From the NCBI GenBank assembly GCA_965198225.1, contig CBDAOY010000007.1, forward strand, positions 64,001-128,000: a stretch of DNA of 64,000 nucleotides, read 5' to 3'. Below the pieces are notes generated by a model. The model was not told the origin of the DNA. It saw only the letters and a list, made by a program, of their open reading frames with translations, and searched no databases. The DNA comes from Terriglobia bacterium (GTDB lineage Bacteria; Acidobacteriota; Terriglobia; 20CM-2-55-15). Made by a program: the position numbers and the translations under genes. This document shows positions 1 through 64,000 of the stretch, one piece after another; within the stretch, counting starts at the first letter, position 1; each line of letters opens with the position of its first letter.

Positions 1-512
1 TCGCGGGAATACAACCAGTTGTGGTCGATGGGCAGGGGGGCGAAGTTGAGGATCAGAAGCAGCAGGCCGAGCGCGACGGCCAGGTAGGAAGTCCCCCCGA
101 CGGCTCTTGGGTACAGGCGCTTTGGGTCGAGCCTGCGTGCCGTTTCAGCCGCACGGTGGACCTGCAGCTCGATCCAGGGGTTCTGACGCCCGTTCTCCAT
201 GAACCAGTACGCACTGGTGATCTCGTTCTTGAGCCGAGCCTTCTGATCGACTTGGGCGGCGGCTTCACTAAGCGTGCATTTCCCGCCCACGAGGGTTCGG
301 CCGATGAAAGTAGCCAGAGCGATGAACCAGAGTACCCAGAAGATCTGTATCGTACTGGAACTAAGCGGTAAAAGAAGATCCCAGGCCTTAACGAGGAGGG
401 CGCCGACGATCAGAATCAGGCTGCCGAATGCCAGCCGTTCGACGAGCCGGTTGGCTCGAACCCTGGTTTCGATCCGCCTGAGGGTTTGGACGATAGCTTC
501 CCGATCGGACAT
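1..512 (-). CDS. Partial membrane protein of unknown function (3' end runs off the window)
   Basis: Open frame from ATG at 512 (MSDREAIVQTLRRIETRVRANRL...) to the window edge, with hydrophobic segments (LILIVGALLV, IFWVLWFIALATFIG, LAVALGLLLLILNF). It is absent from the ORF track because there is no stop in the window. Confidence 0.7.
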   Translation of the reverse strand, partial: MSDREAIVQTLRRIETRVRANRLVERLAFGSLILIVGALLVKAWDLLLPLSSSTIQIFWVLWFIALATFIGRTLVGGKCTLSEAAAQVDQKARLKNEITSAYWFMENGRQNPWIELQVHRAAETARRLDPKRLYPRAVGGTSYLAVALGLLLLILNFAPLPIDHNWLYSR

Positions 513-642
513 TTACAGATATGTGCTTTCCTATCAACAAAAAATCCGCGTAAGCCTACCATAACTTATACCGAGACCTGAAGGAAAGACAGGAGTCGCC
601 GATGCAGGCTGACTCCCGGTCCGGCGACGAGATCGGGCTTCC

Positions 643-1797
643 CTAAATGCTTGAGGAAGTTGGGACTTTGAGTGGGACCTGGGCGACGATCTTCAGGCCG
701 TGGCCCTTCAGCGCCACCAGTTTGCGGGGATGATTCGTCAGGATTCGCATCGACCGGATATCCAGCGCCGCCAGGATCTGGATCCCGATGCCATACTCGC
801 GCTGCTCGCCCTTGAGGCCGATCGTCTCGTTCACGTCCACATCCTGCTTGCCGTGGTACTCCAGGTGGCGCTCACCTTTCGATTCGGCGATGTTGAAACC
901 TCGGCCGGTCTGGTGGAGGTAGAGCAAGACACCGCGGCCTTCTGTCGCGATCCTTTCCATGGCGAGGTCTATCTGTTGCTGGCAGTGACATCGGCTGGAA
1001 CCGAACACGTCCCCGGTCAGGCAGTGCGAGTGGACCCGCACCAGGACGTCTTCCCCGTTCTCGATGTCGCCCCGGACAAGCGCCACGTGGGTTTCCTTGT
1101 CGATGATGCTTTCGAAGGCGATCATCTTGAAATCGCCGTGCTGGGTCGGGAGTGTGGTTTCGGCGACCTTCCGGACGAACCGTTCGGTGCCGAGGCGATA
1201 CTGGATCAGGTCGGCGACAGTGATGATCTTCAGGTTGTGCTCGGCGGCGAAATCGATCAGATCGGGTGTTCGAGCCATCGTCCCGTCCTCACGCATGATT
1301 TCGCAGATCACCGCGCTTGCGTCGAGTCCAGCAATCTTGGCGAGATCGACGGAGGCTTCTGTCTGGCCGGCCCGCACCAGCACCCCGCCCGGTTTCGCCC
1401 GCAGAGGGAAAATGTGTCCGGGACGAACCAGGTCGGACGGTCGTGTCGCATCGTCTATGGCCGTCAGGATCGTCTGCGCCCGATCGAAGGCGGAGATGCC
1501 GGTCGAGACGTTCCTCCGGGCCTCGATCGACACGCAGAAGGCCGTGCCGTAAGGCGAGGTGTTCGTCGGGTCGGAAACCATCAGCGGAATCTGAAGTTCA
1601 TCCAGCCTCGGGCCAGTCATCGGCAGGCAGATCAGCCCGCGACCATGGGTCGCCATGAAGTTGATGGCCTCCGGTGTCACCTTCTCCGCTGCGATCATTA
1701 GATCGCCTTCGTTCTCACGATCCTCATCGTCGACGATAATGACCATCAGGCCTTCCTGGATGTCGATCAGCGCGTTTTCTATTCTTGCGAAACTCAT
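643..1797 (-). CDS. ribBA: Bifunctional DHBP synthase / GTP cyclohydrolase II (GCH II half divergent)
   Basis: [10 protein letters not shown] and RAGQTEA RibB motifs; [19 protein letters not shown] Zn motif; follows ribD and ribE. Confidence 0.95.
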
Positions 1798-1805
1798 TTG
1801 TTGTA

Positions 1806-1880
1806 GTCCGATGTCCGAGGTCCAAAGTCCACGGTTCGATGTCGCCGACGGACGAAACCCGGATTTGGAACTGGGGACTC
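1806..1880. repeat. Heptamer-periodic intergenic repeat (GTCCnnn) with an inverted arm
   Basis: gtccgat gtccgag gtccaaa gtccacg gttcgat gtcgccg, followed by a complementary-like ggatttg gaactgg ggact. Confidence 0.6.
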
Positions 1881-1885
1881 AGTAG

Positions 1886-2497
1886 CTAAGCGCCGCGTAG
1901 CTGTTCCAGGTACGGGCCGACCAGGTTTTCGACGTACTTGGCAAGAACGTCGAATTCCAGGTTGACGTTGTCACCGGGCTGAGCGTACTTGAGATTCGTG
2001 TTCTCCAGCGTGTGCGGAATGATCGCGATGGAGAACGAGGACGCCTCCAGGCCGGCGACCGTCAAGCTTATGCCGTCGACGGCGATCGACCCCTTCCAAA
2101 CGATCCGCGACGCGGCGGCCGGATCATAGCCGACCTCGAGGATCCAGTCGTCGTCCTTGCGATCGAACCGCTGAATCCGGCCCACGCCATCCACGTGGCC
2201 CTGGACAATGTGCCCCCCGAAGCGGGAGTCCGCCCGCATCGAACGTTCAAGATTCACGTGCGTTCCGGTTCCGACATTCCTGAAGGTCGTGCGGTCAAGC
2301 GTTTCCCGGGAAAGATCCGCCGTGAAACTTCCTGCGTCGATCTCGCGGGCTGTTACACAGACGCCGTTGGTCGAAATGCTGGAACCGGGTTCGATGTCAT
2401 CCAGGGCTCGCGCTGCTGCTATTCGAACGCGGCGGAACTCTTTCGCGTCGTGAACTTCGACGATCTCGCCGACTTCTTCAATGATCCCGGTGAACAT
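1886..2497 (-). CDS. ribE: Riboflavin synthase (alpha chain)
   Basis: MFTGII N-terminus; GGHIVQGHVDG; GSIAVDGISLTV; VNLEFD. Confidence 0.97.
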   Translation of the reverse strand: MFTGIIEEVGEIVEVHDAKEFRRVRIAAARALDDIEPGSSISTNGVCVTAREIDAGSFTADLSRETLDRTTFRNVGTGTHVNLERSMRADSRFGGHIVQGHVDGVGRIQRFDRKDDDWILEVGYDPAAASRIVWKGSIAVDGISLTVAGLEASSFSIAIIPHTLENTNLKYAQPGDNVNLEFDVLAKYVENLVGPYLEQLRGA

Positions 2498-3536
2498 AGC
2501 CCGTTACCATCAGGTCCGGTCCGACGCGTTCCACCGTCCAGTCCTCAATCCGGACGGCGTCGGCAAGGGAGCGCGCTCCTCCGGCCCCGAAACCCGGCAC
2601 TTCCCGGCCGCCGATGATCCTTGGGGCGATGAAAACGATTATTTTATCAATGATTCCGCTCCTGAGGGCATTGAAAGCCAGATCCGGTCCGCACTCGAGC
2701 ATGAAGCTCTGGACGTCTCGGCGAGCGAGATCGGCTGCGACTTCGTGCAGGTGCGTGCCTCCGACGACGACTTCGTGTGCGTCGGCAAGCTCCAGGTCGG
2801 GTGCCTGTGTGTAGACGATGACGCCGGGTTGGGAAAAAATCCGCAGGCTCGAGTGAAGTCTGCCGCGGCGGTCCAGGACAGCCCGGATCAACGGGCGTCG
2901 TCGGGCCCCTCCGCTGCGATCAGTCAGTAGCGGATCATCGGTCAGAACGGTCCCGCTCCCGGTCACAAGCGCGTCGACACCGTGTCTCAGTTCCTGGACC
3001 AGGATTCTGGACTCCTCGGAAGTGATCCAGCGTGACTCGCCTGACGCGGTCGCGATCTTGCCGTCGAGCGACATCGCAACCTTGAGGATGCCGAAAGGGA
3101 GACCGCTCTCTACGTAATGGATGAACGTTTCGTTCAATCGGCGTCCTTCATCGGCGAGGACGCCACATTCGACTTCGATTCCAGCTTCGCGCAGCCTGGA
3201 AAGACCGTTTCCGCGAACTTCCGGGTACGGATCTTCGATTGCCGCCACCAGTCGAGATACCCCTGCCGCGACGAGAGCCTCGGCGCACGGAGGGGTCCGT
3301 CCCTCATGGGAACAGGGCTCGAGGCTGACGTACACCGTCCCTCCCCGGGCCCGAAGCCCCGCCTCTTCGAGGGCAAGAACCTCTGCATGCTTGACGCCGT
3401 CATACGTGTAGGAGCCGGTGCCGACAACCTGACCATCGTTCACGATGACGCAGCCCACCATGGCTCCCGGACTGGTCAGTCCCCGCCCCTCCTCGGCAAG
3501 CTCGAAGGCCCGCTTCATGTAAGCTTCGTCGTTCAT
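2478..3536 (-). CDS. ribD: Riboflavin biosynthesis deaminase/reductase
   Basis: HAE...LEPCSHEGRTPPC deaminase motif; SLDGKIA...SRWIT reductase motif. Confidence 0.97.
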   Translation of the reverse strand: MNDEAYMKRAFELAEEGRGLTSPGAMVGCVIVNDGQVVGTGSYTYDGVKHAEVLALEEAGLRARGGTVYVSLEPCSHEGRTPPCAEALVAAGVSRLVAAIEDPYPEVRGNGLSRLREAGIEVECGVLADEGRRLNETFIHYVESGLPFGILKVAMSLDGKIATASGESRWITSEESRILVQELRHGVDALVTGSGTVLTDDPLLTDRSGGARRRPLIRAVLDRRGRLHSSLRIFSQPGVIVYTQAPDLELADAHEVVVGGTHLHEVAADLARRDVQSFMLECGPDLAFNALRSGIIDKIIVFIAPRIIGGREVPGFGAGGARSLADAVRIEDWTVERVGPDLMVTGYVHRDH

Positions 3537-3673
3537 GGACGTCGCGTCCGGCCCCCCGTTTCGAACCGAAATAAACTTTTCTGCTGAGCAAAGACCCGGG
3601 GACAGGGCCAGCCCCTGTCCCCCTCACATTGGCTCTCTCACAAACCCTTCGCCTAACGAGGACCCGGTTTAGG

Positions 3674-3745
3674 GTGTAGGTGCGGTCTATGACCGCACAA
3701 ATTCGCATTCATGAACATCTGTGCGCTCACAGAGCGCACCTACAC
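3674..3745. repeat. REP-like inverted doublet, family A copy 1
   Basis: GTGTAGGTGCGGTCTATGACCGCAC...GTGCGCTCACAGAGCGCACCTACAC; overlaps the ftsY stop codon; six copies in the window. Confidence 0.85.
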
Positions 3746-4699
3746 TGCAAACAAGGAATCCACGAAATCATCGGCGGAAAACTCGATCAGATCGTCCAGT
3801 TTCTCTCCCGTGCCGATAAAACGGATCGGGATCTTCAGCTCCTTCACGATGGCTGTGGCGACGCCTCCCTTCGCTGTTCCGTCCAGCTTCGTGAGGATCA
3901 GCCCGGTCAGGCCGGCGGTCTTTGCGAATTCTCGAGCCTGGATCAAGCCGTTCTGGCCGGTGGTGGCGTCGAGGACCAGGAGGACCTCGTGTGGGGCATC
4001 GGGGACCTCCCGCGCTGCTATGCGGGTCATCTTTTCCAACTCCGCCATCAGGTTGTGTTTTGTGTGGAGCCGGCCCGCCGTGTCGACGATGACGTAGTCG
4101 ATCATGCGTGCCTTGGCCGACTGAAGCGTGTCGAACAGCACAGCGGAGGGGTCGGCGCCGGGCTTCTGCTTGACGATCGGGACCCCGATCCGCTCCGCCC
4201 ATATTTCGAGTTGCTCGATCGCGGCGGCCCGGAACGTGTCGGCGGCAGACAACATCACCTTCTTGCCGTCGGACTTGAATCGATGCGCCAACTTGCCGAT
4301 GGTGGTGGTCTTTCCAACTCCGTTGACGCCGACCACGAGTATGACGAAGGGTTGGCCTTCGGCGACCTGTGCGACGGCTGAGGTTTCGACGTCGAGCGTC
4401 CTTCGCAGCTCGCTCTTCAGAGCATCGCGCAACTCGGTGGGATCCTGGAGCACGTGCCGAGACACCTGTTCGCGGATGGTGTCCAGAATTTCCGTCGTCG
4501 TGTGCACGCCGACGTCGGCGCCGATCATGATGGCTTCGACATCTTCCAGCAGCTCGGCGTCGATTGCCTTCTTGCCCTCGACGATTTCCTGGATTCTTTC
4601 CGTGAAATCGTGTCTGGTCCGCGCGACGGCCTCTCTAACCTTCTCGACGATCGTCGGGTCTTTGGGTTTCGGGGGGCCGAACAGGGTTATGAATTCCAT
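3740..4699 (-). CDS. ftsY: Signal recognition particle receptor FtsY
   Basis: GVNGVGKTTT, DTFRAAA, DTAGR, TKLDGTAKGG. Confidence 0.98.
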   Translation of the reverse strand: MEFITLFGPPKPKDPTIVEKVREAVARTRHDFTERIQEIVEGKKAIDAELLEDVEAIMIGADVGVHTTTEILDTIREQVSRHVLQDPTELRDALKSELRRTLDVETSAVAQVAEGQPFVILVVGVNGVGKTTTIGKLAHRFKSDGKKVMLSAADTFRAAAIEQLEIWAERIGVPIVKQKPGADPSAVLFDTLQSAKARMIDYVIVDTAGRLHTKHNLMAELEKMTRIAAREVPDAPHEVLLVLDATTGQNGLIQAREFAKTAGLTGLILTKLDGTAKGGVATAIVKELKIPIRFIGTGEKLDDLIEFSADDFVDSLFAV

Positions 4700-4705
4700 C
4701 CTCGG

Positions 4706-5707
4706 TTACTCGGCTTTCAGCTCCCGGTCCATCAATTCGTTTATCGCGACCTGGGGTCCTTTTCCTTCATAGAGAACCGCATAGATCTGCTGGGCGATCG
4801 GCATTTCCACTCCACGCATGCGCGCGAGTTCCACCGTGGACTTGCTGGTCTTGATGCCCTCGGCCACCATCCTCATGTTCGAGACGATCTCGTCGAGCTT
4901 CTTGCCTTCTCCAAGCGCAACGCCGACCTGGCGGTTCCGGCTGAGCTGTCCTGTACAAGTAAGCACGAGGTCGCCCAGCCCGGCCAGCCCCGCAAGTGTT
5001 TCCCGCCGCCCGCCGCACGCTGCAACAAGCCGCATGATTTCCGCGAGCCCGCGGGTGATCAGCGCGGCCGTTGCGTTGTGTCCCAGCTTGAGCCCGCTGA
5101 CGACTCCCGACGCGATCGCGATGATGTTCTTGACCGAAGCCCCGATCTCCACACCGATGATGTCCGGGTTGGTGTAAAGACGAAAGTGGGGGGCGGAAAG
5201 CTCGCGCTGCAGGTTGCGTCGCAGTTCATCGTCGGGGCCGGCGACCACCAGCGCCGTGGGTTCTCCATTCGCCACTTCCAGGGCGAAGGTCGGTCCCGAG
5301 ATCGCTGCGACGCGCGGAGTGAATTTCGGGCTGACGATGTCGTGGATCACCTCCGACATGCGCATCAGCGTGTCGTTCTCGATACCCTTGGTCGCCGTCA
5401 CGAAGACCATCTCCGGCTTCAAGTACGGCAGCATCTTGCGGTAGACGTCACGACAAACGTGAGAGGGAACCGCACTGATGACGATGTCGGCGCTGTAAAG
5501 AACCTCCTCGAGCGAATCACTCGGATGCACTCGTTCAGGAACCCCTACTCCCGGCAGGTAAACGGGATTGTTCCGGTCGCGCCGCATCGTTTCCGCGACG
5601 TCGGGTTCGAATACCCACAGCTTGACCGAATCGTGGACACGTGCCATCGCGACGGCCAGCGCTGTGCCCCATCCCCCCCCGCCGACGATTGCGATCGATT
5701 TGTTCAT
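4706..5707 (-). CDS. gpsA: NAD(P)H-dependent glycerol-3-phosphate dehydrogenase
   Basis: GGGGWGTALA, ATKGIE, SGPTFA, KNIIAIA, GLGDLVLTC...SRN. Confidence 0.97.
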   Translation of the reverse strand: MNKSIAIVGGGGWGTALAVAMARVHDSVKLWVFEPDVAETMRRDRNNPVYLPGVGVPERVHPSDSLEEVLYSADIVISAVPSHVCRDVYRKMLPYLKPEMVFVTATKGIENDTLMRMSEVIHDIVSPKFTPRVAAISGPTFALEVANGEPTALVVAGPDDELRRNLQRELSAPHFRLYTNPDIIGVEIGASVKNIIAIASGVVSGLKLGHNATAALITRGLAEIMRLVAACGGRRETLAGLAGLGDLVLTCTGQLSRNRQVGVALGEGKKLDEIVSNMRMVAEGIKTSKSTVELARMRGVEMPIAQQIYAVLYEGKGPQVAINELMDRELKAE

Positions 5708-6273
5708 GAGACAGGTTCGGTTTCCGACAGGCGGTACCCGAAGAGCTTCTTGTATTCTGCCCCGTCGGGCCGCAGTGTGCTCTGGACCAGGTAGAAGCGA
5801 TCGGTAGAGTAGACGCCGAACTCCAGGCCGTCGTAACGCGCGGCGGCTTCGACGAGGGAAGGGTCGATGCGACGATCCCGCCGGCTTCGGGCCACCGTGA
5901 GATGCGGGCTGAACGGGCGCTTCTCCGCAGGGAACCCCAGTTCCTCCATCCTCTCTTCTACCTTATGAGCCAGGTCTTCGAGCGCCCTCGAACCGACACC
6001 GACCCACAGGACACGAGGTGCCCGGGCGTTCGGGAAGAAGCCTACACCGGAATAGTCGACTTGAAAAGGTTCCGCCCGAATCGACCTCAGACGCTCGTCG
6101 ATCGCCGGAACTCGGGATTCGGTAACTTCTCCGAGGAACTTCAAGGTCAGATGCATCGAGGAGGGCCGCACCCATCGCGTGGAATCGTTGACGCTGCGAA
6201 GCTGACTTTGGAGTTCCGTGATGGCGTCGAGCAGGGCAGGGGGAAGATCGGTCGCGACAAAGAGACGCATCAA
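5704..6273 (-). CDS. thpR: RNA 2',3'-cyclic phosphodiesterase (2H family)
   Basis: MRLFVA start; two HxT motifs (HLTLKFLG, HLTVAR); adjacent to cinA. Confidence 0.93.
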   Translation of the reverse strand: MMRLFVATDLPPALLDAITELQSQLRSVNDSTRWVRPSSMHLTLKFLGEVTESRVPAIDERLRSIRAEPFQVDYSGVGFFPNARAPRVLWVGVGSRALEDLAHKVEERMEELGFPAEKRPFSPHLTVARSRRDRRIDPSLVEAAARYDGLEFGVYSTDRFYLVQSTLRPDGAEYKKLFGYRLSETEPVS

Positions 6274-7511
6274 GTGCCGGCCAGATGTCGGCGAACCATG
6301 TCCAGCGCGGCCTGAGACGATTGCCAGCGGACCTTGTCGCGGGCGCCCGGGAAAACGAAGTGTCGGTGTTCCGTCCCGTTCGGGCCCGCGACCGCGATGT
6401 AAACGGTCCCGATGGGTTTCTCCTCCGACCCTCCCGTCGGCCCGGCGATGCCTGTGATCCCCACTCCGAGGGTCGTTCCAGTCTTTTCACGCACGCTCTC
6501 GGCGAGTCCCACGGCGACTTCGACGCTAACCGCGCCCTGCATTCCAAGCAGCAGCGGCGGTATCCCGGCTAAATCGATCTTCGACTGATTGGAGTATGTC
6601 ACGATACCGGATTCGAAGTATTTCGAACTGCCAGAAGTCCGGGTCAGCCTTTCCGCGAGCAGGCCACCGGTGCAGGATTCGGCGACAGCGATGGTCGCCT
6701 CCTTCATCACCAGGTACATCCCGACGACTTCCTCCAGCTCCTGGTATGTGCGTGCGAACACGTACTCGCCGAGCTGACTCTCCATCTGCCCCCCGACTTC
6801 TTCGAGCAGCGCCTCGGCTTCGGGTTGGGTCTTCGCCCGCGCTGACAGGTGGATGTCCACCTGACCTGGTTTCGACAGCACCGTTGTTTCCGGGTTCTTG
6901 TACTTCGTGTAGATCGGACCGATCCGCGCGTCGAGCACCGACTCGGGAAGCCCCGTCGTTCGGTAGACGCGACGCGCAAGCGCTAGCGGTCCTGCCATCC
7001 GGGCCAGTCGCGGGTAGCAATGCCTTTCGAACATCGGCTCGAGTTCCGCGGGAGGTCCCGGAAGCAGCACCAGAGTATTGCTCTCGACCGGAATCCAAAG
7101 CCCGGGAGCGGTACCGTTCGAGTTGTCCAGGGCGTCGGCGCCCGAGGGCACCAGTGCCTGCCGCTCGTTGTTCGCCGGCATCTTTCTGCCTCGCGACTCG
7201 AATCGCGCCCGGATCTTCGCGACGACGGTATCATCCAGGACCAGTTGACGGTGCAGCGCCTGGGCGACGACTTTCCGGGTAATGTCGTCCTCGGTTGGTC
7301 CGAGGCCACCTACTGTGATGATGATCGGCGTGCGGTCCATCGCTGCCCGGAGGGCGTGTTCGAGGTAGCTTTCCTGATCTCCGACCACCGTGCGCAGCAC
7401 TACGGCGATGCCCATCTGGTTCAGCTGCTCGGTCAGGTACAGGGAGTTCGTGTCCCGGAAGCGGGGAGTCAGCAGTTCAGAACCGATGGCGATTATTTCC
7501 GCGGTCAGCAT
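6270..7511 (-). CDS. cinA: Competence/damage-inducible protein CinA (MoCF + NMN deamidase)
   Basis: IAIGSELL, GGLGPTEDDIT, AESCTGG, GITGIAGP. Confidence 0.96.
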   Translation of the reverse strand: MLTAEIIAIGSELLTPRFRDTNSLYLTEQLNQMGIAVVLRTVVGDQESYLEHALRAAMDRTPIIITVGGLGPTEDDITRKVVAQALHRQLVLDDTVVAKIRARFESRGRKMPANNERQALVPSGADALDNSNGTAPGLWIPVESNTLVLLPGPPAELEPMFERHCYPRLARMAGPLALARRVYRTTGLPESVLDARIGPIYTKYKNPETTVLSKPGQVDIHLSARAKTQPEAEALLEEVGGQMESQLGEYVFARTYQELEEVVGMYLVMKEATIAVAESCTGGLLAERLTRTSGSSKYFESGIVTYSNQSKIDLAGIPPLLLGMQGAVSVEVAVGLAESVREKTGTTLGVGITGIAGPTGGSEEKPIGTVYIAVAGPNGTEHRHFVFPGARDKVRWQSSQAALDMVRRHLAGT

Positions 7512-7518
7512 CTATTTT

Positions 7519-7626
7519 GCGTCGGGCCCACCGGCCCCTCTACATCGTTCAACTTTAACGAGGGCACTGGCTTTGGAGCCAGCCTGAGATTCCGGGAACG
7601 CACACGCCGGGCCGGTCCCCCCACGC
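7519..7626. repeat. Small element with imperfect terminal inverted repeats, family B copy 1
   Basis: Ends GCGTCGGGCCCACCG...CCGGTCCCCCCACGC; the same ends occur at 41704-41807 around a different interior. Confidence 0.55.
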
Positions 7627-7633
7627 CGGGGGC

Positions 7634-7712
7634 AAGTAGCCAGTCGTCACTCGTCAGTTGGACACCAGCCAGTCATTCAACCCCGCCGACAACTGACTAC
7701 TGACAACTAAAA
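7634..7712. repeat. Heptamer-periodic palindromic repeat (TCAGTTG / GACAACT type)
   Basis: caagtag ccagtcg tcactcg tcagttg ... gacaact gactact gacaact; same family as 19778-19862. Confidence 0.65.
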
Positions 7713-7719
7713 CCACTGC

Positions 7720-8745
7720 CTACGGCAGTGGTTTTCCCATGATTCCCGCATGCACGCGGTAGAGGGACGACGTGTCGACGATAGTCAGGTTCTCGTTGAA
7801 ATCGAAGGCCATGCCGACCAGACCCAGACCCGAGACGAAGAGTTCAGGGTTGTTGGTCCCTCTCGGAAATCGAAAGATTCCGCGCCTGCCGCGGTAGGAA
7901 CCCACCACGTAGACGTTGCCCTGAATGTCTAGTGCCACCCCTTGCGGGCGCCCCATTCCGGTAAAGAACTTCCCCACCTCGCCGGTCGGCGAGACTCGAT
8001 AGACGGAATCGAAACTCGACGTCGTCGGGCCGGTCACGTAGAGATAGTCGTCGAGTCCGTGCGCCAGGTGATAGGCCGCCATGCTGGGCTCCAGCGTGGC
8101 GAACACAAAGATTTCCTTGCTGGGGCTGATCTTGAAAATGCTGCCGCTACGGTCGCCGACGTAGAGGTTGCTGTCGCGATCAAAGGCCAGGCCTGTCGCG
8201 ATACCCATTCCTTCGATATAGGTCTCGGCCCGTCCGGTCGAGTCCACCTTGTACACGTTCCCTTCATGCCGGCTGGAGACGTAGAGATCCCCGTCGAGTC
8301 CGAAGGCCAGGCCCGTCGCGTTCATGATGTCGACCGTGTGTGGTGTGACAGCCCCGTTCGGCGTGATCTTGTAGATCGATACCGGTGTCTTCTGGCTGCG
8401 TCGGCCGCTATACGTTGCGTAGATGTTGCCGTCGCTGTCGATGGCAGGATTGGCAACCGGGTGGAGATTAGTTGCCAACCGCTTTCCGACTTCATAGGGA
8501 AATGGAGGGCTGCAAGTGCCGTTGTTGGCGACGGAGAGTTCCGACGTACCGGTCTCGGAGGAGGATTCCGGTACCTTGGCGACGATGAGTTTGTCCGACG
8601 CGATCGTTATCTGAGCGGCATATTCGCCGAAGCGAACCTCGGGCTGACGTGAGCCCCCCAGGTTACCCCCGCCGTATTCAATGGTTACTTCACCGCCGGG
8701 CAGTGCAGCCTTCGGGACGACGCGCTTGATCGTTATGTCGCTCAA
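7720..8745 (-). CDS. IPT/TIG domain plus NHL/SMP-30-like beta-propeller protein
   Basis: N-terminal PKAALPGGEVTI (TIG-like); repeated GLAFDxxGNLYV propeller blades. Confidence 0.8.
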   Translation of the reverse strand: MSDITIKRVVPKAALPGGEVTIEYGGGNLGGSRQPEVRFGEYAAQITIASDKLIVAKVPESSSETGTSELSVANNGTCSPPFPYEVGKRLATNLHPVANPAIDSDGNIYATYSGRRSQKTPVSIYKITPNGAVTPHTVDIMNATGLAFGLDGDLYVSSRHEGNVYKVDSTGRAETYIEGMGIATGLAFDRDSNLYVGDRSGSIFKISPSKEIFVFATLEPSMAAYHLAHGLDDYLYVTGPTTSSFDSVYRVSPTGEVGKFFTGMGRPQGVALDIQGNVYVVGSYRGRRGIFRFPRGTNNPELFVSGLGLVGMAFDFNENLTIVDTSSLYRVHAGIMGKPLP

Positions 8746-9254
8746 GAGATTTTTCCTGCAAGCGATTCCAGCACAACCAGTGCCAGAAAAGCGTAAAGGC
8801 CCGCCCCAACATCGTCGGCAACCACTCCAACACCTCGCGGCAGCCCCTCCAGACGTCGGATCGGAAAGGGTTTAAGGATATCGAAAAAGCGAAAAAGCAA
8901 AAAGCCGAGAATTGCTGCCGTCAATAGAGCCGTTGTTCCGGATCGGACTACGAAACCCAGGGCAATCATCTGTCCGATGACCTCGTCGATCGCAATTCGT
9001 GACGCGTCCTTGCCGTAGAGTGCTTCGACGTGACCGGCCGCCCAAACCGACACCGGGATCAGAATGGCCAGCAGCCCCAAATAGAAGTTCCGAAACCCGT
9101 AGGCGTGGGTCAGGAGGTATATCAGCACTCCAACCAGGGATCCGATCGTGCCGGGGACCCCGGGGACGAGTCCGGCGCCACCGGCCGTGGCGATGGCGAT
9201 CGCGACCCGGTCTACGACCGTCAAGGCTCTATCCCTCGTCTTGGGTGCTTCCAT
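8742..9254 (-). CDS. pgpA: Phosphatidylglycerophosphatase A
   Basis: PGTIGSL, DASRIAIDEVIGQ, FRFFDILKPFPI, GVVADDVGAG. Confidence 0.93.
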   Translation of the reverse strand: MEAPKTRDRALTVVDRVAIAIATAGGAGLVPGVPGTIGSLVGVLIYLLTHAYGFRNFYLGLLAILIPVSVWAAGHVEALYGKDASRIAIDEVIGQMIALGFVVRSGTTALLTAAILGFLLFRFFDILKPFPIRRLEGLPRGVGVVADDVGAGLYAFLALVVLESLAGKIS

Positions 9255-9414
9255 TCGACTTGGCGATCTCTTCCGGCGGCCGTTCGGTGGTTGGGACCCG
9301 GTACTCTCCTGAAGCCCATTTCCCCAGGTCGATCAGTTTGCACCGTTCGCTGCAGAAAGGGCGGAAGCGGTTGCTGCGGTAGCGTGTCTCCTTCCTGCAC
9401 GTCGGGCACTTCAT
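9229..9414 (-). CDS. yacG: DNA gyrase inhibitor YacG
   Basis: CPTC...RPFCSERCKLIDLGKWASGEYRVP. Confidence 0.93.
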   Translation of the reverse strand: MKCPTCRKETRYRSNRFRPFCSERCKLIDLGKWASGEYRVPTTERPPEEIAKSNGSTQDEG

Positions 9415-9564
9415 CTATTGGCTCTTCCGCAAGCTTAGGAGCTCTAATCGCAAATCGCGATATTTGAAAATCCACATTGCAAATTGCTCATTGGAAATTG
9501 CTTCATTTCAAATCGGAGGAAGTAGCGTGCTGAGTTTTTGCGCATAGGTGCCGACACCGGCTCT

Positions 9565-9628
9565 GTCGGAGAACCGAGAACTCTGCTGGATCATCGAGGC
9601 GTCCTTCAAAACCGCCCGAAGCTCCGAC
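9565..9628 (-). ncRNA. Putative structured ncRNA resembling the Acido-1/Acido-Lenti-1 motifs
   Basis: Closing stem GTCGGAG/CTCCGAC encloses two hairpins, GGCG-GTTTTGAAGGA-CGCC and CTC-GATGATCCAGCA-GAG. The family name is from recollection and is not verified. Confidence 0.5.
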
Positions 9629-9793
9629 CAATGACAAAATCGAGCAATCTCCAATCTCCAATTTCGAATGCGGATTTGTCCATTGACCAATCTGCAATAG
9701 ATTCTTTCTTTTAACCCCACACCCATTCAACAGCCGGAGTTCCCATTTTGCTTTAGGGCCGTTCGACGCTCGGCCTGGCAGCCGGGGCTGCTG

Positions 9794-11170
9794 TCAGAGC
9801 TTACCGACGATTCGCCCGATCAGGTCGTACTCCAGGCTCTCGGTGATCTCGACGTCGTAGAAACTTCCCGTCCTGGGTTCGGTATCCGACGCGTCGTTGA
9901 TCAGGACGTGTCCGTCGATCTCAGGTGCCTGGGTTTCAAGCCGGCCCTCCAGGAGCAGATCCGTTTCGCTGGAAAACCCGTCCAGCAGGACGGGAAAGCG
10001 CTGCCCGACAAGCGAGCGGAGGTTCTTTGCGGAGATCCGCGACTGTTCGGACATCAAAACGTCTCGCCGTTCCTCTGCCTGGCTTCTGGCGACCTTACCG
10101 TCGAGGTCGAATGCCGCCGTACCCTCCTCATCCGAGTATAGGAAGACACCGAGGTTGTCGAAGCCCACGTTGGCGACGAACTGCATGAGCTCCTTGAAGT
10201 CCGAATCCGTCTCTCCCGGGAATCCGACGATGAACGATGTTCGAATACCGGCGCCAGGAACGAAGTCCCGGATGCGCTGGAGCTGTCGCTCGAAAACCCC
10301 TCGGCTCCCGCCGCGGCGCATACGCTCCAGTATCCTCGGGCTGGCATGTTGAAAGGGGATGTCGAAATAGCTGCACAGCCGGTCCTCCCCGGCGATCAGA
10401 TGAACCAGGTCGTCCGACAACAGATTCGGGTAGCAGTAGAGCAGTCGTATCCAGGCAAGCTCGTCGATTTCGAGCAGGCGCCGCAGCAGCGACAGCGTTC
10501 CCCGTTGCATGCCGAGGTCTTTACCGTACGCCAGCGTGTCCTGAGACACGATAACGAGTTCCTGTACGCCGCCGTCCGCGAGCCGGCGCGCTTCGGAGAC
10601 TAGATCGTCGAGGGGACGGCTTCGGAACGCTCCCCTGAAACCCGGTATGGCGCAGAAGGCGCAGGTGTGATCGCAGCCTTCGGAAATCTTCAGGTACGCC
10701 ATGTGCGAAGGCGTCGTCAGGATACGCGGGATGGTCGGGACCTGGTCGGACCTGTAAAGCGAGTCGATTGCGATCTCGGGAATCGGCTCGGCCTCATCAA
10801 TGCGAACGGAATCCAGAACCTGTCCGAGCTCGTCGGGACCGAACACGAAATCGATTTCCGGGATTTCCGCCCGTATCTCTCCCCGGTAGCGCTCTGCCAG
10901 GCACCCGGCGACGACCAGTTTCTTGCATCGACCGTCCTGCTTGTATTGCGCCATCTCGAGGATGGTGTCGATCGATTCTCTCTTTGCGCTATCGATGAAG
11001 CCGCAGGTGTTGACGACGATCACGTCGGCCGACTCCTGGTCGGCCGTGATCTGGTAGCCTTCTCCGGATAAAGTGCCCAGCATGACCTCGCTGTCGACGA
11101 GGTTCTTCGGGCAGCCGAGGCTGACGAACCCGACCCGGGTCGCTTTTTCTCTGGGTTTCTTCGACATCAC
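9794..11170 (-). CDS. rimO: Ribosomal protein S12 methylthiotransferase
   Basis: SLGCPKNLVDSE, NTCGFI, radical SAM CDHTCAFC, QAPEIDG TRAM domain. Confidence 0.97.
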   Translation of the reverse strand: MMSKKPREKATRVGFVSLGCPKNLVDSEVMLGTLSGEGYQITADQESADVIVVNTCGFIDSAKRESIDTILEMAQYKQDGRCKKLVVAGCLAERYRGEIRAEIPEIDFVFGPDELGQVLDSVRIDEAEPIPEIAIDSLYRSDQVPTIPRILTTPSHMAYLKISEGCDHTCAFCAIPGFRGAFRSRPLDDLVSEARRLADGGVQELVIVSQDTLAYGKDLGMQRGTLSLLRRLLEIDELAWIRLLYCYPNLLSDDLVHLIAGEDRLCSYFDIPFQHASPRILERMRRGGSRGVFERQLQRIRDFVPGAGIRTSFIVGFPGETDSDFKELMQFVANVGFDNLGVFLYSDEEGTAAFDLDGKVARSQAEERRDVLMSEQSRISAKNLRSLVGQRFPVLLDGFSSETDLLLEGRLETQAPEIDGHVLINDASDTEPRTGSFYDVEITESLEYDLIGRIVGKL

Positions 11171-11275
11171 GCGGAAGGAGTTGGATCCTCTGAATGCTTA
11201 TGCTAACACACGGGCGACTGACTGGATTGGCTGGGAGACTGCAAGAGCCGGTGACGAGTGACAATTAGCGAATGA

Positions 11276-11348
11276 GTGTAGGTGCGCTCTATGAGCGCAC
11301 AGATCCTTGCGGAACGACGAGTTGTGCGGTCATAGACCGCACCTACAC
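11276..11348. repeat. REP-like inverted doublet, family A copy 2 (reverse orientation)
   Basis: GTGTAGGTGCGCTCTATGAGCGCAC...GTGCGGTCATAGACCGCACCTACAC. Confidence 0.85.
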
Positions 11349-11366
11349 CTGCTGCATACGGTCTCC

Positions 11367-13478
11367 TCACGCAGCCGGGCGGCGGGACCTGAGTTGCTGG
11401 ATCGTGTCTTCGAGCAGGGAGAACTCTTCGGAGCTGATCTGCTGATTCCCGTAACGTGCTCTCTCGAAAATCTCCAACGCGGCCGAAACCACGGACTGCT
11501 TGCCGGCGTCGGGCAAGCAGTCCAGCCATTCCCGCCACGTCTCGTGGGGCAGGCGCGCCCTCGCCCTTCCGCCGGCCAGAGCGGCGGCCCGGTAGAAAAG
11601 CTGAGCAACTACGTCCTCGTCGACCCCGCCTTGTCCCCTTCGCAGCCGCCAGATCTTCCAGCGAGTGTGTAGCGTGCGTCGGTGTTTGATCGCGAAACCG
11701 AACGCGACCGCTCCGGCAACTGCGGTCCAGAACCACCGTGTCTCGACGATTTCTCGCACGCGGGCGGCGAGTCGATCCGACGCCGCCTGGCTCTGGAGCA
11801 CCCACCGGTCGGATCGGCGTCGGAGCGAGTGCTGCGCGGCCTGGACGCGCTCCTGCGCGCTGCGGAACAGTTGCAACTGTGTGTCCGAGTCGTAGGTAAG
11901 GACGTAGGAATTCCAGAACAGCTCCGCGGCGTCGACATAATGGGAAATGAGCACCGCCAGGCCGATGTCGCCTCTGTTTGGATCCGGAGGAGTAGGATCG
12001 AATTCCAGCCAGCCGCGGCCCGGAACGTAGGCTTCGACCCAGCTGTGGGCGTCGGATTGTCGGACGATGTAGGAACCGCCGATGGCGTTGTATTCTCCGG
12101 CCAGGAACCCGTTGACCATCCGAGTCGGAACGCCGAGGGCGCGAAGCATGATCGCCATCGAAGATGCGAAGTACTCGCAGTGCCCCGACTTTGCCTCGAA
12201 CAGGAAGGTGCTCAGGGGTTGAACGCCCGGGTCCCACGTCAGGTTCAATGAGTAGGCGTATTCGCGCTTGAGATGAGTCTCCAGGAGCGAAGCTCTCTCC
12301 ACTACGGTATCGCCCCCGGCCGCGATCGTTTCCGCCAGTTCGACGATTCGCGGGTCCAGGTCCTGGGGCAACTGGAGGTGGAGTGCCTCCTGTTCCTGGC
12401 TCAGTCCTTCCGCCCCTTCCGCCTCTTCGGCCGGCGCTTTCGACGGGATTTCCGACACGATCTCGTAACGCGTCCGACGCACCGACTGGGTGCGCTTGAA
12501 TACCGAATCGCCCGCGTCCACCTCGAGGCTCCGGAAGGGACCGGTTACCGAACGAATCGCGTGGGGTCCGAAAAGAGTGGTCGTAGCCAATGGCTCCAGA
12601 AAGATCTCGAATCGGGTGCGCTCACCGACGCCCTCGAGCGGCTTGATCCTGAAGACGTCCCGGCCGGTTGAGCGTCTCCGCTGCCTCCCGCGATTGGTCT
12701 TGAACCACCTGCGTCCGTCGAAGGAATCCAACGCGATCCCGCGCCACTTGGGTACAGCCGACGGCGTTCCCTCGAGCAACCGCGTTCTCATTACGAGTGC
12801 CGAACTCAGCTTCACCTGCCCGATCTCTCCGAGTTCGACGGTTTCCGTGAAACCCGACAGCAGCAACGCCTGGGACGCGGCCCGACTGAAATAGCCGGTG
12901 CCGATGCGCGGGATGAGCAAGAACAGTGTGAGTCCGATGATGACGATCCACATCGTCGCCCACACGCTCATTCCTCCCAGGGGCCCGCCGATCCGGATGC
13001 TCCGGGCTCCCGGCTCCTGCCTCTGGGACCTGTAGATGTCAAAGCTCATCAGCGTGGACACCAGCGCCACCAGGAAGAGCAGCAGCATCAGGATGAACGA
13101 CATGTCGATCGTGAGCGATGATGCCGCCAGCACCTGCAGGAAGGCCAGGATGATCAGGTACAGATAGTCCTTGTCCTTCTTCTCCTGCGCCAGTTTGGCG
13201 AGTTCGAGGAAGAGAACCAGGTGGATGATTGCCGAGATGAACGATCGCGACAGGATGACGGCATCGAAGACGAAAAAGAAGATATATCCGAGGGAGAGCA
13301 GGAACGCCATGCGGTAGGACAGCAGTGGCCCTCGTCCCATCACCGTCCGTCGGCCGATCCATGTGAAGAAGAAAAGAAAGACGAAGATCGACGCTATATC
13401 GAGCCGACCGGTGTCGGCCAGAGCGATGAACGCGGTCAGGATCAACGCGTGGAACGAGAGCTGAAAGTAGCGCTCCAT
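11367..13478 (-). CDS. Membrane transglutaminase-like protein (DUF3488/TgpA-DUF4129 type)
   Basis: N-terminal TM helices; triad motifs GHCEYFAS, DAHSWVE, FDPTP. Start placed at MERYFQ; the ORF track extends to 13547. Confidence 0.9.
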   Translation of the reverse strand: MERYFQLSFHALILTAFIALADTGRLDIASIFVFLFFFTWIGRRTVMGRGPLLSYRMAFLLSLGYIFFFVFDAVILSRSFISAIIHLVLFLELAKLAQEKKDKDYLYLIILAFLQVLAASSLTIDMSFILMLLLFLVALVSTLMSFDIYRSQRQEPGARSIRIGGPLGGMSVWATMWIVIIGLTLFLLIPRIGTGYFSRAASQALLLSGFTETVELGEIGQVKLSSALVMRTRLLEGTPSAVPKWRGIALDSFDGRRWFKTNRGRQRRRSTGRDVFRIKPLEGVGERTRFEIFLEPLATTTLFGPHAIRSVTGPFRSLEVDAGDSVFKRTQSVRRTRYEIVSEIPSKAPAEEAEGAEGLSQEQEALHLQLPQDLDPRIVELAETIAAGGDTVVERASLLETHLKREYAYSLNLTWDPGVQPLSTFLFEAKSGHCEYFASSMAIMLRALGVPTRMVNGFLAGEYNAIGGSYIVRQSDAHSWVEAYVPGRGWLEFDPTPPDPNRGDIGLAVLISHYVDAAELFWNSYVLTYDSDTQLQLFRSAQERVQAAQHSLRRRSDRWVLQSQAASDRLAARVREIVETRWFWTAVAGAVAFGFAIKHRRTLHTRWKIWRLRRGQGGVDEDVVAQLFYRAAALAGGRARARLPHETWREWLDCLPDAGKQSVVSAALEIFERARYGNQQISSEEFSLLEDTIQQLRSRRPAA

Positions 13479-14735
13479 AACGAGTCGGAACCCTCTCTTA
13501 GCGAGAGGATGACGGTTCCATCGGACTGTTCTACGGGTGGCGGCCACGCCGACGGATTCATTTCCACCAAAGCCAGGTAACTCAGGATCGATTGTAGCAA
13601 GGATTCCGAGTAGCCGGACGACGAGGACCAGTCGTCCGACACCAGTGAGAGCTCGATGCCATCGCGAGCCATGTGTACCGCCAGCGATGCCGCGTAGGAG
13701 ACGAGGGATTCAAAGCGATTCTCATCCCCGGCCACGCCGCAACGATCGAAAGCGAGAACGACACGTTGGCTTTCTTCGGCCGCGAACTCTCGGGTCTTCA
13801 GCGACGAAGTCTTGGCCGTCGCCTTCCAGTCCACGTGCCGTGCGCTGTCGGACGTCACGTAATCCCGGATCATGTAGAGATCCATACCCTGTCCCCTTTC
13901 GAATCGCTCCGATGCACCCAGGATGTCGTGGATCGCGACATCCATCTCTTCGGGCTGGAGGATCTCCGGGAAAGCGATGCATTCAGCCTCCGTGGGGACC
14001 GGCCGTCCCTTGAGCAGAAACCCGAAAGGGTATCTGGATTGCAGCTGAACTTCGTCGAGCCTGTGGCGACCCCGACGGGCCAGTTCGGCCTCCACCATGC
14101 GCGTGTCCTGGTCCTGGGTCCCGACCAGGGGCACATAGTACCCCTCGAATCGAAAAGGGCTTTCATCGACCGGGCTCACCCGGAGCGAGAAAGTCGGGAA
14201 GAGCCGCTTGGGATTCTTTACCGTTAGGGCAACCGGAAACGCCTGCCGGGCGAAGCAGTGATCGGGGAGCCTCGCCTCGAGACGCAGGAACCGGAAGTTC
14301 GAGGCCCGAGAGAAACCCCGAGAGAACCATAACCGCCAGCAGGGCCGCCAGCACCATGTAGAGCAGGTTATTGCTCGTGTTGATAGCCGCCGACATCACC
14401 ACCGTCGTGGCCGCGATGTAGATCCAACCGTCCCGAGTGAGCCGGTACTGCGTGAAGAACGGTAGCCAGTCCCAGTCGACGCCGGCGGCCATTCGCGGAA
14501 CAAAACGAAGGCTGACCCACACGGCGATCGACAGCGAGATAAGGGCGGCAATTGCCGATGGTATTACTCGGCCGTCACGAGCCGTGCTGTTGGCGTACAG
14601 CGCAGCGAGCATTGCGATGGTCAGCAGCAGGATGGACTTGGTGAAATTCCAGGCCATCTGCCTGTGTTCCCGTTCGCGCAGCTCTCCGATGAACCTCTCG
14701 AAGCGATCGCGAAAGGGGGGCTTGGCAGTAGCCAT
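13442..14735 (-). pseudogene. DUF58 protein split by a +1 frameshift near 14301 (possibly a sequencing error)
   Basis: 5' part ...AAINTSNNLLY...LSGFLSGL continues in another frame as NFRFLRLEARLPDHCFA...; 3' part has RDYVTSDSARHVDWKATAK. Lies between moxR and the transglutaminase gene. Confidence 0.85.
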
Positions 14736-14743
14736 CGCCTGTC

Positions 14744-15691
14744 TCAGGCGGGTACCGGCACGCTGTCGACGATTTCCTGAAGGACGCCTGTCGAGTCCCT
14801 GCGGGCGCGGGTACCTGTGCGGGTCAACACGATTCGATGCCCGAACACCGGTTCGATGAGCTTCTTGACGTCGTCGGGCAGGACGTATTCCCGCTCTGCG
14901 AGCATCGCCACGGCCTGCGCGGCCCGGAACAGCGCTGTCGTGCCGCGCGGGCTGATGCCGAGCTCGACGTCAGGGTGACTACGCGTCCGGTTGACTATTT
15001 CGATCATGTAGTCCATGAGAGGCTCATCGATATGAGCCCGGCGACTCTCGCGCTGCAGATCGAGAACCTCGGCGGGATTCAGCACGGCGCCAAGTGCTCT
15101 GTCGTGGTTTCCATTCGTGTAGCGTTTGAGGATTTCCCGTTCCGCTGCCGCGTCGGGATAGCCGACTTCGATCCTCATGAGGAAACGGTCGAGTTGGGAT
15201 TCCGGAAGCGGGTAGGTTCCATGATGTTCGACCGGATTCTGCGTTGCCAGCACCATGAATGGGCGGGGCAATTCATGGGTGACGTTGTCGATCGTCACCT
15301 GGTTCTCGTTCATCGCCTCCAGCAACGCGCTCTGGGTCTTCGGCGTCGTCCGGTTGATCTCATCGGCCAGCACGATGTTCGCAAAGATCGGCCCCCGCTT
15401 GAATTCGAACTCGTGAACGTTCGGGTTGTAGACCGCCACTCCCAGGACGTCGGAAGGCAGCATGTCGCTCGTGAACTGCAGCCTGTGGAATGTGGATCCC
15501 AGGGCCATCGCCATGGCGTGTCCGAGAGTGGTCTTGCCCACGCCGGGAACATCCTCGATAAGCAGGTGACCTTCTGCGAGAAGAGCGACGATCGCGAGCT
15601 CGATCGTCTCGTCTTTCCCCTTGATAACGTTACCGATAGCCGACCGCAGGTCGACGATTCTCCGGTGGGTGGAATTGGTCGTGGTGCTCAT
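14744..15691 (-). CDS. moxR: MoxR family AAA+ ATPase
   Basis: HLLIEDVPGVGKT, LADEINRTTPKTQSALLEAM, ATQNP, YPLPESQLDRF. Confidence 0.95.
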   Translation of the reverse strand: MSTTTNSTHRRIVDLRSAIGNVIKGKDETIELAIVALLAEGHLLIEDVPGVGKTTLGHAMAMALGSTFHRLQFTSDMLPSDVLGVAVYNPNVHEFEFKRGPIFANIVLADEINRTTPKTQSALLEAMNENQVTIDNVTHELPRPFMVLATQNPVEHHGTYPLPESQLDRFLMRIEVGYPDAAAEREILKRYTNGNHDRALGAVLNPAEVLDLQRESRRAHIDEPLMDYMIEIVNRTRSHPDVELGISPRGTTALFRAAQAVAMLAEREYVLPDDVKKLIEPVFGHRIVLTRTGTRARRDSTGVLQEIVDSVPVPA

Positions 15692-15966
15692 GTTTTCCGG
15701 ATAGCCCGATTGTAGCATAGGGACATTTGTCGAACCTTCCCGTGGTTTTGAAGCCGAGCTTGGAGAACGAACCAAGCGTCGCTCGTGGAGCACGAACCGA
15801 CCGTCGATCCGAGAAGACAGTTTGTCTGGGCCGTTTTCGGCCCGACGCGGCCGGTTGCCATATCGGCACCCTTCCGAGCGGACTCACACATAATGCCTTG
15901 CCGCACGATCTCTCTTGATTGTTGGTTTGTCGAACCTTAGCCCCACCTCAGGAGTTGCTTCCGCTC

Positions 15967-15982
15967 TGGAACCCGCATTGCA
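15967..15982 (+). promoter_or_regulatory. Putative sigma-54 (-24/-12) promoter for usp
   Basis: TGGAAC-CCGCA-TTGCA matches TGGCAC-N5-TTGCA with correct spacing, ~95 nt upstream of the usp start. Confidence 0.55.
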
Positions 15983-16076
15983 GCGTGCAGGTTGACTTCG
16001 CAATTGCGCGAGGTCCGGCGAGTTGGAGGAGAGCCCCTCCCGCTCGACGCCTGAACGGGCTGAAGAGGGTACAGAC

Positions 16077-16946
16077 ATGTCATCGTTCCAGAAGGTCCTG
16101 TTCCCGACCGACTTCTCGAAGGGCGCCGATAACGCCTTTCGACACGCGCTCCGCCTGGCGAACATCCAGAACGGTGAGGTGATCGTCCAGCATGTCGTGA
16201 GCAGCTACTTCGAGAAACATTCCCACTGGGCGACCCTGTTCGACATCCACGAGATGCAGAAGTACATGGACATGTACGTCGAGACCGAGATGGCTGGGGT
16301 CGTACCGGAAGAGATCAAGGGCGATCTCAAGTTCCGCAACGTGATCTCGGAAGGGAAGCCGGCGCAACAGATCGCCGAGTTGGCCGATAAGGAGCGGGTG
16401 GACGTCATCGTCATGGGGCCTACCCGGGGAGTGGTGACCGGCCCGGTGATTCGGGGAACCAACCGCCCGGTACTGGCGGTGCCTCACAACGGTAACGGCG
16501 TGGAGCCACTCCGTAAGATTTCGAAGATCCTCGTCACGACGGATTTTTCAGGACACTCGAAGAAGGTTGTCGACTATGCTTTCGAGCTGAAGAAGCTCTT
16601 CGACTGTGAGATCTACCTGCTGTATGTCGTCGAGCTTACGAATGCGATCAGGTTCGGTATCAAGCAGGGTTACTTCACTGACGCAACGGCGAAGATGAAG
16701 AAGTGGGCCGAAGATCAGCTCGAGAATCTGACGCCACGTCAATATGTCCTGGATGAGACGGTTCACCGTGTGGTCGAGGAGGGTCCGGCCGCCGATCACA
16801 TCAAGGCATTCGCAGACGCCAACGATGTCGACATGGTCGTTCTCGGTGCGCACGGGTACGGACCTGTCCAGAAGCATTTCGTCGGCAAGACGACCGACAA
16901 GGTGCTGCTGGAGCTGGACCGACCGGTGCTGACGGTCAGGATCTAG
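16077..16946 (+). CDS. Tandem-domain universal stress protein
   Basis: KVLFPTDFS and KILVTTDFS USP starts; VVLGAHG...FVGKTTDKVL...RPVLTV. Confidence 0.93.
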   Translation: MSSFQKVLFPTDFSKGADNAFRHALRLANIQNGEVIVQHVVSSYFEKHSHWATLFDIHEMQKYMDMYVETEMAGVVPEEIKGDLKFRNVISEGKPAQQIAELADKERVDVIVMGPTRGVVTGPVIRGTNRPVLAVPHNGNGVEPLRKISKILVTTDFSGHSKKVVDYAFELKKLFDCEIYLLYVVELTNAIRFGIKQGYFTDATAKMKKWAEDQLENLTPRQYVLDETVHRVVEEGPAADHIKAFADANDVDMVVLGAHGYGPVQKHFVGKTTDKVLLELDRPVLTVRI

Positions 16947-16947
16947 G

Positions 16948-16975
16948 AAAAAGCCCGCCGCAAGGCGGGCTTTTT
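16948..16975 (+). terminator. Rho-independent terminator (group IIC intron target)
   Basis: AAAAAGCCCGCC-GCAA-GGCGGGCTTTTT directly after the usp stop and 5 nt before the intron start. Confidence 0.92.
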
Positions 16976-17383
16976 GGTTGGTGCGCCAGGCATGGCGCGC
17001 AGCGCCATGAATTGGCGCTGGATAACCGGGGAGCGAAAGCGAACCGGGAAGTGACTAGGAGGTGAGAGTCCTCTGGGGGCCTTGATGACAGGAACCCTTA
17101 GCCGATGTGGCAACTGCGTCCGAGCAATCGGGGGTGGGAAGGAAGCCATAGGCAAAACTCTGGCCCGAGGCACACGAACCGCATAAGAGGCAGGCGTCAG
17201 GTGGGCGAAGAGGCCAACAGATCGGAAGCCCAATGTCATCCGGACCGGGCGTTTGTAGATGCGGCGGGTAGATGGAGTGAAAGTCACGTGCCTTACCCTG
17301 GGAGATCCGTTGTCTTGCTGGGAACAGCTAGAGTCGTCGAGAGGCGGCGCGATGGGGCGGCGGAAGTCAGCCACGGTCATAGT

Positions 17384-18254
17384 GCGTGCCTGGCAGCACG
17401 CGTTTCCGGCGGGTTAAAGTCCCGCTCGGCCCGAGGCCACGGGTCGATATCCAACAAGTGGGGGTAATGCCTCACTGGCCGGAGTGTAGGCAGGATGGCA
17501 GATGCCTCAAGGCAGAGCTGCCACCTACGGAAACTTTGGAGGGCAGGGCGCCCACCGCGAGGTGGGGTCTGAAGGGCATGAGGAGAACCACCGGGTCGTA
17601 ATCGAAGGGAGCATCCCGAGGATGAACCGGTCGGCCAAAGATGGGGAATGGTCGAGCCCGCACTATGGGGGCGAAGGCGCATTTGGTTCCACCCCATCGC
17701 ACCAAGGTGTGTGCGGGCGACACGGTGGAGAAGAGACGCGAGTGACCCAGGGAGGCCTGGTATCGTCCGGGCGGAAGGTAAGGTCGAGATGATGTGGCAC
17801 CCGCAGACGAAAGGGCGGGCAACCGAGAAGACAAACATCGACCTAGAGCCCCGCATGGATATAAGCGTAGAGCGAAATTCCGGCCGACGCGGTGTCAGGA
17901 ATCGGATCGGGGAATGGAGCCAGTACTCAGGAACGAGACGGCAAACATAAGGTCTCGGATCGTTGCTTCGAGCAGCGGCGCTGGCGGTCCAAAAGCCGTT
18001 CGTTGGAGGGGGAAGTCCCCGTACTCAGTCGTCGAATGTGCGAGCGATGCGAGGAAACGCGGAGATATCGTGAACTTGGATAGTTCCCTTAGCGAAAGAC
18101 CCAAACGCGGTACGAACGAAGCCGCCACCTGCCGCCACACAGCGAATTCCGAACGAGGAGCAACTGAGGAAAGCGGCTTGCGGGAAAACCGCACGAGCCG
18201 TTTGATTGAGCGGACGGTGGAAGGGCCGATCGGCCCGACCACTTTCGACTCTAC
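17384..18254 (+). mobile_element. ORF-less group II (IIB-like) intron nested in the ribozyme of the IIC intron
   Basis: 5' GCGTG; EBS1 ACTATG (17662-17667) pairs with CATAGT (17378-17383); domain V AAGCGGCTTGCGGGAAAACCGCACGAGCCGTTT with AGC triad; domain VI ending CGACTCTAC. Removal restores GTCATAGT-AGCCCGG...GAAGGACC. Confidence 0.88.
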
Positions 18255-18314
18255 AGCCCGGCGGAGCCGGGGTGAAGGACCACACATGGAGAAGAGACCG
18301 ACACGGAGCGTTCG

Positions 18315-19712
18315 ATGCGAAACGGAGACGCAGACAAGAGGGCTGAGAAGCCGGAACCGAACCGGAAGGATAGCGGCGGAACCGTGACAGATACGGATGA
18401 GGGGCGTCAAACTCGCACGGCACGTCACGAGCAAGTCGGGATCGAGGAGGGAATGCTACTGGAGAAGGTGCTGGAACGGGAAAACGTTCTGGCCGCATAC
18501 CGACGCGTCAAGGCCAATAGCGGGGCGGCGGGAATCGACGGGATGACCGTTGAGGACCTGATGCCGCACTGTCAGATGCACTGGACGCGAGTCCGTCAAG
18601 AACTGCTCGACGAGACGTACCGCCCCCAACCGGTGAGGAAAGTCGATATTCTGAAACCGGACGGAGGGATACGGACGCTGGGCATTCCGACCGTGATGGA
18701 CCGGATGATTCAACAGGCTCTGCTTCAGGTTCTCCAACCCCTATGGGATCGGACGTTCTCGGAAGATAGCTACGGCTACCGACCGGGACGAAGCGCCCAA
18801 AAGGCGGTGGTGCGTGCCCGGGAACACATTCGAGCCGGACATCGCTGGGTGGTGGACCTGGACATCGAGAAGTTCTTTGATCGCGTCAACCATGACGTGC
18901 TGATGGCACGCGTGGCGCGACGAATCAAAGACAAACGGGTGCTTCGATTGATTCGGCGCTATCTACAGGCCGGACTGATGGAGGGCGGGCTGGTGTCGCC
19001 CCGGGCAGAAGGGACGCCGCAAGGCGGCCCCCTCTCGCCTCTGCTGTCGAACCTGTTGCTGGATGAACTGGATCGGGAGTTGGGGAAACGTGGGCACCGC
19101 TTCGTTCGTTATGCCGACGATGTGAATGTGTACATTCGCTCCGAGGCAGCGGGTCAGCGGGTCATGGCATCGCTGGAATGTTTTCTGGACAGGAGACTCC
19201 GGCTGAAGGTGAACCGGGCCAAAAGCGCCGTGGCGCGGCCGTGGAAGCGAAAGTTCCTCGGGTACAGTTTCACGGCGCATCGCGAGGCCAAACTGAAGGT
19301 TTCGGATTCGTCGTTAAAACGACTGAAAATGAGACTTCGGGAGATCACGCGAGCCGGGCGAGGCCGAAGCCTCGCTCGCACGATCGGAACACTCATTCCC
19401 ATCATTCGGGGTTGGGTGGCTTACTATCGCTTGGCGGAGGTTCGAGGCAGCTTCGAGCGACTGGATCAGTGGTTGCGCCGCCGGCTGCGGTCGATCTTGT
19501 GGCAGCAGTGGAAGCGGAACCGAACACGATTCCGGGAACTCACTCGACGCGGTATTGCGACCGCTCGGGCTCGGACCTCGGTTTCCAACGGGCGCGGGCC
19601 TTGGTGGAATGCGGGCGCCAGCCATATGAATCAGGCTGTCCCCGCCTCTGCCTTCCGTCGCCTGGGTTTGCAATCCTTCTCCGAGGTGCATTCCCGACTT
19701 CAATCTTTATGA
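18315..19712 (+). CDS. ltrA: Group II intron reverse transcriptase/maturase (no endonuclease domain)
   Basis: AAGIDGMT, RTLGIPTVMDRMIQQA, SYGYRPGRS, VVDLDIEKFFD, GTPQGGPLSPLL, FVRYADD, IRGWVAYY. Alternative start at 18452. Confidence 0.97.
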   Translation: MRNGDADKRAEKPEPNRKDSGGTVTDTDEGRQTRTARHEQVGIEEGMLLEKVLERENVLAAYRRVKANSGAAGIDGMTVEDLMPHCQMHWTRVRQELLDETYRPQPVRKVDILKPDGGIRTLGIPTVMDRMIQQALLQVLQPLWDRTFSEDSYGYRPGRSAQKAVVRAREHIRAGHRWVVDLDIEKFFDRVNHDVLMARVARRIKDKRVLRLIRRYLQAGLMEGGLVSPRAEGTPQGGPLSPLLSNLLLDELDRELGKRGHRFVRYADDVNVYIRSEAAGQRVMASLECFLDRRLRLKVNRAKSAVARPWKRKFLGYSFTAHREAKLKVSDSSLKRLKMRLREITRAGRGRSLARTIGTLIPIIRGWVAYYRLAEVRGSFERLDQWLRRRLRSILWQQWKRNRTRFRELTRRGIATARARTSVSNGRGPWWNAGASHMNQAVPASAFRRLGLQSFSEVHSRLQSL

Positions 19713-19777
19713 ACCGCCGTATACGGAACCGTACGTACGGTGGTGTGGGAGGCGGGCGTTAAGCCCGCCTACCCGAT

Positions 19778-19862
19778 TCAGTAGTCAGTTGTCGGGATCG
19801 GGAGCTGGCACACCGCCCATTTCCTCAAACTGGCAACTGGCAACTGATAACTGACAACTGAT
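19778..19862. repeat. Heptamer-periodic palindromic repeat interrupted by the IIC intron
   Basis: tcagtag tcagttg ... aaactgg caactgg caactga taactga caactga. Joining the exons gives GTTG|TCAGTAGTCAGTTGTC, the reverse complement of the repeat at ~7690. Confidence 0.7.
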
Positions 19863-19912
19863 TTCTGATATCCTCCGCCTGATAGGGTTCTTGGTGGAGG
19901 TTCTTAGACTTC

Positions 19913-22153
19913 TTGCACGATCTAGCCCGCAGCCTTCCAGGTTATGTGTGCCTGGCACTTCTCTACGCGCTTTTTCTGCCGTGGGACAGCTCTGCCCAAG
20001 AGGCGCTCGACTCCGACATCGCGCCGATTGCCGACTATGAATCCGTCCAGAGCCAGAAGGTCTACGAGATCACCCGCGCCCGGGGTCCGATCCGTCTGGA
20101 CGGTGTGATCGACGAACCTGCCTGGGAAGGGGTCCAGGCCGAAAACGAATACTTTCAACTGGAACCGGTTCGAGGGGTGCCGGCCGACGAGTACACCGAA
20201 TTCCGAATGGTCTACGACGATGAGAACATCTATATCGCCGCGATCAATCTCCAGAACGGCCCTATCATCACCAGCAGCCTGCAACGCGATTTCAACCCGC
20301 CGGCCGATGGCGACGTCATCGCGTTCATGTTCGATACCTTCGACAACGATCGCGACGCATTCTTCTTCCAGACCAACCCGGGAGGGGCCAAGAGAGACCA
20401 GCAGACCTCCGGGGGCGTCCGCAGCACCGAGTGGGACGGCGTGTATGACGTCGCGACTCGGGTCGATGCCGCCGGCTGGTACGCGGAGTTCGCCATACCG
20501 TTCAGGACGCTCCGTTTCGACGAGACGAATCCAGAACAACAGTGGGGTTTCAATGCAATAAGGATCGCCCGGTACACCAACGAATGGATGATGTGGTCGC
20601 CGGGGCCCCGCCCGTTCAATATCTTCCACGTCTTCGTCGGCGGGACGCTGGTCGGGCTCGAGCGACTCCGCCAGGGCCGTAACCTCAAGATCGAGCCGTT
20701 TGTGGTGAGCAATTACACGCCCGATGCCGAAGACGCCTACGACCCGGATGTCGGTGTCGACGTCAAGTACGGCGTGACGTCCAGCCTCACGCTCGACCTG
20801 ACCACCAACACCGACTTCTCACAGGTCGACGCCGACACGCAACAGGTGAACCTGACACGCTTTAGCCTTTTCTTCCCCGAACAACGGGAGTTCTTTCTCG
20901 AAAACCAGGGCCTTTTCGACGTGGGTGCCGGGGAAGGAGGGGGAGGCCCCGGAGGATCGGGAACCATCGGGGGACGGGGTCGCGATGTCATTCCGTTCTT
21001 CAGCCGTCGGATCGGCTTGTCCGGCAGGGGCACGCCGCTTCCGATCGTCGCGGGGGCGAGGCTGACGGGTCGCATGGCCGGGTTCGATGTGGGCGTGATG
21101 AACATGCAGGTCGGTTCGGAAGGGGATACGCCGTCCGACAACTGGTCGGTATTGCGTTTCAAGCGCGACGTCCTTTCCAACTCCGACATCGGAACTTTCC
21201 TCTTCAACCGCGAGCAGGGAGGGGAAACGGGATACTGGAACCGTTCGGGTGGCGCGGACGTGAACCTGAGGTTCTTCCAGCGCCGTCTGACCCTAGCCGG
21301 CTTCGCGATGAAGACCTACACGCCTGGAGACGATGAGAAAAACTTTGCCGGGCAGTTCCAGACCTCCTACCGGGACGACTTTTACGATTTTCGCGGGTCG
21401 TTCATGTCTGTCCAGGAAGACTTCCGGAACGACTTTGGGTTCATCAGGCGCGAAGCGATCCGCAAGACGAATGCGTTTGGCGGCATCCGCCCGAGGCCCG
21501 ACAGCGGGCGTGGGTTGATTCGGGAGATTTTTCCGCAGTTCGAGACCAACTACGTCACGGACCAGCAGGATCGGCTCCTGACGCGCACCCATCGAGCCGG
21601 CGTCAGCATCCAATTCCGTGACGGCGACCGCTTCTCCATGAGCCGCAACATGCGTTTTGAACGGTTGGACGAGGAGTTCGGAATCCGGGGCGGCGTCAAC
21701 ATCCCTGCCGGCGACCACGCCTTCAACGACTGGGATGTTTCTTTCAGCGGATCCGGAGGCCGGAAGCTTTCGGGCGACGCGAGCCTGACGACGGGAGATT
21801 TCTGGACGGGGACCCAGCGACAGACGAGTCTGGGCTTGCGATTCCGGCAGAGCATTCATTTCACGACCGAGGTCGACTGGTCCCGGAACAAGATCGAGTT
21901 GGATGAAGGGTCGTTCACGACCGACCTGATCGGGCTGCGGTTAAACTTTGCGTTTTCGCCGCGGATGTTCTTCGAGAACTTCATCCAGTACAACACCGAC
22001 GCCAACACCGTTTCGTCGAACATCCGGTTCCGGTTCCTCCACCACCCGTTGAGCGACTTCTTCATCGTTTACAACGAGCGGCGCGGAGTCAGCGGCAACA
22101 ATGCACTCGAACGAGCCTTGATCATCAAGCTCACGAACCTGTTCAGCTTCTAG
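19913..22153 (+). CDS. CBM9-like/DUF5916 outer-membrane protein
   Basis: Signal peptide; IRLDGVIDEPAW; AEFAIPFRTLRF; NTDFSQVDAD...NLTRFSLFFPEQREFFLE; FFSRRIG; C-terminal Phe. Confidence 0.85.
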   Translation: MHDLARSLPGYVCLALLYALFLPWDSSAQEALDSDIAPIADYESVQSQKVYEITRARGPIRLDGVIDEPAWEGVQAENEYFQLEPVRGVPADEYTEFRMVYDDENIYIAAINLQNGPIITSSLQRDFNPPADGDVIAFMFDTFDNDRDAFFFQTNPGGAKRDQQTSGGVRSTEWDGVYDVATRVDAAGWYAEFAIPFRTLRFDETNPEQQWGFNAIRIARYTNEWMMWSPGPRPFNIFHVFVGGTLVGLERLRQGRNLKIEPFVVSNYTPDAEDAYDPDVGVDVKYGVTSSLTLDLTTNTDFSQVDADTQQVNLTRFSLFFPEQREFFLENQGLFDVGAGEGGGGPGGSGTIGGRGRDVIPFFSRRIGLSGRGTPLPIVAGARLTGRMAGFDVGVMNMQVGSEGDTPSDNWSVLRFKRDVLSNSDIGTFLFNREQGGETGYWNRSGGADVNLRFFQRRLTLAGFAMKTYTPGDDEKNFAGQFQTSYRDDFYDFRGSFMSVQEDFRNDFGFIRREAIRKTNAFGGIRPRPDSGRGLIREIFPQFETNYVTDQQDRLLTRTHRAGVSIQFRDGDRFSMSRNMRFERLDEEFGIRGGVNIPAGDHAFNDWDVSFSGSGGRKLSGDASLTTGDFWTGTQRQTSLGLRFRQSIHFTTEVDWSRNKIELDEGSFTTDLIGLRLNFAFSPRMFFENFIQYNTDANTVSSNIRFRFLHHPLSDFFIVYNERRGVSGNNALERALIIKLTNLFSF

Positions 22154-22177
22154 ACGGGTGTCTACGTCTTATCAGAG

Positions 22178-22246
22178 GTGTAGGTGCGGTCTATGACCGC
22201 ACACTCTTCGAGCCGAAACATGTGCGCTCATAGAGCGCACCTACAC
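22178..22246. repeat. REP-like inverted doublet, family A copy 3
   Basis: Same arms as copy 1; between convergent genes. Confidence 0.85.
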
Positions 22247-22317
22247 CCGATCTTGAAGTGTCTGTCCCAGCGGTGTCCCCACACGGTGGAGCCTGCTGAC
22301 AACAATGTGAGGTGGGA

Positions 22318-24009
22318 CTAGATTGCCTCGTTCACTAGTGCGAGGATTCGTTGCTCTTCCTCAGTTGCCTTGTCTCGGATCTCATCCGCCCGTCCGAGGA
22401 CATCTTCGATCCAGGCCGCGTCGTGGATGCCCGGGGCATTGATCTTGACGTTCAGGTAGGCGCCCATGACGGCGGAGCGGGCGGCGATCGCTCCGACGCC
22501 GGCGTCGGAGACACTGTTGGGGTTGCCGATCTCGGCCATAGCGCCGGCAACCTCCATCGATTCGTATGCCGTTTGCATCACGCAAAAGGGTATCTCGATG
22601 GCGTGTTTGGTGGCGTTTTCGACGGCCTGCTCCTTGGCGGCCTTTTCTTCCTCGGTGCCGGCCGGCAGGCCGAACGCGGCCATCAGGGCGTTGAAAGCCT
22701 CAGTGTCTTCGTCGATCAGACGCAGCAGCTCGTCGTGATAGGCCTTGCCTTTTTCGGCCCAGTCGGAAAACTCCTCCCAGCGATCATCCCACCCCTGTTT
22801 GTGAGACGACAGGTTGGCGACCATCGTGGCCAGAGCCGCGCCCAGTGCTCCCATGGCTGCGGAGACCGACCCGCCGCCTGGGGCGGGCGACTCGGACGCC
22901 GTCTCGTGTACGAATCCGGCGAGCGTCCGGTCCACAAGTTTCTTTGACTGTCCTCCACGAGCCGCGATCGCGTACTCGACGATCTTCTCCTCAGGCTTGA
23001 ACGGATAGAGATCGTCGAGTCCGAGGGATTTTGTCGCGATCTGGATCAGCTCCGCGTCGGAGACGCCGGTCGAGCGCCGCTGCTTCTTGAGGAAGTAACG
23101 CCCTGCGTCGAGCATGGCGCCGAGGGGAATCAGGCCGACGAGCTCGGATCCGGTGACCCGAACGCCGCGCGCGTCGGCGGCCTTCGAACACTCGTCGAAC
23201 GCGACGTGCACCGGCGTGACGCCGATGTTCGTGAGATTGAGGGACACCTGAGCGATGCCGTACTCCTCGATGAACCAGCCAATGCCTTTGACGCAATCGA
23301 GTTTTCCCCGGATCCAGACGTCCTTACCTTGTGGGTCCTGGACCACCGGGCCGGTCAGGGGATTGCCTTCGCGTTTCCTGCGTCCCTTTTCGCGCACATC
23401 GAACGCGATGGCGTTGGCGCGGCGTGTGGAGGTCGTGTTGAGGTTGACGTTGTATGCGACGAGAAAGTCTCGTGCGCTGACTGCCGTTGCACCGGAGCTG
23501 ACGTTGAACTCGGCCGGGCCGAAGTCGGGCTTCCATTCCGGTTTGGCCAGCTTCTCTGACAGACCTTCGTATTCCCCGTCCCGTACGATGGCCAGGTTGC
23601 GTCGCTCAGGCCTGGTCGCGGCGTACTCGTAACAGTAGATTGTAAGGCCGACCTCCTCGCCGAGGCGTTTTGCCAGCTGGCGTGCATGGGAAACCGTCTC
23701 TTCCATGGTGATGTTGGCCACGGGAACAAGTGGGCAGACGTCCATAGCACCGAAGCGAGGATGCTCGCCATGGTGCTTGCCCATGTCGATCAGCTCGGCG
23801 GCCTTCCGCGCGGAGCGTACGGCGGCCTCGACGACAGCTTGCGGGGAGCCGACGAAGGTGACAACGGTGCGGTTCGTCGCCTGACCGGGATCGACGTCGA
23901 GCAGACTGACGCCTTCGACGGTTTCGATCTCGCCGGTGATGTGCTCGATAAGGGCCAGGTCGCGGCCTTCGCTGAAGTTAGGGACACATTCGATCAGTTG
24001 CTGGGCCAT
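22318..24009 (-). CDS. ftcD: Glutamate formimidoyltransferase / formiminotetrahydrofolate cyclodeaminase
   Basis: LIECVPNFSEGR, HHGEHPRFGAMDVCP, SPAPGGGS, GNPNSVSDAGV. Start at MAQQ; the upstream ORF extension is repeat-derived. Confidence 0.95.
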   Translation of the reverse strand: MAQQLIECVPNFSEGRDLALIEHITGEIETVEGVSLLDVDPGQATNRTVVTFVGSPQAVVEAAVRSARKAAELIDMGKHHGEHPRFGAMDVCPLVPVANITMEETVSHARQLAKRLGEEVGLTIYCYEYAATRPERRNLAIVRDGEYEGLSEKLAKPEWKPDFGPAEFNVSSGATAVSARDFLVAYNVNLNTTSTRRANAIAFDVREKGRRKREGNPLTGPVVQDPQGKDVWIRGKLDCVKGIGWFIEEYGIAQVSLNLTNIGVTPVHVAFDECSKAADARGVRVTGSELVGLIPLGAMLDAGRYFLKKQRRSTGVSDAELIQIATKSLGLDDLYPFKPEEKIVEYAIAARGGQSKKLVDRTLAGFVHETASESPAPGGGSVSAAMGALGAALATMVANLSSHKQGWDDRWEEFSDWAEKGKAYHDELLRLIDEDTEAFNALMAAFGLPAGTEEEKAAKEQAVENATKHAIEIPFCVMQTAYESMEVAGAMAEIGNPNSVSDAGVGAIAARSAVMGAYLNVKINAPGIHDAAWIEDVLGRADEIRDKATEEEQRILALVNEAI

Positions 24010-24181
24010 AGCCGAGTTTCCCGTTTCTCGCGCGGGTGACGCTGTTTTGACCGACCCGACGATGATGCACTCCAATGAGATGCCCTGGCAAGAAGCAGGT
24101 GCAGGTGCGGTCGGGGACCGTCCTTGTCCAAAAGAGCCTTTCGAGGGGAGTGGATTTTGAAAAGGCGGATCTCCTGAGGAG

Positions 24182-24250
24182 GTGTAGGTGCGGTCTATGA
24201 CCGCACACCCTTCGAACCGAAACACGTGCGCTCATAGAGCGCACCTCCAC
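24182..24250. repeat. REP-like inverted doublet, family A copy 4
   Basis: Same arms with one mismatch (CCTCCAC). Confidence 0.85.
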
Positions 24251-24656
24251 CTGATCCCGAAGTTTCGCTTGTCTCAGGCGCAAAACCTATGTGCCGACTT
24301 GAAAATGCGTCGACGAGGCGTCCGAACAGCTGTCCCTCGGCCGACAACCTTCAGCGCGCCCAGTCCGAGGTCAATCCCTTTTCCAAATCTAAAACAAACA
24401 AAATAACTACAAATTCAGCAAGTCAGCGGGGTTGGATGACGTCTTATTGCTATGAGAGGCTGGATTTGCGTCCGTCCCTCGGAAGTGGGATCTCGTCGGC
24501 CCCGTCTGAGTGGATCCAGACAGGGTCTTTACCGACATGGTCGCTGACCTCCCGCTCCGTGGGGACCTAAGCCGTTGTGACGGCATGGGATAGAAGCCCA
24601 ACAGCATGCCGAAGGTGTGAAGACTGGAAACCTCCGAAGGTAACGAGATCGGATTC

Positions 24657-25028
24657 ATGAGCAAGACTCTTCCTCTGATGTGGATAAAATGTTGGACGTG
24701 CAGCGGCGACCGCTGGTTCGATCTGCTCCGGTTCGACCTCGACGATCCCTTGCTGGACAACATGGGCGGCGTATACGTTATCCGGCAAGGAGGTCCGAAT
24801 CCCTCGACGATTCGGGTTGGGCAAGGCGAGATTAGAACTCGGCTAGCGGCCGAGAGAGAGGATCCCCAAATCCTGTCGCGAGAACAATACGGTCTCTACG
24901 TGACTTGGGCAAGTGTCGAAGTAAGCCTCCGGGAGGGTGCCGCGAAGTGTCTCAGTCGACTTCTACAGCCCAAGCTTGGTGACGACCGTCCGGACGTGAC
25001 GGAGATTGCGGTCAATATGCCGTGGTGA
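24657..25028 (+). CDS. Hypothetical protein with a GIY-YIG-like motif pattern
   Basis: GGVYVI...IRVGQGEIRTRL...LLQPKLG spacing resembles a stand-alone GIY-YIG domain. Confidence 0.55.
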   Translation: MSKTLPLMWIKCWTCSGDRWFDLLRFDLDDPLLDNMGGVYVIRQGGPNPSTIRVGQGEIRTRLAAEREDPQILSREQYGLYVTWASVEVSLREGAAKCLSRLLQPKLGDDRPDVTEIAVNMPW

Positions 25029-25675
25029 AGGAGCGTCCCACTCGACCTTCTGAGGAAGTTCGCGGTCAGTGGCCTCGGCCACGGAATCCATTGGTAGAAT
25101 CCGGGCCCGCCGTCTACCTCGCCCACCTGGGAGTTCTTCGCAATTCATAGGTTGACGATGATACGCAGAAGCGTCGACCAAAGTGTCCCAGCGGTCCCTA
25201 AACGTCCGAATGGTTCGTCCCAGTGGCCTGTAACAGAGAGAGTGATAGTGGCGTTGCGAGCGCAACGGTACCGGATTCTAGGAGCGCCGCCCGAGGTAAT
25301 GCTGCTTCATTGCGAGAAGGCGCGACAACGAAGACGGTGCTGTTCCGCCGCAACCCGAAGGGACGATGGGTCTTGCCAGTCACGCAGAGGAGCTAGGAAA
25401 CCCGCGTTTTTCGTTTTGCACCGACTCGTGAGAGGACCCGCAAGGCCCATCGGCGACGCTGTCACTATCTCTGTTACAGGCCACTAGCGTCGGGCAAACC
25501 CGCAACATCCAGCGACCCCTCGCCCCACGGCACGACCCCAGCAGAGCAGGGTCGGTATGCCTTTCGAGGCTTACGGGGACAACCACACCGCGCCAACGCG
25601 GGGCCATGCAACTGCTGACGGTGTATGATCCTCGTGTTCCGTGACAATCCCGTCACAGGTCACCAGGAAAAGGGG

Positions 25676-26547
25676 ATGGCTATGTCGGATGACCAGAATG
25701 CGAGAATTCGCATCGTTGCGATCGTCGGTACGGTGCGACCGGGAAACTACACGTCGAAGGCTCTGCGCCTGGCCGCGACGAGGTCGAGAAACATCCGGAG
25801 TGTTCCTGCGAACTGATCGATCCCGCCACGATGGACCTTCCGTTTCCGGGAGGCGGAGATGACCGCGGACGCACAGCGGCTGCAGGAGAGCGTTTCGCGG
25901 GCGACCGGCATCATACTGTCGACGCCCGAGTACCACGGCAGTTTCAGCAGTACGATCAAGCTGGTGATCGAGAACCTGGGTTTCCCCTCGGTGACCTGAG
26001 AATTCGGCGATCGTCGGCCGGTCGACCGTTACACTGGGCGTGGCCGGCGAGGTCGAGACATCCGGAGTGTTCCTGCGAACTGATCGATCCCGCCACGATG
26101 GACCTTCCGTTTCCGGGAGGAGAGATGACCGCGGACGCACAGCGGCTGCAGGAGAGCGTTTCGCGGGCGACCGGCATCATACTGTCGACGCCCGAGTACC
26201 ACGGCAGTTTCAGCAGTACGATCAAGCTGGTGATCGAGAACCTGGGTTTCCCCTCGGTCCTGGCCGGCAAGCCGGTCGCGTTGCTGGGCGTGGCGGCGGG
26301 TCAGATCGGTGCCATAAAGTCGCTGGAGAGTCTGCGTGGAGTCTGCTCTCACGTCGGCGCGATCGTTCTGCCGGGCCCGGTTTCGATCGCCGGCGTGCAG
26401 CGGGTGTTCGACGAAGACGGCAACTGCCTGGACGAAGCGTCGGAGAAGAGGATCCGCTCTGTGGCGACGAACGTGATCGACTATATCGAGGACAACGTGT
26501 GTCCACGGATGGCGCTGGAATCCCTGGTACGCTCCGGCGCCGATTAG
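25676..26547 (+). pseudogene. NADPH-dependent FMN reductase disrupted by an internal duplication and frameshifts
   Basis: RIVAIVGTVRPGNYT; STPEYHGSFS; LAGKPVALLG; ~210 bp duplicated. Confidence 0.8.
25779..26258 (+). repeat. ~210 bp direct repeat (25779-25992 and 26048-26258)
   Basis: Near-identical copies differing by small indels, separated by a garbled copy of the upstream sequence. Confidence 0.9.
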
Positions 26548-26818
26548 GACAGAGGACGGTTCCTGATGGTCGAGTGGAAGCACGACGACGTATTCCACAG
26601 GAGATTCCACTTTCTGAAGCTGCTCTTGCTGCCGGAGTTACGGCCGAAGGGAACAGCCTGGCCGATCCGGCGTTGACCCGGCGATTCGATCTGCCCTAAG
26701 ATTCTTTAAAGTCCAGTATTTCTTGGAGATCTGGCAAGCCGCCAGCAATTGGTTTGGATTGACCCTCCGCCAGGCCGCGGTTGTTGGACATCGGCTGCCT
26801 CGGACCAAGGAACGACGC

Positions 26819-28462
26819 ATGGCCAGAATTGAGCGAACATTCCTGCCCGGCCCCACCGAAGGCGAAGAGAATTACCGCGCGATTTTTGAGAACGCGGTGG
26901 CGGGCATCTACCAGACGTCTCTCGACGGCCGGTTCGTCAAGGCAAACGCCGCGATGGCTCGTATCCTGCGGTACGACTCACCCGAAGATCTTGTCTCGAC
27001 GGTCACTGACCTCGGGACGCAGCTCTACGTCGACCCCGAGCAACGGCGGAAACTGATGCGCGAGCTGGAGGTATCCAAGGTCCTCTCCGCCGTCGAGTGC
27101 CAGTTCTACCGGAAGGACGGCAGCACGACCTGGGTTCGACTCGACGCCCGGATCGTTCGGGACGCTACCGGCAGGTCGAGTTATTGCGAAGGTATCATCG
27201 AAGACATCTCCTCCTACAAAGAGTCGGAGCAGAAGCGCGGCGAGCAGGCCAGGGCGTTGGCGGCCGCGAACGAGTCGCTGAGGGCCGAGGTCGTCGAGAG
27301 GAAACGTGCGGAGCAGGTTTCCAAAGGACAGGCTGCCGCGCTAGCCAAGAGCCTCGATCGACTCGCGGGAGAGCCGGACCTTGACGAATTCATCGGTCTC
27401 GTCCTCCAGGTAATCGCCGAACAACTCCAGGCCAACAGCGCTTCTCTATGGCTTTTCGACGAGGAGAGCCAGGAAGTTTGGATGCATCTGGACTACACCG
27501 AAGGTCGGGTCCGGAAGCCGGAGGAGACGAATCATCCTCACTCGTCGGGCCGCGTCTCGGTGAACCAACTGGCATGGTGGCCGTTCGATCTTTCGGTAGA
27601 TAAGTCGGAGCCGCTCGTTTTCGAGGACGTGTCACTGGATCCCGAGCTGCGCGAATGGGGAAAGAAGCAGGGGATCAAGAGCTGGCTCTCCGCTCCGATG
27701 GCGTTTGGTGCCCGGACTGTCGGGTTCATGACGATTCGAAGCTCTCAACCGAAGCGGTTTGGTGAGGAGGACAAGCAGCTGGCGCGGGCGCTCGCAAACC
27801 AGGCTACGCTTGCGGTGGAGATGGCCCGACTGGCCGCCAAGCGCCAGCAGACAGCGATTTTTGAAGAGCGGAACAGAATCGCCCGCGAGATTCACGACAC
27901 GATCGCGCAGAGTCTGTCCGGAGTCGTCGTCCAGTTGGAGGCCGCTCAGGACGTTTTGGGGGACGCCCCCGAGAAGTGCAGGGGACACATCGCCCGCGCC
28001 GAGGACCAGGCCCGGACCGGCCTGACTGAAGCCCGGCGCTCGGTCTGGGCTTTGCGGCCCGAGTCACAGAGTAGCAACATCGTGGATGCGCTGGAAGGTC
28101 TGGTTCGTGAGTCGTCCCTCCGGGCTGAGAGCGACGTGGCGTTCTCATCCGAGGGAGAGGTTCAGTCGGTTTGCCCCGAGGTGGAGCACAACCTGCTCCG
28201 CGCGGCCCGTGAAGCCCTGAACAACTCGATCCGTCACGCCGGGCCCTGCAAGCTTGCGCTGGGTCTCGTGTTCGAGGATCATCATGTGCGACTCCGGATT
28301 ACCGATGACGGTCGCGGTTTTGCCCCCGACGAAGTGTCCGGCGACGGATTCGGCCTGATTGGTATGAGGGAGCGAATCGAACGCGTGGACGGAGAACTCC
28401 GGATCGATAGCCGGCCCGGGGCGGGCACGCATGTCGAAATACGGGTTCCCTGCGGGGGGTGA
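26819..28462 (+). CDS. PAS-GAF sensor histidine kinase (HisKA_3 type)
   Basis: YRAIFENAVAGIYQT PAS; GAF; ERNRIAREIHDTIAQ H-box; DDGRGF, GFGLIGMRER. Confidence 0.93.
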   Translation: MARIERTFLPGPTEGEENYRAIFENAVAGIYQTSLDGRFVKANAAMARILRYDSPEDLVSTVTDLGTQLYVDPEQRRKLMRELEVSKVLSAVECQFYRKDGSTTWVRLDARIVRDATGRSSYCEGIIEDISSYKESEQKRGEQARALAAANESLRAEVVERKRAEQVSKGQAAALAKSLDRLAGEPDLDEFIGLVLQVIAEQLQANSASLWLFDEESQEVWMHLDYTEGRVRKPEETNHPHSSGRVSVNQLAWWPFDLSVDKSEPLVFEDVSLDPELREWGKKQGIKSWLSAPMAFGARTVGFMTIRSSQPKRFGEEDKQLARALANQATLAVEMARLAAKRQQTAIFEERNRIAREIHDTIAQSLSGVVVQLEAAQDVLGDAPEKCRGHIARAEDQARTGLTEARRSVWALRPESQSSNIVDALEGLVRESSLRAESDVAFSSEGEVQSVCPEVEHNLLRAAREALNNSIRHAGPCKLALGLVFEDHHVRLRITDDGRGFAPDEVSGDGFGLIGMRERIERVDGELRIDSRPGAGTHVEIRVPCGG

Positions 28463-28466
28463 ACGT

Positions 28467-29099
28467 TTGAAGAATTCCAAGCAGATACGGGTCCTGATTG
28501 CCGATGACCATCAGGTGGTCCGGGAAGGCCTCGTCGCGATCATCAACAGACAGGAAGACATGGATGTTGTTGCCGAAGCCGGTACCGGACCCGAAGCGGT
28601 CGAGATGTACGACAAGATGCGCCCCGACGTATCCCTTCTCGATCTCCGCATGCCCGGGCTGGACGGTCTGGACGTCATTTCCGAGATTCGGAAGACCGAT
28701 CCGAGCGCGTCGCTCGTCGTCCTGACGACGTTCGACGACGAAGAGGATATCTACCGCAGCCTGCAGCAAGGCGTGCAGGCGTATGTCCTCAAGGATGTGC
28801 CGCGTGAAGAGTTGCTCCACGCGATCCGCGAGGTTCACGTCGGCCGGTCCCACATTCCGCCAATGATCGCCTCCAAGCTCGCTCGCCGGATGAGTGGCAC
28901 CGAGCTGACCTCCCGCGAAACCGAGGTCCTGCGACTGATGGCCGAAGGCAAGAGCAACAAAGAGATAGCCAAGGATCTGTTCATCAGCGAGGGCACGGTC
29001 AAGGTGCACGTCAACAGCATCCTGCACAAGTTGGGCACCCGCGGCCGGACCGAAGCCGTAGCCTTTGCCGTCAAGCGGGGAATGGTGCGAATCAGCTGA
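28467..29099 (+). CDS. NarL/LuxR family response regulator
   Basis: IRVLIADDH, LDLRMPGLDG, LTSRETEVL...GKSNKEIA...SEGTVKVHV. Start uncertain (TTG assumed). Confidence 0.94.
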   Translation: MKNSKQIRVLIADDHQVVREGLVAIINRQEDMDVVAEAGTGPEAVEMYDKMRPDVSLLDLRMPGLDGLDVISEIRKTDPSASLVVLTTFDDEEDIYRSLQQGVQAYVLKDVPREELLHAIREVHVGRSHIPPMIASKLARRMSGTELTSRETEVLRLMAEGKSNKEIAKDLFISEGTVKVHVNSILHKLGTRGRTEAVAFAVKRGMVRIS

Positions 29100-29241
29100 A
29101 CGTCGGACTGCCTACCGCCACCCAGTTCTCCCTCTAAGGCAGCGAGATCGGGGGCAGCAGTTCCCGCGTTTGTGGCGAGCGCAGCCTTGACCAGGCACCT
29201 GAGGCAAGACGCAAGGCAGAGATGCCCGCCCCGAGTCTTTC

Positions 29242-30720
29242 TTACTGGTTAGGCTCCTTGCCCACACCCTTGGCAAGGATGGTGCGAACACGACCTTCCA
29301 TCTGTTCCGCCTCCCCAACCCGCTGCATTTCGCGCAAGAGGCGGGCGAACTCCACCAGCGTCTCCGCCACCTCCGGGTGTTCTGTTCCCAGGGCCTTCTC
29401 CTGGATCGCCAAAGATTGTCGATAGAGAGGTTCCGCCTGAGCGTAGTTGCCCTGATCCTGGTAGAGTCCGGCCAAGTTGTTGAGGCTGAGGGCGACGCTG
29501 GGATGCTCGGGGCCAAGAGCTTGTCTGACGGTTTCCAGGGATCGCCGGAACAGCTCCTCGGCGCGCGCCCAGTCGCCCTGGTACTGATAGAGTGCCGCCA
29601 GGCTGTGAAGGCTCGGAACCACGTTAGGGTGCTCCCGACCCCAGACTTTCTCTCGGATTGCCAGGCTTCGTTGGTAGAGCGGCTCGGCACGGACGTAGTT
29701 GCCCTGTTCCTGATAGAACAAACCCAGATTGTTCAAGGTCACGGCGACGTTCGGGTGTTCCGGTCCGAGGCCCCTTTCCCGGATTGCCAGGGATCGCTGG
29801 TAGAGCGGCTCGGCACGGGAGTGGTAGCCCTGGTCGTGGTAGATACTGGCCAGGTTCTGAAGGGTCGGGGCCACGTCCAGGTGCTCCGGGCCAAGCGCTT
29901 TCTCCCGGATCGTCAAGGATCGCCGGTAGAGCCGCTCCGCCTCGGTGTAGTTCTTAAGGTCCTGGTAGATGCCGGCCAGGTTGTGCAGGGTCTGGGCCAG
30001 GCTGGGATGCTCCGGCCCGAGGGCTTCTTCAGTGATGGCCACGGACCGGTGGTAGAGTGGTTCAGCCTGGTCGTGTTTGCCCTGGACCTGGTAGACCAAA
30101 GCCAGGTTGTTCAGACCCTCCAGCAAGTCCGGATGTTCCGGCCCGAGGGCTTGTTCCCGGATGGTCAGAGATCGGCTGTAGAACGATTCCGCCTCCGCGT
30201 ACTTGCCTTGAGCCTGGTGAAGCTCGGCCAGATTGTCGAGGCTATCGGAGAGGTGGGAGGCTTGCAATCCGTACTCTTCCGCGTCTTTGACCGCCGCCGC
30301 AAAGAACTGCTCGGCCTCGGCAAAACGCCCCTGCCGATAAGCTGTGCGGCCCGCGTCATGCTGCTCTATCCAGCGGGTCTCTTCCTCCCTCAGCAACCGA
30401 AGGAGGACATATTCTGTGCCGACCCTTACGATTGGACTGATCTGACCCGGAGACAGGCCCGCGAGCGCATCTTGAAACTCCGTCCTGAGATTTCCGACGG
30501 GGATCCTTCCCAGGTATCCTCCCACGCCGGAGGACGAATCGACGGAATGGCTTCTCGCAAGTTCGCCAAACTGTTCTCCGTCCTGCAGTCGGGCAAGGAT
30601 CTCCCCCGCTTCAGCCTCCGTTCTAACCGCAATCAGGCGCAAGCCCGAAGGCTGTTCCTGCTGAGCGGCCGCGGCAGCGATCGACACCAAAGTGAGGACC
30701 GAAACGAGTACCCGCCTCAT
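29242..30720 (-). CDS. Exported PpiC-like domain plus 42-aa TPR repeat protein
   Basis: Signal peptide; FGELARSHSVDSS..GGYLG parvulin-like segment; repeated LGPEHPxVAxxLNNLAxLY. Confidence 0.88.
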   Translation of the reverse strand: MRRVLVSVLTLVSIAAAAAQQEQPSGLRLIAVRTEAEAGEILARLQDGEQFGELARSHSVDSSSGVGGYLGRIPVGNLRTEFQDALAGLSPGQISPIVRVGTEYVLLRLLREEETRWIEQHDAGRTAYRQGRFAEAEQFFAAAVKDAEEYGLQASHLSDSLDNLAELHQAQGKYAEAESFYSRSLTIREQALGPEHPDLLEGLNNLALVYQVQGKHDQAEPLYHRSVAITEEALGPEHPSLAQTLHNLAGIYQDLKNYTEAERLYRRSLTIREKALGPEHLDVAPTLQNLASIYHDQGYHSRAEPLYQRSLAIRERGLGPEHPNVAVTLNNLGLFYQEQGNYVRAEPLYQRSLAIREKVWGREHPNVVPSLHSLAALYQYQGDWARAEELFRRSLETVRQALGPEHPSVALSLNNLAGLYQDQGNYAQAEPLYRQSLAIQEKALGTEHPEVAETLVEFARLLREMQRVGEAEQMEGRVRTILAKGVGKEPNQ

Positions 30721-30832
30721 ACGGGCCCCCCGTTGTCTGGACGTGATCTGGCTCCAGCTCGATAAACCATTCTCGGCCCACCTTGCGACAGATTCAGCCC
30801 CGAACCCACCGCCAGCGCTCTGATGCTCGATC

Positions 30833-32524
30833 CTACGGTGTCGGTTCCCGAACGACGAGACCCGTGCCTTCGCTGATCTCCACGAATCCGTCTATGGCGA
30901 CGTCCTCGAACTTCTCCACTCGTCCGTTGGGCCAACGGATCCGGAGTTCGTCGACACGAGTGCTGTCACCCAGGCCGAAATGGACTCGCATATCGTTGTG
31001 GGACAGATAACTGCCGCCGCTCCGGACCTCGGCTGCCTGGGTCTTCCCACCCGCGTCAATCTCAACCCGTGCGCCGATTCCGTCTCCATTGCTCGTCGTG
31101 CCCACAAGCGTGAGCGTCAACCAGTGACTGACACTGGAGAGATCGTTGCGGAGTAGCGTCGGGCGATCGTCGATGTTAATGACGAGGATGTCCATGTCGC
31201 CGTCGTTGTCAAAGTCGCCAACGGCGCTGCCACGACTGGATTTTTCGACTCGGACTGCCCCTCCGATTTCTTCCGAGATTTCCTCGAATTGCCCGTTGCC
31301 AAGATTGCGGTAGACTTCCTTGGGCTGGAAATACGTCGAGCCGTTTCCGAAATTGTCGATCCCCGGATGGATGTGTCCGTTGGCCACGAAGAGGTCCAGC
31401 CGGGTGTCATTGTCGAGATCGACGAAGCTGGTTCCCCAGCCAAGATGCTGAAGCGAGGGTGCGGCCAGGCCTGCAGCAAATGTTTGATCGGTAAAGAATC
31501 CGGAACCGTCGTTCCTGTAAAGCGTATTTGTGTCGTTGGAGAAATGTGTCACGAAGATGTCGAACAAGCCGTCGTTATTGTAGTCCGCGACGTCGAGCCC
31601 CATTCCCGACTGTGGACGTCCTTCCCCGCTCAGGGCAACACCGGCAAGGAGACCCACTTCGGAAAATGTGCCGTTCTGGTTGTTCTTGAACAGGGCGTTG
31701 GGAACGGAGTCATTGGCCACAAAGATATCGAGCCACCCGTCGTCGTCGAGATCGCTGAACACGGCCCCGTAACCGTAAAGGTTGGGATCGTCGATGCCTG
31801 CCGCTTCCGTCACGTCGGTGAAAGTTCCATCGCCGTCGTTCCGGTAGAGAGCGTCGGGTTGACCCGGGAGCCCCCTGGGGCCACACATGACACGCACACC
31901 CAGGTGCTGACACGCCCCTGATGTACCCGCTTTCGGGACCGTTTTCTCATCGAATGCCAGGTAGTTGGCAACATACAAATCGAGGTCTCCGTCGCGGTCG
32001 TAGTCGCCGAATGAGCAATTCGTGCTCCACCCGGAATTACCGGTGGCTGCCGTCCCGGTGACATCTATGAACGATCCTTCGCCGTCATTTCGGTAGAGGA
32101 CGTTCGGGCCGAACGCCGTGATGTAGACGTCCCGGAATCCATCGTTGTCGTAATCGGCTACACAGACTCCCATTCCCCACCCCTTCGTGTTTAGTTGGCT
32201 CCTCGAGGTGAGGTCCGAAAATTTGCCGTGACCGTCGTTGTTGTAGAGGGCGGCCATGAGATCGCCTCCCTGCCCGATCCGCTCGAGCGTCGAGCCGTTG
32301 ACGATCAGAACGTCCATATCGCCGTCGTTATCGTAGTCAAAAAAGGCTGCCCCGTTTCCGCTCACCTCGACGATGTAGTCCTTACGGGCGGTTCCGGAGA
32401 CATTCAAGAGGGTCAAGCCCGCCTCTTGCGCTACATCGACGAATCGCGGCAAGGGATCGGTCTGAGCCGCGCCAAGCGAAGCCGCGAAACCACAACATAG
32501 CGCCCAAACCACATACGGCTTCAT
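30833..32524 (-). CDS. CRTAC1 family (FG-GAP + ASPIC/UnbV) exported protein
   Basis: Repeated DYDNDGxxDL; SRGSAVGDFDNDGD; C-terminal GGSYLSHNDMRVHFGLG. Confidence 0.92.
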   Translation of the reverse strand: MKPYVVWALCCGFAASLGAAQTDPLPRFVDVAQEAGLTLLNVSGTARKDYIVEVSGNGAAFFDYDNDGDMDVLIVNGSTLERIGQGGDLMAALYNNDGHGKFSDLTSRSQLNTKGWGMGVCVADYDNDGFRDVYITAFGPNVLYRNDGEGSFIDVTGTAATGNSGWSTNCSFGDYDRDGDLDLYVANYLAFDEKTVPKAGTSGACQHLGVRVMCGPRGLPGQPDALYRNDGDGTFTDVTEAAGIDDPNLYGYGAVFSDLDDDGWLDIFVANDSVPNALFKNNQNGTFSEVGLLAGVALSGEGRPQSGMGLDVADYNNDGLFDIFVTHFSNDTNTLYRNDGSGFFTDQTFAAGLAAPSLQHLGWGTSFVDLDNDTRLDLFVANGHIHPGIDNFGNGSTYFQPKEVYRNLGNGQFEEISEEIGGAVRVEKSSRGSAVGDFDNDGDMDILVINIDDRPTLLRNDLSSVSHWLTLTLVGTTSNGDGIGARVEIDAGGKTQAAEVRSGGSYLSHNDMRVHFGLGDSTRVDELRIRWPNGRVEKFEDVAIDGFVEISEGTGLVVREPTP

Positions 32525-32818
32525 TCTCCTGCGCACTGCTCGTTTCATTGCTAGCCTTTCAGCTTGGCGTCTCAGGTAGCCAATGGGACTCACCGCTTCT
32601 CTTTGAAACAGCGCATGGGAGGAGCGGGTTTAGCGAAGATCACTCTGTCGCACCTCCTCACTCTAATTGCTTCGTGTCGATTCAGGTTAAGAAAAAGGGA
32701 GATCTTTCCTAGTCTTCCTGGAAACCGTGGAAGTAGGCAAAGTGGTGCTGTTGAAAGAACCAATCGAGAGGGGCCGAAGATTCGCGCTCCCTGATGCCGG
32801 GGAATCTCAGGCGAATGG

Positions 32819-32850
32819 CGCGGATGGCGCGCGGCTGCGCGCCATCCGCG
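32819..32850 (-). terminator. Perfect 14-bp stem-loop after the TonB receptor gene (terminator or mRNA stabiliser)
   Basis: CGCGGATGGCGCGC-GGCT-GCGCGCCATCCGCG; no U-tract. Confidence 0.55.
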
Positions 32851-32859
32851 GAAGGGGGG

Positions 32860-35800
32860 TTAGTAGTAGTACTTTATGCCGAACTGGATCTGCCGCGCTT
32901 GGTGGGTCTGTGTGCTTCGACCGAACGCACTCGAGTTGACCCTGCTGTTGGGAACGAAGAAGTGCGCCTGGTTGAACGCATTGAAGAACTCCGCGCGGAA
33001 CTCCACGCGGTGGTTGTCTCCAATCAGCGTGTTCTTCGTCAGCGTCAGATCCCAGTTGACGAATCCCGGGGCTTTCAGGACGTTCCATCCGGAATTCCCG
33101 TTGGTGCCGTCCGCTGGCCTGGTGAAACACGATGTGTCGAACCATCGGTCCGCACTGCGCTGGCCTCGGGGAAGGACGCCGTCGCAAATCCGGTTTGGAC
33201 GTGTCGTGGATTGGCCGACGTTGGCGATATCTCCACCCCAACCGGGTGTAAAGGATTGCCCGGTCGAGAACGTGGCGATGCCCGCCACCTGCCATCCACC
33301 GAGCAGCCCATTAGCGACTCCCGAAGGGTTGGACAGGTAAGGCTTGCCCGCACCCCACGGCAGCTCGTAGGAGAAGCTGTTGACCTGCCGGTGGCGGATA
33401 TCGAAGCTCTGTTGAGCCTTTTCGAGGTGCGCGTTGTCGGGGTCTCGAGTGTCGCGGTCGCGATTGCAGCACCCGATCGCATGGGACCACGTCCAGGCGG
33501 AAACGAACGCCAGGCCCGACGAGAACCGGCGCTCCAGTTTGGTCTGCAACGAGTGGTAGGTCGAAAGACCTACCCGTTCCGTCTGGGTGATGTTGCCAAA
33601 CTCCGGAATGGGTCGGCGCGAGCTGATCGAACCGGAGCCCAGACGCGCCTGGTTGACATTGCGGCCGCGGCCGTCCAGCTTGGTCCCCTTCGTGCCGACG
33701 TAGGCGACCTCGAGCACCATGTTGCCGCCCAGCGGCCGCTGGATGCTCAGTTGCCACTGCTGCAGGTAGCCGTCGGCCTGGTCGACATCGGCCGCGCGGG
33801 CCACAATCGAGCCGCTCGCCAGAGCTGCCGGGAACGCCGTGTTGATGGGGTCCCTCAAGCTGAGAACCGGCGCTCCTGGAGGCGCATTGAAGGTCTGGGG
33901 AAGGTTCCAGGGATATGCGCGATCACGATTCGAATGGTTCTCGGCGGCGATTTCCGGCTCGGTGAAGATGCCATAACCGCCGCGTAAGACGAGGTTCAGC
34001 GCTTCCGGAGACCAGGCGAAACCGATCCGGGGCGCGAAGTTGTTCAGGTCGTTCTCATAGAGCCCCTCGGGAATCCCGAACTGGGCTCCGCCTTCGATGG
34101 TAATGGCGTTCGGTTCGCCCGTGATCGGGTCGCGGAACTGCCTCGGGCCCTCTTCCCCACCGATCACGATCTGCCGGGTCGGGATGTGGAACACCGCCAG
34201 ACCGGCGCCCTCGTCCTTCAGCACGTTGATCGAGCGGGTCTGCATCTCCCAACGCATTCCCAGGTTGAGCGTCAGGTTGGGAGCCACCTTCCAGTCGTCC
34301 TGGATGAACCCCGCGTAGGAGCGGCTGCGATTCTGGTCGTACGGATCCCCGACCACCCGCTGAGTTCGATTTGGAAAACCCATCAACACGTCGCCGAACG
34401 AGTGGCCCGTGTACCGGCCGTCAAACCGGAAATTGCCGTTCGGGCTACTGTCGATGAAGATGTTCAGCATGTACGTGCGCGCTTCGCCACCGATCTTCAG
34501 CTGGTGATTGCCGCGCGTGATTGAAAGCATGTCGGCCATGTGCCAGGTGTTGTCGAAACGCAGTTGCGCGCTGAAACTGACCCCGCCGACCGGGGCGTAC
34601 CCCGTCACGCTCATTCTCGGCCAGCCGAATCTCCTGTCGTCGGGACGGAACGAGCTCTGCACGCCGGTGACTCCCAGGGTCTTCGCGTGGTCGGTCCCGT
34701 AGAGTTCGGAGTAGATACCGCCGATCAGGCGGTTGAACCCGATTCGGGCTTCATTCACCACGGTCGGTCCGAACACGTAGGTGTCGCTCAGCGCAAAGTT
34801 GCGGCCGATCGGCTGAAAGAACGTGTTGCCGCCCCCGGGCAGGGCCCCGCGATCGAAGTTCGTCTGGATCTCGAAGGTTTCCTGCCATGTGCCGCGGTGA
34901 AAAATGCTGTGGTTGTCCGAAAAGCGATAGTCCCACTTATAGGTATACAGGTCAAAATCGGTCTGCCTTACCGAACTGGCCTCATAGTTCTGGCTACCCG
35001 CACGGTTCGGCATGGGATAGAACCCCGCCACGGCGTTTGAAATCGAGTCGATCCGATCCGCCGGAATGATGTTTCCGGGGAACGGCAGACCGGTGAGCGG
35101 ATCCGTCAACGCATCGAATCCACGCCTGAAGCTAGATTGGGAAAAGTCCCCGGCCCGTTCCGCTGCAGTGGGTACCACACGCAACGCGGTTTCCGTGCTC
35201 CGGATCCGGTTTCCCTCGTAGTTGAACATGAAGAACATCTTGTCCTTGATGATCGGGCCGCTCACGACCGTGCCGAACTGGTTGCGCTTGAAAGGCTTCT
35301 TACCCGAGGCAAAGAAATTCCGCGCGTCGAAACGGTCGTTGCGGACGAACTCGAACAACACCAGATGGAAGTCGTTGGTTCCGGATTTCGTCTGAACGTT
35401 CAACACTCCACCGCTGGCCCGGCCCAGCTCGGCGCCGTAGGTGCTGGTGGAGAGCTTGAACTCCTGGATGGCGTCTATAGACGGGATGATCACCAGCTGG
35501 GCATTGCCCGTGTCGTTGTTGTCGACACCGTCCAGCAAGAAATCGTTCTTGGAGCGGCTCACGCCGTTGGCGTAGAAGGACGGAGACTGGCGAGAGCCGC
35601 CCTGCACATCCGGCAGCACGCCGGTGGTCAGATGGGTGAGGCTCATGAAATGGCGCTGGTTGAGCGGCATATCGCTGATCGCCTTGCCGCCGATCACCTG
35701 GCCCAACACCGCCGTGTCGCTCTCGACCAGCGGGGCCTCGGCTGTCACCTCCACGACTTCGGTCACCTGCCCAACTTGCATGACGAAGTCCACACGGATC

Positions 35801-35923
35801 ACCGCCTCCACAGCCAACGTGATGCCGGATCGGACCTCCCGCCGGAAGCCCGGCAATGACGCTTCCACCTCATAACCGGCTGCCGGTGGCAGCGCCGCCA
35901 CGATGTAGGTGCCGGTCTCGTTC
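32860..35923 (-). pseudogene. TonB-dependent receptor (Oar/carboxypeptidase-regulatory type) lacking its N-terminus as assembled
   Basis: NDFLLDGVDNND, PSIDAIQEFK, C-terminal ARQIQFGIKYYY. Homology to the 49895 paralog starts abruptly at NETGTY; no signal peptide. Confidence 0.8.
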
Positions 35924-36841
35924 GGGATTCTCTTCGAGATAGGCATCGAGCTGCTCGATGGCTCGGTCGGGCTTCTGCTGTTGGACATAGACGTTGGCCA
36001 GCATGAGACGCGTCGTGGATGCCGGGTCGAGTTCGAGGGCTCGGATGAGGGCACTTTCAGCTTCGTCCAGCTGCGCCAGCTTGTACAACGCATACCCCAG
36101 GTAGTAGTGCGCGGCGGGCGAGCGCGGTTCGAGTCGTGCGGCTTCGCGCAGAACCACCTGAGCCGGCTCGAAATCACTCTGTTCCAGCCAGAGGCTCCCG
36201 ATGTTGATCAACGGTTGCGCCGCGTTCCGGTTCAGTTCATGGGCTCGCCTGAATTCGGCTTCGGCGTCCTCGAAACGGCCCGACTTCTGGTACTGAACCC
36301 CAAGGTTGTTCCGCGCCTCGTAGAAATCCGGCGCGATACGAAGAGCCTTCTCCAGCCTCTCGATGGCACGTTTCGTATCTCCCTTCGCGCTGTCTCTGAG
36401 CGACTTCTCATGTTCCTCCACGGCTTCTTCAGGATGCCGCATGGCCAGTGTCTCGACATCCACGCGATCCGGGTCCGCAGACCCGCCCCCTGTCGCGACG
36501 ACCTCGGGTATTTCGTGGAGGACGACGTCGACCCACATCTGACCCGTGACCCACACATGCTGTTTCACTTCGCGGAAACCCTCGATGTTTACATGGATGA
36601 AGGAACGTCCCCCACGGACGTTCCTGAAGATGAAGTTGCCGAAATCCAGCGTGCGCGTCGTCTGGATCGGGGTCCCATTCAAGGTCTGCAGATCGATGAG
36701 AAACTGCTGATCCGGCGCAATGCCCGACCCGAACGAAATCTTGCCTGCGACCTCCACCCCTGCCCCCTGGTGCAGAGCGGCCGCCGACGTCTGCACCACC
36801 ACGAGGAAGAGGGAGAGGAGACACATTATGGTCCGAGACAT
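35870..36841 (-). CDS. Exported carboxypeptidase-regulatory-like + TPR protein (C-terminus altered)
   Basis: Signal peptide; APDFYEARNNLG TPRs; paralog of 38129 and 53460; diverges after YLEENP. Confidence 0.82.
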   Translation of the reverse strand: MSRTIMCLLSLFLVVVQTSAAALHQGAGVEVAGKISFGSGIAPDQQFLIDLQTLNGTPIQTTRTLDFGNFIFRNVRGGRSFIHVNIEGFREVKQHVWVTGQMWVDVVLHEIPEVVATGGGSADPDRVDVETLAMRHPEEAVEEHEKSLRDSAKGDTKRAIERLEKALRIAPDFYEARNNLGVQYQKSGRFEDAEAEFRRAHELNRNAAQPLINIGSLWLEQSDFEPAQVVLREAARLEPRSPAAHYYLGYALYKLAQLDEAESALIRALELDPASTTRLMLANVYVQQQKPDRAIEQLDAYLEENPERDRHLHRGGAATGSRL

Positions 36842-36993
36842 TTTCTTATTCCTCTTGTTCTTCGGTCATCGACACCGCACCGCCCGGTGCTGCCGGACCA
36901 GGAATTGGTAGTTTCCGCGTTCGCGCGAAAAGCAGCGAGCTTCTTTGCAGGATCGCAAGACCACATCACGACGGTTCGAAAGTATTGTGGCTA

Positions 36994-37026
36994 TGCCAAA
37001 TGTCTGAGTGCCAAATGTCTGAGTGC
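36994..37026. repeat. 15-bp tandem duplication in an intergenic region
   Basis: TGCCAAATGTCTGAG x2 plus TGC. Confidence 0.8.
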
Positions 37027-37108
37027 AATACTGCATCCCTCGCCCAGCCTATTACAAGTGTTACCGTGCTCCAGGGTCGACAGGCAGAACGATTTGCCTT
37101 TCCATCGC

Positions 37109-38101
37109 CTAGGGCTGAATCAGCCGCTTGAACCCCGCATCCTCTCTGATCCCGTCAAAATCCGGATGTCTCGCAGCCAGCTCACGCCAGCCCGGAAACT
37201 TCGCGATCGCCTGTTCGAGGGATTCCACTGAGTTTGCCGCGTCCCCCGAGCGTGCGTACAGCCGTGCCAGTCCGTAGATGTACTGATCGTCATCCGGCTT
37301 GAGCGCGATGGCGTCCTTCTGAGCCTGGATGGCTTCGGGAAACTTGCCCTCGCCCGCGAGTTGGCGCGACAGCCTGGAGTGGTTGCCGGCCATCGAGATG
37401 TCGAGCAGGCGCCGCAGTTCGGCGAACGGGTCGGGGCTGTCATCCACACGGATGTCCACCCAACGGTCGGTCGTCCGGGACGGATCGTCGATCGGCTTGA
37501 CGACGAGGATCCCTCCGGACTGCATGCCTCGCGCGTCGCCTCCGGCTGCCTGACCGGCCTCGAGTGCGACCATCAGACGCTCGGCCAGTTGCCCCTGGGC
37601 GGACTCGAATGCCCGTGCCATTTCCCGGACCACCGCCTCGCCGGCAAGGATGTTGCCCTGAGCCGAAAAGTTGTCGCCTTCGATGTGTCCGGCCCAGTCG
37701 CTGCAGTCTTCACCCGTGTAGGCCTGGACCCTGCCCTCGGCATCGATGATCGCAAGCTGGCGCCGACTCCGGCCCGGGTCGGTGGAGGTCAGTTGGTCCA
37801 CCACCTGTTCGGGCGAAAGCCCCTGCTCGAGTAATCGGAGGCCTTCCGGACCGTAGGTCTGATTTGCGGCCGCCTGTGTCGCGACCGCTCCGACTCCGGC
37901 GCGGGCGTAGGAGACGATCGCACCGGCCCGAAACGCCCGGGACTGCACGGCTACGCCGAGTTCCCCGGTGGCTGGATCCCGCGCGACGATCGAAAACGTG
38001 GCGATGATCTCATCGCCGTTGGCCTCTTCGTAGCGCTGGCGGGCCGAGAGCGGTGTTGTCAGCAGCGCGCATAAGACGACCGACAGACAGATTCGCTTCA
38101 T
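37109..38101 (-). CDS. Exported DUF1028 (Ntn-hydrolase-like) protein with C-terminal TPR
   Basis: TFSIVARDPATGELGVAVQS, GAVATQA, QGNILAG, GGDARGMQS, DIRVDD. Confidence 0.9.
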   Translation of the reverse strand: MKRICLSVVLCALLTTPLSARQRYEEANGDEIIATFSIVARDPATGELGVAVQSRAFRAGAIVSYARAGVGAVATQAAANQTYGPEGLRLLEQGLSPEQVVDQLTSTDPGRSRRQLAIIDAEGRVQAYTGEDCSDWAGHIEGDNFSAQGNILAGEAVVREMARAFESAQGQLAERLMVALEAGQAAGGDARGMQSGGILVVKPIDDPSRTTDRWVDIRVDDSPDPFAELRRLLDISMAGNHSRLSRQLAGEGKFPEAIQAQKDAIALKPDDDQYIYGLARLYARSGDAANSVESLEQAIAKFPGWRELAARHPDFDGIREDAGFKRLIQP

Positions 38102-38128
38102 TCTCTTCTCCTTGCGCTTCCACGCTGC

Positions 38129-39109
38129 TCACCGGCCCCCCGGGCCCAGTTCCTTCACCATCCGGGACCGCAGGCCTTCGACAGCCTCCCGGTCCGCCCC
38201 GTCGGGGTTTTCTTCCAAGTAGGCGTCGGCCTGGGCGAGGACCTGTGCGTGATTTTCCTGCTGCAGGTAGACGTTGATGAGCATGAGTCGGATTCCCGGC
38301 GACGGATCAATCTCAATGGCCTGAGAAAGGCAGCTTGCGGCCTCGTCGAACTGCGACAGCTTGTAGAGCGCAGAACCCAGGTAGTAGAGCGCGGACGGCG
38401 AGCGCGGATCCAGGCGCACGGCTTCTCGCAGGACGACCTCAGCGGGTCGAAAATCTTCCTGCGCGAGCCAGAGGCTGCCGATGTTTATCAGAGGCTGCGC
38501 CGCATTTCGGTTGAGTTCGTGGGCCTGCCTGAACTGGGCTTCGGCTTCTTCATAACGTTCCAGTTTCTGGTACTCGATTCCGAGGTTGTTCCTTGCCTGG
38601 TAGAAGTCCGGCGCAAGATCGAGCGCCTTCTCCAACCTCTCGATGGCGCTCTCGGTGTCTCCCTTCCGGACGTCTTCAAGGGACTTCTCGTACTCGGCGA
38701 CGGCTTCTTCGGGATACTTCCTGGCCAGCGTCGCGACATCGACGACCTCCGGGCCTCCGGCGACGGCCACGTCCTCGGAGGAACCTTCTTCGCTAAGTAC
38801 GATGTCGACGTAGGTCCGGCCCGTGACCCAGACCATCTCCCGATGCTCCACAAAGCCATCGATGTCGACGTGAATGTAGTAGATCCCGCTGGCGATGTTC
38901 GCGAATCGGAAGTTGCCGCCTTCCAGCGTTCTCGTCGTTTGAATCACGATTCCCGCTTCGGACTCCAGATCCAGAAGAAACTGCTCGTCGGGCGGCATGC
39001 GGGATCCAAAACTGAGCTTGCCTTCGACGATGAGGGTTCCCTGCGTCAGGCTCGCCGCCTCCATCACGATGAAGAAAACGCAAACAAATCCAATGGTGAA
39101 TCGGGACAT
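38129..39109 (-). CDS. Exported carboxypeptidase-regulatory-like + TPR protein
   Basis: Signal peptide; GNFRFANIASGIYYIHV; TPR repeats. Confidence 0.85.
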   Translation of the reverse strand: MSRFTIGFVCVFFIVMEAASLTQGTLIVEGKLSFGSRMPPDEQFLLDLESEAGIVIQTTRTLEGGNFRFANIASGIYYIHVDIDGFVEHREMVWVTGRTYVDIVLSEEGSSEDVAVAGGPEVVDVATLARKYPEEAVAEYEKSLEDVRKGDTESAIERLEKALDLAPDFYQARNNLGIEYQKLERYEEAEAQFRQAHELNRNAAQPLINIGSLWLAQEDFRPAEVVLREAVRLDPRSPSALYYLGSALYKLSQFDEAASCLSQAIEIDPSPGIRLMLINVYLQQENHAQVLAQADAYLEENPDGADREAVEGLRSRMVKELGPGGR

Positions 39110-39143
39110 TACCTGGTCCTCTTGTTCCTCGGTGTTTGCACGC

Positions 39144-41648
39144 TCAATGTTCGGCAAGGTCCGCGTAGACCTCGCGGGCCCGGTGCCAGACCGACAGTAC
39201 CTCACTTTTCTGTTCCGGGGTATCGAACCGATCGTTGCCTTCGATCAATTCGATAGAGCGATCGATCCAACCCAGGAAGTACCGGGCGTCTTCGGGTGAA
39301 CGCGCCGAGCGGCCGCCCTTGGAGAGGTAGACCGGGCTCGTGTGCGCGTAAACGTAACTGTCCATCAGGAGATGCTGGCGTTCCGGTCCGGTGATGCGCA
39401 CCCCCACCCAGCCGCTTTCGGATATCGGGATCTCGACGTCGAGCGCCACGGTGGAGGGGCTTTCTGCGCGAACCGAATGCACGACGGCCCCGTTGACGAG
39501 GACGTCGAGAGTTTCCATCGGAAGGATCGATCGGGCTTCAGCTTGCACGCGCACAGAACTGTTCCCGGCATCGGCAAGCTGGAGTTCGCTGCCCGCTTCG
39601 CGTCCGTCTACCCGGAAGGTGACCAGCGGCCCGTTGGTCACGAAGGTCTTTCCGCTCGTGAGGCCCCGAATCCAGTCGCCGTAGCGCAGCGGCGTCCCGG
39701 TCTGGACGTAGACGCGAACCGTCCCGATTGCGGGAGCCCTCCAGTAGTCGGTCATCGCGTCGGTGCCTGCCGACGCCGGTATCTTGAAGCCCAGGTTCAG
39801 CAGACGGTACCAGACCTCTGCGCCGACGTATTCGTCGCTCCAGATACAGGCGACGTCGAAGTAGTCCACGTTTCCGAGAGCCGCATTGACGGGGAACTCC
39901 CGCGCCCCGCCGTAGTCGTAACTGGCGGGATCCTCGCCACGGGCATACAGGTACGGGTGAACGTAGCCGCCCACGCCCCCTTGCTCGTGTACTGCGTCCA
40001 GTACGTGAGAGTTCGTCGGATAGAGAGCGGACTGGGCCGTATTCGTCGACGCATGCAGCGGGTAGACGAGCGATTGCAGGTTCAGCAGGGCCATGTGGCC
40101 CGTAAAGCTCGGTCGGTATTCCTGGTTGAAGTAAATCAGACGGCGGTCCCTGGAGAGATCGTGCAGTTTGCCCTCGAAGTACTTCATGTCGTAGATGCGT
40201 CCGCCGGAACGATTGGCGATCAGGTTGTTGACGACGTTCAAATCCTCCGCTTCGGCCTCGAGCCACACCGATTCGGGCGTGGCGTCATAGATGCCTCCGT
40301 AGTTGAGGTGAATGTGGTTGTCGCCGGAGTGCCAACCCTGTGCAGCCATATCGGTCAATCTTTCGAGGGAAAACTCGATCCGGTGGTTTTCACCACCGAC
40401 GATGTCCAGCTCCATCTTCTGCGGCTCGTACTCGAAGCCCTTCGCGACCTCGACAGAGGTCCTTCCCTCGGGAAGATCGATCTCGAACCGGCCCGACGTG
40501 TGGAAGTAGTGACTGTCGGTGACGACCGAGTGCCGATGGAACGCGCCCCGAGGGGTGTAGGGTTTTCCGTCTGAAGCAGTCACATACACGCGCGCCGCGG
40601 TCGGCTCGCCGTCGGCGGAGTCATTGACGATGACCTCGAGTGTGCCGACGGGCTGCCGGTGATCCAGGCTCGTGATCCGAACTTCGGTGGGTGGTCCACC
40701 GACGGCCGGCACCCTCCACAGCGTGAATTTACCGCCCGCGTTGGATATGAAGGCAAGTGTGCTGCTGTCGGGCGACCATGCGGGGGTGAACACTTCGTTG
40801 TCGAAATGCGTCAGCTGGATCGGGTTTGCCGCCTCCGGTGAGAGGAGCCACAACTCGTGGTGGCCGGTGCGGTAGGAGACGTAGGCGATCTTTGCTCCGT
40901 TGGGTGACCAGGTCGGCCGGGCCTGCCAGCTCGTTTCTTCCTGGAGCAGGATGGTCGGCTCCATGCCGCGCCGGATCTGCCAGATCCCTCCCGTGCCGAC
41001 GATGGGCCGCCCGTTGAACGAACGGTTGCTCACGAAGACAGCCCGTTCGCCGTCGGGCGCCCACGCGGGCGTGATGTTCTGATGCTCATCGACGACAAAG
41101 GGTTCCGCTTGCGGGTCGCCCGGCCGGATCGCCCAGATGCCGAACAGTTTTCCCCTTTCGGATGACGCGGTGTAAAGAACCTCGCCCCCGTCCGGCGACC
41201 AGCGGGGGTTGACGTTGAGGCCGCCCGTTGCGGTCAGTTGACGTGAATCACTCCCGTCGCTCCCGACCGACCAGATTTCGATCGAGCGCCCGTCGTCGCG
41301 CGTAAAGACGATTCGGTTGCCGTCCGGCGACCATTCCGGTTCGGAATCGAAATGCACGCTCGACGTGACCTGAACCGCTTCTCCTCCCGAGGCCGGAACC
41401 TGCCACAGGCTTCCCTGCATCGCGAACGCGATCCTCTCCCCATCGGGAGACCACGCCGGCGCCCATGGCCCCGTCGTCACCGGGGGCAGGTACAGGCTCT
41501 CCATGTACATCTGCGCTCCCCCCGTCGAGCCGAATATCGCGAGGTAAGCCGCAGGCAACTGCGGCAGGTGCGCAAACAACGGAACGGAGACCAATGCCAC
41601 GAGCATCGCTCCGATCAGGTACCGCCTGACCGGGTTCGCCTTCTTCAT
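39144..41648 (-). CDS. TolB-like propeller + CehA/McbA family metallohydrolase
   Basis: PxWSPDG repeats; GWHSGDNHIH; GHMALL; GYVHP; ASAGTDAM; TFVTNGP. Confidence 0.85.
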   Translation of the reverse strand: MKKANPVRRYLIGAMLVALVSVPLFAHLPQLPAAYLAIFGSTGGAQMYMESLYLPPVTTGPWAPAWSPDGERIAFAMQGSLWQVPASGGEAVQVTSSVHFDSEPEWSPDGNRIVFTRDDGRSIEIWSVGSDGSDSRQLTATGGLNVNPRWSPDGGEVLYTASSERGKLFGIWAIRPGDPQAEPFVVDEHQNITPAWAPDGERAVFVSNRSFNGRPIVGTGGIWQIRRGMEPTILLQEETSWQARPTWSPNGAKIAYVSYRTGHHELWLLSPEAANPIQLTHFDNEVFTPAWSPDSSTLAFISNAGGKFTLWRVPAVGGPPTEVRITSLDHRQPVGTLEVIVNDSADGEPTAARVYVTASDGKPYTPRGAFHRHSVVTDSHYFHTSGRFEIDLPEGRTSVEVAKGFEYEPQKMELDIVGGENHRIEFSLERLTDMAAQGWHSGDNHIHLNYGGIYDATPESVWLEAEAEDLNVVNNLIANRSGGRIYDMKYFEGKLHDLSRDRRLIYFNQEYRPSFTGHMALLNLQSLVYPLHASTNTAQSALYPTNSHVLDAVHEQGGVGGYVHPYLYARGEDPASYDYGGAREFPVNAALGNVDYFDVACIWSDEYVGAEVWYRLLNLGFKIPASAGTDAMTDYWRAPAIGTVRVYVQTGTPLRYGDWIRGLTSGKTFVTNGPLVTFRVDGREAGSELQLADAGNSSVRVQAEARSILPMETLDVLVNGAVVHSVRAESPSTVALDVEIPISESGWVGVRITGPERQHLLMDSYVYAHTSPVYLSKGGRSARSPEDARYFLGWIDRSIELIEGNDRFDTPEQKSEVLSVWHRAREVYADLAEH

Positions 41649-41668
41649 CGTTTCCCCTCTCACAGCAG

Positions 41669-41852
41669 GTGTAGGTGCGGTCTATGACCGGAACCATTCA
41701 TTAGCGTCGGGCCCACCGTCCCCCTCCCGACGAAACTTGAGCGTTCAAGTACCCATCGCAGTGCGCGCCTGTATGGAGAAAGACAGCTGGTCCGGTCCCC
41801 CCCACGCCTCCCTCCAGCCGGAACCGTGTGCGCTCATAGAGCGCACCTACAC
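41669..41852. repeat. REP-like family A copy 5 interrupted by family B copy 2 (41704-41807)
   Basis: Truncated left arm and intact right arm; the insert is flanked by direct repeats CCGGAACC (41688-41695, 41818-41825). Confidence 0.7.
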
Positions 41853-41882
41853 TCCACCCAACGGCCTACGGATAACGGCCTA

Positions 41883-43307
41883 CTATCCCCCCACCGGCGC
41901 CCGCCGCAGATGCCAATCCGTGGCCGATTCGTACGCGTGGGCCGCGCGGTAGAGCGTGAACTCGTCGAACGGCCTTCCGTAGAGCTGAATCGTAATCGGG
42001 AAGGTCGGCGTCCCGGAGAACATGCCGCAGGGAAGAACCAGCGCAGGGTAGCCTGTCATGTTCCCGATCGAGGTGTTGCCCCGGCGGACCGACGTCGCCG
42101 TGGTTTCATCGTAGCTGGCTCGGGCCTGCTCCGCCGTGCGCAGTTCGCGGGGCTTGTTCTTGCTGCCCGGAACGGCCATGATGTCGCATTTTCGGAATGC
42201 CTGCTGCATCTCCTTCTGCAGGATCGTCCGGATTCGGTTCGCCTTGATGTAGTCGGTTGCCGTGTAGAACATCGCGGCGCCGAGCTCACGCTGAATCTGC
42301 AGGTCGAAATCGTCCCATTGTTCCCGTAGCCGCTTCTCATGGAAGCATGCCGCTTCCGACATCGCGATGATCCACAGCGCCTGTCCTGCAAGCTCGGCGT
42401 GCGGGATTTCGACATCCACGGTCTTGGCGCCCTTGTCGACGAGTAGCTGGACGGCGTCGCGGACGGCCTTGTCGGCCTCAGCCTCGGCGCCCTCGAAGAA
42501 ATAGTTCTTCGGAATTCCGATGCGCAGGCCTTCGACATTGTTGGTCAGTGCTCGACTGTAGTCCGGAACGGGATCGTCTGTGGTCACCGGATCCATCGGA
42601 TCGCGACCGGCAATCACCTGGAGCATGTTCGCGTTATCGGCGACGGTCTTCGTCATCGGTCCAGCGTTGTCGAGTGTCCAGCTCAACGTAGTGACACCAT
42701 AGCGGCTGACGCGGCCGTACGTCTGTTTCAATCCCACGATACCGTTCGCGCTTGCCGGGCCCCGGATCGACCCACCCGTGTCGGTTCCGATCGACAGCGG
42801 GACCATGTAGGCGGCAAGCGACGCTCCGGACCCGCTGGACGAACCCGACGGCGAATAATTCAGGTCCCAGGGGTTGCGCGCTGTTCCAAAGCTCGTCAGC
42901 GTCGCGTTTCCCATTGCGAACGGACTCATCGAAAGCTTGCCCACCATGATGGCGCCAGCCTTGTTCAGACGGTCGGTTATGGTGGATTCGTGGTGCGTGA
43001 CTTTATCCTTCGTGACATCGGAGCTGTTCGTCGTGCGGTGACCCTTCGTCGCCAGGATGTCTTTGGGCGCGTAGGGCAAACCGTGCAGCGGCCCGATGTA
43101 GCGTCCGGCCTGAATCTCCCGCTCCGCCTGCCGTGCTTTCGTGAGCGCTTCGTCGCGCAGAATCGTGATGAAGGCATTCACTCTCGGGTTCAGTTCCTCG
43201 ATCCGGTCCAGGAAAGCCCCGACGACTTCCACCGGCGATACATCCTTGCGGCGGATCATCCCGCCAAGGTCCCTGCCGCTCTTGAAGACGAGTTCGTTTT
43301 CCTGCAT
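41883..43307 (-). CDS. Amidase signature family protein
   Basis: GPLHGLPYAPKD, SGSSSGSG, IGTDTGGSIRGPA (Lys-cisSer-Ser triad); start at MQENE. Confidence 0.93.
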   Translation of the reverse strand: MQENELVFKSGRDLGGMIRRKDVSPVEVVGAFLDRIEELNPRVNAFITILRDEALTKARQAEREIQAGRYIGPLHGLPYAPKDILATKGHRTTNSSDVTKDKVTHHESTITDRLNKAGAIMVGKLSMSPFAMGNATLTSFGTARNPWDLNYSPSGSSSGSGASLAAYMVPLSIGTDTGGSIRGPASANGIVGLKQTYGRVSRYGVTTLSWTLDNAGPMTKTVADNANMLQVIAGRDPMDPVTTDDPVPDYSRALTNNVEGLRIGIPKNYFFEGAEAEADKAVRDAVQLLVDKGAKTVDVEIPHAELAGQALWIIAMSEAACFHEKRLREQWDDFDLQIQRELGAAMFYTATDYIKANRIRTILQKEMQQAFRKCDIMAVPGSKNKPRELRTAEQARASYDETTATSVRRGNTSIGNMTGYPALVLPCGMFSGTPTFPITIQLYGRPFDEFTLYRAAHAYESATDWHLRRAPVGG

Positions 43308-43309
43308 CC

Positions 43310-43609
43310 CTACACCCTCCCTTTCGCCATAAAGATCGGGGCGGGCTCGATCATGTCGTCGATCTCCAGGCTTCGAAACGTCTCGAACTGATCGATGTTC
43401 TTCTGGATCGCCTTGGAGATGACCTCCAGTTGTTCCTCGCTGAGGTCGGCGTCGATGAGAGCAGCCGAGGTGCGGAGCGTGTCCAGCGACACCTCCTTGC
43501 CGGTTTGAGCCAGGACTTCGAGCGCCGCCGGCCCCGTTATTCCCACCGCCGCGAGAATCTGAAGCGCGTGACGGCGTGAGAGTTTGATGTTGTCGGTTCT
43601 GGGTTTCAT
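43310..43609 (-). CDS. Small GatC/AtzG-like amidase partner with a Tat-like signal
   Basis: MKPRTDNIKLSRRHALQILAAVG...ALEVLAQ; C-terminal FRSLEIDDMIEPAPIF; ends 2 nt before the amidase start. Confidence 0.7.
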   Translation of the reverse strand: MKPRTDNIKLSRRHALQILAAVGITGPAALEVLAQTGKEVSLDTLRTSAALIDADLSEEQLEVISKAIQKNIDQFETFRSLEIDDMIEPAPIFMAKGRV

Positions 43610-43628
43610 TCCACCTCCAGGATTTCCC

Positions 43629-43698
43629 GTGTAGGTGCGGTCTATGACCGCACATTTCTTCGGTTCGATACGACGTGCGCTCATAGAGCGCACCTACA
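43629..43698. repeat. REP-like inverted doublet, family A copy 6
   Basis: Same arms as copy 1. Confidence 0.85.
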
Positions 43699-43706
43699 GT
43701 TGCGTG

Positions 43707-45620
43707 TCATTGTCCAACGTGTTTCTCATAGTGTGCTGCGATACGTTCCAGCGAATCGCGAAGCGATTCCGGCCGCCAGTGGTACCAGCCGTGTGGCTCG
43801 TTGTTGTAGAGCACGTATTCGGTCGGCTTGCCCTTCTCCTTTGCCAGTCGGTAATACTCCTCGGCGAGGCTGCTCCTGACGCCGTAGTCCCGATCTCCCC
43901 ACAACATGAGCAGAGGAGCCTCGATACGATCGATGCCATAGAGCGCCGAACGCTCCCTCCAGTGTTGCGGGGCCGCAGTCGGATCTCCGCGGTCTCCGCC
44001 CACGACGTCACCCAGTACCGGCTTCTGGGCCGCCGTGAGATAGTCGTACATGTGGATCAAGTCGGTCGGTCCGTAGAAATTGACCGCCGCCTTCACGAGT
44101 TCCGGGTAGCGGACGAGGATCTGCATCGTGAAGTAGCCGCCGGTGCTGCCGCCTTGCATGACTACGCGTTCGGGGTCCCCGAGTCCCTCCGAGACCACGT
44201 ATTCCACACCCGCAGCAATGTCGTCGATATCGGCACCGCCCCAATCTCCGAAGTTCAACCATTCGTACTCCCGCCCGTTTCCAGCGCTTCCGCGAACCTG
44301 GGGCGCAAGCACGACGTAACCCTTCGATACGAAGTACTGGATGTAGGGGTAAAACCCGTTGACGTGCAGACCGTGGGTATTGGCGCGAGCGTAAATAAGT
44401 AGCGGCGGCAGGCCTTCCGCCGACGCGACGGGCCGGTAGAGAAATGCGGGCACCTCGAGGCCGTCGCTCGAGGGGTACGAGACGAGTTCCGGCTCCACGA
44501 ACAGATCCGTGTTGAGTGCATCGGACATGTGGTCGGTAAGCTGGACCGCTTCGCCGCCGTCGGTTCCGATGATCCAGATATCGCTTGTCGTCTTCGGGCC
44601 CATGTAGGTATGGGCGATCGACTCTCCGTCCGGCGACCAGCGAAACGTCCCCCGCGCCTGTAGCCCTTCGAACCCACCGCTCACACCGTCTCTCGTCGTC
44701 AGTTGTTGGGGTTCGCCGCCTTCGGCCGATACTTTCATCAGGTGAAAGTTCCACCGCTTGTTGGCGACGAACGCGATCTCGTTTCCGTCGGGCGACCACT
44801 GCGGATTGTACTCGTCCCACTCGCTCGTGGTGAGCATGCGGGTCCGGCCCGTTTCGACGTCGACAACCCCGATATTGCGCCAACCGGAACCGTTCGAGAC
44901 GAACGCGATCCTGGTTCCGTCGGGCGACCAGGCTGGAGCGGACTCATGGCTGTCTTCGGTGCCCGGAGTGAGCAACCTCGCCTCGCCCCCTGAACTCGGC
45001 ATGACCCAGATGTCCATTCGCTTCCAGTCGTTGTATCCGCTGCGGTCCGAAGCGAAAGCGATCCATCGGCCGTCCGGCGAGGGACGCGGGTCCCGGTTGG
45101 TGTGAGGACCGGCCGTCAGGTATTCGGGTTCCACCGGGCCGCGCGGGAGGTCCGCCGGCAGCCTGGCGATCTGGTCGTGGCCGCCGGGCCCGCCGCGGAT
45201 GAACACGATCGAATTACCGTCGGGCGTCCACCGCGCAAAGGCTCCGCCGGACCCGTATGAAATGTTGACGGGCGGCGACGGGCGATCCGGCGCCAGGAGA
45301 AAGATGTCTCCTCGTGAGATATACGAAATCCAGCGCCCGTCCGGAGACCACTGCGGGTCGCGTTCCTGTTCGGGATACCAGTCGGTGAGAGGACGGGCGT
45401 TGGAGCCGTCGGCGTTCACGAGCCAGATGTCGTAGCTGCCGTTCCTGGCCGACACGTAGGCAATCCGGCTGCCGTCGGGCGAATGCTGAAACTGCTCGAC
45501 CTTTCCGTTGGTCTGGGCCAGCAGGTCGATGAGCCGATCTGTTGCGTCCGCCGCCGGTGGGTCCTGGATCGGACCGCAGGACGCCAGCAGGAAGGCAATG
45601 ATCGGTATCCCGTATCGCAT
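43707..45620 (-). CDS. S9 family peptidase lipoprotein with TolB-like propeller
   Basis: Lipobox LASC; PD40 repeats; VRGSAGNG; GGSTGG; GDRD; EPHG. Confidence 0.9.
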   Translation of the reverse strand: MRYGIPIIAFLLASCGPIQDPPAADATDRLIDLLAQTNGKVEQFQHSPDGSRIAYVSARNGSYDIWLVNADGSNARPLTDWYPEQERDPQWSPDGRWISYISRGDIFLLAPDRPSPPVNISYGSGGAFARWTPDGNSIVFIRGGPGGHDQIARLPADLPRGPVEPEYLTAGPHTNRDPRPSPDGRWIAFASDRSGYNDWKRMDIWVMPSSGGEARLLTPGTEDSHESAPAWSPDGTRIAFVSNGSGWRNIGVVDVETGRTRMLTTSEWDEYNPQWSPDGNEIAFVANKRWNFHLMKVSAEGGEPQQLTTRDGVSGGFEGLQARGTFRWSPDGESIAHTYMGPKTTSDIWIIGTDGGEAVQLTDHMSDALNTDLFVEPELVSYPSSDGLEVPAFLYRPVASAEGLPPLLIYARANTHGLHVNGFYPYIQYFVSKGYVVLAPQVRGSAGNGREYEWLNFGDWGGADIDDIAAGVEYVVSEGLGDPERVVMQGGSTGGYFTMQILVRYPELVKAAVNFYGPTDLIHMYDYLTAAQKPVLGDVVGGDRGDPTAAPQHWRERSALYGIDRIEAPLLMLWGDRDYGVRSSLAEEYYRLAKEKGKPTEYVLYNNEPHGWYHWRPESLRDSLERIAAHYEKHVGQ

Positions 45621-45637
45621 CGAGTCTGGGCAAGAGG

Positions 45638-45733
45638 GTTAAATAGGGGGGCAGAGCCCCCATTTCCCTGATTGGAACCTGCAATTAGTGAAAAGCAAAT
45701 TGAGTAAATGGGGGCTCTGCCCCCCTATTTAAC
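45638..45733. repeat. MITE/REP-like element with 28-bp perfect inverted repeats (family C)
   Basis: GTTAAATAGGGGGGCAGAGCCCCCATTT (45638-45665) and its exact reverse complement (45706-45733) around an AT-rich spacer. Confidence 0.8.
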
Positions 45734-45740
45734 GCTCTTC

Positions 45741-46823
45741 TCACGGTCCGGGACGCCTGGGCACGTCACCGCCGTTTCGTTGATAGATGATCATGTCTTC
45801 TGTATCGTCGGGTCCCACCACGAGAGGAAGTCGTCCGGCGAGTTCGCGCCGGATCGTATTGACGACTTCCAGGCCGGCCGAAGGTGTGCCGCCCAGGAGA
45901 TGATCCCGCTTGTAACGTACCAGACCTTCGGCGGTCGCGGCATCCAGGACACCGGACGGACGGCCTGCCGCGTCGAAGATCTCCCGGTTGTCCGGAGAAA
46001 GATACCCGAGCCTCGCCAGCGATTCCTGCAGCCATCGAACATCGCCACCCCGGCTCTGTTCCATGACCCGGAACCCGGGCTCCTGGTTGCGGATCGAGCG
46101 CCATCGATAGTAGAGGTTTGCGAGATCGTGGATTGCGCTTCTGCTGTTATCGATCCGCAAGTTGACCAGATCGTCGACGTTGCCGGGGCTGACGCCTCCG
46201 GGTCGCCTTTTCTTCACCACCAGCGTGGCACCCATCCGACCTCTCGCATCCCCACCCGCGCGATCGGCCGCAACCAGAGACCGAAGCAGTCGTTCAGCCA
46301 AAGGCATGCCGGAACCCTCGGTCCCTTCGAAGGTGTCGGCAAATGCGTCGACGACTTCGGGTCCGGCGAGAATGTTGCCGGAAGTGGCGTAGTTGTTCCC
46401 GATCCGGTGACCCTTCCACATGCTCTCCCTGCCGGTTACCGCGACACTCCGGCCTTCGACGTCGACGATGTTGATCTGCCCTCCGCCCCAACCCTCTCCG
46501 TAGCGGTCGCGCAGACGCTGGATGACTTCTTCAGGGCTGGCGCCCTCTTCGAGCCAGTCCATCATCTCGTTGGCGTCTTTGTAGGGAGACCAGCCCATCG
46601 TCGCGATGGCGCCGACGTCGGCCCGCACATGAACCGCGATCGGGGCAACGGCGAAGAACCGCGACGCCATTGCCACACCGACTTCGCCCGTCTCCGGGTC
46701 GTAGCCGACAATCGACATGCTGCTGATGGGACTCATGCCCGGTTCCGGGATCTGGGCAGCCGCCGGCATAGCAACAAGGCAGAGGATGGCGGTCAAACAG
46801 AGTATTGTGTAAGCATTCCTCAT
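45741..46823 (-). CDS. Exported divergent DUF1028 + peptidoglycan-binding domain protein
   Basis: SSMSIVGYDPETGEVGVA, SGNILAG, GGDARG, NLRIDN; DVRWLQESLARLGYL PG-binding-like domain. Confidence 0.85.
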   Translation of the reverse strand: MRNAYTILCLTAILCLVAMPAAAQIPEPGMSPISSMSIVGYDPETGEVGVAMASRFFAVAPIAVHVRADVGAIATMGWSPYKDANEMMDWLEEGASPEEVIQRLRDRYGEGWGGGQINIVDVEGRSVAVTGRESMWKGHRIGNNYATSGNILAGPEVVDAFADTFEGTEGSGMPLAERLLRSLVAADRAGGDARGRMGATLVVKKRRPGGVSPGNVDDLVNLRIDNSRSAIHDLANLYYRWRSIRNQEPGFRVMEQSRGGDVRWLQESLARLGYLSPDNREIFDAAGRPSGVLDAATAEGLVRYKRDHLLGGTPSAGLEVVNTIRRELAGRLPLVVGPDDTEDMIIYQRNGGDVPRRPGP

Positions 46824-46834
46824 GGCCACTCCTC

Positions 46835-47854
46835 CTACGGTGCCTTCCAGAACGACGTCACGCCTTGTCCGCGCGCCCGGTCCTGGAGAATGTCGATCAT
46901 CTTGATCACGGTTTCGCGGTTGACGGAACGGCCGGAACCCAGTTGATGGTCCTGTTTGAACCGGAGTACTGCCTCGACCGTGGCGTCATTGAAGGTCCCC
47001 CGCGGCTGCCCTCCCTCGTCGAACACGGCGCTGTTTTCCGCTTCGACATAGCCCAGCTCCAGCAACCATGTCTGCAAACGACCGACGTCGGCGCCCTGGG
47101 TCTGGAGAATCATTCGAGTCCCGTACTCGCGAGCCCGTTCGACGCGCCAACGCTCGTACAGGTAGCGCAGGTCGTCGATCGCATTCGGGCTGTCGTCGAC
47201 GCGTAGATCGACCAGGATGTCGGTGGCTCCGAACCCGGCTCCAGGCTTGTAGACCTGAAGCGCGGCGCCCAGGCGACCGCGCGCGTCACCACCCGCCTGG
47301 TCCGCAGCCTCCAGGGCCCGCAGGAGGCGTTCGGCCAGAGGAAGCCCGGCCCCCGCGGTTGCTTCGAAGGTGTCGGCGAAACCGTCGACCACTTCCGGGC
47401 CGGCCAGAATGTTGCCCGACGTCGCGTAGTTGGCGCCGATGCGATGACCCTTCCACTCGCTGGAGTTCGGGTTCGTCACCGCCGTGCTGCGGCCGGCGAC
47501 GTCGACGATGCTCATCTGGCCGATGTTGTCGTATTGTTCCCGCAGGCGTGCGGTGACTTCTTCCGGGCTAGCGCCTTCCTCCATCCAGTCCAGCATCATT
47601 GGGCCGTCTTTATAAGGCGCTCCGCCCATCGTGGCTATCGCTCCGACCCCTGCGCGCACGTGCGTCATCACGTAACCCACGGCGAACACGCGCGACGCGG
47701 AGGCGACACCGACTTCTCCCGTGTCCGGGTCGTAGCCGACGATCCCCATGCTGCTCATCAGGTGCTCTTCCCGCGTGAGGTCGACTTGAGCCTGGGCCGG
47801 CAAGGCCGACAGCAGGATCATGGCTAGAGCGACGATCATGCCCCGGTGTCTCAT
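46835..47854 (-). CDS. Exported divergent DUF1028 + peptidoglycan-binding domain protein
   Basis: SSMGIVGYDPDTGEVG; DLRVDD; DVGRLQTWLLELGYV...FKQDHQL. Confidence 0.85.
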   Translation of the reverse strand: MRHRGMIVALAMILLSALPAQAQVDLTREEHLMSSMGIVGYDPDTGEVGVASASRVFAVGYVMTHVRAGVGAIATMGGAPYKDGPMMLDWMEEGASPEEVTARLREQYDNIGQMSIVDVAGRSTAVTNPNSSEWKGHRIGANYATSGNILAGPEVVDGFADTFEATAGAGLPLAERLLRALEAADQAGGDARGRLGAALQVYKPGAGFGATDILVDLRVDDSPNAIDDLRYLYERWRVERAREYGTRMILQTQGADVGRLQTWLLELGYVEAENSAVFDEGGQPRGTFNDATVEAVLRFKQDHQLGSGRSVNRETVIKMIDILQDRARGQGVTSFWKAP

Positions 47855-49818
47855 CGTCCACCTCCTCTTTCCTGAACTTGCCGTTCGAGTTCACGCAGCA
47901 TGAACTGAACCAGATAGGGCGCCTCGTCCAGGTCGGAAGCTCTTTTCCATTCCATCGTCGCCTCCGCCGTCCTGTCGTTGAAGATGCCGTTCGGCTCGCC
48001 GTTCTCGTCGAAGACGCGGCGGTCCTCGGCATTCAGGTGCCCTAACTCGAGCAGGTAGCGCTGAAGCTGCCGGACGTCGTTACCCGTGGTCTGTTCGATC
48101 GGCTGAAAGCCGACGCCGTAAAGATGGTGGAACTTCCATTCCTCCCAGAGAGCGCGCAGTTCCGGAATCGCCTGCGTGCTGTCGTCGACGCGGAGGTCGA
48201 CGAGGAGATCGGTTCCCATGAAGCCCGCGCCCTTGCGGTAGACCTTTAGCTGTGCGCCCTGCTGCCCGCGAGCATCGCCCCCGACGGCATACGCCGCTTC
48301 GCAGGCCTGGAGCAACCGTTCGGCCAGGGGCAGCCCGGAGCCTTCGGTTCCCTCGAACGTATCGGCAAAAGCGTTGACCACCGCGGGGCCGGCCAGGATG
48401 TTCCCCGAGGTAGCGTAGTTCTTCCCGAAGCGCTGGCCGATCCACTGGGAGCCCCGCGGGCCGGTCGTGGGGAGGCTGCGGCCGGCAACGTCGACGATGT
48501 TGATCTGACCCGTGTCCGGAAGCATGCCGCGGACACGCCGCATAACTTCGACGGGGCTCAGGCCTTCCTCCTCCATCCAGTCCAGCATCTGCTCACCCAT
48601 CGTAAACGGACCGTTCTGCATGACGGTGATCGCACCGACTCCGGCGCGCGCGAACGAGGCTACCGGCCCAACCGCAAAGTATTTCGAGGTCATGCAATTG
48701 CCGACGTCGCCAGTGTCGGGATCGTAGCCCACGATCGACAGGCTGCTCATGATGTCGTCTTCAGGAGTCAGGTCGAAGGAGTGCGCTCCCGGCCCGACGT
48801 CTGCGAGGAGAGGCACGCTCAACCCGCGTTCTTCCATTTCGGCGCGGATCGAATTCACGGTTTCCAGCCCCGCAGAGGGACTGCCGCCCAGGCTGTGGTC
48901 TCTCTTGTAGCTGGAAACGGCGCCCGCGGTGACGTCCTCGAAGAGGCCGTTTGCCGCGCCTGCATCGTCGAAGATCGTCTCTTCGTCGCCGTCCAGGTAG
49001 CCCAGGGTTTTCAGGCTTGTCTGAAGCCATTGGACGTCCCGGCCGCGCGTCATGCCCATGATCCGGAAACCGGGGACTTCGGCGTGGACGTCCTTCCATC
49101 GCATGTAGAGCTTCCGCAGTTCGATGATCGCATTGCGGCTGTCGTCGATCCGCAGGTTGACCAGGTTGTCCATTCCGAAGCGGCCGCCACCCGCGCGCTT
49201 GACGATCAGGGTAGCTCCCATTCGCCCGCGAGCATCGCCGCCGGCCCGGTCGGCCGCCTCCAGCGCCTGGAGCAGCCTTTCGGCAAGCGGCAGGCCGATC
49301 GTCTCCGTCGATTCGAAGGTTTGAGCGAACGCGTCCACGACCTGCGGTCCCGCGAGGATGTTGCCGGCCGCTGCGTAATGCTTCCCGTACCTGTGACCCT
49401 TCCACATGCTGGCCTGGGTTTCGCTCGTCGTCGAGATGCTCCGGCCTTCGGCGTCCACGATGTTGATCTGGCCGACTCCCCGGGGATGGCGCTGTCGCAG
49501 TCGATCCAGTACGTCGGCAGGACTCACTCCTTCTTCGAGCCAGTCCAGCATCGATTCGGCGTCGGCGTAAGGTGCGCCTCCCATTGTTGCGACGGCCCCG
49601 ACATCCGCCCGGACGTGAGCCGCGATCGGCGCGACCGCGAAGAACCTCGAGGCCAGAGCGATCCCCACATCACCGGTGTCCGGGTCGTAGCCGACGATCG
49701 ACATACTACTCATCCCGTCGTCCGTCAATGGAACCGGTACCTGTGCGGCCGCGATGGTCGAGAAGAAGAACGGTAGGACGAACAACATCAGGGCGGGGAG
49801 TTTCCGAGAAGAATCCAT
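47851..49818 (-). CDS. Exported protein with two tandem DUF1028 + PG-binding modules
   Basis: Two SS(M/L)SIVGYDPDTGDVG units, each followed by DVxxLQxxLxxLGxL; start MDSSRK with RBS AGGAGG. Confidence 0.85.
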   Translation of the reverse strand: MDSSRKLPALMLFVLPFFFSTIAAAQVPVPLTDDGMSSMSIVGYDPDTGDVGIALASRFFAVAPIAAHVRADVGAVATMGGAPYADAESMLDWLEEGVSPADVLDRLRQRHPRGVGQINIVDAEGRSISTTSETQASMWKGHRYGKHYAAAGNILAGPQVVDAFAQTFESTETIGLPLAERLLQALEAADRAGGDARGRMGATLIVKRAGGGRFGMDNLVNLRIDDSRNAIIELRKLYMRWKDVHAEVPGFRIMGMTRGRDVQWLQTSLKTLGYLDGDEETIFDDAGAANGLFEDVTAGAVSSYKRDHSLGGSPSAGLETVNSIRAEMEERGLSVPLLADVGPGAHSFDLTPEDDIMSSLSIVGYDPDTGDVGNCMTSKYFAVGPVASFARAGVGAITVMQNGPFTMGEQMLDWMEEEGLSPVEVMRRVRGMLPDTGQINIVDVAGRSLPTTGPRGSQWIGQRFGKNYATSGNILAGPAVVNAFADTFEGTEGSGLPLAERLLQACEAAYAVGGDARGQQGAQLKVYRKGAGFMGTDLLVDLRVDDSTQAIPELRALWEEWKFHHLYGVGFQPIEQTTGNDVRQLQRYLLELGHLNAEDRRVFDENGEPNGIFNDRTAEATMEWKRASDLDEAPYLVQFMLRELERQVQERGGGR

Positions 49819-49839
49819 GGTTCCTCCTGGAGAAATAAA

Positions 49840-49875
49840 TCGAGCCCGGCCTCGCGGGAACGAAGCCGGGCTCGA
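49840..49875 (-). terminator. Stem-loop after the TonB receptor gene
   Basis: TCGAGCCCGGC...GCCGGGCTCGA followed by TTTATTT on the minus strand. Confidence 0.6.
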
Positions 49876-49894
49876 GAGTGGAGGTAAATGCTCT

Positions 49895-52800
49895 TTAGAA
49901 CATGTACTTGATGCCGAACTGGATCTGACGATTGTCGATCTTGGTCCGGGTGATCGTGCCGAAGGCTCCGGAGTTGACCGTCTTGTTCGGGACTGCAAAC
50001 TGGGCCTTGTTCATCATGTTGAAGAACTCCGCCCGGAACTGGACGTTGTGCGTTTCCGCGAAGCGAATGTTCTTCATCAGCGTGAAGTCCCAGGTGTTAA
50101 TCCCGGGGCCTTTCAGGAATCCGCGCGAGGCCGTGCCGAAGGTCCCGGCCGGTGGAACCACCAACGCTGAAGTGTCGAACCAGGCCTGCGGCGTGGGGTT
50201 GCTCAGTACCGGGTCACCGACGACGTTGGCACGGACGAAACCGTTTCCGGTGTTGCTGATATCTCCCGAGGCTTCGGGAGTAAAGGACTGGCCCGAAGCG
50301 AACGTCGTGATTCCGGCAATCTGCCAGCCGCCGAGGACGGCATCGGCCGCACCGCTCAGGCCGACCGGCTTGCCCGCCCCGAATGGCAGTTCGTAGGAAT
50401 AGCTGACGACCATCCGATGGCGGACATCGAAGAGAGCGTTGCCCTTTTCAGCGACCAGGTTGTGGTTGTTCTGGATGCTACCACCGCCGATGCCCGTGCC
50501 CGACGCGCCGCCGTTGTCGAGCGTATGCGACCAGGTGTAGGCGCCGACGAACGCGAGCCCGCCCGACATCCGCTTCTCCAGCTTCGTCTGCAGTGAATGG
50601 TAGGTGGAGGCGGCAGATTTTTCGGACTGGTTGATGCCACCCCATCCCTGGAAGGGACGGCGCGAGCTCACCGACGTCCAGTTGTCCGGATCCGAGCCCT
50701 GGCCCAGAACGTCGCCCGTGAACGCCTGGTTGATGTTCCGCCTGCTGCGCAGCTTCGTTCCCTTCGATCCGGCATAGGAGAAGTCCAGCACCATATTCGT
50801 ACCCAGCGGGCGCTGGAAGCCGAGGTTGAAGTGCTGCATGTAGCCCGTCTTCGCGTACAGGTCGACGGCGCGGACGATGATCGCGTCGGTCGTCGTCTGC
50901 GGGAACGGATTCCTGAGCGTAAGGTCGGGGGTGCCGGGGGCGCCGTTGAACCCCTGCGGGATCACATAAGGATACGCCAAGCCACGGCTCGTCCAGTTGA
51001 ACGCGCTGATGTGGGGTGTATAGAAGATCCCGTAGCCGCCGCGGACGACGAGGTCGATGGCCTCGGGAGACCAGGCGAACCCCACCCGCGGCGCAAAGTC
51101 GTTCAGATCGTTGTACATTAACCCGGTTGGTACGGATGGGTTCTGGTCCAGTCCGCCCGGCACGCTGATGGTCTGACCCGGGTTCGTCGGGTGGTTGTAA
51201 ACCAGAGTGCCGCTCTTGCCCCCGACGACGATCTGGCCGGTCTCCTGGTGGAACGTCGTTCCTTCGTTGGGACCCTGGCCGTCCGCTGTCGGGGAGGCGC
51301 CGGAAAAGGCCGGCGGTGACTGGAATTCCCAGCGCAGGCCGAGGTTGAGCGTCAGGTTGGGCGTGATCTTCCAGTCGTCGGCGAAGAAGATGTTGACGCT
51401 CCGCATCCGCTGGTAGGTCGCGGCGTCGCCGACGAGACGGTCCGTGCGAGCCGGGAAGCCCAACAGCAGGTCGCCCAGTGCGACGCCGGAGTACTTGTTG
51501 TTGTCGAAACGGAACCGCCCGTTGGAGTTGCTCTCCAGCCAGATGTTCATGTACATCGTCCGGACTTCGGCTCCCATCTTTATCTGATGGTTGCCCCGGG
51601 TCAGGGCGAACATGTCGAACCAGTGCCAGGTGTTGTCATGCCGGAGCTGCGCGCTGTAGGTGCCCCGCTGACGGGAGAAGCCGGCCACGTCGACCCGCGG
51701 GAAGCCCAGGTTCGAACCCGTCGAGCACCGCACCTCCCTGGTGCAGTTGTCCGCGCCCCGGGGTTTAAGCTCGCTCTGAACGCCCATAATGCCCAGTTGC
51801 TGCGCGAAGGGCTGACCGTACAGGGTCTCGTAGATGCCTCCGATCAGCCGGTTGAATCCGACCCGGGCCTCGTTCACCGCCGTTGGGCCGAAGACGTAGG
51901 TCGAGCTGAGGGCCGCATTCCGGCCGATCGGCTGGAAGAAGACCGCGCCGAAGTTGGGGAGCTGGACTCCGGCCTGGAACTCCGGGTTCTCCCGGTAGGA
52001 CTGCTGCCAGGTGATCCGGCCGAAGATGTTGTGGTTGTCGGTCAGCCGGTGATCGACACGACCCGTATAGATGTCGAAATCCTCGACCCGGCTCGCGCCC
52101 GTCAGGTAATTGTTGACCGGGTCCGATCGGTTCGGCTCGGGATAGAAGTTGGCGATGGCCTGGCCGATGGGGTCGATTCGATCCGCCGGGATGATATTGC
52201 CCGGGAACTGCAGTCCCGTGGAGGGGTCGATGACCGGCGTGCTGAAGCTCGAGAGGTCGCCGCTCCGCTGGGCCATGGTCGGCACGCGTGCCAGCGAGTT
52301 CTGGATCTGGTTCACCCGGGTGCCTTCGTAGTTGAACATGAAGTGGGTCCGGTCCCTGACGATCGGACCGGAGAAGACCACGCCGAACTGGTCGCGCTTG
52401 TAGTTTTCCTTCTCGTCGGCGAAGAAGTTCCGCGCATCGAAACGATCGCGGCGGGCGAACTCGAAAGCCGTGAGGTGGAAATCGTTCGATCCGGACTTCG
52501 TCTGGATGTTGATCACAGCGCCGCCGGCACGGCCGAACTCCGCGCTGTAGGTGCTGGTCTGGATCTTGAATTCCTGGATGGCGTCGATGGACGGGACGAT
52601 CACGAGCTGCGCATTGCCCGTGTCGTTGTTGTCGACACCGTCGAGCAGGAAGTTGTTGTCGCGCTCTCGTGCGCCCGAGGCGTGCAGTGAGAAGTTCTGG
52701 TTGGCGAGGTTCGATCCCTCAACGCTGGGCTGAACTCCGGTCGTCAGCGTCGTCAGCGCCATGAAGTGTCGCTGGTTTAGAGGAATGTCGGTCACCTTCT

Positions 52801-53221
52801 GGCTGTCCATCACCTGTCCGAGCGAGGCGGTCTCGCTCTGCAGTAACGGCGCATCCGCCGTGACCTCGATGACCTCGCTCACTTCCCCGATGCGCAGGAT
52901 GAAGTCGATCGGGACGACGGCGCCCACCTGGAGGATGACACCCCGACGGATTTCCGTCTGAAAACCGGGCAGCGTCGCTTCGACCTCGTATGTGGATGGC
53001 GGGAGTAGGGGCACCGAATAGAGCCCCGACTCGCCGGTGATCACGATTCGATTCAATCCGGTCGCGGCGTCCCGTACGGTAATCTCGACGCCCGGAATCA
53101 CAGCGCCGGATTCGTCACCCGCGGTGCCGACGATGCGGCCCGTGGTCGATTGAGCCTGAACAGTTGCCGTCATGGAGAAGCAAAGAACGACGGCAACAAT
53201 AGATAATCTCCACCTATTCAT
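49895..53221 (-). CDS. TonB-dependent receptor with carboxypeptidase-regulatory-like domain
   Basis: Signal peptide; DESGAVIPG; NNFLLDGVDNND; PSIDAIQEFK; C-terminal RQIQFGIKYMF. Confidence 0.92.
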   Translation of the reverse strand: MNRWRLSIVAVVLCFSMTATVQAQSTTGRIVGTAGDESGAVIPGVEITVRDAATGLNRIVITGESGLYSVPLLPPSTYEVEATLPGFQTEIRRGVILQVGAVVPIDFILRIGEVSEVIEVTADAPLLQSETASLGQVMDSQKVTDIPLNQRHFMALTTLTTGVQPSVEGSNLANQNFSLHASGARERDNNFLLDGVDNNDTGNAQLVIVPSIDAIQEFKIQTSTYSAEFGRAGGAVINIQTKSGSNDFHLTAFEFARRDRFDARNFFADEKENYKRDQFGVVFSGPIVRDRTHFMFNYEGTRVNQIQNSLARVPTMAQRSGDLSSFSTPVIDPSTGLQFPGNIIPADRIDPIGQAIANFYPEPNRSDPVNNYLTGASRVEDFDIYTGRVDHRLTDNHNIFGRITWQQSYRENPEFQAGVQLPNFGAVFFQPIGRNAALSSTYVFGPTAVNEARVGFNRLIGGIYETLYGQPFAQQLGIMGVQSELKPRGADNCTREVRCSTGSNLGFPRVDVAGFSRQRGTYSAQLRHDNTWHWFDMFALTRGNHQIKMGAEVRTMYMNIWLESNSNGRFRFDNNKYSGVALGDLLLGFPARTDRLVGDAATYQRMRSVNIFFADDWKITPNLTLNLGLRWEFQSPPAFSGASPTADGQGPNEGTTFHQETGQIVVGGKSGTLVYNHPTNPGQTISVPGGLDQNPSVPTGLMYNDLNDFAPRVGFAWSPEAIDLVVRGGYGIFYTPHISAFNWTSRGLAYPYVIPQGFNGAPGTPDLTLRNPFPQTTTDAIIVRAVDLYAKTGYMQHFNLGFQRPLGTNMVLDFSYAGSKGTKLRSRRNINQAFTGDVLGQGSDPDNWTSVSSRRPFQGWGGINQSEKSAASTYHSLQTKLEKRMSGGLAFVGAYTWSHTLDNGGASGTGIGGGSIQNNHNLVAEKGNALFDVRHRMVVSYSYELPFGAGKPVGLSGAADAVLGGWQIAGITTFASGQSFTPEASGDISNTGNGFVRANVVGDPVLSNPTPQAWFDTSALVVPPAGTFGTASRGFLKGPGINTWDFTLMKNIRFAETHNVQFRAEFFNMMNKAQFAVPNKTVNSGAFGTITRTKIDNRQIQFGIKYMF

Positions 53222-53339
53222 GAGAGAAACCTCCTCTAATGAGCAAGCAGCAGCCGTGTTCTCGTCTTGAGGAACGCCGGTTGCACAATCAGCAGCCAGG
53301 GCCGAACGGCCCAACACACTTCTCCCTAGGTTTTTTGAA

Positions 53340-53455
53340 CTGCTTGAAAAAGCGAAGGGGTATGCTATCAGGACCGGTACTGAAGGGTAATCGGCCCTCT
53401 GGTATAAATTAATATATATCTAAAGTTATACGATAAGACTTTTAAGCCATACCAT
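53340..53455 (-). promoter_or_regulatory. AT-rich putative promoter/operator region for the TonB receptor operon
   Basis: TATAAATTAATATATATCTAAAGTTATA imperfect palindrome in GC-rich DNA; extended -10-like TGATAGCAT at 53370-53362. Confidence 0.4.
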
Positions 53456-53459
53456 TGAT

Positions 53460-54524
53460 CTATTTCGGGTTCATCCTCTGAACCTGAGATCTCATCCTCT
53501 CGGCGGCCTGGCGTTCGCTCTGGGGCGGTTCCTTTGCGAGATAGGCATCCAATTCGGCCAGCACCATCTCGAAGTGTTCGAGCTTCAGGTAGACATTCGC
53601 AAGCATGAGGTAGGAGGGTAAGAACGAGTCGTCGAGCGCTTTCGAACGGCCGAGTGCCGCTCGAGCGAGTTCCAGCTGTCCGGTCTTATAGAGAGCCGAT
53701 CCGAGAAAATAGTAACCAACGGCGTTTCTCGGGTTCAGCTTGACGGCATCCCCGAGCAGCAACGCCGCCGCGCCGAAGGTTTCGACCGCCTGATCCCGAT
53801 TCCCGAACGATTCTTCCGCGTCTCCAGCCTGGAGGTAGAGGCGTCCGAGGTTGATCAGCGGATCGGCCGAGCGGGGATTCAACTCCCGAGCCACAAGAAA
53901 CTCGCGCCGTGCTTCGTTCGGCTGTCCGGATTGTTGGTAGATCAGGCCAAGTGTGTTGTGGGCACGGTAAAAATCAGGAGCCAGCTCGATCGCTTCCTTG
54001 AGCAGCTCGATCGCCTTCGAGAGGTTTCCTTTTTCTCTCTCATCGAGGGCGCGATCGTGAGCACGAACGGCCGCGGCTGGATACGTCTTTCGAAACTCCG
54101 TGAGGTCGACGAGATTGGGGTCCGATCCGCTCGTTGCGTCGTCGGGCGCGGCCGCCGCCCGGTTGATTGTGATCATAGCCGTGATGATCTGCTCGGCTCC
54201 GCGCGTGACCTCCACACGCTGACGCACTTCGTCAAAGCCCTCGGTTCGGACGAAGATGTGGAACGTGCCCGCATTGAGATCCTTGAATTCGAAATTGCCG
54301 ATGCCGTCGGCGTAGACGTTGGCGATGGCGTCCCGACCAATTCCTTCCAACCGCACTTCGACCGGACCGGAGGGCGGAGCTTTCGGATCGAAGAGAACGC
54401 GGCCGCGGATGATAAAGCGGATGTCGGGATTGAGCCCGTCCATCTGAGGGTCGTAACCCTGGCTCCAGGCGGGCGGAATCAGACCGAGGAATAACGCGAG
54501 CAAAGCTGGAATTGTGTGACGCAC
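53460..54524 (-). CDS. Exported carboxypeptidase-regulatory-like + TPR protein
   Basis: Signal peptide; GNFEFKDLNAGTFHI; APDFYRAHNTLG TPRs. Confidence 0.85.
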   Translation of the reverse strand: MRHTIPALLALFLGLIPPAWSQGYDPQMDGLNPDIRFIIRGRVLFDPKAPPSGPVEVRLEGIGRDAIANVYADGIGNFEFKDLNAGTFHIFVRTEGFDEVRQRVEVTRGAEQIITAMITINRAAAAPDDATSGSDPNLVDLTEFRKTYPAAAVRAHDRALDEREKGNLSKAIELLKEAIELAPDFYRAHNTLGLIYQQSGQPNEARREFLVARELNPRSADPLINLGRLYLQAGDAEESFGNRDQAVETFGAAALLLGDAVKLNPRNAVGYYFLGSALYKTGQLELARAALGRSKALDDSFLPSYLMLANVYLKLEHFEMVLAELDAYLAKEPPQSERQAAERMRSQVQRMNPK

Positions 54525-54603
54525 GAACAGCCTCCGTGTCGTTCTTCAACCCTATCACGGTCGGTCCGTGGCCTGGCACACAATGGGCCCGGATTCCACT
54601 CGC

Positions 54604-56892
54604 TCAACCGGGGTTTCTCGCCATTTCTGCTCGGATCTGCTCGACGAACCGGCGCGGACCGTCCTCCCCAGGCACCAACTCCAAGAGTTCTTCGCCATAA
54701 GGCAAAGCCTCACTCCACCGACCGTCCTGGGCGTAGAAGATGGCAAGGGCCTGGGCGAATGCCGGATCCCGCGAATCGATCCTGTAGGCCTGCTGCAGCT
54801 CGAACTCCGCAGTCTGACGGCGGCCCAGTTGTTGCAGGGCCAACCCGTAGTTGTAACGTACGCGCGCCCTCTCGGGGAGTAGTGCGGCGGCTCGACCCAG
54901 GCTCACGGCCGCATCCTCGAGTCGGTCCATCTCCGCCAGGAGCAGACCCAGTGAATAATGTGGCTCTCCTTCTCCGGGATGCCGTGCAGTGGCCTCCCTC
55001 AGCACGCGTTCGGCATCCGGGTTGCGGCCCATGTCGTTGAGCAGCGTGGCCAGGTTCAAACGCGCCGGGAGAAACCCGGGATCGATACTCACGGCGGCTT
55101 CGTAGTCGCGGACTGCTTGTTCTTGTCGGCCGGTGGCGGCGTGAATTACCCCCAGGTTCAGGTGAGCCGGCGCCATGTCGGCCAGCGACGACTGCAGCAA
55201 TTCATACTCGCTCAGTGCCGCATCGAACGCTTGCCGGTGCTCCCCGCTGAGTTCGGTGGAAGCCGCAGCCAGAACCCTTACGGCCTGAATCCGGACGGCG
55301 CGGACCGGGTCCCGCAGTAAAGGGGAAGCGGTTTGGATTCGTTCTTCCGGCGGCAGGGATTCCAGTTCTGAAACTGCAGTCGCACGGACGAGAGGGTCGT
55401 CATCGTGCACGGCCTCCACCACGGCGGGGACACCAGCGGTAGGGTAGCTTCGCAACAGCTCCAGCGCGGTGGCGCGAACGATTGTCGGTTGCTCGGCATC
55501 GCCGCTGAGCTCGATCAGCCTCGCCGCGGCGTCTGGCTCTCGCCGACGGCCGGCCGCGATCGTCTCACCGTAATGGGGTTCCTGTCGGCGCTCCGTGCCG
55601 TACCATCTTGCGACGGCTGCATCCGCCCATTCGGCTGCCTCGTCCGTATGGCACATGTTGCACGCGTTCGGTGTTCCAAGCTTGAGCGACAGGTCCGGCC
55701 GAGGGATCCGGAAACTGTGGTCCCGTCGCGGATCCACGACCATGTAGGTGCGCTCGGGCATGTGACAATTCACGCATCGCGCGCCGTCGCCCTCTGCCGG
55801 ATGAAAGTGATGCTCCGAAGAGTTGTAGTTCTTGGGTGTCAGGGTCGGAAAGCGATCACGCGGGGCGTCGAGGTGGTGGCACTGTTCGCAGACCGCGTTG
55901 CCCACGACGCGCAACTCCAGGCTGTGAGGGTTGTGGCAGTCGGTGCAGCGAATGCCCTCCTCATACATCCGGCTCTGGAGGAACGAACCGTACACATAGA
56001 CCTCTTCGAGGATCTGGCCGTCGGCGTGGTACAGATCCTCCCGGAGAGTCTCCGGCATGAAGTGGTCGAGAAACCGCTCTCCCGCCCGGTCTTCGGCGCT
56101 CACCTGGTGACGACGAGAGTGGCACGGCGCACACGACTCCACCTGGTAACGCGCATCGTTCGTGGCGAAATCAGCGATCAGTCCGGCACCGTGTGTCGTG
56201 GCGTCGGGTCGATCGACCTCGGATGCCCAAGCCACATGTGCTTCGCCCGGACCGTGACAGGACTGGCAACCGACGTCGATCCTGTCCCACTTCGTATCGT
56301 AAGTGTCGGTCTCTATATCGTAGTTCTTCCGAAGATTCGTCGAGTGACACTCCGCGCACATGAAGTTCCAGTTCTGGTAGCGACCCGTCCAGTGGAAGGG
56401 GTCTTCGGGAGGAATACGCTCGTCAGGATAGAGGTGGAACCAGCGCTCACGCTGTGTGTCCCACGCAACGCCCAGACTCTGAAGACGTCCGCCGGGAAAC
56501 TCGATCAGATACTGCTGGAGTGGTTCGATCCCGAACGTGTACCGGATTTCGAAATCCCGCATACTACCGCCAGGACCTTCGGTGTTGACGAAGAACTTCC
56601 CGTCGTTCCGGAAAAAGCGTGACGTGACATCGAAATGGGTGAACGTTGCGTCGTCGAAATCACCGAGCACAGACTCCTCGGTTGCCTCTTCCATCGAGCG
56701 GTCATGATGGGATTCGGCCCACTCAAGAAACTGTTGTTCGTGGCAGCCCGCACATGTTTCTTCTTCGACAGACAACACCCCTCGCGTGGAGTCCGTCGTT
56801 GACCGGTCGGTATCGCGGTCCCGGCCGCAACCGGCAAGAACGGCCACTAACAATGTCGGAAGGAAGTATCGGTTGAGGCGTGAGTGCTGCAT
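54604..56892 (-). CDS. Multiheme c-type cytochrome lipoprotein with HEAT and TPR repeats
   Basis: Lipobox LAGC; eight CxxCH motifs (CAGCH, CAECH, CQSCH, CAPCH, CTDCH, CEQCH, CVNCH, CNMCH); RRDHSFRIPRP. Confidence 0.92.
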   Translation of the reverse strand: MQHSRLNRYFLPTLLVAVLAGCGRDRDTDRSTTDSTRGVLSVEEETCAGCHEQQFLEWAESHHDRSMEEATEESVLGDFDDATFTHFDVTSRFFRNDGKFFVNTEGPGGSMRDFEIRYTFGIEPLQQYLIEFPGGRLQSLGVAWDTQRERWFHLYPDERIPPEDPFHWTGRYQNWNFMCAECHSTNLRKNYDIETDTYDTKWDRIDVGCQSCHGPGEAHVAWASEVDRPDATTHGAGLIADFATNDARYQVESCAPCHSRRHQVSAEDRAGERFLDHFMPETLREDLYHADGQILEEVYVYGSFLQSRMYEEGIRCTDCHNPHSLELRVVGNAVCEQCHHLDAPRDRFPTLTPKNYNSSEHHFHPAEGDGARCVNCHMPERTYMVVDPRRDHSFRIPRPDLSLKLGTPNACNMCHTDEAAEWADAAVARWYGTERRQEPHYGETIAAGRRREPDAAARLIELSGDAEQPTIVRATALELLRSYPTAGVPAVVEAVHDDDPLVRATAVSELESLPPEERIQTASPLLRDPVRAVRIQAVRVLAAASTELSGEHRQAFDAALSEYELLQSSLADMAPAHLNLGVIHAATGRQEQAVRDYEAAVSIDPGFLPARLNLATLLNDMGRNPDAERVLREATARHPGEGEPHYSLGLLLAEMDRLEDAAVSLGRAAALLPERARVRYNYGLALQQLGRRQTAEFELQQAYRIDSRDPAFAQALAIFYAQDGRWSEALPYGEELLELVPGEDGPRRFVEQIRAEMARNPG

Positions 56893-57186
56893 GGTCTCCG
56901 ATGAACTATCAAGCAGGACCCGTTCTTAATCAAGTCGCGACAGGTCCGGCTGAACCGGGTCGTCAATGGCGAAGATCTCGAGCTGGCCCCCGCCGGTCGA
57001 GGAAAACCGTCGGAAACCTTGGAACAATAGGCATGGTAGAGTGCAGCACCGGACCGTAATCGCCCACACCCGAACCGTGATGTAGGGTATGAGGCTAGAC
57101 TTATGCACTCGGCCGGCGGACGGAAACATGATGCGTGATCCTGAAAGGCGTCTTTTGTCACCCAAGCAAGAAAAACGGGGTCCCTG

Positions 57187-58017
57187 GTGGAGCTGAAGAG
57201 CGTATTCCATCCGTCCGACTTCACGAAGGCCAGCGAGGTCGCCTTCGCCCACGCGTTGAAGCTGGCCCTCGCTGCCCGACTGGAGTTGAGCGTTCTGCAC
57301 GTCGACTCCCAATACGAGGATTTGGACTGGTCGGAATTTCCCGGAGTTCGACAGACGCTGGTGCGTTGGGGCGCGCTGCCTGAAGGCAGCTCCCGCGAGG
57401 ATGTATCGAAGACGGGCCTTGGCGTTCACAAGGTGATCGCGACCCACAAGGATCCTGTCGCCTCGATACTCGGTTACCTCAACGAGCACCCGACCGATTT
57501 GATCGTCCTCTCCACCCATCAGAAGGGGGGGCTTTCGGATTGGTTGAAACGAACCGTTGCGGAGCCGGTCGCTCGGAGATCCGGGGAAGCGACTCTATTT
57601 GTCCCGCACGGGGTCGATGGATTCGTTTCGCCGGAAGATGGTTCCGTCAACCTCAGCCGCGTCCTAGTGCCTGTTGCTTCAAGACCCAGTCCCCACAGGG
57701 CGCTGCGTTCCGCGAACGCCGTCGTACAGGCCCTGGGGTGTGAAGACATCTCGGTTACCACGCTGTATGTGGGGAATGAAGGGGACATGCCGCCGGTACG
57801 GAGCCCGGAAGGGGCGACGTGGAAGCTGGAGGAGGGCGTCGAGGACGGGGACGTCGTCGAGCGGATACTCGCGACGGCCGCGGACTGGGAAGCCGATCTC
57901 GTCGTCATGGCCACTGAAGGCCGGCACGGATTCCTGGACGCGGTACGGGGCAGTACAAGCGAACGCGTGCTACGTGGCCTGTCGTGCCCGCTGCTCGCGG
58001 TGCCGGCAGTGGGTTAG
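57187..58017 (+). CDS. Tandem-domain universal stress protein
   Basis: SVFHPSDFT; ADLVVMATEGRHGFLDAVRGSTSERVL..CPLLAVP. Confidence 0.92.
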   Translation: MELKSVFHPSDFTKASEVAFAHALKLALAARLELSVLHVDSQYEDLDWSEFPGVRQTLVRWGALPEGSSREDVSKTGLGVHKVIATHKDPVASILGYLNEHPTDLIVLSTHQKGGLSDWLKRTVAEPVARRSGEATLFVPHGVDGFVSPEDGSVNLSRVLVPVASRPSPHRALRSANAVVQALGCEDISVTTLYVGNEGDMPPVRSPEGATWKLEEGVEDGDVVERILATAADWEADLVVMATEGRHGFLDAVRGSTSERVLRGLSCPLLAVPAVG

Positions 58018-58122
58018 CAGCGACCGACGACCTCAGCTGCGGAAGGCGAAATCACGATCTCAGCCCGCGGAACACGGTTTGAACCCTCAGTTCTACGCTG
58101 GCGCACCTCGACCCCTCGGGTC

Positions 58123-60906
58123 TTACTCGATGCTTTTCAGGTAGGCCACCAGGTCGCGGAATCGCTGGTTGGTTTCCGCAGAGATGTCGGCTGGATCGAA
58201 GGTGCCGAGAAAGATAGGGTCGCCATGTCGACCGAGATCGTTGAACAGACCCTGGACGGCGAGCAGGTTGACCGCCCGGCCGTGGTGCAGGAACGGAGCG
58301 GCGTCCCAGACGCCGCGCAGCGACGGGACGTTGACGTTGCGGGTGTCGGCGGCGGAGTTCATGAGCAGCCTTCCGCTGAACGGACTTCGTGACGACAATG
58401 AGGGATCGGCCGGCGTGAAGTTGTTGGGCGTGTTCGCAAAGTTGAGGCGTCGATCCGAATCGACGCCGGCGAAGGGCAGCCGCTCGCGGGGCAATCGTTT
58501 CTGATAGCGTTCGAACGGGATCGGAACGCGGTCGAATACACTCTGTTCGAACGAACGGACGACGCCGTCGGGAACCCCGTCCCAATCCCGGTCGCGCGTG
58601 CCGCTGTCATCGAGGCTGAGAACCCTGTTCGACGTGAACGTGGGTGGGACGTGGTGCTCCAGACACCCGGCTTTCTGAAAAACATCCTCTCCGTTGACGG
58701 CACTCCCGAACACTAACGCACCGCCCTCGCTGTAGGCGATTGGAACGGCGGCGCCCAGGCTTCCATCCGGATCCCGGAAAGGGTTGGGCAGCAGTCGTGG
58801 TTCGGCTTCCAGAAACGCCGCGATTGCGGCGCTCGTCTTCTCGAAGCTGACGCCGGTGCGTTCCAGGACGAACATGCGGTTTCGATTCACATCTGCCACG
58901 GTCCGGCCCCGGTCCAGATCGTTCAGGATCCCGTCGCCGTTCGCATCGAACGGCGCTGGAGATTCGAAGAATCCGAATGGGCCCTCCGGCGCGACAGACC
59001 GGAACGTGCCCCGGAAGGTTTCCAGGTTGCGCCGGATTCCAGTTCGGTAGAACGGCGGGGTGCCTCGCAGGTTCCGGTTCGAAAGCGTCATCCGCAGCGT
59101 GCGACCCGGAGTGGCCGCAACGTGCCAGACTTTCGCATCCTTGTGGCTGCCGGGGTGGCAACTCTGGCACGACACATCCCGGTCCAGCGCGACACGAGAG
59201 CTCGTGTAGAAATCCTCGCCGACTTCGGCCAGGGTCGCGGGAAAGGGAGGCGTGCCGGCCGTTCCGATGTCCACGGCTCGATCGAAGACCACTTCACCCG
59301 TGTCTTCGACGCGAAAGATCGTGATGGACTCTCCCAGCCGGTTGGCGACGAACAACCGTTTGCCGGCAGCCGCAAAAACCGTTTCCTGTGGCATGCGTCC
59401 CCGAAAATAATCCGGATCGTCTTCGCCCATCAGGTACGGGCCGTCGTCGAACAGGGCCCGTCGGTCCAGAGCCCTCGGAAACGCGGTCTGTGACGGGTTC
59501 GCGAAAGCTCGGTCGGCGGGAGCGAGTATCGCTGTCGCGTCGGCGGCCTGCCGTTGGATTCGGAACGTTTCGACTTCGTCCGACGCGGCGTAGGCCACGA
59601 CCAGCAAGTCGTCTACGGCAGTCAACTGGTCGGGCAGTGCGCCTCCGATGATCGGCGGCAGGTTGTCCGGGTTCCGATCAAAGCCGTCGACGATCCGCAA
59701 GAGGACATTGCGGTCGGTCGGGAAGTTGAGGAAATTGTTAACGCCGAAAGCGCTCAGATACCTTGCGTCACCCGACGCCGGAACCAGCGCTCCGCGCCCG
59801 GGTCCCGCCGCGGGGCCGTAGGGTGGGTTTGGCGCCGAAGAGAAACGCATCCTGAGCGCGAACGGATCCAGAGTGGGATCGACGACGGCGATCTCGTTGT
59901 TCACGTCGTCGAAACCCTGTGCGAAACGGCCGAGTGTGGAGATGAACACCAGCCCTTCGGCGGCAATCACGTCGAGCGCCGGCGCGTTCAAGTCGAGCGA
60001 CGCCACTTGTGTGCGCGTGTCCAGATCGACGATCGAGACTCCCAGACCACTCATGTTCGCCACGTAGACGAGGTCGCCTGAAACAGCCAGGTCACGCGGG
60101 TTGACGTTCGTAAAATGGCGGACCAGGTCCCTGGGCGTGCTGGCGTTGGTGTTACCGAAGCCCGGGGCTGGGCCGATCAGTCGTTGATGGTCGCCGCCGA
60201 GACCGAACCCCGGATCGTCGTCGAGCTTGTAAGGCCGGTTGTCTGTCCAGAGCGGTATCCGAAACTGCACGGACGCTTCGAACGGGGGTTCGCTGTAGGT
60301 GTAGACATCTAATGAGTCCAGGGCACGATTCGTGACGAGCATCCAGGATCGCTCCGGGACGAAAGCGATCTTCTGATTGTAGAAGGAGCCGGCGATCCGT
60401 CCGACCTCGAGATCCTGGTTTGTGTCGATTACGCTCAGGTAGTTCGAGTATTGGTTGGCGACGATAAGGAACCGACCGTCGGGTGAGCGCGTGATTCCGA
60501 GGGGCCGGCTCCCAACGGCGATCTCTCCCGTCACCACGCCGTTCGCCGCGTCGAGCACCAGCACCGAGGAGCCCGGCTCGGCTTCGTTACCTTCGAGCGT
60601 CACATAGAGCCTGGCTTCGTCACTCGAGAGTGCCAGCCCGTAGGGATGACGTCGGAGCGGCTGAGGCGGTGCATCCTGGCCCGGTGCGCCCGGTTCCTGG
60701 TCGGGACTGTAGCCATTGGACAGGAAACTGTCGTAGAGCGCGAACGCGCCTTCATCGATGTCTCCAGTCTGCGAAAGCCGCGCGAAACGCTGCACCGGCT
60801 GGAGCGATCGGAACTCGTGCTGAGCCGCCTCGTTGATGGGGAACAAGAGCGAGGTTCCGACGATCGTCAACGCGATGAGGAGAGCTGGAACAGCCGATCG
60901 GTACAT
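58123..60906 (-). CDS. Exported YncE-like beta-propeller fused to a diheme cytochrome c peroxidase-like domain
   Basis: YVTN-type blades (IAVGSRPLGITRSPDG); SCQSCH; GCLEHH; NVPSLRGVWDAAPFLHHG...DLVAYLKSI. Confidence 0.82.
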   Translation of the reverse strand: MYRSAVPALLIALTIVGTSLLFPINEAAQHEFRSLQPVQRFARLSQTGDIDEGAFALYDSFLSNGYSPDQEPGAPGQDAPPQPLRRHPYGLALSSDEARLYVTLEGNEAEPGSSVLVLDAANGVVTGEIAVGSRPLGITRSPDGRFLIVANQYSNYLSVIDTNQDLEVGRIAGSFYNQKIAFVPERSWMLVTNRALDSLDVYTYSEPPFEASVQFRIPLWTDNRPYKLDDDPGFGLGGDHQRLIGPAPGFGNTNASTPRDLVRHFTNVNPRDLAVSGDLVYVANMSGLGVSIVDLDTRTQVASLDLNAPALDVIAAEGLVFISTLGRFAQGFDDVNNEIAVVDPTLDPFALRMRFSSAPNPPYGPAAGPGRGALVPASGDARYLSAFGVNNFLNFPTDRNVLLRIVDGFDRNPDNLPPIIGGALPDQLTAVDDLLVVAYAASDEVETFRIQRQAADATAILAPADRAFANPSQTAFPRALDRRALFDDGPYLMGEDDPDYFRGRMPQETVFAAAGKRLFVANRLGESITIFRVEDTGEVVFDRAVDIGTAGTPPFPATLAEVGEDFYTSSRVALDRDVSCQSCHPGSHKDAKVWHVAATPGRTLRMTLSNRNLRGTPPFYRTGIRRNLETFRGTFRSVAPEGPFGFFESPAPFDANGDGILNDLDRGRTVADVNRNRMFVLERTGVSFEKTSAAIAAFLEAEPRLLPNPFRDPDGSLGAAVPIAYSEGGALVFGSAVNGEDVFQKAGCLEHHVPPTFTSNRVLSLDDSGTRDRDWDGVPDGVVRSFEQSVFDRVPIPFERYQKRLPRERLPFAGVDSDRRLNFANTPNNFTPADPSLSSRSPFSGRLLMNSAADTRNVNVPSLRGVWDAAPFLHHGRAVNLLAVQGLFNDLGRHGDPIFLGTFDPADISAETNQRFRDLVAYLKSIE

Positions 60907-60916
60907 GGGTCGGACG

Positions 60917-62137
60917 CTACGGTATTTCTTTGATTCGCCGCGCGCGAATGATGAGGTTGGAGTCCATCTCGGCCGAAATCTCGACGTACCGTCCAGCACC
61001 GACGTTGCCTTCGAACTGCGTGGATGCGTCGATCATGACGGGAGTTGTGATGCCGTCATTGATCCGGACGCCGAGTTCATCCGTCCCACGGAATGTCACG
61101 ACGCCCTGGAAGCGGATCTGGCTGCTCATCCGTTCGACCTGGATCGCACGAGCGGTGAAGCGGGTAGAGAACCCCGTGTCTTCAAGCACGCCTTCGATCC
61201 GGACGGCGGCGCCGAGCTGCAGATCGCCGGCCGCGAGGGGGTTGGATGGACCCCTGTCCGGACAGTTTGGCTGCTGCTCCACCTCCGCCTCGGTCGGGTT
61301 CAGTATGCCGCACGGGTTTCCAGCATCGTCTTCGATCCGGGACACGATCGTCGTCACAGCGGTGTCGCGCGCAAGGAAAGCTTCGTTTCTCTCGTTGAGC
61401 CCGTTTCCGGCTATTGCCGTATCCGGAGTGAGGGTGACGGAGATGCCCTGGACTACGAGGAATGTCGGGGTCCCGGTCGTGGGAATCCGGGCGTCGATCG
61501 TGCCCTGGAGGCGGAAGAATCGGAACGCGACGATCCGATCCGCCCGGAACAGGGACGACGTCGTAGCGCCGACCCCGGTTTTATCCAGTTGGGACCCGGC
61601 GACGTCGACCTGCGTTCCGACTGCAAGTTCAGCCAGGGTGCCTGTCTGCGCCACCCCGTCGCGTTCGACCACGACGCGTGTCAGGGCGTCGACGCGAAAC
61701 TCGACTCCGTTGACCAGGATGGATTGAACCCCGTCGGCATCGAGGATACTTTCGATCGGACCGGTCATACGCATGCTGCCGGTCTGTACTTTGAGTTCGA
61801 CTTCGGACGCGCGGACGCTGCCGTCGGATCGCATCCATCCTTCGACCTCGACGTGCACGCCGGGCTTGAGGGCCCGGGAGGAGGTTCGGCCTCCCAGGCT
61901 GCCGCTGACGGTCGTGTGTTCGTCGACTTCAACCGGTACGGTCGCGCCGAAGACGCCGATACCCAACGTCACCAGATCTCCATCTTCGAACACCGTTTGC
62001 ACCGATCCGCTGAATCGTATGAAGCCGTTACTGGATTGCGCGTGGAGCGGGTAGGGCCACACAACCGCGATGCAGATTGACAGAAGAAAAACAACGATCC
62101 GGGTGGATCTAGTACTACCTAAGATCCGTTCTTTCAT
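60917..62137 (-). CDS. Exported DUF5666-like repeat protein
   Basis: Signal peptide; repeated LxxGxxVEVEG....ASEVE units with VDxxT. Confidence 0.7.
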   Translation of the reverse strand: MKERILGSTRSTRIVVFLLSICIAVVWPYPLHAQSSNGFIRFSGSVQTVFEDGDLVTLGIGVFGATVPVEVDEHTTVSGSLGGRTSSRALKPGVHVEVEGWMRSDGSVRASEVELKVQTGSMRMTGPIESILDADGVQSILVNGVEFRVDALTRVVVERDGVAQTGTLAELAVGTQVDVAGSQLDKTGVGATTSSLFRADRIVAFRFFRLQGTIDARIPTTGTPTFLVVQGISVTLTPDTAIAGNGLNERNEAFLARDTAVTTIVSRIEDDAGNPCGILNPTEAEVEQQPNCPDRGPSNPLAAGDLQLGAAVRIEGVLEDTGFSTRFTARAIQVERMSSQIRFQGVVTFRGTDELGVRINDGITTPVMIDASTQFEGNVGAGRYVEISAEMDSNLIIRARRIKEIP

Positions 62138-62220
62138 TCACTCCACCGTGACTAAACGCGATTCTACCACCGAACAAGCCGGCCCGGAGTCTCTCTAACG
62201 CCATCCGTGGGAGGTCCAGC

Positions 62221-64000
62221 TCAGTTCTCGTTCGCGGTTCCCAGAATTTTCGAATCAAAGAAGTCGCCGACGCGACCCAGGCTGTCCTCAACACTTGCGG
62301 GACGCCAGTGATACCAGCCGTGCGGTTCCTGCTCGTACAGCTTCTCGACGTATTCTTTTCCGTATTGCTCCATGATCGGGACGATTTGCCGGACCTGGTC
62401 GTAGCGGGCCGACCCGTCACCCTCAGCGTACAGAAACATGACCGGTGTTTCAAAGTTCTCGACGAAATGCACCGCTGAGCGCTGGTAGAAACCTTCGTAA
62501 TTTGACAGAGGGGTACCGCCGATCATGTGGCCCGTCCAACCGAATTCTCCAAGGCCCGCATTGTAGTCGGCGAGCGTGACGAGATCGGTTACGCCGTAGA
62601 AGTTCACCGCCGCCTTGAAATCCCTGGGTTGCTGAATCAACGTTGCCATCACGAAGAAACCGCCCGTGCTGCCACCGACCATTCCCATACGGTTGCGATC
62701 GATCAGCTTGCGGCTTCCCAGGATATCGACGGCCATCATCGCGTCGCGGATGTCCCGGTCGCCGCCGTGCGTATGGTTGGCTTCGGCGTAGGCTTTCCCC
62801 TGTCCGGTACTGCCCCTGAAATTCGGTGCGAAAACGACATACCCCTTGCTCACGTAGTACTGCACGTAGGGCTGCCAGCCCACCGGGTGCTGTCCGGTCG
62901 AGTTGGCTCGGTAGAACATCACGAACGGCGCCCGATCTCCGTCTTCGACACCCCGGGGTTTGTAGAGAAACCCCTGGACCTCCATGCCGTCAAAGCTGGC
63001 ATAGCGCATCAGCTCGGGCCAGACGAACAGGTCCTCGTCCCGGAGGGAGGATGTCGGCTCTCGGTGAGTCTCTGCGGTTCGCCTCCACCTGCGCTTATCA
63101 CCCAGAGGTCCGAGGTGTCGGAAGGGGACATATGGGTGTAGGCGATGCCGTCGCCCTGTGGGAGCCATCGGAAGGTTCCGCGCACCTGTATGCGTTCCAT
63201 CCCGCCGTTGACACCCGGCCGTTCTGTGACCCGGACAGGTGTGCCGCCACCGACGGGGACACTCTCGATGTAGTAGTTGTAGTCGACGTTGACGACGTAA
63301 GCGATCGAGCGTCCGTCCGGCGCCCAGGACGGATTGGCGTGATCGTGGGCAGTTTCGGTCAGCAGATGCGTTTCACCCGAATCGACGTCGACGAACGCCA
63401 CGTTGTCGTGGCCGGTCCGGTCCGTCACGAACGCGACTCTCCTACCGTCGGGAGACCAATGAGGATCCCTCTCCCGGAACCCCAGGGTGTCGGGCGTCAA
63501 CATCCTCTCCTCACCGTTGGCGACGCTGACGACGTAGAGATCGCCGTTCGATACGAAGCTTTCGTCCCGGACGCGGTTTGCGCTGTAGGCGATGTGGCCT
63601 CCGTCGGGTGACCATTGCAGGTCTCCGCCACCGGTCGCGCTGATGCGTCCCAGCTCGCCGGTGGACACTTCGGCCCGCAGGATTCCTCCGCCGAGCAGGC
63701 CGCTGCTGGAGAAAGCCAGGTAGCGGCTGTCGGGCGACCAGGTGGTCGAAGACTCGCTGGACCAGTCGGTGTCGGTCAGGTTCCGGGGTTCGCCGCCCGA
63801 GGCGGCGATCTCGCTTTCCGAAGCGGCGATCACGTAGACGTCGTCCCGTTCGGAGCTGTATTTGGTGTGTCGGTCGACCTGGAAAGCGATCCAGTTGCCA
63901 TCAGGAGACCATCGCGGGTTTTTGGCCCGCATCGGCGGGCGGAGGGATGTCAATCGCTCCGGTTCGCCTCCGCCGATGCCGACCTTCCACAGGTTGTAGT
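62221..64000 (-). CDS. S9 family peptidase with TolB-like propeller (5' partial; one frameshift near 63050)
   Basis: PD40 repeats run in frame off the window edge; the catalytic part has NFRGSTGQG, GGSTGG and EPHG. One added base in CATCCTCCC restores ...ESRHPSLRDEDLF. Confidence 0.85.

What the first reader, a model, noticed from the sequence alone, without database searches (positions are those of the whole stretch)
17361..17680. Inner intron may be a non-autonomous specialist that targets other group II introns
Seen: the inner intron has no RT-like ORF, and its EBS1 recognises CATAGT. A possible partial EBS2 (ACCG near 17627) could pair with the adjacent CGGT. Known: an AAGTC...CATAGTA-like motif is widely conserved at the domain II/III region of bacterial group II introns. 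Inference: targeting this motif would give a safe harbour next to an RT gene, making this a satellite or hyperparasite retroelement. It needs a maturase in trans, either the host IIC RT across classes or a related intron elsewhere.
Basis: partly seen in the sequence, partly recalled or inferred. Interest (0 to 1): 0.8.

Follow-up and report, generated by a model that had tools for sequence, protein, structure and literature searches.

The report
Intron that invades other introns
An 871-base self-splicing intron with no enzyme gene of its own sits inside the catalytic core of another intron, and its relatives in this and other bacteria often do the same, so it looks like a parasite of parasites and not a one-off accident.

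Summary
Window 17384-18254 is an exactly bounded, ORF-less group II intron. It lies between CATAGT and A in the domain III internal loop of a IIC-type intron (16981-19777). Seven empty copies of that host in the same genome fix the boundaries. EBS1 (ACTATG, 17662-17667) pairs 6/6 with the target. In family copies and distant relatives this loop changes together with the target. The proposed EBS2 (ACCG) fits only this site.

In this genome, 8 of 10 distinct 5' contexts are domain III of other group II introns (Rfam RF01999, RF02001, RF02005) or of the family itself, giving three-deep nests. A fragment also lies in an RF02003 host.

All ORF-less copies aligned share one deletion junction. Two ORF-containing siblings encode an RT/maturase, the likely trans helper, not the host IIC RT.

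Relatives sit at the same domain III position, with a host model upstream, in 9 loci of 8 other genomes.

The habit is not exclusive. One sister genome has three copies at sites with no host-intron model, two in or beside ordinary genes, and 7 of 8 IIC sites here are empty. Splicing is unproven.

Intron-into-intron homing is known (Methanosarcina, Thermosynechococcus). A conserved ribozyme-core target across intron classes appears new.

The parts
16948..16980 (+). GC-rich hairpin plus T-run after the Usp-family ORF (16023-16946). This is the insertion site of the outer intron.
   Evidence: All 8 copies of the outer intron in the genome lie directly 3' of such a hairpin and T-run. The hairpin also appears in terminator-like Rfam partial hits.
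16981..17383 (+). Outer (host) IIC-type group II intron, 5' segment. It starts GTGCG and runs through D1 and D2 to the 5' half of the D3 internal loop.
   Evidence: RF02001 at 17118-17292, 114.9 bits. In an empty copy, RF01998 (41.6 bits) covers the stretch that corresponds to window 17328 onward.
17378..17383 (+). IBS1 of the inner intron (CATAGT), which is the conserved CAUAGU of the host's domain III.
   Evidence: Empty sites read CATAGT|A. The Rfam RF01998 consensus has CAUAGUA.
17384..18254 (+). Inner ORF-less group II intron, 871 nt. It begins GCGTG and ends CTAC.
   Evidence: Precise insert relative to 7 empty host copies. It belongs to a family giving 35 BLAST segments in the genome, counting the window's own.
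17626..17629 (+). Not supported as a general EBS2.
   Evidence: It complements CGGT only at this site. Nine other 5' contexts differ, while the aligned copies keep the same ACCGG.
17662..17667 (+). EBS1 (ACTATG) in a D1 hairpin loop.
   Evidence: 6/6 Watson-Crick pairs with the target. The same hairpin carries AGTATG, ACTACG, ACTACA, ACCATG or CCAAAG in relatives, matching their targets.
17909..17931 (+). The inner intron's own domain III motif. Here it is interrupted by a private 6-nt insertion (GGAGCC), so the family's self-target AATAGT|A is lost.
   Evidence: Alignment of 11 full-length copies. In 4 nests, other copies are invaded exactly at AATAGT|ACTC.
18061..18153 (+). Remnant of domain IV. 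It keeps the Shine-Dalgarno-like GGAGA (18061-18065), the GTG start (18070-18072), 25 codons of the lost RT ORF, and the 8-nt filler ATTCCGAA (18146-18153) at the deletion junction.
   Evidence: Comparison with the ORF-containing sibling. The 10 undamaged of the 11 aligned ORF-less copies have the same junction; E9Y has deletions there.
18169..18254 (+). Inner D5 (AGC triad at 18172-18174) and D6, with bulged A at 18248.
   Evidence: RF00029 36.9 bits, E 6.5e-5. Fold -46.4 kcal/mol, z -6.4.
18255..19777 (+). Outer intron, 3' segment. It holds the rest of D3, D4 with the RT/maturase ORF (18315-19712, 465 aa), and D5/D6 (19712-19777).
   Evidence: Pfam RVT_1 and GIIM. RF00029 45.3 bits. The 3' end is the same in the other copies examined, each with a different downstream flank.

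Best explanation
Window 17384-18254 is an ORF-less, non-autonomous member of a clade of endonuclease-less group II introns. The usual homing site of this clade is the conserved internal-loop motif of domain III, (C/G/A)(A/G)UAGU|A, of other group II introns.

Shown:
- The element is a precise insertion in D3 of a IIC-type intron.
- Its EBS1 loop pairs with the six host letters before the junction, and this loop co-varies with the target across copies and relatives.
- Every 3' exon starts with A.
- The aligned ORF-less copies descend from one ORF deletion and occupy at least 8 different contexts.
- RT-encoding siblings exist in the same genome.

Inferred:
- The twintron is transcribed with its host.
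- The 441-aa RT/maturase of the siblings (G000 C6:343788-345941 and C5:501714-503866) binds the retained domain IV stub and helps the inner intron to fold and splice.
- Excision rejoins CAUAGU-A and restores the host's D3, so the host ribozyme can act only afterwards.
- The lariat RNP reverse-splices into DNA that carries the motif. Because the RT has no endonuclease domain, cDNA synthesis is primed at replication forks.
- Each new intron copy of many classes, including the family itself, offers a fresh neutral target. This produces nests. Recombination between the nested copies then makes chimeras and deletions.
For: Boundaries and empty sites: (7 empty host copies, 100% identical over 300 nt).

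Intron features.

Target is D3: (RF01998 consensus).

Family pattern in this genome:
- 18 of 20 5' junctions end in (A/G)TAGT, and 21 of 21 3' junctions are followed by A.
- 8 of 10 distinct 5' contexts are D3 of a host with an Rfam D1 model upstream (RF02001, RF02005, RF01999) or D3 of the family itself.
- A fragmentary copy lies in an RF02003 host.
- The genome holds 1672 empty N(A/G)TAGTA sites.

EBS1-IBS1:
- 14 of 20 junctions pair at 6/6, 5 at 5/6, and 1 copy has a damaged loop.
- Sites with C at -6 carry ACTATG (3 of 3). The 3 self sites (A at -6) with an intact loop carry ACTATT.
- In relatives: CATACT/AGTATG, CGTAGT/ACTACG, TGTAGT/ACTACA, all 6/6 Watson-Crick in the same hairpin.

Single ORF loss.

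Siblings' RT: RVT_1+GIIM with no endonuclease domain. The WADD motif is shared with the ORF-containing copy translated from G170; one search lists four full-length and one partial G170 RT matches.

Other genomes: a host D1 model lies directly upstream, with the D3 motif at the junction, in 9 loci of 8 genomes: G136, G142 (2 loci), G364, G372, G360, G282, G312 and G080.

En-less priming at replication forks: review passage read.
Against: The habit is not exclusive.
- In G170, 3 of 5 copies (93% identical DNA) lie at CGTAGT|A sites with no host-intron model. One is inside an amino-acid permease gene and one at the 5' end of an arylsulfotransferase gene.
- In this genome one nest lies antisense near the end of a MASE9-domain ORF, and one junction (C5:3834) is unresolved.
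- 8 loci of relatives in 5 other genomes have no recognisable host model upstream.

Seven of 8 IIC host sites have a perfect CATAGT|A yet are empty.

Many host copies that carry the element may be duplicates of one event. No empty B-type copy was found in this assembly.

The window copy is the most divergent of the 11 aligned. It has about 10 indel differences from its nearest copy, including -32 nt in D1, -9 nt in D2 and +6 nt in D3, plus 11 private substitutions. No near-identical donor is present. It may no longer be active.

ORF-less copies could also have spread by gene conversion of ORF-containing insertions. Site T4 holds one copy of each kind in identical flanks.
Confidence: 0.75

Rival explanations
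1. There is no true specialisation. The family recognises only a short motif (six base pairs plus A) wherever it occurs. Copies accumulate in other introns because insertions there are harmless and survive, because host introns multiply with their cargo, and because this genome is unusually rich in introns.
For: - G170 copies at sites with no host-intron model, two in or beside ordinary genes.
- A non-intron nest in this genome.
- 7 of 8 perfect IIC sites are empty.
- At least six B-type host loci share identical 150-nt flanks around the element.
- No shared IBS2 is visible upstream of the sites.
Against: - At least 7 different host intron lineages in this genome are hit at the homologous D3 position, against 1672 empty N(A/G)TAGTA sites genome-wide.
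- The same position is used in 8 other genomes by relatives whose RT is only about 55% identical where it was seen.
- EBS1 follows host D3 variants (CATACT, CGTAGT, TGTAGT) instead of drifting to unrelated targets.
Confidence: 0.2
2. The window copy is a dead relic. It inserted once, has since decayed, no longer splices, and has thereby disabled this one copy of the IIC intron.
For: - About 10 indel differences from the nearest copy and 11 private substitutions, while most other ORF-less copies are 99-100% identical to each other.
- No close donor in the genome.
- RNA-library contigs carry both unspliced host/inner junctions.
Against: - The 5' end, the EBS1 loop, D5, D6 and the branch A are intact.
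- The larger deletions trim peripheral hairpins (my reading).
- The host parts are 100% identical to empty copies. This fits a recent insertion, or a master twintron that spawns empty copies after the inner intron splices.
Confidence: 0.35
3. The host IIC intron's own RT/maturase, encoded about 60 nt downstream of the insertion, splices and mobilises the inner intron across classes.
For: Proximity only. The inner intron lies next to an intact RT ORF.
Against: - The cognate RT exists in two open copies in the same genome and is 40% identical to the IIC RT.
- Family copies sit in hosts with at least four different RT types and in ORF-less hosts.
- By established knowledge, maturases bind their own domain IV. 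In the T. elongatus assays read, trans help came from closely related IEPs.
Confidence: 0.05
4. The inner intron enters its hosts at the RNA level. It reverse-splices into the host intron RNA, and the composite is then copied into DNA when the host intron retrohomes.
For: It would explain a bias towards introns without any DNA-level recognition beyond IBS1. The filled IIC copy sits at its own genomic locus, as a newly retrohomed composite would.
Against: - A host ribozyme with 871 nt in D3 would have to stay active for reverse splicing.
- Non-intron sites exist.
- No direct evidence.
Confidence: 0.1

Closest known systems
Nested group II introns of Methanosarcina acetivorans (Dai and Zimmerly 2003). 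I saw only the description in the review PMC4424553 and in PMC2882425. The paper itself is not held.
   Same: ORF-less and RT-encoding members of one family. Repeated site-specific homing into other group II introns. Nests several deep. Deletions by homologous recombination. No host gene affected.
   Different: By that paper's title, the homing there is into ORFs of related introns. Here the site is a conserved ribozyme-core motif in domain III. The hosts belong to four different Rfam D1-D4 families with RTs 35-40% identical, plus the family itself.
Thermosynechococcus elongatus TeI3 (ORF-less, family F3) inserted in TeI4 introns (Mohr et al. 2010, PMC2882425; passages read).
   Same: ORF-less derivatives made by an ORF deletion. 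They are mobilised and spliced in trans by a related IEP. They insert at a conserved site in another intron, and also elsewhere.
   Different: The target there lies between the two start codons of the host's RT ORF in domain IV, and the hosts are close relatives. Here the target is D3 and the hosts are of different classes. Mobility was shown there by assay. Here it is only inferred.
Trichodesmium group II twintron (Pfreundt and Hess 2015, PMC4649490; passage read).
   Same: A bacterial twintron in which the inner intron interrupts the host ribozyme itself, so splicing must be sequential.
   Different: The inner intron there encodes an IEP, lies in domain I, and is described at one locus. Here there is a multi-copy family with a recurrent D3 site.
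Class C (IIC) group II introns. This concerns the outer intron only.
   Same: 8 of 8 copies lie just after a GC-rich hairpin and T-run. The RT is short, with no endonuclease domain.
   Different: Nothing unusual seen, apart from carrying the inner intron in one copy.

Membership tests
Group II intron (ribozyme) | Conserved 5' end GUGYG and 3' end AY | tested here: met
   The intron begins GCGTG (4 of 5 consensus positions, with C at position 2) and ends AC. Relatives at the same site begin GTGTG or GTGCG. The GUGYG consensus is recalled knowledge; the motif is named in an abstract listed.
Group II intron (ribozyme) | Domain V with an AGC triad and a two-base bulge; domain VI with a bulged branch A | tested here: met
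   RF00029 at 18169-18254, 36.9 bits. This is below Rfam's gathering score of 40, with E 6.5e-5 for the 3.2-kb search. The fold gives z -6.4 with the A bulged 7 nt from the end.
Group II intron (ribozyme) | EBS1 in domain I pairs with the last letters of the 5' exon | tested here: met
   6/6 pairs here. Compensatory changes occur in copies and relatives.
Group II intron (ribozyme) | EBS2-IBS2 pairing (IIA/IIB types) | tested here: inconclusive
   ACCG/CGGT fits this site only. No common IBS2 at the other sites.
Mobile group II intron (retroelement) | RT/maturase ORF in domain IV | tested here: not met
   No Pfam match for any of the 8 ORFs tested in or overlapping the element. Two siblings carry a 479-codon open frame with RVT_1+GIIM at this position.
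Mobile group II intron (retroelement) | Precise insertion with matching empty sites | tested here: met
   7 empty IIC host copies. Uninterrupted family copies serve as empty sites for the self-nests. Three related empty hosts of type T5 exist.
Twintron | One intron lies inside another, so the outer ribozyme is interrupted | tested here: met
   The inner intron splits RF01998 (the D2-D3 model) of the outer. The score is 19 bits in the filled copy against 41.6 bits in an empty copy.
Twintron | Sequential splicing, inner intron first | not testable with these tools
   Laid RNA contigs showed only unspliced junctions, and contigs cannot show absence.
Intron-homing ORF-less introns of the Methanosarcina / T. 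elongatus kind | Homing site lies in the ORF or domain IV of a related intron | tested here: not met
   The site is the D3 internal loop. The hosts match RF01999, RF02001, RF02003 and RF02005.
Intron-homing ORF-less introns of the Methanosarcina / T. elongatus kind | ORF-less forms derive from ORF-containing ones and spread with a relative's IEP | tested here: inconclusive
   Derivation is shown by one shared deletion junction. Spread to at least 8 contexts is seen. Trans mobilisation itself is not tested, and gene conversion is not excluded.
Class C (IIC) intron (outer element) | Inserts after terminator-like hairpins | tested here: met
   8 of 8 copies.

The most novel reading that the evidence does not exclude
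A whole clade of bacterial group II introns, autonomous members and their ORF-less satellites alike, lives as a hyperparasite of other group II introns. It homes into the conserved domain III core motif that many intron classes share, including its own. It thereby gates the host ribozyme, which works only after the guest has spliced out. It is also in an arms race with its hosts. Host copies escape by changing the motif: in this genome the three empty T5-type hosts read CATACT. The guest's EBS1 follows such changes: in genome G364 a relative with AGTATG sits in a CATACT site.
Probability: 0.35. Interest if true: 0.8.

Novelty: new variant of a known kind. Interest (0 to 1): 0.62.

Why it matters
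Twintrons and intron-into-intron homing are known, but only as insertions into a related intron's ORF or at single loci. Here the target is a catalytic-core motif shared by several intron classes. That has three consequences:
- One retroelement lineage can parasitise many others.
- Every intron gained by a genome becomes a landing site.
- Ribozymes end up nested three deep and must be removed in order.

It offers a natural system for studying sequential ribozyme folding, trans-acting maturases, and parasite-host co-evolution between selfish RNAs through EBS1 against D3 variants. It also bears on annotation: pipelines that expect D1-D4 within a fixed distance of D5 miss such hosts (a limitation stated in PMC8919778).

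Tried and rejected
EBS2. The ACCG/CGGT pairing was checked against all other sites and fits none of them fully. I rejected it as a general EBS2.

RNA evidence for splicing. I laid three metatranscriptome runs (X12-X14) and one run of unknown kind (X1) on a B-type host that carries a single family copy (L005).
- The exact excision joint (1500->2405) appeared only in X1, in one contig with 35 letters on the shorter side. An empty B-type site therefore probably exists as DNA somewhere in that sample.
- No RNA contig showed the joint. Contigs cannot show absence, so this says nothing about splicing.
- The window's own joint cannot be tested this way, because 7 empty DNA copies give the same sequence.

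Class assignment. Assigning the inner intron to a named bacterial class (B, D, E, F...) was not possible. No reference set was at hand, and Rfam gave only a weak RF02001 match (24.7 bits).

Unresolved sites.
- Site T9 (C5:3834). Its two flanks match different places elsewhere, next to a Mutator-family transposase.
- Site T10 (C6:408309-410069). My boundaries were about 70 nt off, so only its 3' junction was used.
- L109 (G142). The junction register is ambiguous by 2 nt: 4/6 pairs, or 6/6 if shifted. I counted it as in D3 by host context only.
- L116 and L125. I chose the junctions by homology of the intron start, and the pairings quoted for them are my reading.

Sampling limit. The class-wide DNA search scored only 2 candidates per genome, so counts of relatives are a sample.

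Literature. Searches and passages read gave no description of a D3-targeting intron. Dai and Zimmerly 2003 is not held. Supplementary files were not opened, so supplementary figures of PMC2882425 and PMC4649490 might bear on target sites.

No earlier findings were used.
Full report
WHAT IS IN THE WINDOW

A 307-aa Usp-family ORF (16023-16946) ends in a GC-rich hairpin and T-run (16948-16980). A group II intron starts at 16981 (GTGCG) and ends at 19777.
- Rfam finds its D1 (RF02001, 17118-17292, 114.9 bits) and its D5/D6 (RF00029, 19712-19777, 45.3 bits).
- Its 465-aa ORF (18315-19712) matches RVT_1 and GIIM.
- The genome (G000, 6.4 Mb, 9 contigs) holds 8 copies of this intron. All 8 lie directly after a hairpin and T-run. 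That is the insertion habit of class C (IIC) introns, as described in the review passage read.

THE INNER INTRON IS REAL AND EXACTLY BOUNDED

Seven of the eight host copies read ...GGTCATAGT|AGCCCGG... without interruption and are 100% identical to the window copy over 150 nt on each side. The window copy has 871 nt between these letters, at 17384-18254.

The insert has these features:
- It begins GCGTG and ends CTAC.
- It has a D5/D6 (RF00029, 36.9 bits; below the gathering score of 40; E 6.5e-5 in the local search). This folds into the canonical D5 hairpin and a D6 with a bulged A at 18248 (z -6.4).
- It has a weak D1 match.
- It has no RT. None of the 8 ORFs tested in or overlapping it, on both strands, has a Pfam match.

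WHERE IT SITS IN THE HOST

In an empty host copy, Rfam RF01998 (41.6 bits) aligns the region to the consensus ...AGAAgUCAGCAGAgGcCAUAGUAgcc...ggcGAAGGgC. This covers the D2 hairpin, J2/3 and domain III. The insertion is between CAUAGU and A, in the internal loop of domain III. In the filled copy the model scores only 19 bits.

EBS1 AND EBS2

ACTATG at 17662-17667, in a hairpin loop of D1, is the complement of the six host letters before the junction.

Within the genome the loop exists in two forms:
- ACTATG is found in the three copies that follow CATAGT, and also in the two ORF-containing copies.
- ACTATT is found in the copies that follow AATAGT (perfect match) and in those that follow GATAGT (with a G-U pair).
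- Over all 20 5' junctions, 14 pair at 6 of 6 positions, 5 at 5 of 6, and one copy has a damaged loop.

In relatives from other genomes the same hairpin carries other letters that match their own targets:
- AGTATG after CATACT
- ACTACG after CGTAGT
- ACTACA after TGTAGT
- CCAAAG after CTTTGG

The EBS1 assignment is therefore supported by compensatory change.

The proposed EBS2 (ACCG with CGGT) fits this site only. The other nine contexts differ, while the aligned copies keep the same ACCGG.

All 21 3' junctions in the genome are followed by A.

THE FAMILY IN THIS GENOME

BLAST finds 35 segments, counting the window's own, which give 20 5' junctions. Of these, 18 follow (A/G)TAGT, one follows GTAAT, and one (C5:3834) is unresolved.

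There are 10 distinct 5' contexts:
- Seven have an Rfam D1 model of a host intron directly upstream:
  - the IIC host (RF02001)
  - a type I call B, with a 458-codon RT reading frame (RF02005)
  - T5 and T6 (RF02005)
  - T4 (RF02001, with an RT 39% identical to the IIC RT)
  - T3 and T7 (RF01999)
- One is the family's own domain III. At four loci a copy sits in another copy exactly at GGGGAATAGT|ACTCAGG, giving host > copy X > copy Y.
- One nest lies outside any intron, antisense near the 3' end of a MASE9-domain ORF.
- One is unresolved.

A fragmentary ORF-containing copy also lies in an RF02003-type host.

For comparison, the genome has 142 CATAGTA and 1672 N(A/G)TAGTA sites that are not occupied. 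By my rough estimate from the RT hits, introns make up only one or two percent of the DNA. The bias towards domain III is thus far beyond what the short motif alone would give.

Flank combinations show recombination between copies:
- T3 5' flanks are joined to B 3' flanks.
- T6 and T7 share a 3' flank but not a 5' flank.
- A [1-871][542-871] form exists without the first part.
- In genome G020 the T3 5' flank has a different, presumably native, 3' partner.

NON-AUTONOMY AND THE LIKELY HELPER

Two copies (C6:343788-345941 and C5:501714-503866) carry a 479-codon open frame at the place where the ORF-less copies have a gap. The frame matches RVT_1+GIIM and has no endonuclease domain. Reading from the GTG that follows a GGAGA, the protein has 441 aa.

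The ORF-less copies keep GGAGA, the GTG and 25 codons. They then have the 8-nt filler ATTCCGAA in place of about 1.28 kb. The 10 undamaged of the 11 aligned copies share this junction. This points to one ORF loss followed by spread to at least 8 contexts, which implies mobilisation in trans. Conversion of ORF-containing insertions by recombination is a less economical alternative. Site T4 holds one copy of each kind in identical flanks.

The siblings' RT is 40% identical to the host IIC RT. Its active-site motif reads WADD. The same is true in genome G170, where one search lists four full-length and one partial match to this RT, so the motif is probably functional there. The cognate RT is therefore the likely helper. 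Nothing points to the IIC RT except proximity.

THE WINDOW COPY ITSELF

It is the outlier of the family. It is 97-98.6% identical to the others over ungapped columns, but has about 10 indel differences from its nearest copy and 11 private substitutions. Most other ORF-less copies are 99-100% identical to each other.

Its indel differences include:
- a 32-nt deletion that trims a D1 hairpin
- a 9-nt deletion of a small D2 hairpin
- a 6-nt insertion in its own domain III motif, which removes the family's self-target

The 5' end, the EBS1 loop, D5 and D6 are intact. Its nearest relative is the T5 copy, which shares ACTATG. I cannot tell whether it still splices.

It is the only one of 8 IIC sites that is filled. 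The host parts are identical to the empty copies. This fits either a recent invasion or a master twintron that gives rise to empty copies after the inner intron splices.

OTHER GENOMES

With the siblings' RT as query, 300 genomes of the class were searched. Close relatives appear in:
- G170 (93% identical)
- G142 (55%)
- as partial matches, G290, G214, G032, G262 and G105 (50-57%)

With the first 417 nt as DNA query, 400 genomes were searched, with at most 2 candidates scored per genome. Nineteen genomes besides G000 have a match.

Junctions were read and host models searched.
- A host D1 model lies directly upstream, with the D3 motif at the junction, in 9 loci of 8 genomes:
  - G136 (RF02005)
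  - G364, G372 and G360 (RF02005)
  - G282 and G312 (RF02001)
  - G080 (RF02003)
  - G142, two loci (RF02003; RF02001 plus RF01998)
- Two more loci have the motif but end at a contig edge (G294, G312).
- Eight loci have no recognisable host (G272 x2, G262, G290, G032 x3, G040).
- In G170, three full-length copies lie at CGTAGT|A with no host-intron model. One is in an amino-acid permease gene (in frame across the junction) and one at the 5' end of an arylsulfotransferase gene. A fourth G170 copy has a T4-like host 3' flank.
- In five loci of three genomes (G312, G272, G282), the relative's own D5 lies only about 770-1050 nt from its 5' end, so ORF-less forms recur in the clade.

Relatives begin GTGTG or GTGCG after CATAGT. 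The G000 family begins GCGTG, that is, with C at position 2.

HINTS OF CO-EVOLUTION

The three empty relatives of the T5 host in this genome read CATACT at the site, which mismatches both EBS1 forms. The filled one reads CATAGT. In G364 a relative with EBS1 AGTATG sits in a CATACT site of an RF02005 host. These are two observations, not a test.

RNA DATA

Runs that hold the window include four metatranscriptome runs labelled sponge metagenome. Laid on a B-type host locus, their contigs cover the family. Their loose ends equal the IIC host's flanks on both sides of the element, so the window-type twintron is present, unspliced, in RNA libraries, which may also contain DNA. The exact excision joint was seen only in a run of unknown kind. 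This neither shows nor excludes splicing.

COMPARISON WITH WHAT IS KNOWN

The review PMC4424553 (passage) describes Methanosarcina acetivorans. It reports up to five nested introns, repeated site-specific homing into other group II introns, and deletions by homologous recombination.

PMC2882425 (passages) shows ORF-less T. elongatus introns that insert between the two start codons of a related intron's ORF and are spliced and mobilised by a related IEP.

PMC4649490 (passage) describes a Trichodesmium twintron with the inner intron in domain I.

The present case works like these. It differs in its target, a conserved domain III core motif, and in its host range, which covers four Rfam D1-D4 families, a IIC intron and the family itself. 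Five full-text searches found no description of such a target. The Dai and Zimmerly paper and all supplements could not be read.

VERDICT

I rate this a new variant of a known kind, of moderate to high interest.

Noticed in passing
G000 C6:839700-839830 (L008:478-790); also C5:812405-812535, C5:760080-760230(-), C5:606825-606975(-): At four loci the B-type host (RF02005 D1) begins within about 20 nt after the D5/D6 of yet another intron type (E-type). There is no canonical GTGCG start in between. The nests may therefore be four levels deep, or B may be fused to E.
   Followed up: partly
G000 C5:608229-610052 and C5:744720-746543: Two E-type introns carry an unrelated insertion of about 1.54 kb at or next to their domain III hairpin, where other E-type copies have about 70 nt. 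It may be another element that lands in D3.
   Followed up: no
G000 C6:296454-296753, C8:79023-79321, C5:569794-570092: Three empty relatives (about 90% identical) of the T5 host read CATACT instead of CATAGT at the target. This would mismatch the family's EBS1.
   Followed up: partly
L041:1500-2409 (G020) against G000 C6:1004373-1005282: A genome placed in another genus holds a 910-nt copy that is 100% identical, and the same three-level nest (L049). This points to recent transfer between genomes, or to cross-binning of repeat contigs.
   Followed up: partly
L050:778-900 (G032:C65); a loose end in run X14 at L005:2404: Head-to-tail arrangement. The 3' end (D6) of one relative is followed directly by the 5' end of another copy.
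   Followed up: no
window 19829-19870: About 50 nt after the outer intron's 3' end there are about six tandem 7-nt units (AACTGGC / AACTGAT-like).
   Followed up: no
window 17500-17525 and 17915-17921: The window copy lacks 4 nt in D1 where other copies read GGAGCCAG. It has an extra GGAGCC in its D3 motif, so that GGAGCCAG now stands there. Coincidence or a template switch; unexplained.
   Followed up: no
G000 C5:716610-718806 and C7:1071691-1073691: Two of the empty IIC host copies carry internal duplications: query 1316-1628 appears twice, and there is an overlap at 2268-2333.
   Followed up: no

What the first reader, a model, noticed from the sequence alone, without database searches (positions are those of the whole stretch)
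17384..18254. Group II twintron: an ORF-less intron inserted in the ribozyme core of a class IIC intron
Seen: the IIC intron is 871 nt too long. The extra segment has its own 5' end (GCGTG), its own domain V (AGC triad, whereas the host has CGC) and a domain VI ending in AC. Its EBS1 loop (GAGCCCGC-ACTATG-GGGGC, 17662-17667) is the exact complement of the six host bases before the junction (CATAGT). Excision restores the host's GAAGTCAGCCACGGTCATAGT-AGCCCGG...GAAGGACC domain II/III region. Known: EBS1-IBS1 pairing defines group II target sites, and nested introns are described in some cyanobacteria and archaea. Inference: the two introns belong to different structural classes, the outer ribozyme cannot fold until the inner one splices, and so splicing must be ordered.
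Basis: partly seen in the sequence, partly recalled or inferred. Interest (0 to 1): 0.92.

Follow-up and report, generated by a model that had tools for sequence, protein, structure and literature searches.

The report
Intron-hunting group II intron inside another
A self-splicing group II intron sits precisely inside the catalytic core of another one, and it belongs to a lineage found in several bacterial phyla that mostly targets other group II introns, although splicing itself was not shown here.

Summary
Window 17384-18254 is an exact 871-nt insertion in a class IIC intron (16981-19777). Removing it in silico gives a 1926-nt sequence that occurs uninterrupted, at 100% identity, at two other places in the same genome.

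The insert has a domain V with an AGC triad and a domain VI with a bulged A. It shares a covariation-supported six-domain fold with its relatives. Its EBS1 loop (17662-17667) pairs 6 of 6 with the preceding CATAGT.

It is an ORF-less member of a family ("X") with about 20 copies in this genome. ORF-bearing siblings encode an RT/maturase. The target is the conserved domain III internal-loop motif CAUAGU|A. Uninterrupted host copies pass Rfam's D2-D3 model (41.6 bits); the interrupted one scores 19.

X copies in this genome lie in the same position of at least six other intron families and of X itself, up to three deep. Relatives in at least four other bacterial groups keep the same EBS1, and most sit inside other group II introns.

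Ordered splicing is plausible but not shown. The RNA contigs were uninformative, and this copy carries private indels. Twintrons are known; a lineage homing to the ribozyme core across intron classes was not found in the papers I could search.

The parts
16948..16975 (+). GC-rich hairpin plus T-run (terminator-like) at the end of the Usp gene. It is the IIC homing signal of the outer intron.
   Evidence: Sequence. Terminator-like Rfam partial hits. 8 of 8 host copies follow such a hairpin plus T-run ending TTG. The upstream ORF 16023-16946 is Usp.
16981..19777 (+). Outer (host) class IIC group II intron, family A, 2797 nt with the insert and 1926 nt without it.
   Evidence: RF02001 at 17118-17292, 114.9 bits; RF00029 at 19712-19777, 45.3 bits. 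8 copies in the genome.
16981..17383 (+). Outer intron 5' segment: D1, D2, J2/3 and the 5' strand of D3, ending in CAUAGU.
   Evidence: 100% identical in 8 of 8 copies. RF01998 alignment on the uninterrupted copy.
17378..17383 (+). IBS1 of the inner intron (CATAGT). It is the conserved 5' strand of the host D3 internal loop.
17384..18254 (+). Inner ORF-less group II intron (family X), 871 nt, 5' GCGUG ... CUAC 3'.
17389..17751 (+). Inner intron domain I.
   Evidence: Consensus fold of 11 family members, alignment columns 6-411, mapped to window coordinates.
17662..17667 (+). EBS1 (ACUAUG) in the hairpin loop at 17654-17672.
   Evidence: Six of six Watson-Crick pairs with 17378-17383.
17752..17903 (+). 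Inner intron domain II.
17904..18025 (+). Inner intron domain III. Its own internal loop carries a private 6-nt insertion (GGAGCC, about 17916-17921) inside the motif that other X copies use as a self-target.
   Evidence: table 4 shows other copies lacking these 6 nt.
18037..18168 (+). Inner intron domain IV remnant. This is the site of the 1251-nt ORF segment present in the ORF-bearing siblings.
18171..18203 (+). Inner intron domain V (AGC triad, 2-nt bulge).
   Evidence: RF00029 at 36.9 bits. 13 pairs conserved in 12 sequences.
18208..18254 (+). Inner intron domain VI, with an unpaired A 7 nt from the 3' end. The intron ends AC.
18255..19777 (+). Outer intron 3' segment: the rest of D3 (A-GCCCGG...CCGGG-GUGAAG-GACC), D4 with the ORF, D5 (CGC triad) and D6.
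18315..19712 (+). Outer intron RT/maturase ORF, 465 aa, no endonuclease domain.
   Evidence: RVT_1 and GIIM. TIGR04416 at 421.7 bits. Open frame intact.

Best explanation
This is a genuine twintron made by retrohoming. An ORF-less group II intron of family X reverse-spliced, in the same orientation, into one of eight near-identical copies of a class IIC intron. The insertion point lies exactly between CAUAGU and A in the domain III internal loop.

The site is chosen by base pairing of the X EBS1 loop (ACUAUG) with the D3 motif. This motif, together with the neighbouring J2/3 sequence, is conserved in many group II introns. X and its relatives therefore use other group II introns, including themselves, as homing sites.

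The copy has no ORF, so its mobility and probably its splicing depend on the 415-aa RT/maturase of ORF-bearing X siblings elsewhere in the genome (inferred).

Excision of X rebuilds an intact IIC ribozyme. The most likely RNA pathway is inner intron first and outer intron second. This step is inferred, not shown.
For: - Exact insertion. The empty form exists at 100% identity at two loci and at 99.84% at a third.
- Family X. All 20 5' ends start GCGTGCCTGG and all 20 3' ends end CTCTAC. The 5' flank ends TAGT in 18 of 20, and the 3' flank starts with A in 20 of 20.
- All ORF-less copies share one DIV deletion. Two ORF-bearing copies have an open RT/maturase frame.
- EBS1-IBS1. 28 of 28 evaluable pairs have at least 5 of 6 pairs. 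EBS1 ending in G goes with C at -6 in 12 of 14. EBS1 ending in U goes with G or A at -6 in 12 of 14.
- Fold. 201 consensus pairs, 61 of them with compensatory changes, across 11 members. D5/D6 are conserved. The window copy keeps 183 of 202 consensus pairs, against 190-191 in 10 sibling copies.
- Site is the D3 loop. RF01998 scores 41.6 bits in an uninterrupted copy and 19 bits when interrupted.
- Other hosts in this genome carry D1 models RF02005, RF02001 and RF01999 upstream of X on the same strand.
- Other genomes. 10 of 11 resolvable relatives have ...TAGT flanks. 7 of 11 have a host D1 hit at gathering score. One more has a sub-threshold D1 hit, and one has a host D5/D6 145 nt downstream.
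- The host flanks are identical to other copies over 1926 nt, while X is only 92-93% identical to its nearest sibling. Its peculiarities therefore probably predate the insertion.
Against: - No splicing evidence. The 17383/18255 joint occurs in DNA as well as RNA contigs, and no 16980/19778 joint was seen.
- The inner D5/D6 hit is below Rfam's cut-off (36.9 against 40).
- The 5' end is GCGUG, not GUGYG.
- This copy has private indels: deletions of about 32+4 nt and about 10 nt, and insertions of 6, 3 and 1 nt. One lies in its own D3 loop. It has 16 broken consensus pairs against 11-12 in siblings.
- No source copy with these features is in the genome, and none was found in metagenome contigs.
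- EBS2-IBS2 could not be established for this copy.
- 2 of 11 relatives (L027, L029) and one of two G418 copies show no recognisable host intron.
- Many of the own-genome sites are copies of the same host context (about 10 distinct contexts), so they are not independent events.
Confidence: 0.88

Rival explanations
1. Dead ('zombie') twintron. The insertion is real, but this X copy no longer splices. The host copy is then either inactivated or splices with the insert left in place. There is no ordered splicing.
For: Private indels include 6 nt inside its own conserved D3 loop, and it has 16 broken consensus pairs against 11-12 in siblings. No splice-junction evidence specific to this locus was found. 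Outer splicing without inner splicing has been reported in plant mitochondria (PMC7049729, passages read). The twintron is intergenic, so nothing selects for splicing.
Against: D5, D6 with the bulged A, EBS1 (6 of 6 pairs) and 183 of 202 consensus pairs are intact. The largest deletion lies in a D1 branch that is wholly absent in relatives L030 and L031. The host flanks show zero substitutions against other copies over 1926 nt, so there has been little time for decay in place. Two open X RT/maturase frames are available in trans.
Confidence: 0.35
2. Assembly chimera. A repeat-induced misjoin placed an X copy inside an A copy.
For: Both elements are multi-copy (8 and about 20 copies). No laid contig bridges either junction by the tool's criterion of 31 letters on each side. 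The junction was not found in metagenome contigs.
Against: The insert sits at exactly the family's canonical target (CATAGT|A), with perfect EBS1 pairing and exact intron termini. A misjoin would not reproduce this. This X copy is unique in sequence (92-93% to all others). Short contigs from two RNA libraries (records 11 and 23, 55 nt, no differences) run from 17354 to 17408, across host-specific and X sequence. The assembly has only 9 contigs.
Confidence: 0.03
3. X reached this site by DNA-level recombination or gene conversion with another interrupted intron, not by reverse splicing.
For: Recombinant X copies with flanks from two different hosts exist (C5:889958-890863 and C4:150750-152235).
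Against: Both flanks here are host A and are identical to uninterrupted A copies. No other A copy carries X. The host D3 flanks differ between families, so there is no homology to drive conversion.
Confidence: 0.03

Closest known systems
Thermosynechococcus elongatus TeI3 (ORF-less) / TeI4 twintrons (Mohr et al. 2010, PMC2882425, passages read)
   Same: The ORF-less introns derive from one deletion in DIV. They have multiplied and have good EBS/IBS pairing. They are mobilised in trans by a sibling's protein and insert at a conserved site in another group II intron. EBS variants define subfamilies.
   Different: There the target lies between two start codons in DIV, outside the ribozyme core, and the hosts are close relatives. 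Here the target is the D3 internal loop of the catalytic core, and the hosts belong to several Rfam D1-D4 families, including IIC.
Methanosarcina acetivorans nested introns (Dai & Zimmerly 2003, as summarised in PMC4424553; original paper not held)
   Same: Repeated site-specific homing into other group II introns, nested arrays several deep, deletions by recombination, and no host gene affected.
   Different: By that paper's title, the homing sites lie in the ORFs of related introns. Here the site is a ribozyme motif shared across unrelated introns and bacterial phyla.
Trichodesmium erythraeum twintron (Pfreundt & Hess 2015, PMC4649490, passages read)
   Same: A bacterial twintron with the inner intron inside a ribozyme domain of the outer one.
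   Different: The inner intron lies in domain I and carries its own ORF, it is a single locus, and sequential splicing was shown experimentally. Here splicing is untested and the inner intron belongs to a multi-copy family.
Plant mitochondrial cox1i1149g2 'hypermobile' intron and zombie twintrons (Zumkeller et al. 2020, PMC7049729, passages read)
   Same: An intron that invades itself and other introns. EBS changes improve the fit to new sites.
   Different: Organellar. The self-insertion is in DIV, the inner copies no longer splice, and there is no conserved core motif as target.
Class IIC group II introns (outer intron)
   Same: 8 of 8 copies sit directly after a hairpin plus T-run. The protein is RT plus X with no endonuclease domain. 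D1-D3 is compact. The D5 triad is CGC (the association of CGC with IIC is recalled, not from a call).
   Different: None found. The outer intron looks like an ordinary IIC intron.

Membership tests
Group II intron (inner element) | 5' GUGYG and 3' AY termini | tested here: inconclusive
   The 3' end AC is met. The 5' end is GCGUG (U2 to C) in all 20 own copies and in the Terriglobia MAG. More distant relatives have GUGUG or GUGCG.
Group II intron (inner element) | Domain V (about 34 nt, AGC triad, 2-nt bulge) and domain VI with a bulged A | tested here: met
   29 pairs, with an unpaired A 7 nt from the end. RF00029 scores 36.9 bits, below its cut-off of 40.
Group II intron (inner element) | Six-domain secondary structure supported by covariation | tested here: met
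   201 pairs, 61 with both sides changed, across 11 sequences. D1, D2, D3 and D4 are delimited; the window copy keeps 183 of 202 pairs.
Group II intron (inner element) | EBS1-IBS1 pairing with the 5' exon | tested here: met
   6 of 6 Watson-Crick pairs here. At least 5 of 6 pairs in 28 of 28 evaluable element/site pairs, with covariation at -6.
Group II intron (inner element) | EBS2-IBS2 pairing | tested here: inconclusive
   The candidate loop GGGAG-N-AUCCC varies between subfamilies. AGCCA matches UGGCU of host B 5 of 5, but no match exists for the window copy or for most relatives (read by eye).
Group II intron (inner element) | Self-splicing or lariat formation | not testable with these tools
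   Only contigs of RNA libraries were available. They cannot show splicing here.
Twintron | One intron lies wholly inside another on the same strand, with the uninterrupted outer form identifiable | tested here: met
Twintron | Sequential splicing (inner before outer) | not testable with these tools
   One search was uninformative. The claim is inferred from the D3 disruption (RF01998 at 19 against 41.6 bits).
Class IIC (outer intron) | Insertion directly downstream of a terminator-like stem-loop | tested here: met
   8 of 8 copies.
Class IIC (outer intron) | RT/maturase without D/En domains | tested here: met
   Only RVT_1 and GIIM were found in 465 aa.
Trans-mobilised ORF-less intron family (T. 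elongatus type) | Single-origin ORF deletion, many copies at paired sites, and a sibling protein present | tested here: met
   The same DIV breakpoints occur in all ORF-less copies. There are two open 479-codon frames. Activity in trans was not tested.

The most novel reading that the evidence does not exclude
Family X belongs to a cross-phylum clade of endonuclease-less group II introns that mainly parasitise other group II introns. Their invariant EBS1 (CACUAUG) reads the D3 internal-loop motif (C/G/A)(A/G)UAGU|A, next to J2/3, which the ribozyme itself must conserve. Introns of several different classes, and sometimes X itself, therefore offer a homing site that the host intron cannot easily mutate away. 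This produces self-renewing nested arrays (host containing X containing X). It makes each invaded ribozyme dependent on prior removal of X, which could throttle the mobility of the host introns.
Probability: 0.55. Interest if true: 0.75.

Novelty: new variant of a known kind. Interest (0 to 1): 0.6.

Why it matters
Twintrons in bacteria and archaea are known, and so are ORF-less introns mobilised in trans. What appears to be different here is the choice of target: a catalytic-core motif (the D3 internal loop next to J2/3) shared by group II introns of different structural families.

The same EBS1 and the same kind of site are kept in relatives from Terriglobia, Desulfobacterales and another deltaproteobacterial MAG, Alphaproteobacteria and Nitrospinota; an NC10 relative's 3' flank looks alike, but its 5' end is cut.

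If this holds, it is a clean natural case of a selfish RNA element whose niche is another selfish RNA element. The target site is protected from escape mutations by the host's own need to keep its ribozyme working.

It also gives a testable system for two questions. One is ordered splicing. The other is how an intron RNP recognises a DNA site that encodes structured RNA. A natural retargeting event is available for study: EBS1 G to U, which opens self-invasion.

Tried and rejected
RNA evidence. I laid three RNA-library runs labelled sponge metagenome and one run of unstated kind that I treated as DNA. All are contigs. The 17383/18255 joint appears in all four, as expected from the empty host copies, so it says nothing about splicing. 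No 16980/19778 joint was listed. The flanks are barely covered in RNA (0 to 2.5).

Junction support in those runs. Several contigs cover 17354-17408, or end 30 nt past 18254.

Public metagenome contigs. The private deletion junction of this copy and the host/X 5' junction each gave 0 matches. This is no evidence either way.

Same-genus genomes. 0 of 3 have X. 5 of 29 other relatives have only partial matches of at most 223 nt.

Phylum scan with the exact EBS1 hairpin. 2 of 401 genomes matched, namely this one and G418. In G418, one of two copies lies in a D3-like context.

EBS2, EBS3 and intron class of X. I could not assign them. I only say that X is not IIC.

Literature. Four full-text searches and passages of PMC4424553, PMC2882425, PMC4649490, PMC7049729, PMC8919778 and PMC3552965 gave no description of a lineage homing into D3. 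For PMC12584367 I saw only the abstract and outline. Dai & Zimmerly 2003 and Simon et al. 2008 are not held. The bacterial group II intron database and all supplements could not be consulted. The lineage may therefore already be catalogued there.

I considered shifting the inner 5' end by 2 nt to obtain GUGCG, and rejected it. The empty-site sequence fixes the boundary.

Full report
**1. The observation**

The window between a tandem-Usp gene (16023-16946) and a DUF5916 gene (19913-22153) holds a group II intron at 16981-19777. At Rfam gathering thresholds it gives RF02001 (D1 region, 17118-17292, 114.9 bits) and RF00029 (domains V/VI, 19712-19777, 45.3 bits).

A permissive scan of 16900-19900 adds three hits:
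- a second RF00029 hit at 18169-18254 (36.9 bits, cut-off 40, E 6.1e-5);
- a partial RF02001 hit at 17551-17657 (24.7 bits);
- a weak RF01998 hit at 17328-17394 (19 bits, E 2.3).

**2. The insertion is exact, and the empty form exists**

The host 5' segment (16981-17383) occurs 8 times in the genome at 100% identity. I joined 16981-17383 to 18255-19777 in silico, giving 1926 nt. This matches C9:611822-613747 and C8:882283-884208 at 100% without a gap, and C7:488453-490381 at 99.84%.

The insert ends share no base with the flanks, so the boundaries 17383|17384 and 18254|18255 cannot be moved. The intron therefore begins GCGUG, not GUGCG two bases upstream.

In an uninterrupted copy, Rfam's D2-J2/3-D3 model RF01998 scores 41.6 bits (cut-off 35). 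Its consensus reads ...AGAAgUCAGCAGAgGcCAUAGUAgccgcc...ggcggcGAAGGgC. The insertion lies between CAUAGU and A, which is the 5' strand of the D3 internal loop.

**3. The outer intron is an ordinary IIC intron**

- All 8 copies lie directly after a GC-rich hairpin and T-run ending TTG.
- The ORF (465 aa) has RVT_1 and GIIM only, and passes TIGR04416.
- Domain V has CGC where the model has AGC.
- Only the window copy carries X. Four other copies have different, smaller length changes, which I did not study.

**4. The inner element is one of a family ("X")**

The 871 nt match 35 places in the genome. BLAST resolves 20 5' ends and 20 3' ends.
- All 5' ends begin GCGTGCCTGG and all 3' ends end CTCTAC.
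- The 5' flank ends TAGT in 18 of 20.
- The 3' flank begins with A in 20 of 20.

Two copies (C6:343788-345941 and C5:501714-503866), and a third that is truncated, carry a 1251-nt segment in domain IV. It holds an open frame. From an inferred TTG start it gives a 415-aa RT/maturase without an endonuclease domain.

All ORF-less copies share the same DIV breakpoints. This argues for one deletion followed by spread in trans, as described for T. elongatus (PMC2882425, passages read).

**5. X folds as a group II intron**

I aligned the window copy, an own-genome ORF-bearing copy, an own-genome X2 copy and eight relatives from other genomes. This gives a consensus of 201 pairs, 61 of them with compensatory changes. 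The delimited domains, mapped, are:
- D1: 17389-17751;
- D2: 17752-17903;
- D3: 17904-18025;
- the start of D4.

Domains V and VI (18171-18203 and 18208-18254) are conserved in 12 of 12 sequences. They have 29 pairs, 4 of them compensatory, and an unpaired A 7 nt from the 3' end.

**6. EBS1-IBS1**

The loop CACUAUG is invariant in the relatives I could read. Of 28 evaluable element/site pairs, all have at least 5 of 6 pairs. 22 have 6 of 6 counting wobbles, and 10 are all Watson-Crick, including the window copy.

Within this genome there are two subfamilies.
- EBS1 ACUAUG: the window copy, two other ORF-less copies and the two full-length ORF-bearing copies.
- EBS1 ACUAUU: the remaining copies.

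Elements ending in G have C at -6 in 12 of 14 sites. Elements ending in U have G or A at -6 in 12 of 14 sites. The own-genome sites fall into only about 10 distinct contexts, so these are not 28 independent events.

I found no convincing EBS2 partner for the window copy. One candidate loop does match host B perfectly in the U subfamily (read by eye).

**7. What X targets**

In this genome, X copies lie downstream of, and on the same strand as, D1 hits of several Rfam families:
- host A: RF02001 and RF01998 (the window);
- host B and two others: RF02005;
- another host: RF02001;
- another host: RF01999.

X copies also lie in X itself, at GGGGAAUAGU|ACUC in its own D3 loop. Arrays of host B containing X containing X occur at C6:840163-841975 and C5:62160-64012. 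Partly recombined arrays occur at three more loci. No copy of host B is uninterrupted at the site.

**8. The habit is shared across genomes**

Relatives of the X protein (53-94% identity) were found in 18 loci. The MAGs are labelled Terriglobia, Desulfobacterales, delta proteobacterium, NC10, Alphaproteobacteria, Nitrospinota and others.

In 11 loci the 5' junction could be read. L030 and L032 come from the same MAG and have identical flanks.
- The introns begin GUGUG or GUGCG. The Terriglobia MAG has GCGUG.
- They end CUCUAC or CUUUAC.
- 10 of 11 flanks end TAGT, often preceded by a GAAGUC-like J2/3 motif.
- 7 of 11 have a host D1 hit at gathering score 150-400 nt upstream, from RF02005, RF02001, RF01999 or RF02003.
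- One more has a sub-threshold hit (43.1 against 49), and one has a host D5/D6 145 nt downstream.
- L027 and L029 show no host.

The other seven loci were dropped from this count because they are fragments or cut at the 5' end.

A more distant pair of copies in another genome of the phylum (G418, about 61% nt identity) has the same EBS1. One of the two lies in a GAGAAGUCGGAUCACUUCAUAGU| context.

Some relatives have changed their own D3 loop to GAGGUA or similar. This removes the self-target.

**9. State of the window copy**

It is the most divergent X copy, at 92-93% identity to the others. It has private indels:
- deletions of about 32 and 4 nt in a D1 branch;
- a deletion of about 10 nt in D2;
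- a 6-nt insertion in its own D3 loop;
- a 3-nt insertion;
- a changed hairpin.

The D1 branch is entirely absent in L030 and L031, so it is dispensable. The copy keeps 183 of 202 consensus pairs. Ten siblings keep 190-191, and a clearly degenerate copy keeps 138.

The surrounding host sequence has no difference from other copies over 1926 nt. The X peculiarities are therefore more likely inherited from a lost or unsampled source copy than acquired in place. Gene conversion among host copies is an alternative I cannot exclude.

**10. Splicing order**

The insertion splits the host D3 internal loop, next to J2/3. The host's D2-D3 model score collapses from 41.6 to 19 bits. That makes inner-first splicing the natural expectation. 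Sequential splicing has been shown for a cyanobacterial twintron whose inner intron lies in D1 (PMC4649490, passages read).

However, an outer intron that splices without inner splicing has been reported even with a D1 insertion (PMC7049729, passages read). My only RNA data are contigs, in which the inner-excised form is indistinguishable from the empty genomic copies. I rate ordered splicing as likely but unproven.

**11. Novelty**

Reviews describe bacterial and archaeal twintrons, nested arrays and homing into other introns (PMC4424553, passages read). The twintron itself is therefore a new member of a known kind.

What I did not find in four searches and the passages read is a lineage that homes into the D3 core motif of introns from different structural families and is conserved across phyla. 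I file it as a new variant of a known kind.

Noticed in passing
G000 C6:839757-843511 (L021); also C5:60623-64394: Three-level nesting: host intron B (RF02005-type D1) contains an X copy, which contains a second X copy at its own D3 loop. No uninterrupted copy of host B exists in the genome.
   Followed up: partly
G000 C5:812868-814096, C4:150750-152235, C5:889958-890863: X copies whose 5' and 3' flanks come from different hosts, or whose outer 5' half is missing. These look like products of recombination between nested or dispersed X copies.
   Followed up: partly
G000 X copies (alignment, columns ~265-272 and ~324): The ACUAUU subfamily also differs in a second D1 loop (AGCGA to AGCCA). That loop is perfectly complementary to UGGCU, just upstream of IBS1 in host B. 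This is a possible EBS2 retargeting.
   Followed up: partly
G000 C6:839719-839805, C5:812424-812510, C5:606870-606955, C5:760125-760210: Host B begins GAGCGTTGCGCC, 24 nt upstream of my first guess. In 4 of 6 copies this lies directly after domain V of yet another intron family, inside what Rfam aligns as its domain VI. That suggests a further kind of intron-in-intron arrangement.
   Followed up: partly
G000 C9:335639-337621, C8:1093651-1095623, C7:1071712-1073691, C5:716620-718804: Four other copies of the IIC host are 47-259 nt longer than 1926 nt because of small insertions or duplications near positions 630-730 and 1420.
   Followed up: no
whole genome G000: The genome is very rich in group II introns. 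There are 31 GIIM matches and 32 listed domain V/VI matches with only 150 of 435 candidates scored. Same-genus genomes lack X (0 of 3).
   Followed up: partly
window 17384-17388 and relatives L027, L029: The 5' end GCGUG (U2 to C) is shared with a Terriglobia MAG. It is accompanied by an A-to-G change at position 17 that would keep a local pair (U2-A17 becomes C2-G17). Whether that hairpin forms is unknown.
   Followed up: no
relatives L033, L036-L040 (alignment, Xorf positions ~575-582): In several relatives the intron's own D3 loop reads GAGGUA, GCGGUA, CGGUA or AUAUUA instead of AAUAGUA. This would make them immune to self-invasion.
   Followed up: no
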